From: Candidatus Krumholzibacteriia bacterium
GTDB lineage: Bacteria > Krumholzibacteriota > Krumholzibacteriia > Krumholzibacteriales > Krumholzibacteriaceae
DNA: 46,102 bases
Assembly (NCBI GenBank): GCA_025453655.1
Contig: JALOPX010000006.1
Coordinates: 1 to 46,102 of the forward strand
Direction of reading: 5' to 3'
Below the pieces are notes generated by a model, which ran no database searches, was not told the origin of the DNA, and was given only the letters and a program-made list of their open reading frames with translations. The position numbers and the translations under genes are program-made. Positions 1 to 46,102 of this stretch are shown here, piece by piece (the stretch's first letter is position 1; each line of letters begins with the position of its first letter).

Positions 1-555
1 GAGGTCATCCTGATGGTGAGCGGGCGGGCCTATCTGGACGCGTACGGGGTCTTCCTCGTGCTTTTGCCGGGAGTGCCCATGGCCGCTTTGATCGCGCCTC
101 TTCTATCGGCGATGAAGGGCCTGCATTTCATGAAGTGGGCCGTCTTCTGCGATTTCATATGGATGGCGGTCTACTTCGGAACCTTTTTCTTCCTCGTCGG
201 CCTGTGGGGCGTCCTCGGCATGGCGGCGGCGCAGTTGCTGGCCTCAGCGTTCCAGACGGCGGCTGCGATCGTCCTGTCGAAGCGTGGCGGGTTCTACGGC
301 GGGGCGGGAGCCCGCACCGGGCGCGTCCTCGCCGTGTTCGCCGCCGTTGCCGCGGCGGGAACGGCGGCAGCGATTCACTGGGGCCTCGCCGCGGCCGCGA
401 TACTGGTGGCCGCGTCCCCATTCCTTCTCAGGGCGGTTCTGGTCGGGCTCAGGATCTTCGATGAGGAGGAGGCCCGTCTGATCGCCGCGATGACGCAGAC
501 GAAGGCATTGAGAAAAACGGTTTGCTGGATGATCGGGCACGGGGGCGCGGCATGA
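1..555 (+). CDS. Polysaccharide flippase (MOP/Wzx-like) family membrane protein, C-terminal part (5' truncated by window edge)
   Basis: Frame open from base 1; multiple hydrophobic helices; stop overlaps next ATG (ATGA 552-555); lies directly upstream of glycosyltransferases. Confidence 0.6.
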   Translation, partial: EVILMVSGRAYLDAYGVFLVLLPGVPMAALIAPLLSAMKGLHFMKWAVFCDFIWMAVYFGTFFFLVGLWGVLGMAAAQLLASAFQTAAAIVLSKRGGFYGGAGARTGRVLAVFAAVAAAGTAAAIHWGLAAAAILVAASPFLLRAVLVGLRIFDEEEARLIAAMTQTKALRKTVCWMIGHGGAA

Positions 556-1847
556 ACGGCGGGAAACTGCTCATGATGATCAATTTCTTCCCCCCCGCCG
601 CGGGCGGGGGAGTGTACCGCCCTCTCTCCTTCGTGCGGCACCTTTCGAGCCTCGGATGGCGGATAACGGTGATAACGCCGAGGCCGGGGGAGTTCTGGAT
701 AAACGATCCGGATCTGGAAAGGATGGTCCCCCCGGAAGTGAGGGTGATAAGGACAAGGTCCCTTTCCGGGCAGCGTTTTCTCGGAGGGATGAGGAGGGGG
801 GCGGCCGGCTCGAGGAGATCCTCCCCGCGTTTCGGCGCGCTCAGGAGGCTCGGGGAATTTTTCCTTCTGCCCGACACCTACGTCGGCTGGGCGCCATTCG
901 CCTTCAGGGCCGCCTCGGCCCTCTGCAGAAGCGAAAGGTTCGACGCGATCTATTCGACGAGCCCTCCCGACTCGACGCATATGGCGGCCATGGCTGCGGC
1001 CCGGAGGTTTTCGATTCCCTGGGTCGCCGATTTCAGGGACCCGTGGATATCCCTTTACCTGAGGAAGCCGCCGACGCGGGCGCACGAGTGGCTGCACCGG
1101 CGCATGGAGCGAAGTGTCGCCGCGGCGGACCGCGTCGTGGTGGCCACCTCTTGGCAGAAGTCGGCCATGGAGGAAAGGCATCCGGGATGCCGGGTCGAGC
1201 ACATCCCCAACGGTTTCGACGAGGATGATTTCGACGGGCCCGCGCCCCGCGGGGACGGAGGCTCGATCTTCACCGTCCTTCACTGCGGGATGCTCACCCT
1301 CGGCCGCACATCCGGCTCCTTTCTCCGGGGGCTTTCCCTTCTCGCCGCGAGAAGGCCCGAGCTTCGGGACGGGATCAGGGTCGTCTTTCTCGGCGCGAGG
1401 GAGTCTGCAAACGAGGAGTGGGTGTCGAAGCTCGGCCTCGGAGATATGGTGAGATTCGAGGACGGCATTCCTCACCGCGAGTGCGTCAGGCTCGAGCGGG
1501 AAAGCTCGGCCCTGCTTCTGATAAAGCACGACGACGAAAGGTACGCCGGCTTGATTCCGGGCAAGCTGTTCGAGTACATCGGAGCCAGGAGGCCCGTGAT
1601 GGCGGTTGTCGCAGACGGCGAGGCCGCCGGCATCATAAGGAGGGAGAGGCGCGGCGAGGTCGTTTCGCACGGCGACACGGAGGGAATCGCCTCCGCCATA
1701 GAAAGGATGTACGATCTGCACAGAGAGGGAAGGCTCTCCGAGGCTTATTCCCTGGGCGAACTGCCGGCCTATTCGAGGCGGGAGGCGGCCGCCTCCCTCG
1801 ACCGCCTGCTCCGCGGGATGGCCGGCCCGAAGGAGGGACGCGCATGA
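552..1847 (+). CDS. Glycosyltransferase family 4 (GT-B fold)
   Basis: N-terminal FPPAAGGGVYR, WVADFRDPW, IPNGFD and PGKLFEYIGA motifs typical of GT4; start taken at ATG 552 (ATGA coupling). Confidence 0.9.
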   Translation: MNGGKLLMMINFFPPAAGGGVYRPLSFVRHLSSLGWRITVITPRPGEFWINDPDLERMVPPEVRVIRTRSLSGQRFLGGMRRGAAGSRRSSPRFGALRRLGEFFLLPDTYVGWAPFAFRAASALCRSERFDAIYSTSPPDSTHMAAMAAARRFSIPWVADFRDPWISLYLRKPPTRAHEWLHRRMERSVAAADRVVVATSWQKSAMEERHPGCRVEHIPNGFDEDDFDGPAPRGDGGSIFTVLHCGMLTLGRTSGSFLRGLSLLAARRPELRDGIRVVFLGARESANEEWVSKLGLGDMVRFEDGIPHRECVRLERESSALLLIKHDDERYAGLIPGKLFEYIGARRPVMAVVADGEAAGIIRRERRGEVVSHGDTEGIASAIERMYDLHREGRLSEAYSLGELPAYSRREAAASLDRLLRGMAGPKEGRA

Positions 1848-3394
1848 TCGGGAAAAGACCCCTCTCGAAGGCATTTCCAGGCGGCGGGGCCGACCGGCTC
1901 CTCCTCGCCGCCTGCATGCTCCTTCTTGCGATCCTTCTCCTTCCGCTGAGGGGCGCAAAAACCGACGACACCTATATCCACATGCAATATGCTCGAAACC
2001 TCTCCGAGAGGGGGGAGCTTTCCTTCAACGCCGGGGAGCGGGCCTACGGCGCCACCAGCCCTCTCTGGGTCCTCCTTCTCGCGGCGGCCCGCGCGCTCGG
2101 AGGGGACCTCGCTTCGTGGAGCGGGATACTCTCGAGGTTCTTCGCCTTCGCCTCGGTCCTTCTGGTGTTCCGTCTCGCCCTCTTCGTCGACGGACGCAGG
2201 GCGACGGCTTTCGCCGCCGGGATTCTCATGGCTTCCGAGGCGTGGCTGGTGCGGTGGAGCTCGGTGGGTATGGAGACGTCGCTGGCCGTTTTCATGGTCG
2301 CGGCGGCCCTTCTGACATCCATGAAAGCGGGAAGCTCGCCCGCCCGCTCGGCCCTCTTCGGCCTCGTTCTCTTCCTCGCATGCCTTGCGAGGCCCGAGAC
2401 CCTTCTTCTCGCGGCTCTCGGCCTCTTCTGTTTCCTCGCCGCCGGCGGCGGCATGCCGTTCGGCAGGAGGTTCGGCTGGCTTGTCGTCTTCGCGCCCCTC
2501 TTCGCCGCCTGGCTTTTCCTGATGAAGTCGTACACGGGGACATTCTTCCCGCTGACGGCGGGCGCCAAGCAGGGAGAGATCGCCTTCTCCGGCGCCCTTT
2601 TTTCGAGAGCCCTCGTGCCGGCCCGAATACTGGGGGCGACGGTCGCCCTCCCGATGCTCGCCTTCATCGCCTCCCTCGCGGGGGGCCTTGCCCGGCGCGC
2701 CGGAATTCCCGGCGCCCCGGCCCCGGAGGCGCGCCCCGGGATCCTTCTCGGGAAGCTCTGGATATTCGCCCTCCCCGCCGCGTATGTCATCATGGACTTC
2801 CAGGTCCTCTCCAGATACATGCTCCCCGTCTCGCCCGCCGTGATAGTCTTCGGAGCTGCCGGGGCGGCCCGCCTCGCCGATAAATTTTCCGTTCGCCGGA
2901 ACGCGGCGACGGCGGCGGTCATTATTCTCGCCGCGGCCGGGGCAGTCCAGAACATCGTCTTCTATTCCACCGTGGTCGTCAGGCCGACGATGGAATTCTC
3001 CGAGGGGCTGGAAACAGTGGTGGCGGGGATGGGAAGATGGCTCGCGAAGAACTCGGAGCCGGGCGCCGTGGTCGCCGCTCCCGACATCGGCGCCGTCGGG
3101 TATTTCTCGCGGCGCCGGATACTCGATCTCGGCGGGCTGGTGAGCCCGCGCATCAACGAGATGAGGTCCTCGATGGACGCGGACGAAATAATTACCGAAG
3201 GGCTCTATCTCGAGCTTGGAGCAGATTACCTGATGGACCGGAGCTCCCCCCCGGCGAGATTCGACGGGAGGGTGTTGAAGGGAGTCCGGTTCACGCGGGT
3301 CCTCAGCGGAACCGTTTCCAACCTCGGGATCAGGAAGCGGGAGCCGGTCCTGTACGTCCTGTACAGGCTGTCCAGGGAGGAGGGCGGGCGATGA
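1844..3394 (+). CDS. GT-C-like polytopic membrane glycosyltransferase (DD-motif family)
   Basis: TDDTYIHMQYARNL...FNAGERAYGATSPLW after first TM helix, GMETSL, LARPE, many TM helices, C-terminal DIGAVGYFS...ILDLGGLVSP domain; ATGA overlap with upstream gene. Confidence 0.65.
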   Translation: MIGKRPLSKAFPGGGADRLLLAACMLLLAILLLPLRGAKTDDTYIHMQYARNLSERGELSFNAGERAYGATSPLWVLLLAAARALGGDLASWSGILSRFFAFASVLLVFRLALFVDGRRATAFAAGILMASEAWLVRWSSVGMETSLAVFMVAAALLTSMKAGSSPARSALFGLVLFLACLARPETLLLAALGLFCFLAAGGGMPFGRRFGWLVVFAPLFAAWLFLMKSYTGTFFPLTAGAKQGEIAFSGALFSRALVPARILGATVALPMLAFIASLAGGLARRAGIPGAPAPEARPGILLGKLWIFALPAAYVIMDFQVLSRYMLPVSPAVIVFGAAGAARLADKFSVRRNAATAAVIILAAAGAVQNIVFYSTVVVRPTMEFSEGLETVVAGMGRWLAKNSEPGAVVAAPDIGAVGYFSRRRILDLGGLVSPRINEMRSSMDADEIITEGLYLELGADYLMDRSSPPARFDGRVLKGVRFTRVLSGTVSNLGIRKREPVLYVLYRLSREEGGR

Positions 3395-4191
3395 TGGCCC
3401 GGGAGCCGGTCATCCCCGGCGACATACCTGAAGAGAGCGTGCCGAGCCTTCTTCGCAACTGGTTTCTCGGCTCGAAGGCGAGAAGATACCTCAGCAGGAG
3501 GCGCTTCGTCACGGTGAGCGGCCTCGCGCCCCGGTCGCGCGGAGGCTGGTCCCTCGACGTCGGCTGCGGGTGGGGATACAACCTCTTCCTCATGGGGGAG
3601 AGGGGGTACCGGCCGGTCGGCATCGATATCGTGCAGAACGATTTCACGGCGGCTTCGATGATCGCCCGCGCGAACGGGCGGCAGGCGCTCCTCGCCGGCG
3701 CCGACGTAAGCGCCCTGCCTTTCCCCGACGGCCTTTTCGAGGCCGTGACGGCGGTCGAGACCTACGAGCACATCTTCCATCCGGACCGGGAGGGGGCGGT
3801 TCGCGAGGTCGGGAGGGTCATGACGCCGGGGGGCGTTTTCGTCCTGTCGACGCCCAATTATCATTCCGTCGTCGAGGCCGGCAAGCGGCTTATAATCGGA
3901 TTCCCGGCGCTGCGAAGGCTTTTCCCGCCGATGTGTTATCCCGCAGGCGAGATCTCCAGGAAGGATTACCACCCATACACCTACCACCGGCCCTCCCCCG
4001 AAGGGGAGATAAAGGCCCTTCTCGAGGCGCAGGGATTCGACGTGCTCGAATCGAAGCGGATCATATTCGTCTGGAAATCGATCCCCGACCTTCTCTTCCC
4101 GGCCTTCATCGCGCTGGAGTTCCTCCTCGAGAGGATACCGTTCGTCAGGTCTCTCGGCAGCACCCTCGTGATCCGCTCACGCAGGCGCTGA
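3391..4191 (+). CDS. Class I SAM-dependent methyltransferase
   Basis: LDVGCGWG motif I, ADVSALPFPDGLFEAV, PGGVFVLSTPN; ATGA overlap. Confidence 0.9.
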   Translation: MMAREPVIPGDIPEESVPSLLRNWFLGSKARRYLSRRRFVTVSGLAPRSRGGWSLDVGCGWGYNLFLMGERGYRPVGIDIVQNDFTAASMIARANGRQALLAGADVSALPFPDGLFEAVTAVETYEHIFHPDREGAVREVGRVMTPGGVFVLSTPNYHSVVEAGKRLIIGFPALRRLFPPMCYPAGEISRKDYHPYTYHRPSPEGEIKALLEAQGFDVLESKRIIFVWKSIPDLLFPAFIALEFLLERIPFVRSLGSTLVIRSRRR

Positions 4192-4464
4192 GCCTGACGG
4201 GACGATCGCTCCTCCTTTATCTTCAATGATCACAGGCGACTGCCCGAAAGCGCGGAAACAGCGCCTCCATGGTCGATTCCTGCCGCGCACCTGCCTTTCC
4301 CCGGGCCCTTCCCATGGAGGTCCGGCGGGCACAGAAGGTGGGGAAAAGTGGCGACAATTCATCTTTGACAATCATTTTCATCATTTTTTTGCGTCAACCG
4401 CGTATCTATATTTATATCAACAAGATAAAATATGAAAAAAAGCCCGCAGCCGGCGTATTTTTTC

Positions 4465-4505
4465 TTGACATGTGGTAGGAAGTGGGGTAAAGTGGGGCCC
4501 AATGG
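4465..4505 (+). promoter_or_regulatory. dcw operon sigma-70 promoter overlapped by MraZ-binding direct repeats
   Basis: TTGACA 4465-4470, 17 bp spacer, TAAAGT 4488-4493; GTGG at 4472, 4482, 4492 and ATGG at 4502, all in 10-bp phase, like described MraZ operators. Confidence 0.85.
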
Positions 4506-4603
4506 TAGAAAAGGTGCCCGAAAAGGTGAAGTGATTCTTCGAAGAAAAGCTTCCCGAATGCGGGCGGACAGGTAGCAGGAACGGGCAGAACTGAAAGACA
4601 ACG

Positions 4604-5038
4604 ATGCAGAATTTTCTCGGCGATTTTGAATGCGCGCTCGACTCCAAGGGGAGGCTGATGATTCCCGCCAAATTCAGGCACCTTGTGCCTGAAGGGACGG
4701 GGGGGCTCTACGTCATCACCAGGGGCAAGGAAAACTGCCTCAATCTCTATCCCCTCAACGAGTGGAACGAGGTCGTCGTCGCCAGGCTGCACGAGCTTCC
4801 TCCGGGCCCCGAGAAGAGGCAGTTCATACGCTTCTTCAGCAGGCAGTCGAGGACTCTCAATCTCGACAAGACCGGAAGGATAGCGGTCCCGCCGGGGTTC
4901 CTCGAATTGATCGGCAATCCCAAGCGCGTGGTCGTGGTCGGCGTCCTCAATTACATGGAGATCTGGGCGCCGGAGGACTACGAGAAGATCGGCAGAGAGG
5001 GCGACGACGCCTTCCGGAACGGCAATCTGGAGATATAG
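4604..5038 (+). CDS. mraZ: Division/cell wall cluster transcriptional repressor MraZ
   Basis: FLGDFECALDSKGRLMIPAKFR and LDKTGRIAVP...VGVLNYMEIW duplicated MraZ motifs; first gene of dcw. Confidence 0.97.
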   Translation: MQNFLGDFECALDSKGRLMIPAKFRHLVPEGTGGLYVITRGKENCLNLYPLNEWNEVVVARLHELPPGPEKRQFIRFFSRQSRTLNLDKTGRIAVPPGFLELIGNPKRVVVVGVLNYMEIWAPEDYEKIGREGDDAFRNGNLEI

Positions 5039-5039
5039 G

Positions 5040-5417
5040 GTGAGGATTTATCGAACCGAAATGGACGGAGTGGCCGTCCTCAGGATATCCGGCGTCGTCA
5101 GGCGCGAGGATGCCCTCATGCTGCTTCAGTCCATCGGGCAATCCCCCGCCTCGGTCAGGGGGTCCTTCATCCTCGATTTCCAGGGCGTCGAGCACGTCGA
5201 CTATCACGTCTTCGTGCTGTTCGAGGAATGGTTCTCGTCTTCGCCCGGCGTCGTGATGAGCGGGCTGAGCGACTACCTCCTCGATATCTTCGCCTTCGTC
5301 CAGCGCAGAAACGCGATACCGATCTATCCCGACTGGAGAAAAGCCCTCAACTACCTGGTCGTCCAAAGGGCGAGACTCGGAGAACCCCTGATCGCCGGCA
5401 TGACGGCAGGCAGTTAA
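5040..5417 (+). CDS. STAS-domain (anti-sigma-factor-antagonist-like) protein
   Basis: VAVLRISG, ILDFQGVEHVDY, VMSGLSDYLLDIF, IPIY follow the STAS pattern; GTG start 1 nt after mraZ stop. Confidence 0.75.
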   Translation: MRIYRTEMDGVAVLRISGVVRREDALMLLQSIGQSPASVRGSFILDFQGVEHVDYHVFVLFEEWFSSSPGVVMSGLSDYLLDIFAFVQRRNAIPIYPDWRKALNYLVVQRARLGEPLIAGMTAGS

Positions 5418-5421
5418 AGCG

Positions 5422-6345
5422 GTGACGGAGACGGTGCGGCACGAGCCCGTAATGGTCGAACCAGTGGTCAGGTTTCTCCTGACAGATCCGGAAGGTATTT
5501 ACGTGGACGCGACGTTAGGACTGGGTGGGCACGCGATGAGTCTTCTGGAAACCTCCCCCGCTCTTCGGCTGGTGGGGATCGACAGGGACCGGGCGGCCCT
5601 CGATGAGGCCCGCCGGAGACTGTCGAAATTCGGGGGAAGGGTCTCCTTCATCCACGGCAATTTCAGCGATATAGCCTCCCATCTCGGCGGCAGGCCCTGC
5701 TCGGGCGTCCTTGCCGATCTTGGATTGTCCTCCTTCCAGATTTCGGACCGCTCCAGGGGGTTCAGCTACATGGAGGACGGCCCGCTTGACATGTCGATGG
5801 GAAGCGGCGCGCGCCCGGTGGCGAAGCTCCTCGCGGAGGCCCCCGCCTCGGAGATCGCCGGGATACTGCGCGATTACGGCGAGGAGAAGAAAAGCGGCGC
5901 CATCGCGGCGCTCATCGTCAAGGCGAGGGAAAACGGCGCCCTGACGACGACATCCGAGCTTCGTTCGATCGTCGGGCGGACGGTCCCGGCGAGATTCCTT
6001 ATCGGATCGCTTTCGCGCGTTTTTCAGGCTTTGAGAATCTGGGCCAACGACGAGTTGGAGAACCTCAGGGCCTTCCTGCCCCAGGCGGCCGCGCTCCTGA
6101 CACCGGGCGGCCGCCTGGCGGTTCTGAGCTACCACTCGCTCGAGGACAGGATGGTCAAGAATTACTTCAGGCAGGAGGAAAAGGGATGCATCTGCCCTCC
6201 GGATTTTCCCGAATGCGGATGCGGCAGGGTTTCGACATTGAAGGTCCTGACGAGGCGCCCGGTGCTCGCGGGGCCCGAAGAGGTGGACAATAACCCCAGG
6301 GCAAGGAGCGCGAGGCTCCGTGTCGCAGAAAGGTTGCAGAGATGA
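5422..6345 (+). CDS. rsmH: 16S rRNA m4C1402 methyltransferase RsmH (MraW)
   Basis: HEPVM, VDATLGLGGH, DLGLSSFQ, RGFSY, SYHSLEDR, NPRARSARLR. Confidence 0.98.
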   Translation: MTETVRHEPVMVEPVVRFLLTDPEGIYVDATLGLGGHAMSLLETSPALRLVGIDRDRAALDEARRRLSKFGGRVSFIHGNFSDIASHLGGRPCSGVLADLGLSSFQISDRSRGFSYMEDGPLDMSMGSGARPVAKLLAEAPASEIAGILRDYGEEKKSGAIAALIVKARENGALTTTSELRSIVGRTVPARFLIGSLSRVFQALRIWANDELENLRAFLPQAAALLTPGGRLAVLSYHSLEDRMVKNYFRQEEKGCICPPDFPECGCGRVSTLKVLTRRPVLAGPEEVDNNPRARSARLRVAERLQR

Positions 6346-6767
6346 GGACGCACGCCGATTACATGGACGACGCCGCTATGGTTATCAAGAAAGCGCTCGA
6401 AGGAAGGATAAGCCCGATGAACTTCCTTCTCATAGTCGGATTCTTTTCGAGCCTGGTGCTTCTGTACATATCGCTCCACGTGCATTTTCAGACCCTTTCC
6501 GGGCAGATCAACAGCGGGATGCTGCAGGCCGAGAAGCTCGGCGAGGAAAAGATCCTCCTGACCGCGGAGCTCAACAGGCTGACTTCGCCCGACAGGATCA
6601 TCCCGCTGGTGCAGGAACTGGGGCTCAAGGCGGGCTCGACCGAGGAAGTCACGCGGATCGCCTGCTACGACAACCGCAAACAGTTCAAGAAGGAAGCGGT
6701 CCGCTGGGCGCAGGCCGGCCCTGGCGGGAGCGGCGCATCGACGCCCGGGGGAAAACTGGAGAAATGA
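6342..6767 (+). CDS. ftsL: Cell division protein FtsL
   Basis: Single TM helix, coiled coil ending LTSPDRI, located between rsmH and ftsI. Confidence 0.8.
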   Translation: MRTHADYMDDAAMVIKKALEGRISPMNFLLIVGFFSSLVLLYISLHVHFQTLSGQINSGMLQAEKLGEEKILLTAELNRLTSPDRIIPLVQELGLKAGSTEEVTRIACYDNRKQFKKEAVRWAQAGPGGSGASTPGGKLEK

Positions 6768-8932
6768 TGTCGAGCAGGTTCTCTGAATGGCGGATACGTC
6801 TCGTCTCTGCAATCGTCGCCATAACTGTCTGCGTTCTCGTCTATAGGATAATCCAGGTTCAGATCATTCAGCACAAGGCCTACAAGGCGCTGGCCGAAGA
6901 CCAGCAGACCGAGGAACAAACATGGCCCGCGAGGCGCGGTGCGATTTACGACCGCAACGGGTACCCGCTGGCAGTCTCCCATACGACGTACACGATCGGC
7001 GTCACCCCGAGGGATTTCCCGAAGGACGAGAGCTGCGCGGCGTATCTCGCCGGCGTTGTCGGCAAGAAGACATCCGCGATAAAACGCCTCCTCTCCCGCA
7101 AAGACAGCTACATCCTCCTCGCGAAGGACATCGATCTCACCGCCGAACAGGAGGCGAGGCTGTCCTCCCTGCCCGGGCTGAAACTCGACACCCGTCTGGA
7201 GAGATTGAACCCCATGGGAGCGATGACCCCGGCGTTCGTCGGATCGATCGACCGCGAGGGGAACGGCGTCTCCGGGATCGAACAGGCTTTCCAGAATTAC
7301 CTGAAGGGCGCCGACGGATGGCTGATCGTCAACAGGGACGCGAAATCCGCCGAATTCAGGCTGATCAACTCTCCGGGCAAGGAGCCCGTGGACGGCTGCG
7401 ACGTCTATCTGACCATCGATTCGGGGATACAGTCGATAGTCGATTTCGAGCTCGAACAGGCCGTCGAAAGTTACGGCGCGAAGGGCGGGGCCGCGATAGT
7501 CGTCGACCCCGACTGCGGCGACATACTGGCCATTTCGGAAAAATGCCCCGGCTCGGGAAGCGGGCTGCGCGTGTGGAAGGGGAACAGCGGGCTCTATTCG
7601 ACGACCTGCATGTACGAGCCAGGGTCCACCTTCAAGCTCGTGACCGACGCTTACCTGCTCGAATCGGGCAGGGTCGATCCATACGACGTCTTCTACGGGG
7701 AGAAGGGGAAAGCCGATTTCGATTTCGGCAGATTCACGGACGATCATGAGTTCGAGTGGCTGACCTTCAAGGAATCGTTCACCCGTTCGAGCAATATATG
7801 CACGATCAAGGCGATAATGGACAGCGACAGGAGGGATTTTTACACATTCATGCTGAACATGGGGTTCGGAGGCAGGACGGGAATCGACCTTCCGGCCGAA
7901 TCGAAGGGGATTTTGCGCGATCCTAAGGAATGGTCGGGACGTTCGATGGCCAGCATATCGATCGGGCAGGAGATCGGAGTGACGGCGATGCAGATGGCGA
8001 TGGCTTACGGCGCCCTCGCCAACGGCGGCACCCTGATGACTCCGCGCGTCGCCCTCGAGGTCGCGCGGCCCGGGGAAGGTCCCGTCGTCTCCTATCCGTC
8101 GATCAGGATGAGAAAGGTCTTTTCCGACGAGACGGCGAGGACGATGATCGATTTCTGCAAGGGAGTCGTCAAGGACGGCACCGGCATCAACGCGCAGGTC
8201 GAAGGGATCGAGACGGCGGGCAAGACCGGCACAGCCCAGAAATCGGAGGGGCGCGGGTACGTCGAAGGCAAATACATCGCGAGCTTCATCGGCTTCGCGC
8301 CGGCGGACGCGCCGCAGCTCGTGTGCCTGGTGCTCCTCGACGAGCCCGAACAAAATCACTATTACGGAGGCTCCTCGGCGGCCGTGGTCTTCCGCAGGAT
8401 AATCGAGGGGATCAACCTCTCGACCGACCTCCTGGTGGACCCGCGCTCGAGCGTCATGACCATGGCGGACCCGAAGGCGAACCGGTCGGCCGTACCCAGT
8501 TTCCTCAGGCTCAACCTCTCCGAAGCGGAGATACTTGCCGCCAGGCACGGATTCAGGGTGGACTGCACGATGAGGGATGGAGAGGTGTTCGCCCAGATCC
8601 CGGAGCCCGGAACGTACGCCGACCCCGGGAGCGAGATCAGTCTCGCGCTCCGCTCCTCCCCGCACGACGCCTCGCAGGAGGTCTGCGTGCCCGACCTTCT
8701 CGGGCTGCCGGTCCGCAAGGCGCGAAGGATGCTCATCGAGTGCGGCCTCGCAGGCAAAATCGAGGGGTACGGGCTCGTGGAGAGCCAGGTTCCCGAGCCG
8801 GGCAGCATGGCCGGGCAGGGGACGAACGTCACGCTCTCTTGCAATCCATTGAATTACGAGGACCAGAAAGAGGAACAGAAGCCGGGGGAGAAGCCCGTTT
8901 CGGGCGCAGCGAAGACGGCGGGGGGGCATTGA
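6764..8932 (+). CDS. ftsI: Class B penicillin-binding protein FtsI-like with two C-terminal PASTA domains
   Basis: RRGAIYDRNG, SGIE, EPGSTFK (SxxK), SSN, KTGTAQK; VPSF...QIPEPG and VPDL...SQVPEPG PASTA repeats. Confidence 0.93.
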   Translation: MMSSRFSEWRIRLVSAIVAITVCVLVYRIIQVQIIQHKAYKALAEDQQTEEQTWPARRGAIYDRNGYPLAVSHTTYTIGVTPRDFPKDESCAAYLAGVVGKKTSAIKRLLSRKDSYILLAKDIDLTAEQEARLSSLPGLKLDTRLERLNPMGAMTPAFVGSIDREGNGVSGIEQAFQNYLKGADGWLIVNRDAKSAEFRLINSPGKEPVDGCDVYLTIDSGIQSIVDFELEQAVESYGAKGGAAIVVDPDCGDILAISEKCPGSGSGLRVWKGNSGLYSTTCMYEPGSTFKLVTDAYLLESGRVDPYDVFYGEKGKADFDFGRFTDDHEFEWLTFKESFTRSSNICTIKAIMDSDRRDFYTFMLNMGFGGRTGIDLPAESKGILRDPKEWSGRSMASISIGQEIGVTAMQMAMAYGALANGGTLMTPRVALEVARPGEGPVVSYPSIRMRKVFSDETARTMIDFCKGVVKDGTGINAQVEGIETAGKTGTAQKSEGRGYVEGKYIASFIGFAPADAPQLVCLVLLDEPEQNHYYGGSSAAVVFRRIIEGINLSTDLLVDPRSSVMTMADPKANRSAVPSFLRLNLSEAEILAARHGFRVDCTMRDGEVFAQIPEPGTYADPGSEISLALRSSPHDASQEVCVPDLLGLPVRKARRMLIECGLAGKIEGYGLVESQVPEPGSMAGQGTNVTLSCNPLNYEDQKEEQKPGEKPVSGAAKTAGGH

Positions 8933-10417
8933 TTGAAGCTGTCGAAACTAATTGAAGGTCTGGCGATAAAGTCGGCTGTCGGGATGAGGGACGTCGAGAT
9001 CGGCCATATAACGGTCGACTCGAGGGAGGCGCGCGTCGGCAGCCTTTTCGTCGCGATCGCGGGCCACAAGCTCGACGGACACGATTTCATAGCCCAGGCG
9101 GTGAAGAACGGGGCTTCGGCGGTCATTGCCGACAGGGAGATCGGCGCCGGCGTCCCCGTGATTGCGGTCGCGGACACCTCTCTTGCCGAGGCCGTCCTGG
9201 CGAGGCGGCTTTTCGGCGAGCCGGATCTCTCCCTTCTTCTCGCCGGCGTCACCGGGACCAACGGCAAAACCTCGACGGCCTTCCTGCTCCGTTCGGTGCT
9301 CGAAAGGGCGGCGGGGCCCGCGGGGATCATCGGCACGGTAGGGTACGGGACGGCCGGCCGCATGAGATCCTCCGAGCGCACGACTCCCGGAGCCTCGGGG
9401 CTTTATTCGATACTCGGAGGATTCGTCGCCGGCGGATGCAGGTCGGCTGTCATGGAGGTCAGCTCGCACGCCGCCGCGCAGGGAAGGATCGAAGGCCTGG
9501 AATTCGACGTCGGAGTGTTCACCAACATCACGCGCGACCATCTCGATTATCACGGGACTCTCGAAAAATACATGGAGGCGAAGGAGATCTTCGTCCGTTC
9601 GCTCGACAGGCGGGGAAGAACCAAGAAGAACGGGACGATCGTCTACAACAACGACGATCTTCGCGTCAGGAGCGTAGGCGAAAGATTCGGAGGGGACAGG
9701 GTGTCGTTCGGCATGGGGGACGGCGCGATGGTGAGGGCGGAGGATGCCCGGGCGACGCTCGAAGGGACCTCCTTCACGCTCGCCACGCCGGTCGGCAGGA
9801 TCGGCGTCGACCTGAAGCTGCTCGGAAGGTTTTCGATCTTCAACGCCCTCGCCGCGGCCGGCGCGGCCCTCGCGGCGTCGATCGGGCTCGAAGAGATCAA
9901 GGCGGGGCTCGAAGGGGTGGAGGGGGTGCCGGGGAGGTTCCAGGTTATCAGAAGGGAAGGCGGCCCCGTCGTGGTCGTCGATTACGCGCACACCCCGGAC
10001 GCGCTGGAGAACCTGCTGCGTTTCTGCAGGGAGCTCGAGCCGGGCAGGCTGATCACAGTCTTCGGGTGCGGCGGCGACAGGGACAGGGGAAAGAGGCCGA
10101 TGATGGGGAAGGTCTCGGTGGAATACAGCGACCGCGTGATCGTCACGAGCGACAATCCGAGGTCCGAGGATCCCCGGTCGATAATAAACGAGGTGCTCGT
10201 AGGGACCGCCGGATCGAAGACGCCGGTGGACGCGATCGACGACCGCGCATCGGCAATACGCGCGGCCGTCGGCGAGGCCCGGGAAGGCGACATCGTCGCC
10301 ATCGCCGGGAAGGGGCACGAGGACTACCAGGAGGCCGGCGGGGTGAAGATACATTTCAGCGATACGGAAGAGGCGGGGAAGGCCCTGCAGGACGCGGAGG
10401 TGGGATATCAGGACTGA
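8933..10417 (+). CDS. murE: UDP-MurNAc-dipeptide:meso-DAP ligase MurE
   Basis: GVTGTNGKTS, MEVSSH, FTNITRDHLDYH, DYAHTPD, SDNPR (DAP-type), AGKGHEDYQ; TTG start abuts ftsI stop. Confidence 0.97.
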   Translation: MKLSKLIEGLAIKSAVGMRDVEIGHITVDSREARVGSLFVAIAGHKLDGHDFIAQAVKNGASAVIADREIGAGVPVIAVADTSLAEAVLARRLFGEPDLSLLLAGVTGTNGKTSTAFLLRSVLERAAGPAGIIGTVGYGTAGRMRSSERTTPGASGLYSILGGFVAGGCRSAVMEVSSHAAAQGRIEGLEFDVGVFTNITRDHLDYHGTLEKYMEAKEIFVRSLDRRGRTKKNGTIVYNNDDLRVRSVGERFGGDRVSFGMGDGAMVRAEDARATLEGTSFTLATPVGRIGVDLKLLGRFSIFNALAAAGAALAASIGLEEIKAGLEGVEGVPGRFQVIRREGGPVVVVDYAHTPDALENLLRFCRELEPGRLITVFGCGGDRDRGKRPMMGKVSVEYSDRVIVTSDNPRSEDPRSIINEVLVGTAGSKTPVDAIDDRASAIRAAVGEAREGDIVAIAGKGHEDYQEAGGVKIHFSDTEEAGKALQDAEVGYQD

Positions 10418-11807
10418 GCTTTCATGGGTTGCAGGCGTTCTGGGAAAATCCGGAATCGGCGCGGAAGGCGCGACGGTCGGCGGAGTGTGCACCGATTCGA
10501 GGGGCGACTGCGCCGGGCGCGTCTTCTTCGCGCTCGCCGGCGACAGCGCCGACGGGCACGATCACATCGGCGAGGCGGTCTCGAAGGGAGCGGCGGCCCT
10601 AGTCGTGAACAGGAATCGAAGCGAGGACGCCGCGGGGGCCGCGGGCGGCCTGCCGGTGATCGACGTTCCCGACACGCTGAAGGCGCTTCAGCGGCTCTCC
10701 GCCGCGTGGCGCGACCGCGTGGCGCCGCGGGTCGTCGGCATCACGGGGAGCGTCGGAAAGACGGGGACGAAGGAACTGCTCGCGTCGGTTCTCGCGCTGA
10801 AGTACAGGGTCCACGCGACGCGGGGCAATTACAACAATCACATCGGGGTCCCGCTGACCCTGCTTTCGATGGACGAGGATACGGAAATGCTTGTCGTCGA
10901 GATGGGAGCGAGCGCGAAAAACGAGATCCGGCTCCTCGCGTCGCTGGCCCGCCCGGAGACGGGGATCATAACGAACATCGCCTCCGGGCACCTGGAGAGC
11001 TTCGGGACGATAAAGGGCGTGGCGAAAGCCAAGGCGGAACTGATCGAAGGCCTTCCGGAGGGCGGCGCCGCCGTGCTTCCGGCCGACGACGAATTCTTCG
11101 GCTTCCTGAAGGAACGGACCAGGGCGAAGGTCGTCTCGTTCGGCTTTTCGCCGGAGGCCGGTTTCAGGCCTGCCGAACTCTCGAAAAAGGAGGGCGGCGG
11201 GTACTCCTTCACCCTCTCGGGGGCGAGGATGGAGACGTCGCGGTACGGAAGGCATCACGTTCTCAACGCGGCGTCCGTCGTCGCGGCCGCCTCGCTTTAC
11301 GGGATAAGCCCGGAGGACGCGGCTCCCGTCGTCGCCGCAGCCGGGCCCGCGGGGGGAAGAGGCGTAATGTGCGACATAGCCGGCATCACCTTCGTCGACG
11401 ATTCGTACAACTGCAACCCGGCTTCCCTGACCTCGGCGGTGGACGCCTTCATGGAAATGCCCGTGAAGGGGAGAAGGTGGCTCGTCCTCGGCGACATGCT
11501 CGAGCTCGGCGAGGCCGGCCCGGAGCTTCACGCCGAGATGGGGATCTATTGCGGCAAGGCGGGCGTCGACGGGCTGCTCACCCTCGGCGAGCTGACGGTC
11601 GAGCTCAACAGGGCGGCCGCCGAACAGCGCAGGGCCCCCGCCGACATCAGCCATTTCATCGACACGGGCGCACTCGCCGCCTACCTCGACTCCTTCCTCG
11701 CCGCGGGCGACTGCGTGCTGGTGAAGGGATCGAGATCGATGCGCATGGAAAAGGTGATCGATGAGATAGCCGCGCTGCGCAAGGCGGAGAAAAGGAAGGT
11801 TTGCTGA
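10407..11807 (+). CDS. murF: UDP-MurNAc-tripeptide:D-Ala-D-Ala ligase MurF (probable non-canonical ATC start at 10407; first canonical start is GTG 10485)
   Basis: TDSR, GITGSVGKT, NYNNHIGVPLTLL, EMG, DDSYN, LGDMLELG, VKGSR; start position inferred from SD GGAGGT at 10396-10401. Confidence 0.93.
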   Translation: MRTELSWVAGVLGKSGIGAEGATVGGVCTDSRGDCAGRVFFALAGDSADGHDHIGEAVSKGAAALVVNRNRSEDAAGAAGGLPVIDVPDTLKALQRLSAAWRDRVAPRVVGITGSVGKTGTKELLASVLALKYRVHATRGNYNNHIGVPLTLLSMDEDTEMLVVEMGASAKNEIRLLASLARPETGIITNIASGHLESFGTIKGVAKAKAELIEGLPEGGAAVLPADDEFFGFLKERTRAKVVSFGFSPEAGFRPAELSKKEGGGYSFTLSGARMETSRYGRHHVLNAASVVAAASLYGISPEDAAPVVAAAGPAGGRGVMCDIAGITFVDDSYNCNPASLTSAVDAFMEMPVKGRRWLVLGDMLELGEAGPELHAEMGIYCGKAGVDGLLTLGELTVELNRAAAEQRRAPADISHFIDTGALAAYLDSFLAAGDCVLVKGSRSMRMEKVIDEIAALRKAEKRKVC

Positions 11808-12892
11808 TGCTTTACCATCTCCTCTATCCGCTCAAGGAATATTTCTTCGCTTTCAACGTTTTCAGGTACATAACGTTCAGGGCTGCGTACGCCACGGTCA
11901 CCGCGCTTCTCATCTGTTTCATATTCGGGCCGAGGCTGATTAAATGGCTCGCGAGGCTCCAGATCGGGGAGAGGATAAAGAAGCAGGCGCCCGAAAGGCA
12001 CAGCGGAAAGGCGGGGACCCCCACGATGGGCGGCGTCCTCGTGATCGCGGCGATCGTCATACCGACCCTCCTCTGGTCGAACCTGACCAACCACTACGTG
12101 CAGGTCGCCGTCGGCGCGACCCTCTGGACGGGGATGATAGGGTTCCTCGACGATTATCTCAGCGTCGTGAAAAAGAGGGACAAGGGGCTGATCGGAAGAT
12201 ACAAGCTGATCGGGCAGCTCCTTTTCGGCGCGGCTCTCGGCGGCTACCTCGTGGCCAATCCGCTCGTGAGCCACGGGATGACGTCGACCGCGGTGCCGTT
12301 TCTGAAGGATCTCTACATAAACTGGGGATATTTCTACATTCCGCTGGTGATGCTCGTCATCACGGGGACCTCCAACGCCGTGAATCTCACCGACGGACTC
12401 GACGGACTGGCGACCGGTATCGCCGCATTCTGCTTTCTGGCTTTCGCGTTGCTCGCCTACCTCGGCGGCAACAGGGTCTTTTCCGAGTACCTGAACATTT
12501 TCTACCAGGAGGGAGCAGGAGAGCTGACGATCTACTGCATGTCGGTGGTCGGCGCGGCGCTCGGGTTCCTTTGGTTCAATACTCACCCGGCCCAGATATT
12601 CATGGGCGATACCGGATCGCTGGCTCTCGGCGGCGCGCTCGGCACCGTCGCGGTGCTGCTGAAGAGCGAGCTGCTTCTCGTCGTGATCGGAGGGGTCTTC
12701 GTCGCGGAGGCGCTTTCGGTGATCCTGCAGGTCGGCTCCTTCAAGGTCACCGGCAAGAGAATATTCAAAATGGCGCCGCTTCACCATCACTTCGAACTGC
12801 TCGGGTGGAGCGAGAGCCAGATCGTCGTGAGATTCTGGATCGTGGCCGCGCTGTTCCTGCTTCTCGGCATGAGCACGCTCAAATTGCGCTGA
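11807..12892 (+). CDS. mraY: Phospho-N-acetylmuramoyl-pentapeptide transferase MraY
   Basis: KAGTPTMGG, GFLDDY, SNAVNLTDGLDGLA, FMGDTGS, MAPLHHHFE. Confidence 0.98.
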   Translation: MLYHLLYPLKEYFFAFNVFRYITFRAAYATVTALLICFIFGPRLIKWLARLQIGERIKKQAPERHSGKAGTPTMGGVLVIAAIVIPTLLWSNLTNHYVQVAVGATLWTGMIGFLDDYLSVVKKRDKGLIGRYKLIGQLLFGAALGGYLVANPLVSHGMTSTAVPFLKDLYINWGYFYIPLVMLVITGTSNAVNLTDGLDGLATGIAAFCFLAFALLAYLGGNRVFSEYLNIFYQEGAGELTIYCMSVVGAALGFLWFNTHPAQIFMGDTGSLALGGALGTVAVLLKSELLLVVIGGVFVAEALSVILQVGSFKVTGKRIFKMAPLHHHFELLGWSESQIVVRFWIVAALFLLLGMSTLKLR

Positions 12893-12915
12893 GTCGCGGG
12901 CCGCGTGAAAGGCGG

Positions 12916-14277
12916 ATGGCTGTGGGATTGGGCGACGGAAATAAAAAAAGGACGGTGGTTTTCGGCATGGCGAGAAGCGGGATCGCCGCCGCGAGGCTTC
13001 TCCTCTCGAAGGGACGGGAAGTGGTCTGCGCCGACGAAGGCGGGAAGATCTCCATCCCTCCGGATCTTTCCGGCGCCGCGATGGTTTCCGGGAAGTTCAG
13101 CCCCGGCCTTCTCGACGGTGCCGCCGAAGTGGTCATCAGCCCGGGCGTTCCGATGGAGCATCCCCTGATGGCCGAAGCGGCCTCGAGGGGGATCCCGGTC
13201 ATCAGCGAGCTCGAGCTCGCCTTCAGGCATGCCGCCGCGCCGGTCATCGCCGTCACCGGGACGAACGGCAAGTCGACGACGGTCTCGATGATAGGAGAGA
13301 TACTGAAGGCGGCCGGGAAAGAGGCGATCGTCGCGGGAAACGTCGGCGTCCCTTTCAGCGGCGTCGCGGAAAGCCTGGGCCCTGACGGATTTTTCGTCAT
13401 AGAGGTCAGCAGCTTCCAGCTCGAGGCGGTCAGGCAGTTCCATCCGGCGTCGGCCGGCATCCTGAACCTGACGCCCGACCACCTCGACCGTTACCGCAGC
13501 CTCGATGACTATTACCGGTTGAAGGAAAGGATCGTCGAGAATTGCGGCGGGGAAGACCTTTATTTTTACAACGCCGACGACGCCGGCTGCGTTTCCGTCG
13601 CGGCGCGCTTTCCCGGAAGGCTCGCCCCGTTCTCATCGACCCGCGAGGCCGCCGGCGGCGCCTGGCTCGACGGCGACGATCTCGTAAGGACGGACCCGGG
13701 CGGCGCCCGGGAACGGATCATCGGCAGGCGCGAGATGGGGGTCGTCGGGATTCACAACGCCGAGAACGCTCTCGCCGCAGTCTCTTCGCTGCAGGGCCTG
13801 GGCATCCCGGCCGAGGCATGCCGAAGGGCCCTCGCCGCCTTCCGCGGGCTTCAGCACAGGATGGAGAGGGTGGCCGTGATATCCGGGGTGACCTGGTACA
13901 ACGATTCCAAGGCGACCAACGTGGAGGCCGCGGTGAAGAGCCTGTCCGGCCTCGACGCGCCGGTCGTTCTGATAGCGGGCGGGTACGACAAGGGGAGCGA
14001 TTACACGAAATTCCTCGAAGTGCTCCCCGGGATAAAGGCCGTCGTCACGATCGGAAAGGCGGCTCCGCTGATCGAGAAGGCGCTCGAGGGGCGGGTGCAG
14101 CTGGAGAGGGCGGACTCGATGATGGACGCCGTCGTGAAATCCTCCCGGATCGCCGCCCCCGGGGATATGGTCGTGCTGTCTCCGGCGTGCGCCAGCTTCG
14201 ACATGTTCAGGAATTTCGAGCACAGGGGCGAGGTGTTCAGGGAATGCGTTCTTGAAACCGGAGGCATGCTGGGTTGA
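12916..14277 (+). CDS. murD: UDP-MurNAc-L-Ala:D-Glu ligase MurD
   Basis: GMARSG, SPGVP, AVTGTNGKSTT, EVSSFQLE, NDSKATN, LSPACASFDMF; start could alternatively be GTG 12922. Confidence 0.97.
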   Translation: MAVGLGDGNKKRTVVFGMARSGIAAARLLLSKGREVVCADEGGKISIPPDLSGAAMVSGKFSPGLLDGAAEVVISPGVPMEHPLMAEAASRGIPVISELELAFRHAAAPVIAVTGTNGKSTTVSMIGEILKAAGKEAIVAGNVGVPFSGVAESLGPDGFFVIEVSSFQLEAVRQFHPASAGILNLTPDHLDRYRSLDDYYRLKERIVENCGGEDLYFYNADDAGCVSVAARFPGRLAPFSSTREAAGGAWLDGDDLVRTDPGGARERIIGRREMGVVGIHNAENALAAVSSLQGLGIPAEACRRALAAFRGLQHRMERVAVISGVTWYNDSKATNVEAAVKSLSGLDAPVVLIAGGYDKGSDYTKFLEVLPGIKAVVTIGKAAPLIEKALEGRVQLERADSMMDAVVKSSRIAAPGDMVVLSPACASFDMFRNFEHRGEVFRECVLETGGMLG

Positions 14278-15452
14278 AAAAGCGGCAGGGATACGACATG
14301 AAACTCTTCCTGATCACCTTCCTCCTGGTGGCGCTCGGGCTCATCATGGTCTTCTCGGCGAGCCAGGTGATAGCGAGGGAACAGTTCAGCTCGTCGTTCT
14401 TTTTCATACAGAGGCACGCCATCCGCGTGGCCATGGGGATCTGCTGCATGCTCGTCTGCATGAAGATACCCTTCGGCGTCTACAGGAAGATGTCGCTCTA
14501 CATCCTGATCCTCTCGATAATCCTCCTCTCGGCGATATTCATATGGGGCAGGGAGGTCAGGGGCGCCGTCCGCTGGCTCCAGGTCTTCAATTTCGTGATT
14601 CAGCCGGTCGAGGTCGCGAAGTACGCCCTGATAATCTTCCTTTCGGCAAGGATAGCGGACGGGAAGGAAAAAATCACCGATCTGAAGCGCGGGTTCCTCC
14701 CGCTGCTCGGCGTCGTCATAATGATGGCGACGCTCATCGGGTTTCAGCCGAACCTGAGCAACGCGGTCATGATCGTGCTGATTTCGATGGCGATGATGTT
14801 CATCGGAGGATGCAGGATACGCCACATAGCCTCGTTCGGCGCGGCCGTCGCGGCGGTCGGCGTGCCGCTCATGTACAGTTTCCCCCACGTCCGCGAAAGG
14901 TTCATGGTGCTGTGCGACAGGGGGGCCGATCTTCAGGGCCAGGGGTGGCAGGTCAACCAGTCCCTGATTGCCCTCGGTTCGGGATTCATTTTCGGCTGCG
15001 GCCCGGGCAACGGGCACCAGAAGTACAATTTCCTGCCCGACGCGCACACAGATTTCATCTATTCGATAATCGGGGAGGAACTCGGGATATTAGGGACGGT
15101 GTCCGTCCTCGTCCTTTTCGTGGTGCTGTTCAACAGGGCGCTTAGAACCGCGAAAAGGGCCCCGAACTCGTTCGGGTTTCTTTTGGCGATGGGAATAGGG
15201 CTTTCGATCTTTTCGACGGCCATAATCAACATTTCGATGACCCTCGGCCTCGTTCCGGTCGCGGGCCTTCCTCTGCCTTTCGTAAGTTACGGGGGGTCCT
15301 CGCTGATAACTTCAATGTCCGCGGTGGGGATCCTCCTCAGTATTTCGTCGAAGGGCCGCAACCCGGGCGGCCCGAAGAGGCATTTGACCCCCGACGCCGG
15401 CGCCGAGGTCGTCTACGCGATACGTTGCCGGGAGAAGGAAACGGTCTGGTGA
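14274..15452 (+). CDS. ftsW: SEDS peptidoglycan polymerase FtsW
   Basis: GAVRW, IQPVEVAK, LPDAHTDFIYSIIGEELG, LPFVSYGGSS. Confidence 0.96.
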   Translation: MKKRQGYDMKLFLITFLLVALGLIMVFSASQVIAREQFSSSFFFIQRHAIRVAMGICCMLVCMKIPFGVYRKMSLYILILSIILLSAIFIWGREVRGAVRWLQVFNFVIQPVEVAKYALIIFLSARIADGKEKITDLKRGFLPLLGVVIMMATLIGFQPNLSNAVMIVLISMAMMFIGGCRIRHIASFGAAVAAVGVPLMYSFPHVRERFMVLCDRGADLQGQGWQVNQSLIALGSGFIFGCGPGNGHQKYNFLPDAHTDFIYSIIGEELGILGTVSVLVLFVVLFNRALRTAKRAPNSFGFLLAMGIGLSIFSTAIINISMTLGLVPVAGLPLPFVSYGGSSLITSMSAVGILLSISSKGRNPGGPKRHLTPDAGAEVVYAIRCREKETVW

Positions 15453-16648
15453 TGGAGAAGGGGCTCAGGATAATCTTCGCGGGCGGAGGCACCGGCGGGC
15501 ACGTCTACCCGGCGCTCGCCGTGGCCGAGGCTTTCGCGGCGCGCCACGACCGTTTCGAGGCGCTTTTCACCGGGACCAGGGCCGGCCTCGAGGCGAAGGT
15601 GGTCCCGGAGGCGGGGCACAGGATCGTTTTCATCTCCTCGCGCGGCGTCAGGGGGCGCGGATTTACGGGAAAGATCGGCACGATGTTCAGGCTGGCGGCC
15701 GGCATTGTCGAATCCTCCGTGATAATCGCGCGGTTCAAGCCCGATCTCGTTTTCGGCTCGGGAGGATATGCAAGCGCGGCCACCGTCATGGCCGCCGCGA
15801 TCCTCGGGCGCAGGATCGTGATTCAGGAGCAGAATTCGGTGCCGGGCCTCGCGAACAGGGTTCTGGCACGGCGAGCCGAGAGGGTCTACATAGGGTTCAA
15901 AGAGGCCGCCGTCCGTTTCGGCGGCCGCAAGGGAGTCGTCTTCACCGGCAATCCGCTCAGGCGCGGCATCGCCCGGATAGCCGGCCCCGGCGCGCGCTCT
16001 CCCGAGAGCAGGCGGGAGGCGAGGAGGATCTTCGGGCTGTCAGGCGACAAGCCCGTTCTTCTGGTGTTCGGCGGCAGCCAGGGCGCGCGGACTCTCAACA
16101 GGGCCGCCGCCGGCTACCTGCTCTCGGATGAAAGGGTCCAGGGGATCATTCAGACGGGACGGAAGGACTTTGCGGAGATGAAGAGCCTGCTTGAGCCCGC
16201 GGGGGCGAGGGTTTTCCTCGCCGAGTACATATCCAACATCGACAGCGCGTACATGGCCGCCGACGCGGCCCTTGCCCGTTCGGGCGCCCTCAGCTGCGCC
16301 GAACTGACGGCGGTCGGCCTGCCCTGCGTACTCGTCCCCTATCCCTTCTCGGCGGACGACCACCAGGCCGGAAACGCGGGCGCGCTCGTAGGCGCCGGAG
16401 GCGCCGTGATGATAAGTGACCGCGATCTCGACGAAAACTCCCTCGGCCGCGCGCTGGCAGGGATGATTCACGATCCGTCGGCCCTTTCGAGGATGGGCGA
16501 ATCGCTCCGGACGCTGCATGTCGGCGATTCCGCCGAAATAATAGCGCGGGATATCGAGGATCTTTTGGGCATTCCCGGCCGTTCCGGCCGGGACGCAGGG
16601 CGCACGGAGGCGTGCGGCCGCGTGGAAGGAACGTGCGATGCTCGGTAA
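15452..16648 (+). CDS. murG: Lipid II GlcNAc transferase MurG
   Basis: GGGTGGHVYP, GGYAS, EQNSVPGLAN, GNPLR, GGSQGA, DHQ. Confidence 0.97.
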   Translation: MEKGLRIIFAGGGTGGHVYPALAVAEAFAARHDRFEALFTGTRAGLEAKVVPEAGHRIVFISSRGVRGRGFTGKIGTMFRLAAGIVESSVIIARFKPDLVFGSGGYASAATVMAAAILGRRIVIQEQNSVPGLANRVLARRAERVYIGFKEAAVRFGGRKGVVFTGNPLRRGIARIAGPGARSPESRREARRIFGLSGDKPVLLVFGGSQGARTLNRAAAGYLLSDERVQGIIQTGRKDFAEMKSLLEPAGARVFLAEYISNIDSAYMAADAALARSGALSCAELTAVGLPCVLVPYPFSADDHQAGNAGALVGAGGAVMISDRDLDENSLGRALAGMIHDPSALSRMGESLRTLHVGDSAEIIARDIEDLLGIPGRSGRDAGRTEACGRVEGTCDAR

Positions 16649-18011
16649 GGTGAAACATGTGCATTTCGTCGGAATCGGCGGAATCGGCATGAGCGGGATA
16701 GCCGAGGTGCTCCTGAACCTCGGGTTCGAGGTGAGCGGATCGGATATCGAGGAGAGCTCCATCACGGACAACCTCTCGTCCCTCGGGGCGAGGATAAGCA
16801 GGGGGCACATGGCGGAGAATATCGAGGGGGCGGATATCGTGGTCGTCTCGTCGGCCGTATCTCCTTCGAACCCGGAGGTGGCGGCGGCCGCCGCCGCGGG
16901 GATACCGGTGATCCCGCGCTCCGACATGCTCGGCGAACTGATGAGGATGAGGACCGGCATCGCCGTCGCGGGGGCCCACGGGAAAACCACGACCACCTCG
17001 CTCGCCGGCGTCGTGCTTCAGGAAGCGGGGCTCGACCCCACGATCATCGTAGGGGGGAAATTGAAAAGCCTCGACACGAACGCGAGGCTCGGCGAAGGCG
17101 AATTTCTCGTCGCCGAGGTCGACGAGAGCGACGGCAATTTCGTCCGGCTTTCCCCCGCCGTGGCGATTATAACGAACATAGACGCGGAGCATCTCGATTT
17201 CTACGGAAGCCTCGAGAGAATCCAGGACGCGTTCACGCGGTTCGCGCGGCAGGTGCCGTTCAACGGGGCGGTGATCTGCTGCCTCGACGATCCGAACGTC
17301 AGAAGCGTCATGCCGCGCATAGACCGCAGGATAATAACGTACGGATTCTCCGCCGAGGCGCACGTGCGCGGGGAGATCAGGGAGGAGTCCGTCGACGGCA
17401 CCACCTTCAGCGTCATCATCGGCGGGAAGGAAAAGGGCGAAATGTTCCTCAGGCTGCCGGGCAGGCATAACGTTCAGAACGCTCTCGGCGTCTGCGCCCT
17501 GGCCGACGAGCTAGGGATAGACCTCGCGATCGTCGGGAAGGCGTTTACCCGATTCAGCGGCGTCGGAAGGCGTTTCGAATTCAAGGGCGAAAGGGACGGC
17601 GTCGTGGTCATGGACGATTACGGGCACCATCCGACGGAGGTCAGGGCCGCAGTCGAAACGGCGCGACGGAGCTTCACCCGCAGGCTCGTGGTGGTGTTCC
17701 AGCCTCACAGGTACACCAGGACGCGCGACCTCCACCGGAGGTTCAACGAATGTTTTCTCATGGCGGACGAGGTCTTCATAACCGACGTGTACGCGGCCGG
17801 CGAACGCCCCATCCCCGGGGTCACCGGCGAGCTCATCTGCAGAAGCGCCCTCAAGGGGGGAGTGAAGAAGCTGACTTACATCCCGGCCTGGGATGACCTT
17901 CGTGTCGCGGTTTACGGGAGCCTCCGGCCGGGGGATCTTCTTCTGACTCTCGGAGCGGGCAATATCTTCAGGCTCGGCGAGGAATTTTTAAAAGGAAAGG
18001 GCGAGGAATGA
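16638..18011 (+). CDS. murC: UDP-MurNAc:L-Ala ligase MurC
   Basis: HFVGIGGIGMSGIA, GAHGKTTTTS, EVDESD, DDYGHHPTE, FQPHRYTRT. Confidence 0.98.
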   Translation: MLGKVKHVHFVGIGGIGMSGIAEVLLNLGFEVSGSDIEESSITDNLSSLGARISRGHMAENIEGADIVVVSSAVSPSNPEVAAAAAAGIPVIPRSDMLGELMRMRTGIAVAGAHGKTTTTSLAGVVLQEAGLDPTIIVGGKLKSLDTNARLGEGEFLVAEVDESDGNFVRLSPAVAIITNIDAEHLDFYGSLERIQDAFTRFARQVPFNGAVICCLDDPNVRSVMPRIDRRIITYGFSAEAHVRGEIREESVDGTTFSVIIGGKEKGEMFLRLPGRHNVQNALGVCALADELGIDLAIVGKAFTRFSGVGRRFEFKGERDGVVVMDDYGHHPTEVRAAVETARRSFTRRLVVVFQPHRYTRTRDLHRRFNECFLMADEVFITDVYAAGERPIPGVTGELICRSALKGGVKKLTYIPAWDDLRVAVYGSLRPGDLLLTLGAGNIFRLGEEFLKGKGEE

Positions 18012-18766
18012 GATTATCGAGGCGTGGCGGGGCGAACCCGGCGGCGGAACGAGCGCCGAAAAGGATTCGCGTAATGCGGATAGCGGCGGTTTCGCTGGCC
18101 GTGGCGGCGGTATCCGGCGCCGCGTGGGTATTCTTTTTCACGACCGCCTTCGAGCTCAGGGAGATCAGGCTGAACGGCGGAAGGTACATGCCCGAGGATT
18201 CCCTGAGCGCCGTTCTCAGGACGCACCTCGGCAGCAACATATACACTCTTCCCCATTCCAGGCTTGAAAGGGAGCTGAAGGCGTTTCCCGAGGTGGCCCG
18301 CGTCACGTTCCGCCGGCGCCCGCTTCACGGGCTCGATTGTTACGTGGAGGAGAGGGTGCCAGTGGCGCTGATAAACCTCGAGACCATCTTCGGCGTCGAC
18401 GCCGGAGGCGTGGTGCTTCCCCTGAGGTCGGGCCCCTGGGACGTGGACCTGCCCCTCATAACGGGCATAAGCAGCGACGAGGCAAAAACGGAAAAGGGCG
18501 CGAGGATGATACAAAGATCGATGGAGATCCTCCAGCTCCTCAAGGATTTCGATTTTTCCCCGGCCGAGCTCCTCTCCGAAATACACGTGGAGGACTCCGA
18601 CGTGATCCTGGTCCTGCTCGACGGCGGCACGTCGATACAGATGGGGACCGGGGATTACGAGGAGAAGGTGCGAAAGCTGAGAACCGTGTACGGATCCCTG
18701 CGCGACGAGGAGTCGTTCCCGGGATTCATAGACCTGAGGTTTGAACGGCAGGTCGTCATTCGCTGA
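18008..18766 (+). CDS. ftsQ: Cell division protein FtsQ/DivIB
   Basis: TM helix, POTRA-like segment, VEERVPVA, C-terminal IDLRFERQVVIR; upstream of ftsA. Confidence 0.9.
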   Translation: MRLSRRGGANPAAERAPKRIRVMRIAAVSLAVAAVSGAAWVFFFTTAFELREIRLNGGRYMPEDSLSAVLRTHLGSNIYTLPHSRLERELKAFPEVARVTFRRRPLHGLDCYVEERVPVALINLETIFGVDAGGVVLPLRSGPWDVDLPLITGISSDEAKTEKGARMIQRSMEILQLLKDFDFSPAELLSEIHVEDSDVILVLLDGGTSIQMGTGDYEEKVRKLRTVYGSLRDEESFPGFIDLRFERQVVIR

Positions 18767-18793
18767 TTGCCGGAAGGAGGTGATTCGCGGGTT

Positions 18794-20020
18794 ATGCAAC
18801 CGGAATTCATAGTGAGCCTTGACCTGGGAACCACGAAAGTGGCCGCCGCGGTGGGGGAATTCAGCGACGGCGGGATGAAGATAACGGGGGCCGCGAGCCT
18901 GCCTTCGGACGGAGTCAAAAAAGGGATGGTCGTGGACATGGAGGCCGCGGCCGCGTGCGTCGGCATGGCCCTCGAGAAGGCGGGCCGGATGGCCGACGTG
19001 GAGATACAGGGGGTGTGCGCGGGGTTTTCGGGCCCCGAGGTAAGGAGCATAAACAGCAGAGGCGTCATTTCCCTTCCCGACGGCAGGCTCGAGGTTACGG
19101 CGGCCGACGTCAGGAAGGTGATAGATTCGGCGGGGAACGTGGTGCTTCCCGGCGACATGGAGATCGTGGACACGGCCGTCCTGGATTTCACGGTCGACAA
19201 GAACCGGGGCATAAAGGATCCGGTCGGGATGGCGGGATCGCGTCTCGGCGTCGAGGTGCACCTCGTGACCGCCCAGGCCGCCGGCGTCGAGAACTTCGTC
19301 AGGATGCTGGAAAAGATCGGCGTCGACGCGCTCAATCTCGTTTTCCAGCCCCTCGCCTGCGCCCACTCCGTGCTGACCCGGGAGGACATGGAATCGGGCT
19401 GCCTCCTCATAGACATAGGCGGAGGGATAACCGATTTCGCGCTGTTCCACGGCGGGTGCGTCAGGGCCAGCGGAGTCATACCGGTAGGCGGGGCCAACAT
19501 CTCCAGGGATCTGGCCATCGGCCTGAGGATCCCTGAGTCGGCGGCCGAGGAGATAAAGCTCCGGTACGGGCTGGCGCTCGAATCGCTCGCGGGGGAGGAC
19601 GAGACGGTGATGCTCCCGGGAGCCCACGGGAACAGCGGGGGCGAGGTCCGGAAAAAGATCATCGCGGCGATAATAGAGCCGAGATGCGAGGAGATTTTCA
19701 GCATGATCAAGTCGTCCGTTTCGGCGACGGACTGGTTCAAGTCGATCGGGGCGGGGGTGGTTCTGACCGGCGGGGGGTCGAGGATAATGGGGATGAAGAG
19801 CGTCGCTTCGCAGGTCTTCGGCCTTCCAGCGAGGAAGGGGACGCCGGACGGGCTGGGCGGCATCCCCGGGATAACCGCCGATGAAAGCTGGAGCGCCGCG
19901 GTGGGCCTGCTCCTCTTCGAGAGCGACAGGTTCGGCAGGCTGGAGAGGTTGAAAAGCCCCGGCCGGCCGCTCGGATGGATGTTCGACAGGTTGAGAAGAA
20001 TAGCTAGTTTATTTCTGTAG
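18794..20020 (+). CDS. ftsA: Cell division protein FtsA
   Basis: SLDLGTTKV, IDIGGGITD, AEEIK, VVLTGGGS, C-terminal amphipathic helix; SD GGAGG upstream of ATG 18794. Confidence 0.96.
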   Translation: MQPEFIVSLDLGTTKVAAAVGEFSDGGMKITGAASLPSDGVKKGMVVDMEAAAACVGMALEKAGRMADVEIQGVCAGFSGPEVRSINSRGVISLPDGRLEVTAADVRKVIDSAGNVVLPGDMEIVDTAVLDFTVDKNRGIKDPVGMAGSRLGVEVHLVTAQAAGVENFVRMLEKIGVDALNLVFQPLACAHSVLTREDMESGCLLIDIGGGITDFALFHGGCVRASGVIPVGGANISRDLAIGLRIPESAAEEIKLRYGLALESLAGEDETVMLPGAHGNSGGEVRKKIIAAIIEPRCEEIFSMIKSSVSATDWFKSIGAGVVLTGGGSRIMGMKSVASQVFGLPARKGTPDGLGGIPGITADESWSAAVGLLLFESDRFGRLERLKSPGRPLGWMFDRLRRIASLFL

Positions 20021-20050
20021 AATAACCGTATGGAAGAAAGGGGAAGCAAG

Positions 20051-21199
20051 ATGCGGTTTGAATTCGATGAAATCAGCGAACTGGCCCGCCTGAGGGTCGT
20101 GGGAGTCGGAGGAGCGGGGGGAAACGCCGTCAACCGGATGATTGCCGCCGGCCTCCAGGGAGTGGAATTCGTCGCCGTCAACACCGACGCGCAGGTGCTC
20201 GAACTCTCCCTCGCGCACAAGAAGATGCAGATCGGCGGGAGGCTCACGAAGGGCCTCGGTTCCGGCGGGAGGCCGGAGGTCGGGAGAAAGGCGGTCGAGG
20301 AGGACTCCGACCTCATAAAGGAGATGCTCAACGGAGCCGACATGGTATTCGTCACGGCCGGAATGGGCGGAGGAACCGGAACCGGCGCGAGCCCCTTCGT
20401 GGCGAGGATAGCCCGCGAGATGGGCGCCCTGACCGTCGGGATCGTGACCAGGCCCTTCAGCTTCGAGGGCAAGAGAAGGGAGATGCAGGCGCTGGAGGGG
20501 ATCGAGCAGCTCAAGAACGAGGTCGACACGCTCATAGTGATACAGAACGACAGGCTCCTCTCCCTCGTGCCGTCCGATATGCCCCTTACGAAAGCCTTTT
20601 CGAAGGCCGACGAGGTGCTTCACCACGCCACCAAGGGGATATCAGACCTCGTCATGACGCCGGGTCTCATAAATCTTGACTTTGCCGACGTTCGCTCTAT
20701 CATGAGCGGCATGGGCGGGGCCCTCATGGGCACCGGAACGGCGGAGGGCGAGAACCGGGCGGTCGAGGCGGCGAGGATAGCGCTCAGCAGCCCGCTCCTC
20801 GAGGACGTTTCGATCAGGGGCGCCAAGGGAGTGCTGGTCAACATCACCGGCGACTCGAACATGACCCTTCATGAGGTGTCCCAGGCGACGGCCATCATCA
20901 GCGAGGAAGCCGGAGAGGACGCGAACGTCATATTCGGCGCGGTCATAAATGAGGAATGCTCCGACAGCATCAACGTCACGGTCATCGCGACCGGTTTCGA
21001 GCCGGGGGCCCGGGAGATAGTGCCCAGGATGAGGGTGCGCGAAAAGGCGCAGGAACGGTTCGAGGTCGAGAAAATGATTGAAACGGCGCCGCCCGCGCCG
21101 CGGTTCAACGGATTCGAAGGACTGGATCTCGTCGGCGTCGGCTGCGTGAGCGAACCGAACCTCGAGATCCCGACATTCCTGAGGAAACAGCTGGATTAA
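20051..21199 (+). CDS. ftsZ: Cell division protein FtsZ
   Basis: [23 protein letters not shown] tubulin signature, NLDFADV, C-terminal peptide [10 protein letters not shown]. Confidence 0.99.
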
Positions 21200-21215
21200 A
21201 CGCCGGGAGAAGCAT

Positions 21216-22856
21216 TTGTCGGTCTGGGGAAGATTGTTCGGGGTGGAAAGGAACACCGATTACGAGATCGGCATCAGGTATTTCAACGAGGGAAGGTACG
21301 ACCTGGCCGTCGAGCAGTTCGAGCGCGCGGTGAGCAGGGTCGGATCGAGCGACCCGGTTTACGCCCTCGGGATGTTCTACGCCGCCGAATCGCACGTTCA
21401 TCTCGGCACGGCGCTTTTTCACGCCGGCGACCTCGACGGGGCCTTCGAGCATTTCAGCGTGGCGATCAGGGAGAATCCGACCTACCCGGACCTGTATTAC
21501 CGCATGGGGGTGATCTACCACAGCCGCGGGAAACTGGGCGACGCGGTCGAAATGCTCGAGAGGGCCGTGGAACTGAACGAAAGCTACTTCGAGGCGGTCT
21601 GCTACCTCGGGATAATCCTGTTCGAGAAGGGGGACAGGGAAAGGGCCGACGCGGTCTTCGCGAGGGCCCTCGAACTGGGGTCCGGCAATCCGAACCCGAT
21701 CAGCAAGTTCCTGAGCGAGCACATGGCCGGCAGGGAAACCGAAATCCCCCCCCTCGCGAAGATACGCGAATTCGTGAAAACCGACACCGAGTTCGAGATG
21801 TGCGTCAGGGAGGGGATCGAGGCTTTCAACACGGGGGATTTCACCCTTGCGGCGGGCGCCTTCTCGGGGGCCGCGCGAATACATCCTGACTACCCCGACG
21901 TCAGGTTCAAGCTTGGACTGGCCCTGCTGCGCGACGGCAGGCGCGGTGAGGCGAGGAAGGAGTTCGAGGCCGCGCTGGGCGTCAACAAGGAATACACGGA
22001 AGCGAGGTTCTATCTCGGGGTCGCGTACCTCGACGACAGGATGTTCAGGGAGGCGCTGCCGCATTTCGAAATCGCGGCGGCGGAGCGCCCCGGCTACGCC
22101 GACCTTCAATGCTATCTCGGATCGACCCTTTTCTACCTCGGTGAGCACGACAAGGCGAAAACCGCGCTCGAAAAGACGCTCGAAATATCCCCCGGTTATT
22201 CGAGGGCCCAGTACTACTACGGGCTTCTTCTCTACCAGACGGGGGAGAAACAGAGGGCCGTGGATTACCTGACGAGCGGGATACACGGCAACGACAAGCC
22301 GGATGACGCCGATATAAGCGTGGCGCTGGTCCACCTCAGGGAGGGGAATCTCGAGGAGGCGATGAGGGTGCTGAGGGAAATCATCGACGTCGGCGGCGAA
22401 AGCGCCGACGCGCTGTATTTCATCGGCGAGGTATACGTGCATATGGGAATGGAGAAGGAGGCGGAGGAATTCTTCAGGAGGTCCCTCCGGATCAACGGCC
22501 GCTTCATAAGGGCGAGGGAGAAACTCGCCATGCTGCTGATAAGGCGGGGGGAATACCAGGAGGCGGAGAAGCTCCTGGATTCCAACGGCGACGATTTTGC
22601 CGACCTCTACAAGATAATGGGCGATATTCAGTTCTACAAGGGCGACCTGGACGCAGCCGAAGCCTGCTACAGAAAAAGCCTGGATGTGAATTCCGAGTAC
22701 GGCGAAGCGTTGATTTCGCTTGCCCTGACGATGAGGCAGAAGGGGATGGACGACAAGGCTGAATCCATCCTTCACAGGCTCGTGGAGATCGATCCCGGAA
22801 ATCTCGTCGCGAGAAATCTTATCGCCGACGGCTTTTCCGGCTTCGATGCGGGATGA
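21216..22856 (+). CDS. Cytoplasmic tetratricopeptide-repeat protein
   Basis: Many TPR-like units, e.g. NPTYPDLYYRMG, HPDYPDVRFKLG, RPGYADLQCYLG; no signal peptide; TTG start 16 nt after ftsZ stop. Confidence 0.9.
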   Translation: MSVWGRLFGVERNTDYEIGIRYFNEGRYDLAVEQFERAVSRVGSSDPVYALGMFYAAESHVHLGTALFHAGDLDGAFEHFSVAIRENPTYPDLYYRMGVIYHSRGKLGDAVEMLERAVELNESYFEAVCYLGIILFEKGDRERADAVFARALELGSGNPNPISKFLSEHMAGRETEIPPLAKIREFVKTDTEFEMCVREGIEAFNTGDFTLAAGAFSGAARIHPDYPDVRFKLGLALLRDGRRGEARKEFEAALGVNKEYTEARFYLGVAYLDDRMFREALPHFEIAAAERPGYADLQCYLGSTLFYLGEHDKAKTALEKTLEISPGYSRAQYYYGLLLYQTGEKQRAVDYLTSGIHGNDKPDDADISVALVHLREGNLEEAMRVLREIIDVGGESADALYFIGEVYVHMGMEKEAEEFFRRSLRINGRFIRAREKLAMLLIRRGEYQEAEKLLDSNGDDFADLYKIMGDIQFYKGDLDAAEACYRKSLDVNSEYGEALISLALTMRQKGMDDKAESILHRLVEIDPGNLVARNLIADGFSGFDAG

Positions 22857-22874
22857 TATCACGGAAAGGCCGCG

Positions 22875-24428
22875 TTGACTGCTTCCCGAAAAAAATCTTC
22901 CTCCCAGGGCAAACCCCGCGAGACATTCCTTGAGACGTTCCCACGGCCGCAGAGGCATGCAAGGGCCCTGTTCGCCGGATACCCCGCCGCATATTCCGTC
23001 GCGATGTCGAACCTCGGGTTCCATTTCATTTACGGCGCCCTGGCGCGGAGCGGCCGGTTCAACGTCGAAAGATTCTTCAGCGACACCTCGCCCATGACTT
23101 TCGAAAGCGGGAGGCCGATCGGCGACGCCTTCGCCCTCCTGTTCTCCGTGTCGTATGAGGAGGATTATCTCGGTCTCGTGCGCATCCTGATCGATTCCGG
23201 GATCGAGCCGCTGAGGGAGAAAAGGAGGGGCGCGCCCCTGGTGATCGCGGGAGGGCCCGCGGTAAGCTCCAATCCGCTTCCCCTCTCCGATATTATCGAC
23301 GTCGCGGTGCTGGGCGAGGGGGAAGAGGCGGCAAAGATCCTCGCGGACCTTCTGGACGAGGCGCCGGACGGCGGCGGGGCGGCACTTCCGGCGCGCCTTG
23401 CCGGGCTCGACGGTTTTTTCCTCCCCGGGGTGGAAGGGGCGCGGGCCGCTTTCTCAGGGGAAAGGCGCAGGGACGTCTTCCCGAAGTCCGTGATAATCAC
23501 CCCCGACACCGTTTTCTCAGACACGATGCTCTTCGAGACCGGAAGGGGGTGCGCCGGCTCCTGCGGATTCTGCCTTGCCACGGCGTTATACAGGCCGCTG
23601 CGATTCGTGTCGCCGGAGTCTGTGGAAAAGGCCCTGGACGAATTGAAGGCGCCGGTCGGCAAGGCGGGGCTCGTCAGCACCGCCGTTACCGCCCACCCGC
23701 GCTTTTCCGAACTGGTCGAACTTTTCCTTCAAAGGGGGATTTCCCTCGGGTTCAGCTCGATCAGCGCCTCCGGGCTTGACGAAACGGACGCGAGGCTCGT
23801 GGCGCGCGCCGGGACGCGGAGCGTAAGCCTCGCTCCGGAATCGGGGAGCGAGGAGCTGAGGATCAGGCTTGGCAAGAATGTCCCGGATCAGGCATATTTC
23901 AACGCGGTGCGCGTCCTCTCCGAAAGCGGGATAAGGAATATCGGGCTGTATTTCCTGACCGGATACCCGGGGGAGGACGAGGGCGCGTTCGAGAAGACCG
24001 CCGTTTTCCTGGAGGGTATCAGGCGCTCGGCCGGGAGAGCGTCGCTGACTCTCAGCGTCAACGCCATGGTGCCGAAACCCTGGACGCCGCTGCAGCATTA
24101 TGCGATGCCGGGAGAGGGCGTTCTCCGGGCCCGCATGGAAAAGATGAGAGCGATCGGCAGGAAGGCCCGGATCGAGTGCCGCGTCAAGCCGCTTCGCTCC
24201 TCGATGAGACAGGCCCTGCTTTCGGTCGGGGGAAGGGAGATCGGGGCGGCGCTCGTCATGTATCTGTCCGGCGGAGTCTCCTGGAAAAAGGCGCTTCTAC
24301 TCAGCGGGGCCGACCCGGAACTTCCCTTCAGGGAGCGCGGGATCGACGGCGATCTTCCATGGTCCGCGATAGAAGGCCCGTGCGGCGGAGCGCAGCTGCT
24401 CGAACGGTACAGGAGGATGACGATCTGA
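22875..24428 (+). CDS. Radical SAM Fe-S protein (COG1032-like, with N-terminal YPxxYxxxMSNLG domain)
   Basis: ETGRGCAGSCGFC (CxxxCxxC), IAGGPAV, LAPESGSEELR, PKPWTPLQ. Confidence 0.88.
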   Translation: MTASRKKSSSQGKPRETFLETFPRPQRHARALFAGYPAAYSVAMSNLGFHFIYGALARSGRFNVERFFSDTSPMTFESGRPIGDAFALLFSVSYEEDYLGLVRILIDSGIEPLREKRRGAPLVIAGGPAVSSNPLPLSDIIDVAVLGEGEEAAKILADLLDEAPDGGGAALPARLAGLDGFFLPGVEGARAAFSGERRRDVFPKSVIITPDTVFSDTMLFETGRGCAGSCGFCLATALYRPLRFVSPESVEKALDELKAPVGKAGLVSTAVTAHPRFSELVELFLQRGISLGFSSISASGLDETDARLVARAGTRSVSLAPESGSEELRIRLGKNVPDQAYFNAVRVLSESGIRNIGLYFLTGYPGEDEGAFEKTAVFLEGIRRSAGRASLTLSVNAMVPKPWTPLQHYAMPGEGVLRARMEKMRAIGRKARIECRVKPLRSSMRQALLSVGGREIGAALVMYLSGGVSWKKALLLSGADPELPFRERGIDGDLPWSAIEGPCGGAQLLERYRRMTI

Positions 24429-24483
24429 AGCCGCCCCGCGGGGATGGCGGCCGGCCGGGCGGAGGCAGGAGGCGCGGCGAAAT

Positions 24484-24513
24484 GAAAAAGACCGGGAAAC
24501 TGTTTTCCCGGTC
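24484..24513 (-). terminator. Intrinsic terminator for rpmB (possibly bidirectional)
   Basis: 10-bp stem GACCGGGAAA/TTTCCCGGTC with 4-nt loop, followed by T-tract on the minus strand (AAAAA 24485-24489). Confidence 0.8.
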
Positions 24514-24553
24514 CCGGCAGGCTCAAAAAGGAACAAGCCTCATGAAACTATGT

Positions 24554-24745
24554 CTAAAGAACCTTTTTTGCCTTTCCACCCTTGATGCAACGGGCGCAGA
24601 CCCAGCTCTTCCTGATTCCTTCCTTCGTCTCGATGCGAATCTTCTGAAGATTGGGAAGCCAGCGCCGTTTCGTAAGGTTATGGGCGTGGCTCACCGTGTG
24701 CCCCGTCATGGGCTTCTTTCCACATATAACGCATTCCTTGCTCAT
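24554..24745 (-). CDS. rpmB: 50S ribosomal protein L28 (zinc-binding, 4 Cys form)
   Basis: [30 protein letters not shown]...VCARCIK; SD GGAGG upstream. Confidence 0.97.
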
Positions 24746-24778
24746 CGTTATCCTCCGTATATCGACAAAAGATTCTAT

Positions 24779-24807
24779 AATGTAGATGATATAACCGGCA
24801 TTTGCAA
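24779..24807 (-). promoter_or_regulatory. Putative sigma-70 promoter of rpmB
   Basis: Minus strand TTGCAA-17 bp-TACATT; an overlapping plus-strand TATAAT at 24776-24781 may serve recG. Confidence 0.55.
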
Positions 24808-24815
24808 GTGTTTTT

Positions 24816-26915
24816 ATGGAAAAACAGGGTGAAAGACAGGAAGTCCTGGCCGAAAGCAGCCAGTTCGTGAAGGGCGTCGGGCCTTTCAGGCAGGTCCTGC
24901 TGAGCCGTCTCGGTATCGAGACGGTCGAGGACCTCGTGCTCCATTACCCGCGTAATTACTTCGATCGCAGCGAGTTGAAACGCGTCAGCGACATGGTCCC
25001 CGAAAGCCGGGGCTCCTTCTCGGGGACCGTGCTCGCCGTCTCTCCGCGAAAGCTCGGCCGGGGGCGTTCGATGCTTACCGTCGCCGTGGGGGACGAGACG
25101 GGGATCATCAATCTCGTCTTCTTCAACCAGCATTACCTCGAAAAGATTTTCAGGCAGGGAAACACCGTCATAGCGAGCGGAACGGTGAGACACTACAGGG
25201 GGCAGAAACAGATCGTTGCTCCCGAATACGAGATCGTCTCCGCGGACGCTGGGGACGAACTTCTCCATGCGGGAAGGATCGTTCCCGTCTATCCGCTGAC
25301 CGCCGGCATTTCGCAGAGAATGATGAGAAGGATCGTGAAAACGGCCCTCGACAAGTGCGGGGGGAGGATCCGGGAAAACCTCCCGGAGTGGATAACGGGC
25401 CCCTCCGGCTTCCCGCGCAGGGAGGAGGCCCTCAGGCAGATCCATTATCCGGAAAGCTGGGAAAATCTTAAGGCCGCGGTCGACCGGATGAAATTCGAGG
25501 AGGTTTTTTTCCTGCATCTTCTCGTCATGATGAGAAGGAAATTCCTCGGCGAAGGGAGGCCCAGGCCGGAGATAAGGCCGCCGCACCCCCTTCTCGAGAG
25601 GTTTCTCGCTTCGCTGCCCTTCGAGATGACGCTCGCGCAGAAAAGGGCGCTCTCCGAGATCGCCGCCGACGTGGAGGGCCCGAGGGGGCTCTCCCGGCTG
25701 CTGCAGGGGGACGTCGGCTGCGGGAAAACCGTCGTCGGGATAGCCGCGATGCTGATGGCGGTCGGCAGGGGGTTCCAGGCCGCGCTCATGGTCCCGACGG
25801 AGATACTGGCCGAGCAGCATTTCGGCAAGATCAGGGAGTATCTGAAGGGCTTCCCCGTCGCGTCCGAGCTGTTGATAGGATCGCTCGGCCAGGCGGAGAA
25901 GAAGAGGATCCACGCCGGCATAGCCTCGGGGGAGATCGACCTGGTCGTCGGCACCCAGGCCCTGATCCAGGAAGGAATAGATTTCAGGCAGCTCGGGCTC
26001 GCTGTGATAGACGAACAGCACAGGTTCGGTGTCCGCCAGAGGGCGAGGCTCGGACAGGGCGGGCTGCTTCCCCATTTTCTCGTCATGACGGCGACGCCCA
26101 TCCCGAGATCCCTCGCCCAGACCGTTTACGGGGATCTGGACCTGACGGTGATAGACGAGCTCCCGTTCGGAGGGAGAAAGGTGCGCACCGGCCTGATCGG
26201 CGAAAGCCGGCTCGATGAGGTTTACGCCGCCATCAGGAATGCGTTCGACGCCGGGAGGCAGGCGTTCATTCTTTATCCCCTGGTCGAGGAAAGCGAAAAG
26301 TCGGACCTGAGGGCGGCGGTCGACGAGTTCGAAAGGCTTCAGAGGGACGAATTCGCCGGGTATCCCCTCGGGCTTCTTCACGGCAGGATGAGTTTCGAGG
26401 AGAAATCGCGCGCGATAGAGATGTTCCGCGACCGGAGCATAATGGGGCTCGTGACCACCACAGTGATCGAGGTCGGCGTGGACATACCGAACGCGTCGAT
26501 CCTCCTGATAAACCATCCCGAAAGGTTCGGGCTGTCCCAGCTTCACCAGCTCAGGGGCAGGGTCGGGAGGGGCGGAGAGGAGGGGATCTGTTTCCTGGCG
26601 ACCGGAGCCGGGGACGAGAGCGACAGCGCGAGGCGCCTTGAATTTTTCGCGTCCACCGACGACGGATTCGCGGTGGCCGAGATGGATCTGAAACTCAGGG
26701 GGCCGGGGGAGATATGGGGGCTGAGACAGTCGGGATATCCGATGTTCAGGCTGCTCAATCCGCTCAGCGACCGGATGATCGTCGAAAGGTCCTGGGAGAC
26801 GGCGCGCGATCTTCTCGCGGCGGATCCGGGTCTTAAAAGGGCCGAAAACAGGGTTGTAGCGGAATATTTTCAACTGTATTACAGGCCGAGGATGGAACTC
26901 GGGGATATCGGCTGA
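24816..26915 (+). CDS. recG: ATP-dependent DNA helicase RecG
   Basis: KGVGP, OB-fold wedge, [55 protein letters not shown]. Confidence 0.98.
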
Positions 26916-26930
26916 CATGAAGAACCCCGA

Positions 26931-27491
26931 ATGGAGGGAAAATTGATATCGAGAGAAGAGGGATTCGCCCTTGTCACGAAGCATCTCAGCAAGAAGAATC
27001 TTATAAAGCACGTTCTCGCCGTCGAGGCCATCATGAGGGTCCTTGCTGAGAGATTCGGCGAAGACGTCGAGAGCTGGGGCCTCGCGGGCCTTATACACGA
27101 CCTCGATTACGAGGAAACGGAAAGCTCTCCCGATCGGCACGGCCACGTGACCATCGATCTCGTCTCCTCACAGGATATTCCCGCGGATGTCCGTCACGCG
27201 ATTCTTGCCCACGCGGATCAGGTCGAGCGTATCTCGCTCATGGACAAGGCGATATACTGCAGCGACCCCGTTACTGGCTTGATTGTTGCATCAGTGCTGA
27301 TGCACCCATCAAAGAGCCTGGCCGGCATGGACGCCGACTTTGTGGGAAAACGATTTAAAGAAAAGAGGTTTGCCGCGGGAGCAAACCGTGATGCAATTGC
27401 GGGTTGTAGCGAACTCGGTCTGGAATTGCACGAGTTTCTGGAGATATCGCTTGACGCCATGAGGAAGATTTCGAAAGATCTCGGGTTGTGA
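26931..27491 (+). CDS. HD/HDIG-domain metal-dependent hydrolase
   Basis: LIKHVLAVEA, WGLAGLIHDLDYE, HAILAH, KRFKEKRFAAG. Confidence 0.9.
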   Translation: MEGKLISREEGFALVTKHLSKKNLIKHVLAVEAIMRVLAERFGEDVESWGLAGLIHDLDYEETESSPDRHGHVTIDLVSSQDIPADVRHAILAHADQVERISLMDKAIYCSDPVTGLIVASVLMHPSKSLAGMDADFVGKRFKEKRFAAGANRDAIAGCSELGLELHEFLEISLDAMRKISKDLGL

Positions 27492-27532
27492 CAAGGACAG
27501 GCCGGTCCGCCATCGAGTGAAGGAGCAGCCGA

Positions 27533-28123
27533 ATGATCGTCACCTGTGACGGATGCCAGACAAGGTACATGCTTGGAAACGACAAGGTTCCCCCGCGGGG
27601 AATCCGTGTCAGATGTCCGAAGTGCCGTTTCGTGTGGAAGCTCACCGCCGCCGCCGAGAAACCCGTCTTCGAGGTCAGCTCGGGCAGGTTCTCATCGGAA
27701 GCCGCGGCCGCCGAAGCTCCCGCAGGAGGCTGGAACGCTTCCCCGCAGAGATCGACGGTCGTCATGACCGAGCCGGAGATAAGCGCGCCCGGGATCGGGC
27801 CGGAAAAGGAAGTCGAGATCCGGTCCGGCGACCGGAGCGCCGCGCCTTCCCTGACGGAGGCTCAGGAATCGCCGGAGCTCAAGAGAAAACGCGAAAGGAC
27901 CAGAAGGCTCGCCAGGGTCTTCGTCAGCGACATCCTCGTGTACAACAAGGAAAAAAGGAATCAGGCGCTTGGGGAGGGGAACCTGATGGCCGCGCTGGGC
28001 CCGGAGATAAAGAAGGCCTGGGAGGCTTACAAGGAGAAGGTCGGTACGGAGTTGAAGGAATCGAACGATTATTTCCGTGAAGCCCTGAACGATATCCTAG
28101 CCGATGGGCAGGAAGTTTTCTGA
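27533..28123 (+). CDS. MJ0042-type zinc-ribbon protein with C-terminal RomX-like helical domain
   Basis: MIVTCDGCQTRY...VRCPKCRFVW zinc ribbon, low-complexity linker, then RRLARVFVSDILVYN...EIKKAWEAYKEKV...YFREALNDIL; the RomX likeness is from recalled sequence pattern. Confidence 0.75.
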   Translation: MIVTCDGCQTRYMLGNDKVPPRGIRVRCPKCRFVWKLTAAAEKPVFEVSSGRFSSEAAAAEAPAGGWNASPQRSTVVMTEPEISAPGIGPEKEVEIRSGDRSAAPSLTEAQESPELKRKRERTRRLARVFVSDILVYNKEKRNQALGEGNLMAALGPEIKKAWEAYKEKVGTELKESNDYFREALNDILADGQEVF

Positions 28124-28131
28124 AAACGCGT

Positions 28132-28956
28132 GTGAATAAGCTGTCCTTATATATTCTCGACCTGGCGCCGGCGGTGCATGCCGAGTTTTTCAGCGATATG
28201 CGGCTGCCCGAAGAGGTCGACGTAAAGGTTTACAAGACCTATCCCCGGTTTCTCGGCGGTCTGCAGGCTCCCGAGGCCGGCGATCCCAACATTCTGCTCT
28301 TCCTTCCTTCGGGGCGGTTCGACGCCTCAAAGGCGCGCCAGCTCCGGATCCTCAAGATAGATTCGCCGATGTACATAATCACCCCCGAATGCGACGAGAA
28401 AGCCTATCTTTCATACCTGTCGATGGGCGTGAGCGGGATATTGACCCCTCCGTTCAACAAGGTGGACGTTCAGGGCGTGATGAACGGCCGCGATCAGCAT
28501 GGAATACTCTTCCCGAGGAACAATGAGCTGATCAGGGAGGGCCAGGTACGCCTCGATTTCCTGGTTCCGAGCAAGCTATCGAGGATACTCGGGGTCAACC
28601 GCCTGGTCTCCTTCCTCGCGGCGGAGTTCGGATTCCCGCCGGAGGACACCCGGGTCAACCTTCCGATGGTGATGGACGAGGCTCTCAGCAACGCAATGGA
28701 GCACGGAAACGGGGGGAACGAGAACCTGAAGGTTCACGTGAGGATATACGTGAGCACCAGCAGGATCGTCATGCAGATCGAGGACCAGGGTGAGGGGTTC
28801 ATACCCGAGCACATCGATGATCCGACCGACAGGGAGAATCTCTACAAGGGGTCCGGCAGGGGCATATTCCTGATGAAGGAGCTGATGGACAAGGTCACAT
28901 TCAGCAAGGGCGGGCGGCTCGTGGAGATAGAGAAGATCAACCCGCTCGCCACGTGA
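28132..28956 (+). CDS. Pseudo-receiver domain fused to RsbW/SpoIIAB-like (HATPase_c_2) Ser/Thr kinase
   Basis: DEALSNAMEHGN (N box), IEDQGEGF (G1), SGRGIFLMKELMD (G2); N-terminal REC-like ...GVSGILTPPF lacking the conserved Asp and Lys. Confidence 0.82.
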   Translation: MNKLSLYILDLAPAVHAEFFSDMRLPEEVDVKVYKTYPRFLGGLQAPEAGDPNILLFLPSGRFDASKARQLRILKIDSPMYIITPECDEKAYLSYLSMGVSGILTPPFNKVDVQGVMNGRDQHGILFPRNNELIREGQVRLDFLVPSKLSRILGVNRLVSFLAAEFGFPPEDTRVNLPMVMDEALSNAMEHGNGGNENLKVHVRIYVSTSRIVMQIEDQGEGFIPEHIDDPTDRENLYKGSGRGIFLMKELMDKVTFSKGGRLVEIEKINPLAT

Positions 28957-28969
28957 AAGCGGCTTCCCG

Positions 28970-29410
28970 CTATTTCTCCCCCCACTTTTCCTTCGATATC
29001 TTCTCGAGGAGATTGTCTATCTGACCGCGGATCCTCTCGTTCTGATCGGGCTCGAAAAGCACCTTCTTGACCCTGCCCTGATCGTCCTTCTTCACGTATC
29101 TGATGGCCTTGATATTCTCCATCGGGATCAGGATGTCCTTGCTGACGCGCACCTCTATGTTCCGCTCGTCGAGGTTCTTGTCGTTGTTGTTATACGGGTG
29201 CATGCCCATTCCCCATCCGTGCACGAACATGCTGCAGATGATCGCCCTGAAGGTGTTCTGCCTCTGGACCGTGTCGAGTTCGAAGGTGTCCTGGAACTTC
29301 TCCATCATCCCGTCGATGACGATCTGGAGTTTCTTGAGGGTCTCCTGCTTCGGTTCCGTGTTGAGGAGCCTGTGGAAGACCTCTTTGAGGATCTTTTCAG
29401 TGATTTCCAT
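28970..29410 (-). CDS. Hypothetical protein (146 aa), convergent with kinase gene
   Basis: Host-like GC3-rich codon usage on minus strand, globular composition (MEITEKILKEVF...); no family recognised. Confidence 0.7.
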   Translation of the reverse strand: MEITEKILKEVFHRLLNTEPKQETLKKLQIVIDGMMEKFQDTFELDTVQRQNTFRAIICSMFVHGWGMGMHPYNNNDKNLDERNIEVRVSKDILIPMENIKAIRYVKKDDQGRVKKVLFEPDQNERIRGQIDNLLEKISKEKWGEK

Positions 29411-29635
29411 ATTCCGCTCTCGCCCCCGCGCTGTTAAATCGAACGAAAGTATCGCCGCAAACGCAACATGCCGTCTGGATGGAAATAGCAAAAAGAGGAC
29501 CAAAGGCGCGCCTTCCCCGGTCTTTTCCATCGAAGCCTCGCGGGGTGTGGGTGAAATCTCCGGGGGCCGGCCCCCGGGCGCAAAGGCCTCCGTCCCGTCA
29601 TCCGCCGGGACGGAGGCCCGGTTGGAGGCGGGAAA

Positions 29636-29651
29636 TGGCACGGTTCTGGCA
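29636..29651 (+). promoter_or_regulatory. Putative sigma-54 (-24/-12) promoter
   Basis: TGGCACG-GTTC-TGGCA with exact GG-N10-GC spacing; one mismatch to TTGC in the -12 box. Confidence 0.55.
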
Positions 29652-29688
29652 CGAAGGGATGAAATGGTCCGTAAGGGAAGGAGCGGAG

Positions 29689-30105
29689 TTGCACGTTAAC
29701 ACAGAAGTCACCGTTTTCATGCAAAAAGCGATATATTACGTCAGCAGGCTCATGGCCGCGAGAGGCGTGGTCGAAATGACCGACAGGAGCCTGAACTTCG
29801 AGGTTTCGAGCCTCGATTCCGCCTTCGGCATAAGGGACGTGTCAATCGACCTTTCCACCCTCCTGGAAGTGAGGATAGAGTGCGGCGATCTTAACCCGAG
29901 GATCATCGTCACGGCCGCCTGCGGAAAATACGAGTTCGTCCTTTCCCGCGGGCAGGAGCTCTACGACAGGCTCCGCGAGCATATTCACAACCCGTCGTTT
30001 GCACTCGACGCCGGCGCGGGAGCCGCGGTCACCCTGAAGTGCGGATGCGGCAGCGAGATAAACAGCCTCTACCGTTTCTGCCCGTGGTGCGGCTCCAGGA
30101 TGTGA
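29689..30105 (+). CDS. Hypothetical protein, PH/GRAM-like beta domain plus C-terminal zinc ribbon
   Basis: GVVEMTDRSLNF...VSIDLSTLLEV...YEF...LYDRL resembles a bacterial PH fold; CGCG...FCPWCG zinc ribbon; TTG start with GGAAGGAG SD (alternatives 29659, 29719). Confidence 0.65.
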   Translation: MHVNTEVTVFMQKAIYYVSRLMAARGVVEMTDRSLNFEVSSLDSAFGIRDVSIDLSTLLEVRIECGDLNPRIIVTAACGKYEFVLSRGQELYDRLREHIHNPSFALDAGAGAAVTLKCGCGSEINSLYRFCPWCGSRM

Positions 30106-30224
30106 CGGGCAAGGGCCGGGTTCATTTTTCAGTTGTCCTCCCTCCCCATATTTATTACATTGATTCCGGGTTATGATTCCGGCCGGCAAGGCCGTATGCG
30201 CGTATACCTTTTGAGGAGGTCCAT

Positions 30225-30575
30225 ATGAGACGGGCCATGTTGATGATGATATCAGCCGTATTGATGCTGTCGTTCTTCTCGTCGGGATGCAAGGACGATT
30301 CTCAGGAAGCCTCCGAGACCGGTCTCAGGATCGTCACGGATGGATGCATCGAATTCGGCATTTATATCCATATAGATGACGAGCCTCAGGGCATGATCTC
30401 TTCGCTCGAGCCGGCCAACATCCTTCTTCCCGCGGGAACATACGAGCTTTTCGCGCGCAGCAACGCGGCATGGAACGGCAACGAGCTCTGCTGGACGGGA
30501 CAGTACACGGTCAGCGACGGTTCGCTGACGACGGTCACGCTTACCTGCAGCGAAGAGCAGTTCTGCGGAGATTGA
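30225..30575 (+). CDS. Putative lipoprotein with PEGA/Ig-like beta domain
   Basis: SD GAGGAGG, signal peptide with lipobox FSSGC, IYIHIDDEPQG...LPAGTYELFA. Confidence 0.75.
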   Translation: MRRAMLMMISAVLMLSFFSSGCKDDSQEASETGLRIVTDGCIEFGIYIHIDDEPQGMISSLEPANILLPAGTYELFARSNAAWNGNELCWTGQYTVSDGSLTTVTLTCSEEQFCGD

Positions 30576-30633
30576 TCCTCGGAGCGCCCCGTCCGGGGCG
30601 CGGCAGATCCGGAACGGGACGAATCGCAGTTTA

Positions 30634-30670
30634 AGAAGGCCCTTTCTCATTATGAGCGAAGGGCCTTTTC
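30634..30670 (+). terminator. Intrinsic terminator after lipoprotein gene
   Basis: AAGGCCCTT...AAGGGCCTT stem extended by CTCA/TGAG, followed by short T run. Confidence 0.6.
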
Positions 30671-30740
30671 ACGTCTATCCCCGCATATTGTAACATCAAG
30701 CCGGACAAGGAATTAAAAAAATAGAGCCTCCCGGCCCGCA

Positions 30741-30755
30741 TGGCACATTACTTGC
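30741..30755 (+). promoter_or_regulatory. Sigma-54 (-24/-12) promoter upstream of mglA-like gene
   Basis: TGGCACATTACTTGC matches TGGCAC-N5-TTGC exactly; intergenic, behind an AT-rich tract. Confidence 0.75.
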
Positions 30756-30769
30756 GGAAACCGCAAATT

Positions 30770-30894
30770 GGTCGGGGTGGATTCTACAGATACCGACGTA
30801 GACAGTGAACACCCTAGCTCAAGTGACGCGACCTGCTCCGGATTCTGCTTCCTTGCCTGTGCACCGAGTGAGCGGGATGTAGGCCGCCCCGACT
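30770..30894 (+). ncRNA. Candidate structured 5' leader or sRNA (no family recognised)
   Basis: GTCGGGGTGG 30771-30780 pairs with CCGCCCCGAC 30884-30893, and TCTACA 30783-30788 with TGTAGG 30878-30883; begins about 4 nt after the predicted sigma-54 start site. Confidence 0.4.
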
Positions 30895-30919
30895 TCAAAC
30901 TCTAAGGAGATAACAGGAG

Positions 30920-32071
30920 ATGGCTGTTTACAATTACGCCGGCGGAGAGGTCAACATCAAGATAGTTTACTACGGCCCGGGTCTGAGCGGGAAGACCACG
31001 AATCTCGAGCACATGTATTCGAAGCTCCCGAGGGAGAACAAGGGCAAGATGGTCTCCATGAAGACTAGGACGGACAGGACGCTCTTTTTCGATTTTCTCC
31101 CGATAGAGGTCGACGGGCTCAACGGGATGACCGCGCGTTTTCTCCTTTACACCGTTCCCGGACAGGTCTATTACAACGCCACGCGAAAACTGGTTCTGAA
31201 GGGGGCCGACGCCGTGGTTTTCGTGGCCGATTCGGATCCCGAGAGGATGGACGACAACAGGGAAAGCCTCTCCAACCTCGAGGAGAACCTCAACGAGCTG
31301 GGATTGTCGCTCTCCGATATTCCGTGGGTCATCCAGTACAACAAGCGCGATCTTCCGGACCGCATGGAAATCGGGGCCCTCGACGCGGCTCTCAACAAAT
31401 GGAACGCGACCTCCTACGAGGCCGTCGCCACGACGGGGCAGGGTGTTTACGAGACCTTCGAAGGAATAGCCCGCAAGGTTTTCAGATCTCTCAACGAAGC
31501 CATGAAGAATCCGGCGGCGGCGCCGCAGAATGAAGATAAACCCGCCTCAGTGGAGGTCAGGCCCGAGGTCGTGGCGAAGGGGAAAAAGGGAGTTTATGAC
31601 TCAGAGACGGACAAGAGCGAATCTTTGTGTTACGCAGAGGAGAGAGAAGAGGAGCACGAATCTGTCTCTGAGTTGATTGAAAACGTACTCAGCGACGGGG
31701 AGAAGAAGGAAAGCATAGACATGAACTCCACCAGGGAAGGGTATGAGGATTACGGGCACATGGTGGAGCTTGGAAACGGAGCGGCTTCCCCCGATGCGGG
31801 AAAAGCCGCCGCTGACGAATCCCCGGCCGGCGACCCGGCGGGATTGGATATCATAAACGATCCGCTGGAAAAGCTCTGCGAATGCCCGGGCGGGGACGCC
31901 GGCGGGGAATCGACGGCCGCCGGGCCTCGCAAGGAAGAGGCTGCAGCCGGCGCCGTCGCCTGCATGGTCGCCGAAAAGACGCTCACGGTCGCGCTCGAGC
32001 TGTCCGAGGAGGAGATCCGGGGCAACGTCCCGGTCAGGATCATCCTCGATATAAAAGTCGCCTCGTCCTGA
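30920..32071 (+). CDS. mglA: MglA-family small Ras-like GTPase with long acidic C-terminal extension
   Basis: NIKIVYYGPGLSGKTTNL (G1), RTLFFDFLP (G2 with intrinsic Arg), LYTVPGQVYY (G3), QYNKRDLP (G4), EAVA (G5); about 185 extra residues follow. Confidence 0.9.
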   Translation: MAVYNYAGGEVNIKIVYYGPGLSGKTTNLEHMYSKLPRENKGKMVSMKTRTDRTLFFDFLPIEVDGLNGMTARFLLYTVPGQVYYNATRKLVLKGADAVVFVADSDPERMDDNRESLSNLEENLNELGLSLSDIPWVIQYNKRDLPDRMEIGALDAALNKWNATSYEAVATTGQGVYETFEGIARKVFRSLNEAMKNPAAAPQNEDKPASVEVRPEVVAKGKKGVYDSETDKSESLCYAEEREEEHESVSELIENVLSDGEKKESIDMNSTREGYEDYGHMVELGNGAASPDAGKAAADESPAGDPAGLDIINDPLEKLCECPGGDAGGESTAAGPRKEEAAAGAVACMVAEKTLTVALELSEEEIRGNVPVRIILDIKVASS

Positions 32072-32167
32072 TCCGCCTTAAAAAGTGCTTGACCGGCGGC
32101 TCCAATCATCCCAAGATATAAGCATGTATCGGCACGCGGCCCGCATTATCGTCGCAGGGGGCGAAAG

Positions 32168-32536
32168 ATGGCAAGGATCCTTATCGTCGATGACGAAGTG
32201 AACGTCAGGAACCTGTACAGCGAAGAACTCGAAGGCGAAGGGTACGAGACGATCCTCGCCGAGAACATCGCAGAAGCCCTCGCGGCCGTCGGGAAAGGCG
32301 CGCCGGATCTGATAGTTCTCGACATCAAGCTCGGCGACGAGAGCGGCATCGACGCCCTCATGCAGATCGCCGACAGGCACAAGAACATCCCGGTCATCCT
32401 CAATTCCGCCTATTCGGTCTACAAGGACAATTTCCAGACATGGGCCGCCGACGCCTATATAGTGAAATCGGCGGATCTCAAGCCTCTGAAGGACAAGATA
32501 AAGGAACTGCTCGAGAGAAAGGAGATGCCGCAGTGA
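32168..32536 (+). CDS. Single-domain response regulator (CheY-like receiver)
   Basis: ILIVDDE, PDLIVLDIKL (phospho-Asp), ILNSAY, YIVKS. Confidence 0.93.
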   Translation: MARILIVDDEVNVRNLYSEELEGEGYETILAENIAEALAAVGKGAPDLIVLDIKLGDESGIDALMQIADRHKNIPVILNSAYSVYKDNFQTWAADAYIVKSADLKPLKDKIKELLERKEMPQ

Positions 32537-32976
32537 CGAGGGCAGCGATAGCGGCTCTGGCGATCGCCCTGATGATGCTCGCGCAGCCGGCGCGGACCGC
32601 CGCGGGCGAAGAGCATGTTTCCGGCGGCGGCATCTTCGACGACTATCTCAACCCCGTTGAAAATCCCTCCTTCGCCGGCCTTGCCGGCATTTCGTTCAGC
32701 AGCTCGGCGGGATTCCTGTACTCGTCCGGCGGGACGCGCGGCTCTGACGGATCGGCATTCTACATGGGGCATTTCAGCTGCGATCTCGCATCCAACCTGA
32801 CGCTCCGGTGGGATGTGGGGCTGCGTTCGTCGATGGTCGGTCCCGAAGCGGGAGGCGATCCGGAATTTTTCATCCCCAACATCGATCTCACTTACAGGCC
32901 GAGCGACAGGCTGATGTTCACGCTGCGGTTCGGCCGGTACGATATGGGCACGCAGTCTTACCTTATGCGCCGCTGA
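32533..32976 (+). CDS. Hypothetical exported beta-rich protein
   Basis: GTGA overlap with receiver gene; N-terminal signal peptide; amphipathic beta strands (IDLTYRPSDRLMFTLRFG). Confidence 0.65.
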   Translation: MTRAAIAALAIALMMLAQPARTAAGEEHVSGGGIFDDYLNPVENPSFAGLAGISFSSSAGFLYSSGGTRGSDGSAFYMGHFSCDLASNLTLRWDVGLRSSMVGPEAGGDPEFFIPNIDLTYRPSDRLMFTLRFGRYDMGTQSYLMRR

Positions 32977-33007
32977 CGCCGCTGCTGCTCTCCGGACCAT
33001 AATATCC

Positions 33008-33037
33008 TTGACATAAAGGCCGTTGCCGGGCTAGCCT
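33008..33037 (+). promoter_or_regulatory. Putative sigma-70 promoter of TPR-wzi-ubiA-uppP unit
   Basis: TTGACA-18 bp-TAGCCT in the intergenic gap. Confidence 0.55.
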
Positions 33038-33082
33038 CAATCGTACCCGAACACCTGTGGATTTCTTCGAGGGGGGTCCGAG

Positions 33083-34240
33083 ATGGGGTTGAGCTGGGAC
33101 AAGCTGCTTGAATTTACAAAGGGCGAGGTCAAGGAGGAGGGCAGGGAAATCGCGCGGCTGAAACGGCGGTGCGACTCCGGAGAGGCCCGTACGGATGAGA
33201 TGCTCGAGCTGGCGAAGCATCTGCTCAGGAGAAAAGAAGCGGGAAAATCAGAGAAGCTGATGAGGGAACTGCTCGCCAGGGCGGATGTCACCGAGGACAC
33301 GCTGACGGAGATATGCTCGCTCTTCGAGGATACCGGCAATTACGAGGCGGCCTTCGAGGGGTACCAGCGCTACAGGGAGATGGTGAGCTGCAACGCCTTT
33401 CCCATATACAGGATGGGAAGGCTGCTCGAGCTCCAGGGCAGGCTCGACGAGGCCATTCTTCTTCACAGGGAGGCGGTGGCGGTCGATCCGGAAAACCCCG
33501 AATGCTATTACCGGCTGGGCGTGGCATGCACGAAGAGCCGGCGTTTCAGCGAGGCCGAGGAAAATTACCGCAAAGCCATAGAGATAGATCCCACGCACTC
33601 GAAATCTTATACGAATCTCGGATACATACTCGACCTGAACGGGAAGAGAAGCGCGGCGCTTCAACAGTTCAGGAAGGCGGTTCAGCACAATCCGAGAAGC
33701 GCCGAGGCGCATTTCAATCTGGGCGCGCTGTACGGCGAGGAGGGCGACAAGGATCTCGCGATAAAGGAATTCCGCATCGGGCTGGAATTGGATCCCTCCT
33801 GCGTCGAAGGCCACTACAACCTCGGCATCGCCCTCATCAACGAGGGGCATCTCGACGAAGCGCTCGAGGAGTTCAGCAGGATACTGAGGCTCGAGAGCGA
33901 TAACGTGAACGCGCTTTTCTACAAGGGGCTCATCTATTACAGGAAAGGCCTTTACGCGCGGGCGATCAAGCACCTTCAGCAGGCGGTCCATCTCAATCCC
34001 GGCAACTCGACCATACTTTATTATGTCGGCGAATGTTTCAACAAGCTGGAACAGCCCGACAAGGCCAAGGAATATTTCAAACGCGTGGCCGAAATCAATC
34101 CGGACGATCAGAGGGTATATTTCAGCATGGGGATCGCATGCGAAAAACAGGACGACAAAAGCACGGCCCGCGAATGGTACAGGATGGCCGCGGCCGGGGC
34201 TCCGACCGTACTCAGGGAGACGCACCGCATATCCGGATGA
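33083..34240 (+). CDS. Tetratricopeptide-repeat protein
   Basis: About 8-9 tandem TPRs (DPENPECYYRLG, DPTHSKSYTNLG, NPRSAEAHFNLG, DPSCVEGHYNLG). Confidence 0.92.
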   Translation: MGLSWDKLLEFTKGEVKEEGREIARLKRRCDSGEARTDEMLELAKHLLRRKEAGKSEKLMRELLARADVTEDTLTEICSLFEDTGNYEAAFEGYQRYREMVSCNAFPIYRMGRLLELQGRLDEAILLHREAVAVDPENPECYYRLGVACTKSRRFSEAEENYRKAIEIDPTHSKSYTNLGYILDLNGKRSAALQQFRKAVQHNPRSAEAHFNLGALYGEEGDKDLAIKEFRIGLELDPSCVEGHYNLGIALINEGHLDEALEEFSRILRLESDNVNALFYKGLIYYRKGLYARAIKHLQQAVHLNPGNSTILYYVGECFNKLEQPDKAKEYFKRVAEINPDDQRVYFSMGIACEKQDDKSTAREWYRMAAAGAPTVLRETHRISG

Positions 34241-35784
34241 AATCCGCAATACTTTCAAGACGCCTTGCTTTCGCCGCGGTACTGCCGCTTCTTCTGCTTC
34301 CCTCGGGGATTCTCGCTTCCAACGAGACCATCGACGTAGACAGCTGGATCTATCCGGCCTTCCGGACCCTCGAGCTGGCGGGCATGGTCGATCTGCCGCC
34401 CCGCATGCCATGGACAAGAAGCGAGGCGGAGTTTTTTCTCGACCGGGCGCTTCAATCGCTCGGAGACGGCGGGGCGGCTCCCACCGCGCGGCAGGGCTTC
34501 CTTCTGGAACGGCTGAAGGGCGAATTCCACGGGAAGGCTTCCCGGCCCGCGGACCGCGAGGACGGCCCCCTCTGGTGCATGAGGGAGGGGGCGCGGTTCG
34601 CCGCCTTCGATCTGTCGGCGGGCGCGTCGTACGGCAAAAACGCTCCGGCAGGACGGGAAGGGCCGTCGGGCTCGGCGGTCCCGGAGTTACTCGCCGATCT
34701 GGGCAGGGGGCTGACCCTCTTTTCATCCTACAGCGCGAGGCTCGAGCGCGAGTCCGGCTCCAACGTGTCGGGTGAAAAGCCGTCGCCGAGGGAAAAAAGC
34801 TTCAGGGGCCTGAGGTCGGAGTACCGCCGCGGGTACATTTCGGTCACGGGTAACAGGTGGGCGCTTCTCGCGGGGAGGGACCACATCCACTGGGGGCCGG
34901 GCCGCGATGAGGGGCTCATCATGTCCAGGACCGCGGGATCGATCGACCAGATCTCGGCGATGGTGGAGATGGGCCGGTTCAGGCTCAGCGCGGTGCAGGC
35001 CGTGCTCGACCCGGAGATCCCGAGGCGCCTCGCGGGGCATCGCCTCGAGATTTCGCTGCCGCGGAAAATCAGGCTCGGCATAAGCGAAACGGTGGTATAC
35101 ACGGGAAGAGGCCTTGATTTCTCGTACCTCATCCCGGCCGGATCCTTCTACGCCAACCAGTACAACGAGAGGGACGACGACAACATCCTCTGGGGCCTCG
35201 ACCTGAAGGTGCCTCTTCGCGCGGGGATGATCGCCCACGGCGAGCTCCTCGTCGACGATTTCCAGTACGAGGGCAGGGGGACCGCCCCGGACAGGCTGGC
35301 ATTCAACATCTCGATCGAGGCGCTCGCCGCCCCGTTCGGACGCGACGTCGAGATAACGGCCGGATATACGTATGTCGATATCTTCACATACGCGCACAAG
35401 GATTCGCTGCTCGCACGGTACGTGACCGGCGACGGCGATCCCCTGGTCAATCCGATCATCGGTTCCCCCCTCGGTCCCGATTCCGACAGATGGAATCTCG
35501 GCGCCTCGGTGGCGATAACCGCCCGTTTCACGGCGGAGGCCGGCGTGACGCTGACGAGGCGGGGCGACGGCAACGATCTCCGCGAATGGGAAAGGGGATC
35601 CGATCCGGACCCCTCGTTTCCGAGCGGAACGACCCTGGACGAAAGGATATTCCTCCTCGGAGGATCGTTCGATCTCGGAAAGGGGTCTTCGGTCTTCGGG
35701 AGCGCCGGCCTGGCGCGCTTCACGGGCCCGGACAGGGACGGGGATGGAAGTTTCGCGTATCTCGGAATGGTACTGGATTTCTGA
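34237..35784 (+). CDS. Capsule assembly Wzi-family outer-membrane beta-barrel protein
   Basis: Signal peptide, GRDHIHWGPG...LIMS, LAGHRLEI, GISETVVY, C-terminal Phe. Confidence 0.78.
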   Translation: MKSAILSRRLAFAAVLPLLLLPSGILASNETIDVDSWIYPAFRTLELAGMVDLPPRMPWTRSEAEFFLDRALQSLGDGGAAPTARQGFLLERLKGEFHGKASRPADREDGPLWCMREGARFAAFDLSAGASYGKNAPAGREGPSGSAVPELLADLGRGLTLFSSYSARLERESGSNVSGEKPSPREKSFRGLRSEYRRGYISVTGNRWALLAGRDHIHWGPGRDEGLIMSRTAGSIDQISAMVEMGRFRLSAVQAVLDPEIPRRLAGHRLEISLPRKIRLGISETVVYTGRGLDFSYLIPAGSFYANQYNERDDDNILWGLDLKVPLRAGMIAHGELLVDDFQYEGRGTAPDRLAFNISIEALAAPFGRDVEITAGYTYVDIFTYAHKDSLLARYVTGDGDPLVNPIIGSPLGPDSDRWNLGASVAITARFTAEAGVTLTRRGDGNDLREWERGSDPDPSFPSGTTLDERIFLLGGSFDLGKGSSVFGSAGLARFTGPDRDGDGSFAYLGMVLDF

Positions 35785-36608
35785 TGACGAGAATGATTAA
35801 AGCGTTCCTTCTCATTCGTCCGCACAACGTGGCGGCCGCGCTGCTGTGCGTGGCTTCCGGGTTCTGGATGGCCGCGTGGCCCGCGCGCGTCCCCCTTCCC
35901 CTCCTTTTCGCCGTGGCCCTCGTCACTGCGGCCGGCAACGTGATAAACGACTGCTGCGACAGGGATATCGACAGCATAAACAAGCCGCGCCGCGTGATCC
36001 CCTCGGGAGGGATGACGGTGCGCGTGGCCTTTTCAGTGTATATCTCCATGCTCCTGCTCCTCGGCGCGACGCTCTTTTTCATGAGCCCTGCGCAGGCGGC
36101 GTGGATCGCCGCGTGGGCCCTGCTCCTGCATCTTTACTCGGCAAGGCTCAAGAGGGTCTACCTCGCGGGAAACATCCTCGTCTCGATGGTGACGGCAAGC
36201 GGATTCACGCTCGGCGCGTTCGCCGGAGCCGACATCCGCCAGGGCGTCCTGCCATCGATCTACACATTTTTTTTCGTCATGGGAAGGGAACTGGTCAAGG
36301 ATTGCGAGGATGTGGAGGGGGACGGGACCTGCGGAGCGAGGACCGTGCCCGTCGTCTCGGGCCGCGCGGCCGCGATGAACATGGCGGCGACGATATTCAT
36401 CCTTCTCGCGGCGGCGTTCCCGGTCCCTTATTTCGCCGGGATTTACAACCACGCCTACGCCGCCATCATGCTCATTTCAGTCTTGCCGATACTGGCGATA
36501 TCCTCCATATTTGCGCTTCGCGGAAGGAATCCCGGGCTGATCAGCGTGATGCTGAAGGTGGGCATGTATTTCGGCATCGCCGCGTTTCTGCTGGGAACGA
36601 TAATGTGA
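35784..36608 (+). CDS. UbiA-family prenyltransferase, DGGGP-synthase-like
   Basis: LIRPHN, GNVINDCCDRDIDSINKPRRVIPSG, YSARLKR...GNILVS, GRELVKDCEDVEGD. Confidence 0.82.
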   Translation: MTRMIKAFLLIRPHNVAAALLCVASGFWMAAWPARVPLPLLFAVALVTAAGNVINDCCDRDIDSINKPRRVIPSGGMTVRVAFSVYISMLLLLGATLFFMSPAQAAWIAAWALLLHLYSARLKRVYLAGNILVSMVTASGFTLGAFAGADIRQGVLPSIYTFFFVMGRELVKDCEDVEGDGTCGARTVPVVSGRAAAMNMAATIFILLAAAFPVPYFAGIYNHAYAAIMLISVLPILAISSIFALRGRNPGLISVMLKVGMYFGIAAFLLGTIM

Positions 36609-36630
36609 TCCATCGAAAGGGGAGCGGGAG

Positions 36631-37379
36631 TTGTTCTTCGACATCATCACGGCGATCATACTGGCCGTAGTCCAGGGGCTCACCGAATTTCTGCCGGTCA
36701 GCTCTTCGGGTCACCTCGCCATCGGCGCGGCGCTTCTCGGGTCGAAGGGCGCTTCGGGGGGAGGGAACCTGATTTTCGAGGTCGCCGTGCATGTGGGGAC
36801 GCTCGGCGCCGTTGCCGCGATATACAGGCGAAGGATCCGGGCTCTCTTCGAAAGCGCCCTGTCCTTCGCGTCCTCCGGTTTCAGGCCGGTCGGGAAACAC
36901 CGGGAAGGGATGTCATATATAGGCCTGATGGCGCTCGGATCGGTCCCGGCGGCGGTCGTGGGACTTTTGTTCCGCGACAGGATAGCCGCCCTTTTCGATT
37001 CGCCGGCCGTCGTCTCGATTCTCCTTGTCGGGACGGGCTTTTTCCTGCTGTCGTCCCGTGGGCGATCGGGGTCCTCCCCGATTACGCCCGGCAGGGCCCT
37101 CCTTATCGGGATGGCCCAGGCGGTGGCCATCCTGCCGGGCTGTTCGAGGAGCGGCTGGACGATAACGATGGCCCTGCTGGCGGGGATCGGCTTCGAAAAG
37201 GCCAGGCCTCGTCGGTCCTCCTTCTGCTCGTACCGGCGGCTGTCGCTTTTGCCACCGGGCTCGCGGCATTGAAACTGCTGGTGCGGATCCTCCGCGCGGG
37301 CGCTTTGCACAGGTTCGCGTGGTACCTTATCCCGGTCGGAGCCGTTTCCTGGGCATATTTCACCTTCATCGGCCGCTAG
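36631..37379 (+). pseudogene. uppP: Undecaprenyl-diphosphate phosphatase UppP/BacA disrupted by an internal out-of-frame deletion near 37203 (or assembly error)
   Basis: VQGLTEFLPVSSSGHL, HVGT and PGCSRSG in frame 1 up to GIGFEKA; the C-terminal AFATGLAALKLL...HRFAWYLIPVG is in another frame (37203-37379); the FSFLLSIPA-type helix is absent. Confidence 0.8.
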
Positions 37380-37391
37380 GGCATCGGAAGA

Positions 37392-37420
37392 TTGACCCGG
37401 CGACGGGCCTGTGATAGATT
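37392..37420 (+). promoter_or_regulatory. Sigma-70 promoter of valS operon
   Basis: TTGACC 37392-37397, 17 bp spacer, extended -10 TGA-TAGATT 37412-37420. Confidence 0.65.
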
Positions 37421-37479
37421 CAGACGCCGCGCCGAAGGTCGCCGTGACGGCGAAAGGCCGGCATATCCAAGGAGAAGAA

Positions 37480-40179
37480 ATGCTCGAAAAAGTCTACAAC
37501 CCCGCAGAGATAGACGGAAAATGGAGCGCGGCGTGGCAGAGGGAATCGATCTTCGACGCCGACGCCTCTTCGCCTCGCCCGCCGTATTCGATAGTGCTGC
37601 CCCCGCCGAACGTCACGGGACAGCTTACGGTCGGGCACGCGCTCGGCACGACCGTGCAGGATATCCTCGTGCGCTGGAAGCGGCTCAAGGGATACAACGT
37701 TCTCTGGCTGTCCGGATCCGATCACGCCGGCATAGCGACGCAGAACGTCGTGGAGCGTTACCTTGAGAAGGAGGGCCTCTCGAGAGAGTCGCTGGGGCGC
37801 GAGAAATTTCTCGAGGAGTGCTGGAAATGGAAGGATAAGTACCACGACCGGATCGTCGCGCAGCTGGGGAGGCTCGGGGCGTCGCTCGACTGGAGCAGGG
37901 AGGTCTTCACGCTCGATCCCGGAGTCTCCAGGGCCGTGCGGGAGGTCTTCGTCAGGCTCTACGAGAAGAAGCTGCTCTATCGCGGAAGTTATATCGTGAA
38001 CTGGTGCCCATCGTGCGCCACGGCGATAAGCGACGAGGAGGTCGAATTCAGGGAGGAGAATTCGAAGCTCTATCATGTCGCCTACCCGTTCGCGGACGGG
38101 AGCGGGGAGGTCGTGGTCGGGACGACGAGGCCCGAGACGATGCTCGGCGACGTGGCCGTGGCGATGAGCCCGTCGGACGACAGGGCCCCCGCGATGGAGG
38201 GAGTCGAGTTGATCCTTCCCCTGACCGGCAGGACTATCCCGGTGATCCTGGACGACGCGGTCGATCCTTCGTTCGGCACGGGATGCCTCAAGGTCACTCC
38301 GGCGCATGACGCGACGGATTTCGGCATAGGCCTGAGGCACGGGCTCGAGCCGTTCATAGTGATAGACCGGGCGGGAAGGATGAACGAGAACGCCGGGGAA
38401 TTCGCCGGCATGGGCCTGGCAGAGGCGAGGGAGGCGGTGCTCGGGCGGCTCGCCGAAGGGGGATACCTGAGGAAGACGGAGGATTATCTCCATTCGGTCG
38501 GCCATCACGACAGGTGCGGCCACGTCGTAGAGCCGGCGATTTCCAGGCAGTGGTTCCTTCGAATGGAATCGCTCGCGGCCCCGGCGCTGGAGGCCGTCAA
38601 AAGCGGGGAAGTGTCGTTCTTCCCCGAGCGCTGGGGAAACATCTACATCGACTGGATGGAGAACATAAGGGACTGGTGCGTATCGAGGCAGATCTGGTGG
38701 GGGCACAGGATACCCGTATGGTACTGCGCGGAGTGCGGGACGGAGATCGTCTCCAGGGAGGATCCGACCCTGTGCTCCAGATGCGCGAGCCCGGACATCG
38801 TCCAGGACGAGGACGTGCTCGACACCTGGTTCTCCTCGTGGCTCTGGACCTTCTCGCCCCTCGGCTGGCCCGATGAGACGAAGGACCTGAAGGTCTTCCA
38901 CCCGACCGACGTGCTGGTCACGGGGGGCGACATCATCTTCTTCTGGGTCGCCAGGATGGTGATGGCTTCGATCGAATTCATGGGCGAGAGACCCTTTTCC
39001 AGGGTCTACATTACGGGGATCGTAAGGGATTCGAAGGGGAGAAAGATGAGCAAGTCGCTCGGCAATTCCCCCGACCCGATAGATATCATGGACCGCAGCG
39101 GAGCCGACGCATTCAGGTTCACGCTGATGATGCTCTCCCCGCCCGGGCAGGACCTGATGTTCGACGAGGAGAAGGTCGAGAACGGGAGGCATTTCGCCAA
39201 CAAGGTCTGGAACGCGGCGAGATTCGTGCTGGGGCAGGAGACGGGCGGCGCCGATATCTTCGCCCCCGCGCCGGGACGTGAGGCGAAGGAATCCCCGGAG
39301 AGGCTCTTCGCCTCGGTCTACGGGAGGGTCCCCGGCTGCGAATCGGTTTTCGGATGGGAGGACAGGTGGATCGTGAGCCGCGCCGTGACGAGGATGGCCC
39401 AGTACGATAATTCGCTCGAAGGGTTCAGGTTCGACGAAGCGGTCAGGACCGTGTACGATTTCTTCTGGCACGAGTTCTGCGACTGGTACCTCGAGCTTTC
39501 GAAACCCGCTTTTCGCGAAACCGGCCCCAGGGGCGCGGGGGCTGCCGTCACCTCGAGGGCCGTGCTCGGCCTTTCCATGATCATGCTGCACCCCGTTATG
39601 CCCTTTATTTCGGAGGAGATCTGGAGTATGCTCTCACCGAACGCGCCGTTGCTTGCGGGATATTCCTGGGGCGGTCCCCCGGAGGGGCTGGACGATCCGA
39701 AACTCGACGGCGACGTCGACATGTTCAGGGAGATCGTCACGAGCATTCGAAACCTGCGGCAGAGCTTCAACATCCCCCACCAGAGGGGCGTGGAGGCGAT
39801 AATAAGCTGCGAGCGGGGAAGATCGATCCCGGAAAAACTCTCCCCTTTCAGGGCGCAGATATCCTCGCTGGCGAAGGTCGACAGGCTGGTCATCGGGGAC
39901 GACGAGCCGAAACCGGGAGGTTCCGCGGCGGCGGGCCATTCGATGATAGACATATATGTGCCCCTCGGCGGCATCGTGGACATAGAGGCGGAGAGGAAGA
40001 GGCTGTCGAAGGATCGTGACAAGCTTGCTGTGGAAGTGGAAAAGATCGGCCGCCGCCTCGCCGACGAGGGATTCACGGGCAGGGCTCCCGCCGACGTGGT
40101 CGAAAGGGAGCGGGCGAGATTCGACGAGATGAGCGACAGGAAAACGCGTATCGAAAGGATTCTGGAGGATCTCGTGTGA
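37480..40179 (+). CDS. valS: Valine--tRNA ligase
   Basis: PPPNVTG.L..GHA, DHAGIATQ, TTRPET, DWCVSRQIWWGHRIP, DVLDTWFSS, KMSKS, C-terminal coiled coil; SD AAGGAG. Confidence 0.98.
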   Translation: MLEKVYNPAEIDGKWSAAWQRESIFDADASSPRPPYSIVLPPPNVTGQLTVGHALGTTVQDILVRWKRLKGYNVLWLSGSDHAGIATQNVVERYLEKEGLSRESLGREKFLEECWKWKDKYHDRIVAQLGRLGASLDWSREVFTLDPGVSRAVREVFVRLYEKKLLYRGSYIVNWCPSCATAISDEEVEFREENSKLYHVAYPFADGSGEVVVGTTRPETMLGDVAVAMSPSDDRAPAMEGVELILPLTGRTIPVILDDAVDPSFGTGCLKVTPAHDATDFGIGLRHGLEPFIVIDRAGRMNENAGEFAGMGLAEAREAVLGRLAEGGYLRKTEDYLHSVGHHDRCGHVVEPAISRQWFLRMESLAAPALEAVKSGEVSFFPERWGNIYIDWMENIRDWCVSRQIWWGHRIPVWYCAECGTEIVSREDPTLCSRCASPDIVQDEDVLDTWFSSWLWTFSPLGWPDETKDLKVFHPTDVLVTGGDIIFFWVARMVMASIEFMGERPFSRVYITGIVRDSKGRKMSKSLGNSPDPIDIMDRSGADAFRFTLMMLSPPGQDLMFDEEKVENGRHFANKVWNAARFVLGQETGGADIFAPAPGREAKESPERLFASVYGRVPGCESVFGWEDRWIVSRAVTRMAQYDNSLEGFRFDEAVRTVYDFFWHEFCDWYLELSKPAFRETGPRGAGAAVTSRAVLGLSMIMLHPVMPFISEEIWSMLSPNAPLLAGYSWGGPPEGLDDPKLDGDVDMFREIVTSIRNLRQSFNIPHQRGVEAIISCERGRSIPEKLSPFRAQISSLAKVDRLVIGDDEPKPGGSAAAGHSMIDIYVPLGGIVDIEAERKRLSKDRDKLAVEVEKIGRRLADEGFTGRAPADVVERERARFDEMSDRKTRIERILEDLV

Positions 40180-41159
40180 GCGATTCGAACGTGACTGGCG
40201 ACGAGGGAAAATGCGGGGAGCAGCCGGCCGAAGGATCCCCCACCTCCCTCGACATAAAGGGGGAAAAGACCGTCGGCGAGATCCTTCTGGCGGCGAGGGA
40301 GGGTTCCGGGCTTTCCCTGGAGTCGGTCAGCCTGGAGACGAAGATACCGAGAAAATCGCTGGAGTACCTGGAGACGGACAACTTCGAGGCGCTTCCCTCC
40401 AGGGTCTACGTCAGGGGATTCCTGCGGACGTACGCCGGCCTTCTAGGGCTCGACGTCCAGCAGGTCCTCGGGAGGTTCGAGGCCCAGGTGGGGCAGACCC
40501 ACAAGAGCAGGGGGGATCGCTGGGAGATCGAGGAGGCCGTCGTCGAGGAGGAGCTCGAGTCTCCGAGGATCTTCAGAAGATTCGTGATGCCGTCTCTCGC
40601 GGCTCTCCTCGTCGTCGCCGCGATCGTCTGGGCCGTCTGGATGAAGACCGGCCGCGACGCCAGGCCTCCGAAGGACGAACCAACCGCCGAATCGACGGCC
40701 GCGGCGCCGGATTCCTCCGCCGGCGACGGCCTGGCCGGGGGCGCCCCGGATTCCGCGGCGATCGACGCGCAGGCAGTCGCCGATCTCCTTAACGCGCCCG
40801 GCGCGGCGGGCGGCGGGGGCGCGGTTCCCGGCGCTTCCGCTGCGATCGAACCTTCGCGGGGCCAGGCGGGCGGGAAGAAGATCAACGTCAGGCTCATCGC
40901 CAATTCCAGGGACACTACCTGGTTCGATCTCGTCGTCTACTCCACGTCGGAATCGGGGCCGCAGCGAAATTCCCACGACTTCATACTGGGACCGGACCAG
41001 GTGCGCACCTTCCAGGCGATCGACTCGATTATTTTCAGGACGGTCGGGAACGCGGGGGGGTTCTACATAGAGCGCGACGATGTCCGCCTGCCCGTCCTCG
41101 GCGAACGCCGGCAGGTGATGAGAAATGTCAGGCTGACCGGCGAGGGGGTCTTCCGTTGA
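40176..41159 (+). CDS. rodZ: RodZ-like HTH membrane protein
   Basis: VGEILLAARE..GLSLE.VS.ETKI....LE.LE...F..LP..VYVRGFLRTYA HTH, one TM helix, Ala/Gly/Pro linker, C-terminal GNAGG (DUF4115-like). Confidence 0.8.
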   Translation: MSDSNVTGDEGKCGEQPAEGSPTSLDIKGEKTVGEILLAAREGSGLSLESVSLETKIPRKSLEYLETDNFEALPSRVYVRGFLRTYAGLLGLDVQQVLGRFEAQVGQTHKSRGDRWEIEEAVVEEELESPRIFRRFVMPSLAALLVVAAIVWAVWMKTGRDARPPKDEPTAESTAAAPDSSAGDGLAGGAPDSAAIDAQAVADLLNAPGAAGGGGAVPGASAAIEPSRGQAGGKKINVRLIANSRDTTWFDLVVYSTSESGPQRNSHDFILGPDQVRTFQAIDSIIFRTVGNAGGFYIERDDVRLPVLGERRQVMRNVRLTGEGVFR

Positions 41160-41249
41160 CGCGCGGGCGCGCATCGGGGAAGACGGGCGCCGGCAGATTG
41201 GAATCACGATTTTTACCGCCTCCCGGCGGGACCGCTTCCGGTGGCGACA

Positions 41250-43253
41250 ATGTCCATATATGACATACGGTCGGATTATGAGCCGACGGGCGATCAGCCC
41301 GAGGCGATAGAGCGCCTGACGGACGGCGTCCTGTCGGGCCGGAAATGGCAGACCCTGCTCGGCGTAACCGGTTCGGGGAAGACGTTCACGATCGCCAACG
41401 TGATCGCGAGATGCGGGATGCCCGCCCTCGTCATTTCCCACAACAAGACCCTCGCCGCCCAGTTGTACGGCGAATTCAGGACCCTCTTCCCCGGGAACGC
41501 CGTAGAGTATTTCATCAGCTATTACGACTATTACCAGCCCGAGGCGTTCATTCCGTCCACGCAGACCTACATCGAGAAGGACGTCTCGATCAACGAGGAT
41601 ATAGACAGGCTGAGGCTCAAGGCCACCGGCGCCCTCATGACGCGAAGGGACGTGATCGTGGTCGCCAGCGTCTCGTGCATCTACGGCCTCGGCTCGCCGG
41701 AGGAATTCGGAAGGATGACCTTTTCGCTCGCCGAGGGCGACTCGATCCCGCGGGAGAGCCTCCTGAGGAAACTCGTCGATATCAGGTACACGAGGAACGA
41801 TTTCGATTTCTCGCGCGGGACCTTCAGGGTTCGCGGCGACACGGTCGAGATAAGGCCGGCCTACATGGAGGAGGCGGTGAGGATCGAGATGTTCGGCGAC
41901 GATGTGGAGAGGATAAACGTGGTCGATCCCGTGGGCGGCGGCGTGCTCAGGCGGGCTCCCCGGGTGACCGTCTTCCCGTCTTCCCATTTCGTCGTGTCGG
42001 ACGAGAAGATAGAGGACGCCATTGGGGCGATCGAGAAGGACCTCGCGGAAAGGGCGAAGGAGCTTCGCTCCGCCGGGCTCGAATTCGAGGCGAGGCGCCT
42101 CGAATCGAGGACGAGGTACGACCTCGAGATGATGCAGGAGATGGGCTACTGCACGGGTATCGAGAATTACTCGAGGTATTTCACAGGCAGGAACCCCGGC
42201 GAACGGCCGGCGACGCTGATCGATTATTTCGGAGACGACTTCCTCGTCGTGATAGACGAATCCCACGTGACGGTCCCCCAGATAAGGGCGATGTACAACG
42301 GGGACAGGAACAGGAAACAGACGCTCGTGGAACACGGGTTCAGGCTCCCTTCGGCCCTGGACAACAGGCCCCTGAAGTTCGACGAGTTCGAGAAGGTCAT
42401 AAAAAAGGCGATATTCGTTTCGGCCACCCCCTCCGAGTACGAGCTGGAGAGATGCGGGGGAGAGGTGGTCGAGCAGCTCGTACGCCCCACCGGCCTGATC
42501 GATCCGGAGATCGTGGTCAGGCCGGTGAAGGGGCAGGTGGACGACCTTCTCGGGGAGATAAGGGACCGGGCTTCCAGGAAACAGAGGGTCCTCGTCACGA
42601 CCCTGACCAAGAAGATGTCCGAGGACCTCACCGATTACCTGTCGAAGCTGGGTGTGAAGGTCAAGTACCTTCACAGCGACATTGACGCGCTCGACAGGGT
42701 GGAGATACTGAGAGACCTGAGGTACGGAGAGTTCGACGTTCTCGTCGGGATCAACCTTCTGAGGGAAGGCCTCGATCTCCCGGAAGTGACTCTCGTGGCG
42801 GTTCTGGACGCGGACAAGGAGGGATTCCTGCGTTCGCGCACCTCCCTTATACAGACGGCCGGGAGGGCGGCGAGGAACATCGAGGGCAGGGTCATATTCT
42901 ATGCGGACAAGATAACCGATTCGATGCAGAGGGCCCTTTCGGAGACGGGCAGGCGCAGGGAGAAACAGATCGAATACAACGCGAGGCACGGCATTACGCC
43001 GAGATCGATCAGCAAGTCGATCGACGACGTGAGGATTTCGACCTCGGTCGCGGACGCCCGGAGCGCCGCGCCCGCGAAGGGCGCCTTCGAGGTGCTAGTG
43101 CCCGAGGACCCGTACGACCCGCGTCTGATCGGGAAGCTCGAGGAGGAGATGAGGAAGGAGGCTGCGGCGCTGCGTTTCGAGAACGCCGCCAGCATAAGGG
43201 ACAGGATAGAGGAGATAAGGATGAATATGCGCGGGAGGAAAAACCGTGAATGA
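41250..43253 (+). CDS. uvrB: Excinuclease ABC subunit UvrB
   Basis: [24 protein letters not shown] beta-hairpin, [25 protein letters not shown]-terminal UVR domain; alternative start GTG 41241. Confidence 0.99.
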
Positions 43254-44097
43254 CAGGGCCGCCGGAATTGATGAGATCGTGGCGAGGGCGCTGGCCGAGG
43301 ATCGCGCCGCGGAGGACGTGACGACGGCCCTTCTCGTCGATCGCGCCCTCGGGGGCGAAGCCTCGATCGTGGCGAGGGCGCCGGGCGTGATATCGGGTCA
43401 GGAATGCGCGGCGGCGGCGTTCAGGCTGGCGGGCGCGCCGGATTACACGGCTCTCGTTCCGGACGGGGGAAGGGTGCGCGCGGGGGACACGGTCGCCGCC
43501 GTAGCGGGGCCGCTCGCCGCGATACTGTCGGGCGAAAGGACCGCCCTTAATTTTCTCGGCCACCTTTCGGGCGTCGCGACCGCCACCGATTCGCTCGTCT
43601 CCAGGATCGGCGACGGGAGGACGAGGATACTCGACACAAGGAAGACGACTCCCGGTTTGCGCCTGCTCGAAAAGAAAGCGGTCAGGGACGGGGGAGGCAT
43701 GAACCACAGGCACGATCTCGCCTCGTACATACTCGTCAAGGAGAATCATATCGCAGCCGCGGGAGGGATCGGGAAGGTCTCGGCCGTCCTGGGGAGAAGA
43801 ATCGCCCTGTCCGAGGTGGAAGTCACGAGTCTCGAGGAACTGCGCCTTCTTGAAAGCGCCCCGCCGGGAAGGATAATGCTCGATAATTTCCCCCCGGCGA
43901 TGGTCGCCGAGGCTGTTGGCGAGATCCGCCGCTGGACGCCGCCCCGTCCCGCCGTCGAGGTCTCCGGCGGGATAAACGCGGGGAACGTGGCCGAATACGC
44001 GATGCCGGGCGTCGATTTCATATCGTCGGGCTCCATCACCTCGTCGGCGGCGAGCCTCGATCTGAGCCTTCTCGTGGGGAAGGGGGCGAAGCGATGA
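43246..44097 (+). CDS. nadC: Nicotinate-nucleotide pyrophosphorylase (QAPRTase)
   Basis: ALAED...[36 protein letters not shown]. Confidence 0.96.
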
Positions 44098-44903
44098 TCG
44101 AAGCGGGGGACGCCGGGACGGAAAGGCTGCCCGCGGACCTTCATCCCGCGAGGATACTCGGGATGCTCGATACGGCGAGGTTCGGCAGGACGATCATCCT
44201 GTTCGACTCGGCCGGATCAACGAATACTGAGGCTGCCGCCGCTGCGGACGCGTACGAGGAAGGCACGGTGATAATCGCCGCCGAACAGGTCGCGGGCAGG
44301 GGAAGGAAGGGAAGATCATGGTTCACGGGATCGGGGGGCGGCCTGGCCTTTTCGCTGATCGTGAAACCCCGCGGGATTTCCGGAAGCCTCACCTCCCTTC
44401 TGGCGATCAGCGCGGCTGCGGCCCTGGAGGGCGAATATCCGGGAATCGAGGTCGGGATAAAGTGGCCGAACGACCTTTATATCGGCCCCGGGAAGGTGGC
44501 GGGAATACTCGCCGAGACGAGGGGCGGCAGCGTCATACTCGGGATGGGGCTCAACGTGAACGATGAGCCCGGAGCCTTCCCTCCTGAAATCGCCGATGCG
44601 GCGGTCTCCCTCAGGATGGCCGGCGCAGTGGCGCGGGACCGCGGGGAAATCCTCGCGGCGATCATACGCAGCTTCGAGGATCTCTACTTGAGGTGGGAGG
44701 GAGGCGAGCCGGATCTTTTGAGATCCCGGCTAGAAAGCCGCCTCTTGTGGAAGGGCGAAAGGGTCTCGATCGAAAATGGGGTGGAGACGGTCTCCGGGGT
44801 CGTCGAGGGGGTTACGGCGGAAGGGTACCTGAGGCTCTCGACGGACGGGGGCCCGAGGACCTTCCACGCCGGCGACCTTTCGCTTCGCAGGGAGGAGAGA
44901 TGA
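44094..44903 (+). CDS. birA: Biotin--[acetyl-CoA-carboxylase] ligase, lacking N-terminal HTH
   Basis: STN, AEQVAGRGRKGRSW, IKWPNDL, KVAGIL, GMGLNV. Confidence 0.95.
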   Translation: MIEAGDAGTERLPADLHPARILGMLDTARFGRTIILFDSAGSTNTEAAAAADAYEEGTVIIAAEQVAGRGRKGRSWFTGSGGGLAFSLIVKPRGISGSLTSLLAISAAAALEGEYPGIEVGIKWPNDLYIGPGKVAGILAETRGGSVILGMGLNVNDEPGAFPPEIADAAVSLRMAGAVARDRGEILAAIIRSFEDLYLRWEGGEPDLLRSRLESRLLWKGERVSIENGVETVSGVVEGVTAEGYLRLSTDGGPRTFHAGDLSLRREER

Positions 44904-45685
44904 ACGGAATACTGCTGCTCGACAGGGGGAACCACAGCCTCAAGGCCGCCCTCTCGGTGTCGGGCCGTATCGTCAGGAGATGGAGAATCGAGGCCGCCCC
45001 CGCTATCGAGGGCCCGGAACGCGGGGCCCCCGGGAGCGCCGCCGAAGAGCTCCTGAGACAGATCATCGACGCAGGCCGCCCCTCTGCCGCCGCCGTTTCG
45101 AGCGTGGTTCCCGGATGGGCCGGTAGGATGGAGCGATACCTGGCGGACCTCGGGGTGACCGACGTGGTGATCGCCGGATCGAAGGCGAGGCTCCCCTTTC
45201 CCCTCCTCGTCGAGGAGCCGGGCAGGGTGGGGGCGGACAGGATCTCGGCGGCCTGCGGAGCCGTCGCCTCCGGGATGCCGGAGGCCCTGATCATAGACGC
45301 CGGAACCGCCGTCACGGTCGATGTTCTCTCGGCGGAAGGCTTCGAAGGCGGATCGATCTTTCCCGGCGCCGGGCTCCTTGCAACGGCCCTCAGCCGGGGG
45401 ACCGCGGCCCTCCCCCATGTCGGCCTGGAGAAGCGGTCCGGCCTTCCTCCGGCCCGTTCGACGGAAGGCGCGATGGAGGCGGGGATCTTCTGGGGGCTCG
45501 TCGGCGCGGTGAACGAAATCGCCGCGCGCTCGCGCGAAGGGTCCGCGCGGGACCTTCCCGTGGCGCTGACGGGAGGCTCGGCTCCCCTGATCTCGGGATA
45601 TATTGAAGGAAATGTGACCGTGATCCCCGACCTGGTGCTTCTCGGGCTGCAGCTTCTTTACGGCCTGAACAGAGATGGCGATTGA
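44900..45685 (+). CDS. coaX: Type III pantothenate kinase
   Basis: LLLDRGNHSLK, SSVVP, VGADR, IDAGTAVTVD, GGSIFPG, LTGG; follows birA with ATGA overlap. Confidence 0.93.
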   Translation: MNGILLLDRGNHSLKAALSVSGRIVRRWRIEAAPAIEGPERGAPGSAAEELLRQIIDAGRPSAAAVSSVVPGWAGRMERYLADLGVTDVVIAGSKARLPFPLLVEEPGRVGADRISAACGAVASGMPEALIIDAGTAVTVDVLSAEGFEGGSIFPGAGLLATALSRGTAALPHVGLEKRSGLPPARSTEGAMEAGIFWGLVGAVNEIAARSREGSARDLPVALTGGSAPLISGYIEGNVTVIPDLVLLGLQLLYGLNRDGD

Positions 45686-45790
45686 AGCGATGAAAAGGGT
45701 CGCCGGTCGAACGGAATCCCCGGGGCCCCCGCCCCGGGACAGGTGCCCCCCTGCAGGATTTAAAAAAATCGGGAAAGTTGATTTTTCCTC

Positions 45791-45819
45791 TTGAAATTTT
45801 TCGCCCGCGCGGATATATT
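45791..45819 (+). promoter_or_regulatory. Sigma-70 promoter of groES(L)
   Basis: TTGAAA-17 bp-TATATT immediately upstream of CIRCE. Confidence 0.8.
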
Positions 45820-45824
45820 CACAT

Positions 45825-45851
45825 TTGGCACTCCCATGTAGAGAGTGCTAA
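45825..45851 (+). promoter_or_regulatory. CIRCE element (HrcA operator)
   Basis: TTGGCACTC-N9-GAGTGCTAA, one mismatch to consensus TTAGCACTC-N9-GAGTGCTAA, upstream of groES. Confidence 0.93.
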
Positions 45852-45904
45852 CTCTTTGTAATAATTAAAATAACGGTCACTAACAGTTGGAAAAGGGGGT
45901 CGAC

Positions 45905-46102
45905 ATGAAGATTACGCCTCTCGCTGACAGGGTCCTCGTGAAACCGATGGACCAGGCCGAAGTGAAGAAGGGCGGGATTATCATCCCGGATACCGCGAAG
46001 GAAAAGCCCCAGGAGGGCGAGGTCATCGCGGTCGGCAAAGGGCGCGTCAACGAAACCACCGGGGAGCGGATCGCTCTCGAGGTGAAGAAGGGCGACAAGG
46101 TG
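45905..46102 (+). CDS. groES: Co-chaperonin GroES (3' truncated by window edge)
   Basis: Translated by eye: [14 protein letters not shown]...[25 protein letters not shown]...EVKKGDKV; absent from the ORF track because no stop lies in the window. Confidence 0.97.

Follow-up and report, generated by a model that had tools for sequence, protein, structure and literature searches.

RomX of Myxococcus xanthus is a small stand-alone partner of RomR. It binds the receiver domain of RomR (RomR-REC) via helix 3 (L75/R76) and W87, and RomX-fold domains also occur in tandem with receivers (10.1101/2024.02.20.581209). In the same preprint, exchange activity is reported for RomX alone; mutation of R11, R14 or D19 abolishes this activity, and the R11/R14 mutations also abolish the binding of MglA-GTP. 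A second preprint describes RomRX as an effector of MglA-GTP and not as a GEF (10.1101/2024.10.31.621274). A zinc ribbon is found in GltJ (AgmX), where it precedes an MglA-GTP-binding linker and contacts the C-terminal helix of MglB; it resembles the zinc ribbon of ZitP, which binds PopZ (PMC11135422). The hallmarks of group-1 MglA proteins are a P-loop, an Arg finger next to the G2 Thr, TVPGQ at G3 and NKxD at G4, and SofG is the characterised orphan of this group (PMC4316618).

The window, i.e. the whole stretch of 46,102 nucleotides that was analyzed, comes from an uncultured Krumholzibacteriota bacterium. In the original prediction, a polarity-signalling module of six genes was placed between recG and wzi. 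All six ORFs were located where they had been placed, and both flanking genes scored above their cut-offs (RecG, 837.8 bits, cut-off 718; Wzi, 41.6 bits, cut-off 30.1). Three further genes, encoding the 146-aa protein, the lipoprotein-like ORF and the exported protein, were absent from that list (Table 1). The HATPase gene starts 8 nt past the stop codon of the zinc-ribbon/RomX-like gene, the exported ORF is translationally coupled to the receiver gene, and the stop codon of the TPR gene and the start codon of the Wzi-like gene overlap in an ATGA (34237-34240). A scan for promoters and terminators returned counts near those of shuffled sequence, and a look-up of RNA runs covering 27533-34240 returned none.

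Table 1. Features of the locus, in window coordinates.
Feature	Position	Strand	Basis
Zinc ribbon, acidic linker and RomX-like three-helix domain, 196 aa	27533-28123	+	Pfam/NCBIfam and structure-chain matches
Pseudo-receiver and RsbW/SpoIIAB-type HATPase_c_2, 274 aa	28132-28956	+	Pfam match, structure model
146-aa protein without family or fold match	28970-29410	-	Conservation
Small protein, C-terminal zinc ribbon, possibly PH-like N-terminus	about 29659-30105	+	Start inferred from orthologues
Lipoprotein-like ORF, 116 aa, signal peptide then Cys, without family	30225-30575	+	Sequence
MglA2, 383 aa: group-1 MglA G domain (residues 1-192) and 190-residue acidic tail	30920-32071	+	Homology
Stand-alone receiver, phosphorylation residues intact	32168-32536	+	Response_reg
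Exported protein, about 147 aa, without family	about 32533-32976	+	GTG start overlaps receiver stop (GTGA)
Cytoplasmic TPR protein, 385 aa	33083-34240	+	Seven TPR_1 stretches
Wzi-family outer-membrane protein	34237-35784	+	Wzi match; translationally coupled to TPR gene

The N-terminus of the 196-aa protein matched Zn_ribbon_4 (PF13717) at 49 bits (cut-off 30.3), TIGR02098 at 44.5 bits (cut-off 20.9) and the GltJ zinc ribbon (7zok) at E = 3.2e-7. The four cysteines of its two CxxC pairs (C5, C8, C28 and C31) were invariant among the 29 orthologues aligned. This MJ0042-type CxxC...CxxC ribbon is shared with GltJ (7ZOK) and with ZitP of Caulobacter, but the protein has no GYF domain, membrane part or Glt machinery context; moreover, the MglA-binding element of GltJ is a linear motif, whereas here it would be a folded RomX-like domain. 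As a single sequence, residues 120-190 matched RomX (8zna_A) at E = 1.8e-8 over 71 residues, and a profile from 11 orthologues matched RomX (PDB 8ZNA) at E = 5.8e-13. Judged by these matches, the RomX-like C-terminus that had been proposed is a true homologue of RomX. Residues R125, R128 and D133 align to RomX R11, R14 and D19 and were invariant in 29/29 orthologues. Thus the protein resembles M. xanthus RomX in its homologous three-helix domain, its helix-1 residues and its encoding near an mglA gene, but differs in the fusion of that domain, via an acidic linker, to an N-terminal zinc ribbon. The GEF-like character that had been attributed to the domain is uncertain even for RomX, on which the two preprints disagree (10.1101/2024.02.20.581209, 10.1101/2024.10.31.621274).

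The surface with which RomX holds RomR is a second point of difference. The residues binding RomR-REC (L75/R76 and W87) are not kept: the alignment with 8zna extends no further than chain residue 76, which pairs with Ala190, and the last residue of the protein is F196, near the equivalent of RomX residue 82. Ala or Asp occupies the basic RomR-contact position, with the proviso that the 8zna chain numbering seems one off from that of the paper in the helix-3 stretch and the exact residue pairing is uncertain. Only about 6 residues follow the aligned part, which leaves no room for an equivalent of W87, a Trp that would lie 11 residues further on. The C-termini of the RomX-like orthologues instead share a conserved ILADGxxxF-end motif. 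RomR comprises a receiver plus a Pro-rich region, and the search for it relied on receiver matches and the composition of their tails. In this 90% complete genome there were 29 such matches, of which none carried a proline-rich tail; no RomR-like protein was found among them, in agreement with the original prediction. The whole-genome search returned one RomX-like gene only. When the MglA2 G domain and the RomX-like domain were modeled as a complex with GTP and Mg, the score was 0.34 versus 0.19 for the control, a gap below the required margin.

The MglA protein of the window, here called MglA2, had been described as having intact G motifs, and it does. Its residues 1-192 matched M. xanthus MglA at E = 2.3e-67; the P-loop, R53-T54, TVPGQ and NKRD are present, and K25, T26, R53, T54, T78-Q82, N141, K142 and D144 were invariant among 23 MglA2 sequences. 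By these motifs MglA2 is a group-1 MglA, like the MglA proteins of M. xanthus and Thermus thermophilus, the orphan MglA of Bdellovibrio, and SofG. It has no adjacent MglB and carries a 190-residue tail, which is acidic, contains conserved short motifs and a conserved final stretch of about 30 residues, and had no Pfam match. The absence of MglB was correct for the window but not for the genome: the sole Roadblock match of the genome at E<=1 lies on another contig (C26), within a canonical recR-mglB-mglA operon that constitutes a standard pair of the M. xanthus/T. thermophilus kind. MglA2 is therefore a second, orphan paralogue; versus M. xanthus MglA, it scored 231 bits and the canonical copy 294 bits. 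A search of the genome for type IV pilus genes, which the original prediction had recommended, found PilB, PilT and PilM; flagellin had no match. The bacterium probably moves by type IVa pili.

The protein encoded next to the fusion gene had been called a pseudo-receiver/RsbW-like kinase. A model of its N-terminal 130 aa (pLDDT 86.8) had a (beta-alpha)x5 topology, and Foldseek returned 102 matches at E<=0.001, of which the top rows inspected were all receiver domains (PorX, KdpE, FixJ, CheY). The sequence profile of this part matched receivers weakly (best E = 0.022). In the alignment, Leu/Pro and Thr/Pro occupy the acceptor Asp and Lys positions, which are not conserved, and the domain is thus a pseudo-receiver. 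The remainder matched HATPase_c_2 at 71 bits (cut-off 27.4) and RsbW (6m36) at E = 9e-6, in likeness to the RsbW/SpoIIAB anti-sigma serine kinases; however, the domain is fused to a degenerate receiver and the NCBIfam RsbW/SpoIIAB equivalogs were far below cut-off (RsbW, 37 versus 145 bits). Of the name, the pseudo-receiver part was borne out.

The opposite-strand 146-aa gene is part of the core of the locus. It was the best-conserved gene of the cluster (70-100% identity in loci L004-L045) and was found in 14/14 loci from other families. Its product had no family match, and an Atlas search gave no usable match. The structure model (pLDDT 71; 53-64 in the C-terminal half) had no Foldseek match at E<=0.001; in a wide search, the best Z was 6.9, and several sigma-factor region-2 helical bundles appeared at Z 5-7, the noise range for helical models. 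The ORF at 29659, which only some members of the phylum have, shows a visible C-terminal CxC...CxxC, with all zinc-ribbon Pfam matches below cut-off (E 0.001-0.04); for PH-likeness there was no Pfam match at cut-off, and the Atlas bPH_3 cluster scores (0.88-0.89) are leads only. The other two gene assignments were sound. The receiver at 32168 matched Response_reg at 73 bits, retains its key residues (DD, D52, S80 and K99) and was closest to Thermotoga TM0468 (3a0r, E = 1e-26), with no RomR entry among matches at E<=1e-8. The TPR protein, with its seven TPR_1 stretches, had generic TPR matches only, the best NCBIfam model being MamA (161 bits, below the cut-off of 200).

The distribution of these genes was surveyed in 81 genomes of the phylum. 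The RomX-like gene was present in 79, and in 65 of 68 genomes (coordinates read) it lay on one contig with a long or degenerate MglA gene and no more than 6.6 kb from it; in families f5, f6 and f8 the distance was only about 1-2 kb. Of 42 genome loci, 31 had MglA2 after the RomX-like gene and in the same orientation, and the remaining 11 ended before that point; the neighborhood conservation for which the original prediction had proposed a check is real. However, synteny extends throughout the phylum over the entire region between a radical-SAM gene and valS, and proximity alone is therefore weak evidence. MglB adjoined the short MglA without exception (62 genomes). Strong PilM matches (E<=1e-20) occurred in 67/68 genomes with a canonical-type MglA versus 0/13 without; the genomes are related, and the independent losses behind these counts are few (at least two). 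Within family f6, RomX-like matches reached E<=1e-30 in the 19 genomes that have mglB-mglA; among the nine without it, seven matched at E 1e-11 to 1e-21 and two had no match. A correlation of RomX-like divergence with MglA2 loss was ruled out, as the E-values in family f4 overlap with and without MglA2.

The RomX-like family is large, with 2,633 representative clusters at E<=0.001. The zinc-ribbon/RomX-like fusion is not peculiar to this genome: among the closest relatives of the domain it was the most frequent architecture (91/135 clusters, Gemmatimonadota included). It also survives in four Krumholzibacteriota genomes (96-100% complete) in which the RomX-like, 146-aa and TPR genes are kept and no MglA was found even at E<=0.01; the helix-1 R..R motif was still present in the two of these whose RomX-like sequences were read. 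Among Gemmatimonadota-type metagenome loci of at least 4 kb, genes for MglA, MglB, the 146-aa protein and the TPR protein were near the fusion gene in 0/43, and in 22/22 compared the gene directly upstream of it encoded a GGDEF protein whose N-terminal domain has no assignment. These data, together with the receiver carried by 10/135 related clusters and the receiver binding and receiver tandems reported for RomX and its fold (10.1101/2024.02.20.581209), would accord with a RomX-like domain that is a general receiver-type adaptor with no necessary tie to MglA, in which case the cluster would be a set of conserved neighbors and the partner the pseudo-receiver/HATPase or the 146-aa protein. We consider this somewhat unlikely, for the residues with which RomX contacts RomR-REC are not kept, those of helix 1 that bind MglA are invariant, and the gene is tightly paired with an MglA gene across nine families.

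A distinctly unlikely alternative is that the window encodes an autonomous module free of MglB and RomR, whose tethered RomX-like domain would drive nucleotide exchange on the window's own MglA and no other. It would suit five of the nine genomes of family f4, in which the long MglA, encoded next to the RomX-like gene, is the only one and no MglB was found (all five have PilM), and three of these, when tested, had no Roadblock family match; the exchange activity reported for RomX alone is also in its favor (10.1101/2024.02.20.581209). Only some relatives in family f4 truly lack Roadblock proteins, however, and the present genome has mglB-mglA on C26 and a single RomX-like gene, which may thus serve both MglA proteins. 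In addition, whether RomRX has GEF activity is contested (10.1101/2024.10.31.621274), and in family f6 the RomX-like domain is still conserved beside a degenerate MglA at the MglA2 position, so that MglA2 need not be its partner. That MglA2 is a SofG-like orphan with its own task (e.g. placing pilus ATPases or an envelope/polysaccharide machine), unrelated to the RomX-like gene and with an output defined by its operon mates (the receiver, exported protein, TPR and Wzi-like genes), is very improbable, because loci that have lost MglA2 still keep the TPR and Wzi-like genes, notwithstanding the conserved long tail, the translational coupling of the receiver/exported ORF and TPR/Wzi-like gene pairs, and the precedent of SofG (PMC4316618).

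Our preferred reading, to which we assign a probability of roughly one half, is that an MglA polarity system is distributed over two loci, of which the window contains the second, and that a RomX-like adaptor replaces RomR-RomX in it. As far as sequence can indicate, this looks like a known system, the cell polarity of Myxococcus, in a differently wired variant. From the observed homologies, conserved residues, gene linkage and phyletic pattern with PilM, we infer the binding steps and output of the mechanism as follows. The mglB-mglA pair on C26 would be the ordinary switch plus GAP, and the window would supply MglA2, the zinc-ribbon/RomX-like adaptor, the pseudo-receiver/HATPase, the 146-aa protein, the receiver and the TPR protein. 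In the manner of RomX, helix 1 of the RomX-like domain would bind MglA-GTP, be it that of MglA2, of the canonical MglA or of both. With no RomR, the zinc ribbon may provide the second contact, its target being the MglB C-terminal helix (as in GltJ) or else a polar landmark (as in ZitP). A single chain would then do the job of the RomR-RomX pair, with the TPR protein as candidate effector. In a bolder form, which we regard as unlikely, this single-chain substitute would hold the MglB helix or polar landmark by its ribbon and MglA-GTP by helix 1, would serve two MglA paralogues and, with the 146-aa protein, would constitute an ancestral polarity core common to Krumholzibacteriota, Gemmatimonadota and allied phyla, with repeated attachment or loss of MglA.

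What is known of MglA positioning at the cell pole derives almost entirely from Myxococcus, where it is disputed whether RomR-RomX is an exchange factor or an effector. The natural version described here, with its zinc-ribbon tether, no RomR, two MglA paralogues, and relatives devoid of MglB or MglA, allows the function of RomX-type domains to be tested independently. Because the family extends to Gemmatimonadota, a phylum from which members have been cultured, experiments on this question are feasible. In Krumholzibacteriota, canonical MglA and PilM co-occur almost perfectly, which supports a pilus-linked role of MglA outside Myxococcota.

The stretch between 24.8 and 35.8 kb of the window was read as a gene run, and its features are collected in the table. 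It is not one operon: two same-strand gene runs lie on either side of the divergent 146-aa gene. Cytoplasmic signalling genes are tied to envelope proteins by two translational couplings, GTGA between the receiver and the exported ORF and ATGA between the TPR and Wzi-like genes. Downstream, the undecaprenyl-diphosphatase (BacA/UppP) gene may carry a frameshift or an assembly error towards its 3' end.

Features of the locus, in window coordinates
Feature	Coordinates	Remarks
recG	24816-26915	837.8 bits
HD-domain gene		between recG and the fusion gene
Zinc-ribbon/RomX-like fusion gene	27533-28123	plus strand; 196 aa
Pseudo-receiver/HATPase_c_2 gene	28132-28956	starts 8 nt past the fusion-gene stop
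146-aa gene	28970-29410	no family; strand opposite to neighbours
Small zinc-ribbon protein	about 29659-30105	
Lipoprotein-like ORF	30225-30575	
MglA2	30920-32071	plus strand; 383 aa; 344-nt gap after the lipoprotein-like ORF
Acidic tail of MglA2	31505-32068	
Receiver	32168-32536	
Exported ORF		GTG start overlaps the receiver stop (GTGA, 32533-32536)
TPR protein	33083-34240	
Wzi-family gene		ATG overlaps the TPR stop (ATGA, 34237-34240)
BacA/UppP ORF	36631-37272	Pfam match limited to model positions 1-184 of 257

By profile matches, the N-terminus of the fusion protein is an MJ0042-type zinc ribbon, and it matched the ribbon of GltJ (7zok) with an E-value of 3.2e-7. The C-terminal 71 residues were aligned to RomX (8zna) without gaps (E 1.8e-8), and the match rose to E 5.8e-13 when a profile of 11 orthologues was used; the RomX-like C-terminus that the original prediction had placed on a zinc-ribbon protein was thereby upheld. 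In the relevant section of 10.1101/2024.02.20.581209, residues R11, R14 and D19 in helix 1 of RomX are described as needed for exchange activity, R11/R14 additionally for the binding of MglA-GTP, and L75/R76 (helix 3) and W87 as touching the RomR receiver. In the fusion protein, the counterparts of the helix-1 trio are R125, R128 and D133, all three unchanged in each of 29 orthologues. The fusion protein stops six residues past the aligned stretch, at a conserved “...ILADGxxxF”, and the RomR-contact end is therefore absent; unlike M. xanthus RomX, it combines the three helix-1 residues with the loss of that end. Two preprints disagree on the role of RomX-type proteins, exchange factor or effector (10.1101/2024.02.20.581209 vs 10.1101/2024.10.31.621274). 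For this reason, the domain is termed here a putative MglA-GTP-binding domain, not a GEF; of the GEF-like domain tethered to a zinc ribbon that had been proposed, the tethering stood and the GEF label was withdrawn. By analogy, two published models may apply to the role of the ribbon: the GltJ ribbon, whose target is the MglB C-terminal helix, and the related ZitP ribbon, whose target is the polar organiser PopZ (PMC11135422).

One paragraph of 10.1101/2024.02.20.581209 associates RomX-fold matches in the AlphaFold database with a zinc-finger domain. No account of a zinc-ribbon/RomX-like family or locus was found in the main texts of the papers sampled on RomX and zinc or on MglA and the phylum names. 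In the sampled parts of the literature on these phyla, no mention of MglA was encountered, and the zinc link appeared only in the RomX preprint.

The protein encoded directly after the fusion gene has an N-terminal domain with a predicted receiver fold (model pLDDT 86.8), for which Foldseek gave 102 matches at E<=0.001. This domain has neither the acceptor Asp nor the Lys, in agreement with its earlier description as a pseudo-receiver. Family and structure searches with the 146-aa protein returned no family match and no convincing fold match.

MglA2, the long-tailed MglA of the window, was confirmed as an MglA: residues 1-192 are a group-1 G domain (E 2.3e-67 against M. xanthus MglA), with the group-1 motifs taken from the section of PMC4316618 that defines them. 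Its 190-residue tail gave no Pfam match; short motifs and the final ~30 residues are kept among orthologues. The tail is acidic both here and in the orthologues, and its conserved motifs include EVVA, SVSEFVD.VL and GYE.YGH. Judged by sequence, these motifs and the final residues look like docking motifs. On C26, another contig of the source genome, recR, mglB and a 192-aa mglA lie together. This MglB scored 46.6 bits with the Pfam Roadblock model (over the cut-off) and 83 bits with the NCBIfam MglB model (below its cut-off of 200). Against M. xanthus MglA, the short MglA of C26 scored higher than MglA2 did (294 vs 231 bits), and MglA2 is therefore considered a second, orphan paralogue. The source assembly (2.55 Mb, 90% complete) yielded only one RomX-like gene. 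PilB, PilT and PilM were present, flagellin had no match, and a RomR-like proline-rich tail was found in none of the 29 receiver matches. The module had been predicted to operate without MglB or RomR; given the mglB of C26, the first half of this claim holds for the window only, and the second held among the 29 receiver matches of the genome.

The synteny expected of such a module was found in related genomes. Gene order from the radical-SAM gene by way of recG to valS is kept in 42 genome loci; in 31 of these, MglA2 comes after the fusion gene, and the other 11 stop short of that point. A core of recG, the fusion gene, the opposite-strand 146-aa gene, MglA2 and the TPR gene is present in 14 loci of other families, seven of which have the HATPase gene and four the receiver. 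In 20 of the 31 loci (L009, L012, L013 and 17 others; e.g. L013:11900-15200), a 3.8-kb minus-strand block encoding an MFS transporter, a glycosyltransferase and a lysophospholipid acyltransferase-like protein separates the 146-aa gene from the gene that follows; the window has no such block. The full Krumholzibacteriota gene order or a close orthologue was also seen in L041, L045 and P0008 (labelled Latescibacterota, Patescibacteria group and Bacteroidales), labels that are probably binning or naming errors.

Eighty-one Krumholzibacteriota genomes were sampled, with PilM counted at E<=1e-20. Two MglA-type genes were found in 63 genomes, with PilM in 62 and MglB, always beside the short MglA, in 62; in the single MglB exception, the short MglA is cut by a contig end. 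Five genomes (family f4) have the long MglA only; all have PilM, no MglB was found in them, and the three that were tested gave no Roadblock family match. Neither MglB nor PilM was found in eight genomes whose sole MglA-like gene is a distant one (<=40% identity) or in five with no MglA-type gene, an absence of MglA that held on recheck at E<=0.01. The genomes are related to one another; this phyletic pattern reflects two or more independent losses and should not be taken as a statistical test.

Searches detected the RomX-like domain in 79 of the 81 genomes. In 65 of 68 genomes (49 with a long MglA and 19, of family f6, with a degenerate one), the RomX-like gene lies within 6.6 kb of that MglA on the same contig, as read by eye from the coordinates; of the other three, two are highly fragmented assemblies. 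The f6 MglA occupies the conserved position but no longer has switch I, and the P-loop Thr is gone too in two of three examined. These three (L050-L052) show 26-31% identity, with GKR/GKRD P-loops in two. On its residues, the f6 protein looks like a natural pseudo-GTPase. The f6 RomX-like domain is well conserved, being weaker or missing only in f6 genomes that are also without mglB-mglA.

The main rival explanation is that the RomX-like domain is a general adaptor for which a tie to MglA is not necessary. In its favor, four genomes without MglA still carry the fusion gene together with the 146-aa and TPR genes. In L055 and L056, two loci from genomes without MglA, the HATPase gene encodes only 195 and 164 aa, the pseudo-receiver half being lost, and RomX-like helix 1 has a Glu in place of the Asp. 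The gene context in Gemmatimonadota also favors the adaptor. At E<=0.001, a profile of the domain retrieved 2,633 representative clusters, of which 805 remained at E<=1e-10. Among the 135 best clusters scanned, the same zinc ribbon was present in 91 and a receiver in 10, some of these 10 having three to five RomX-like stretches. Six proteins of 764-987 aa (P0121, P0122, P0123, P0132, P0138 and P0180) have a receiver-like N-terminus followed by three to five such stretches in tandem and are a multivalent form of the domain. One large subfamily (1,420 proteins) bears the name Gemmatimonadota in every record that is named. In 43 of its metagenome loci of at least 4 kb, no MglA, MglB, 146-aa, HATPase or TPR gene was found nearby; the neighbors conserved there encode a GGDEF protein on the upstream side and, on the downstream side, prfB, lysS and lolCD-like products. 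In all 22 loci compared within L061-L138, a 326-aa GGDEF protein whose N-terminal domain has no assigned family precedes the fusion gene, and prfB and lysS follow it. Because none of the 43 loci has MglA nearby, the linkage to MglA is taken to characterise Krumholzibacteriota and not the family as a whole.

For this Krumholzibacteriota bacterium, a polarity system distributed over two loci is the best reading. The first locus would be the standard mglB-mglA pair; that in the window would supply a second MglA and a RomX-type partner in which a zinc ribbon has replaced RomR.
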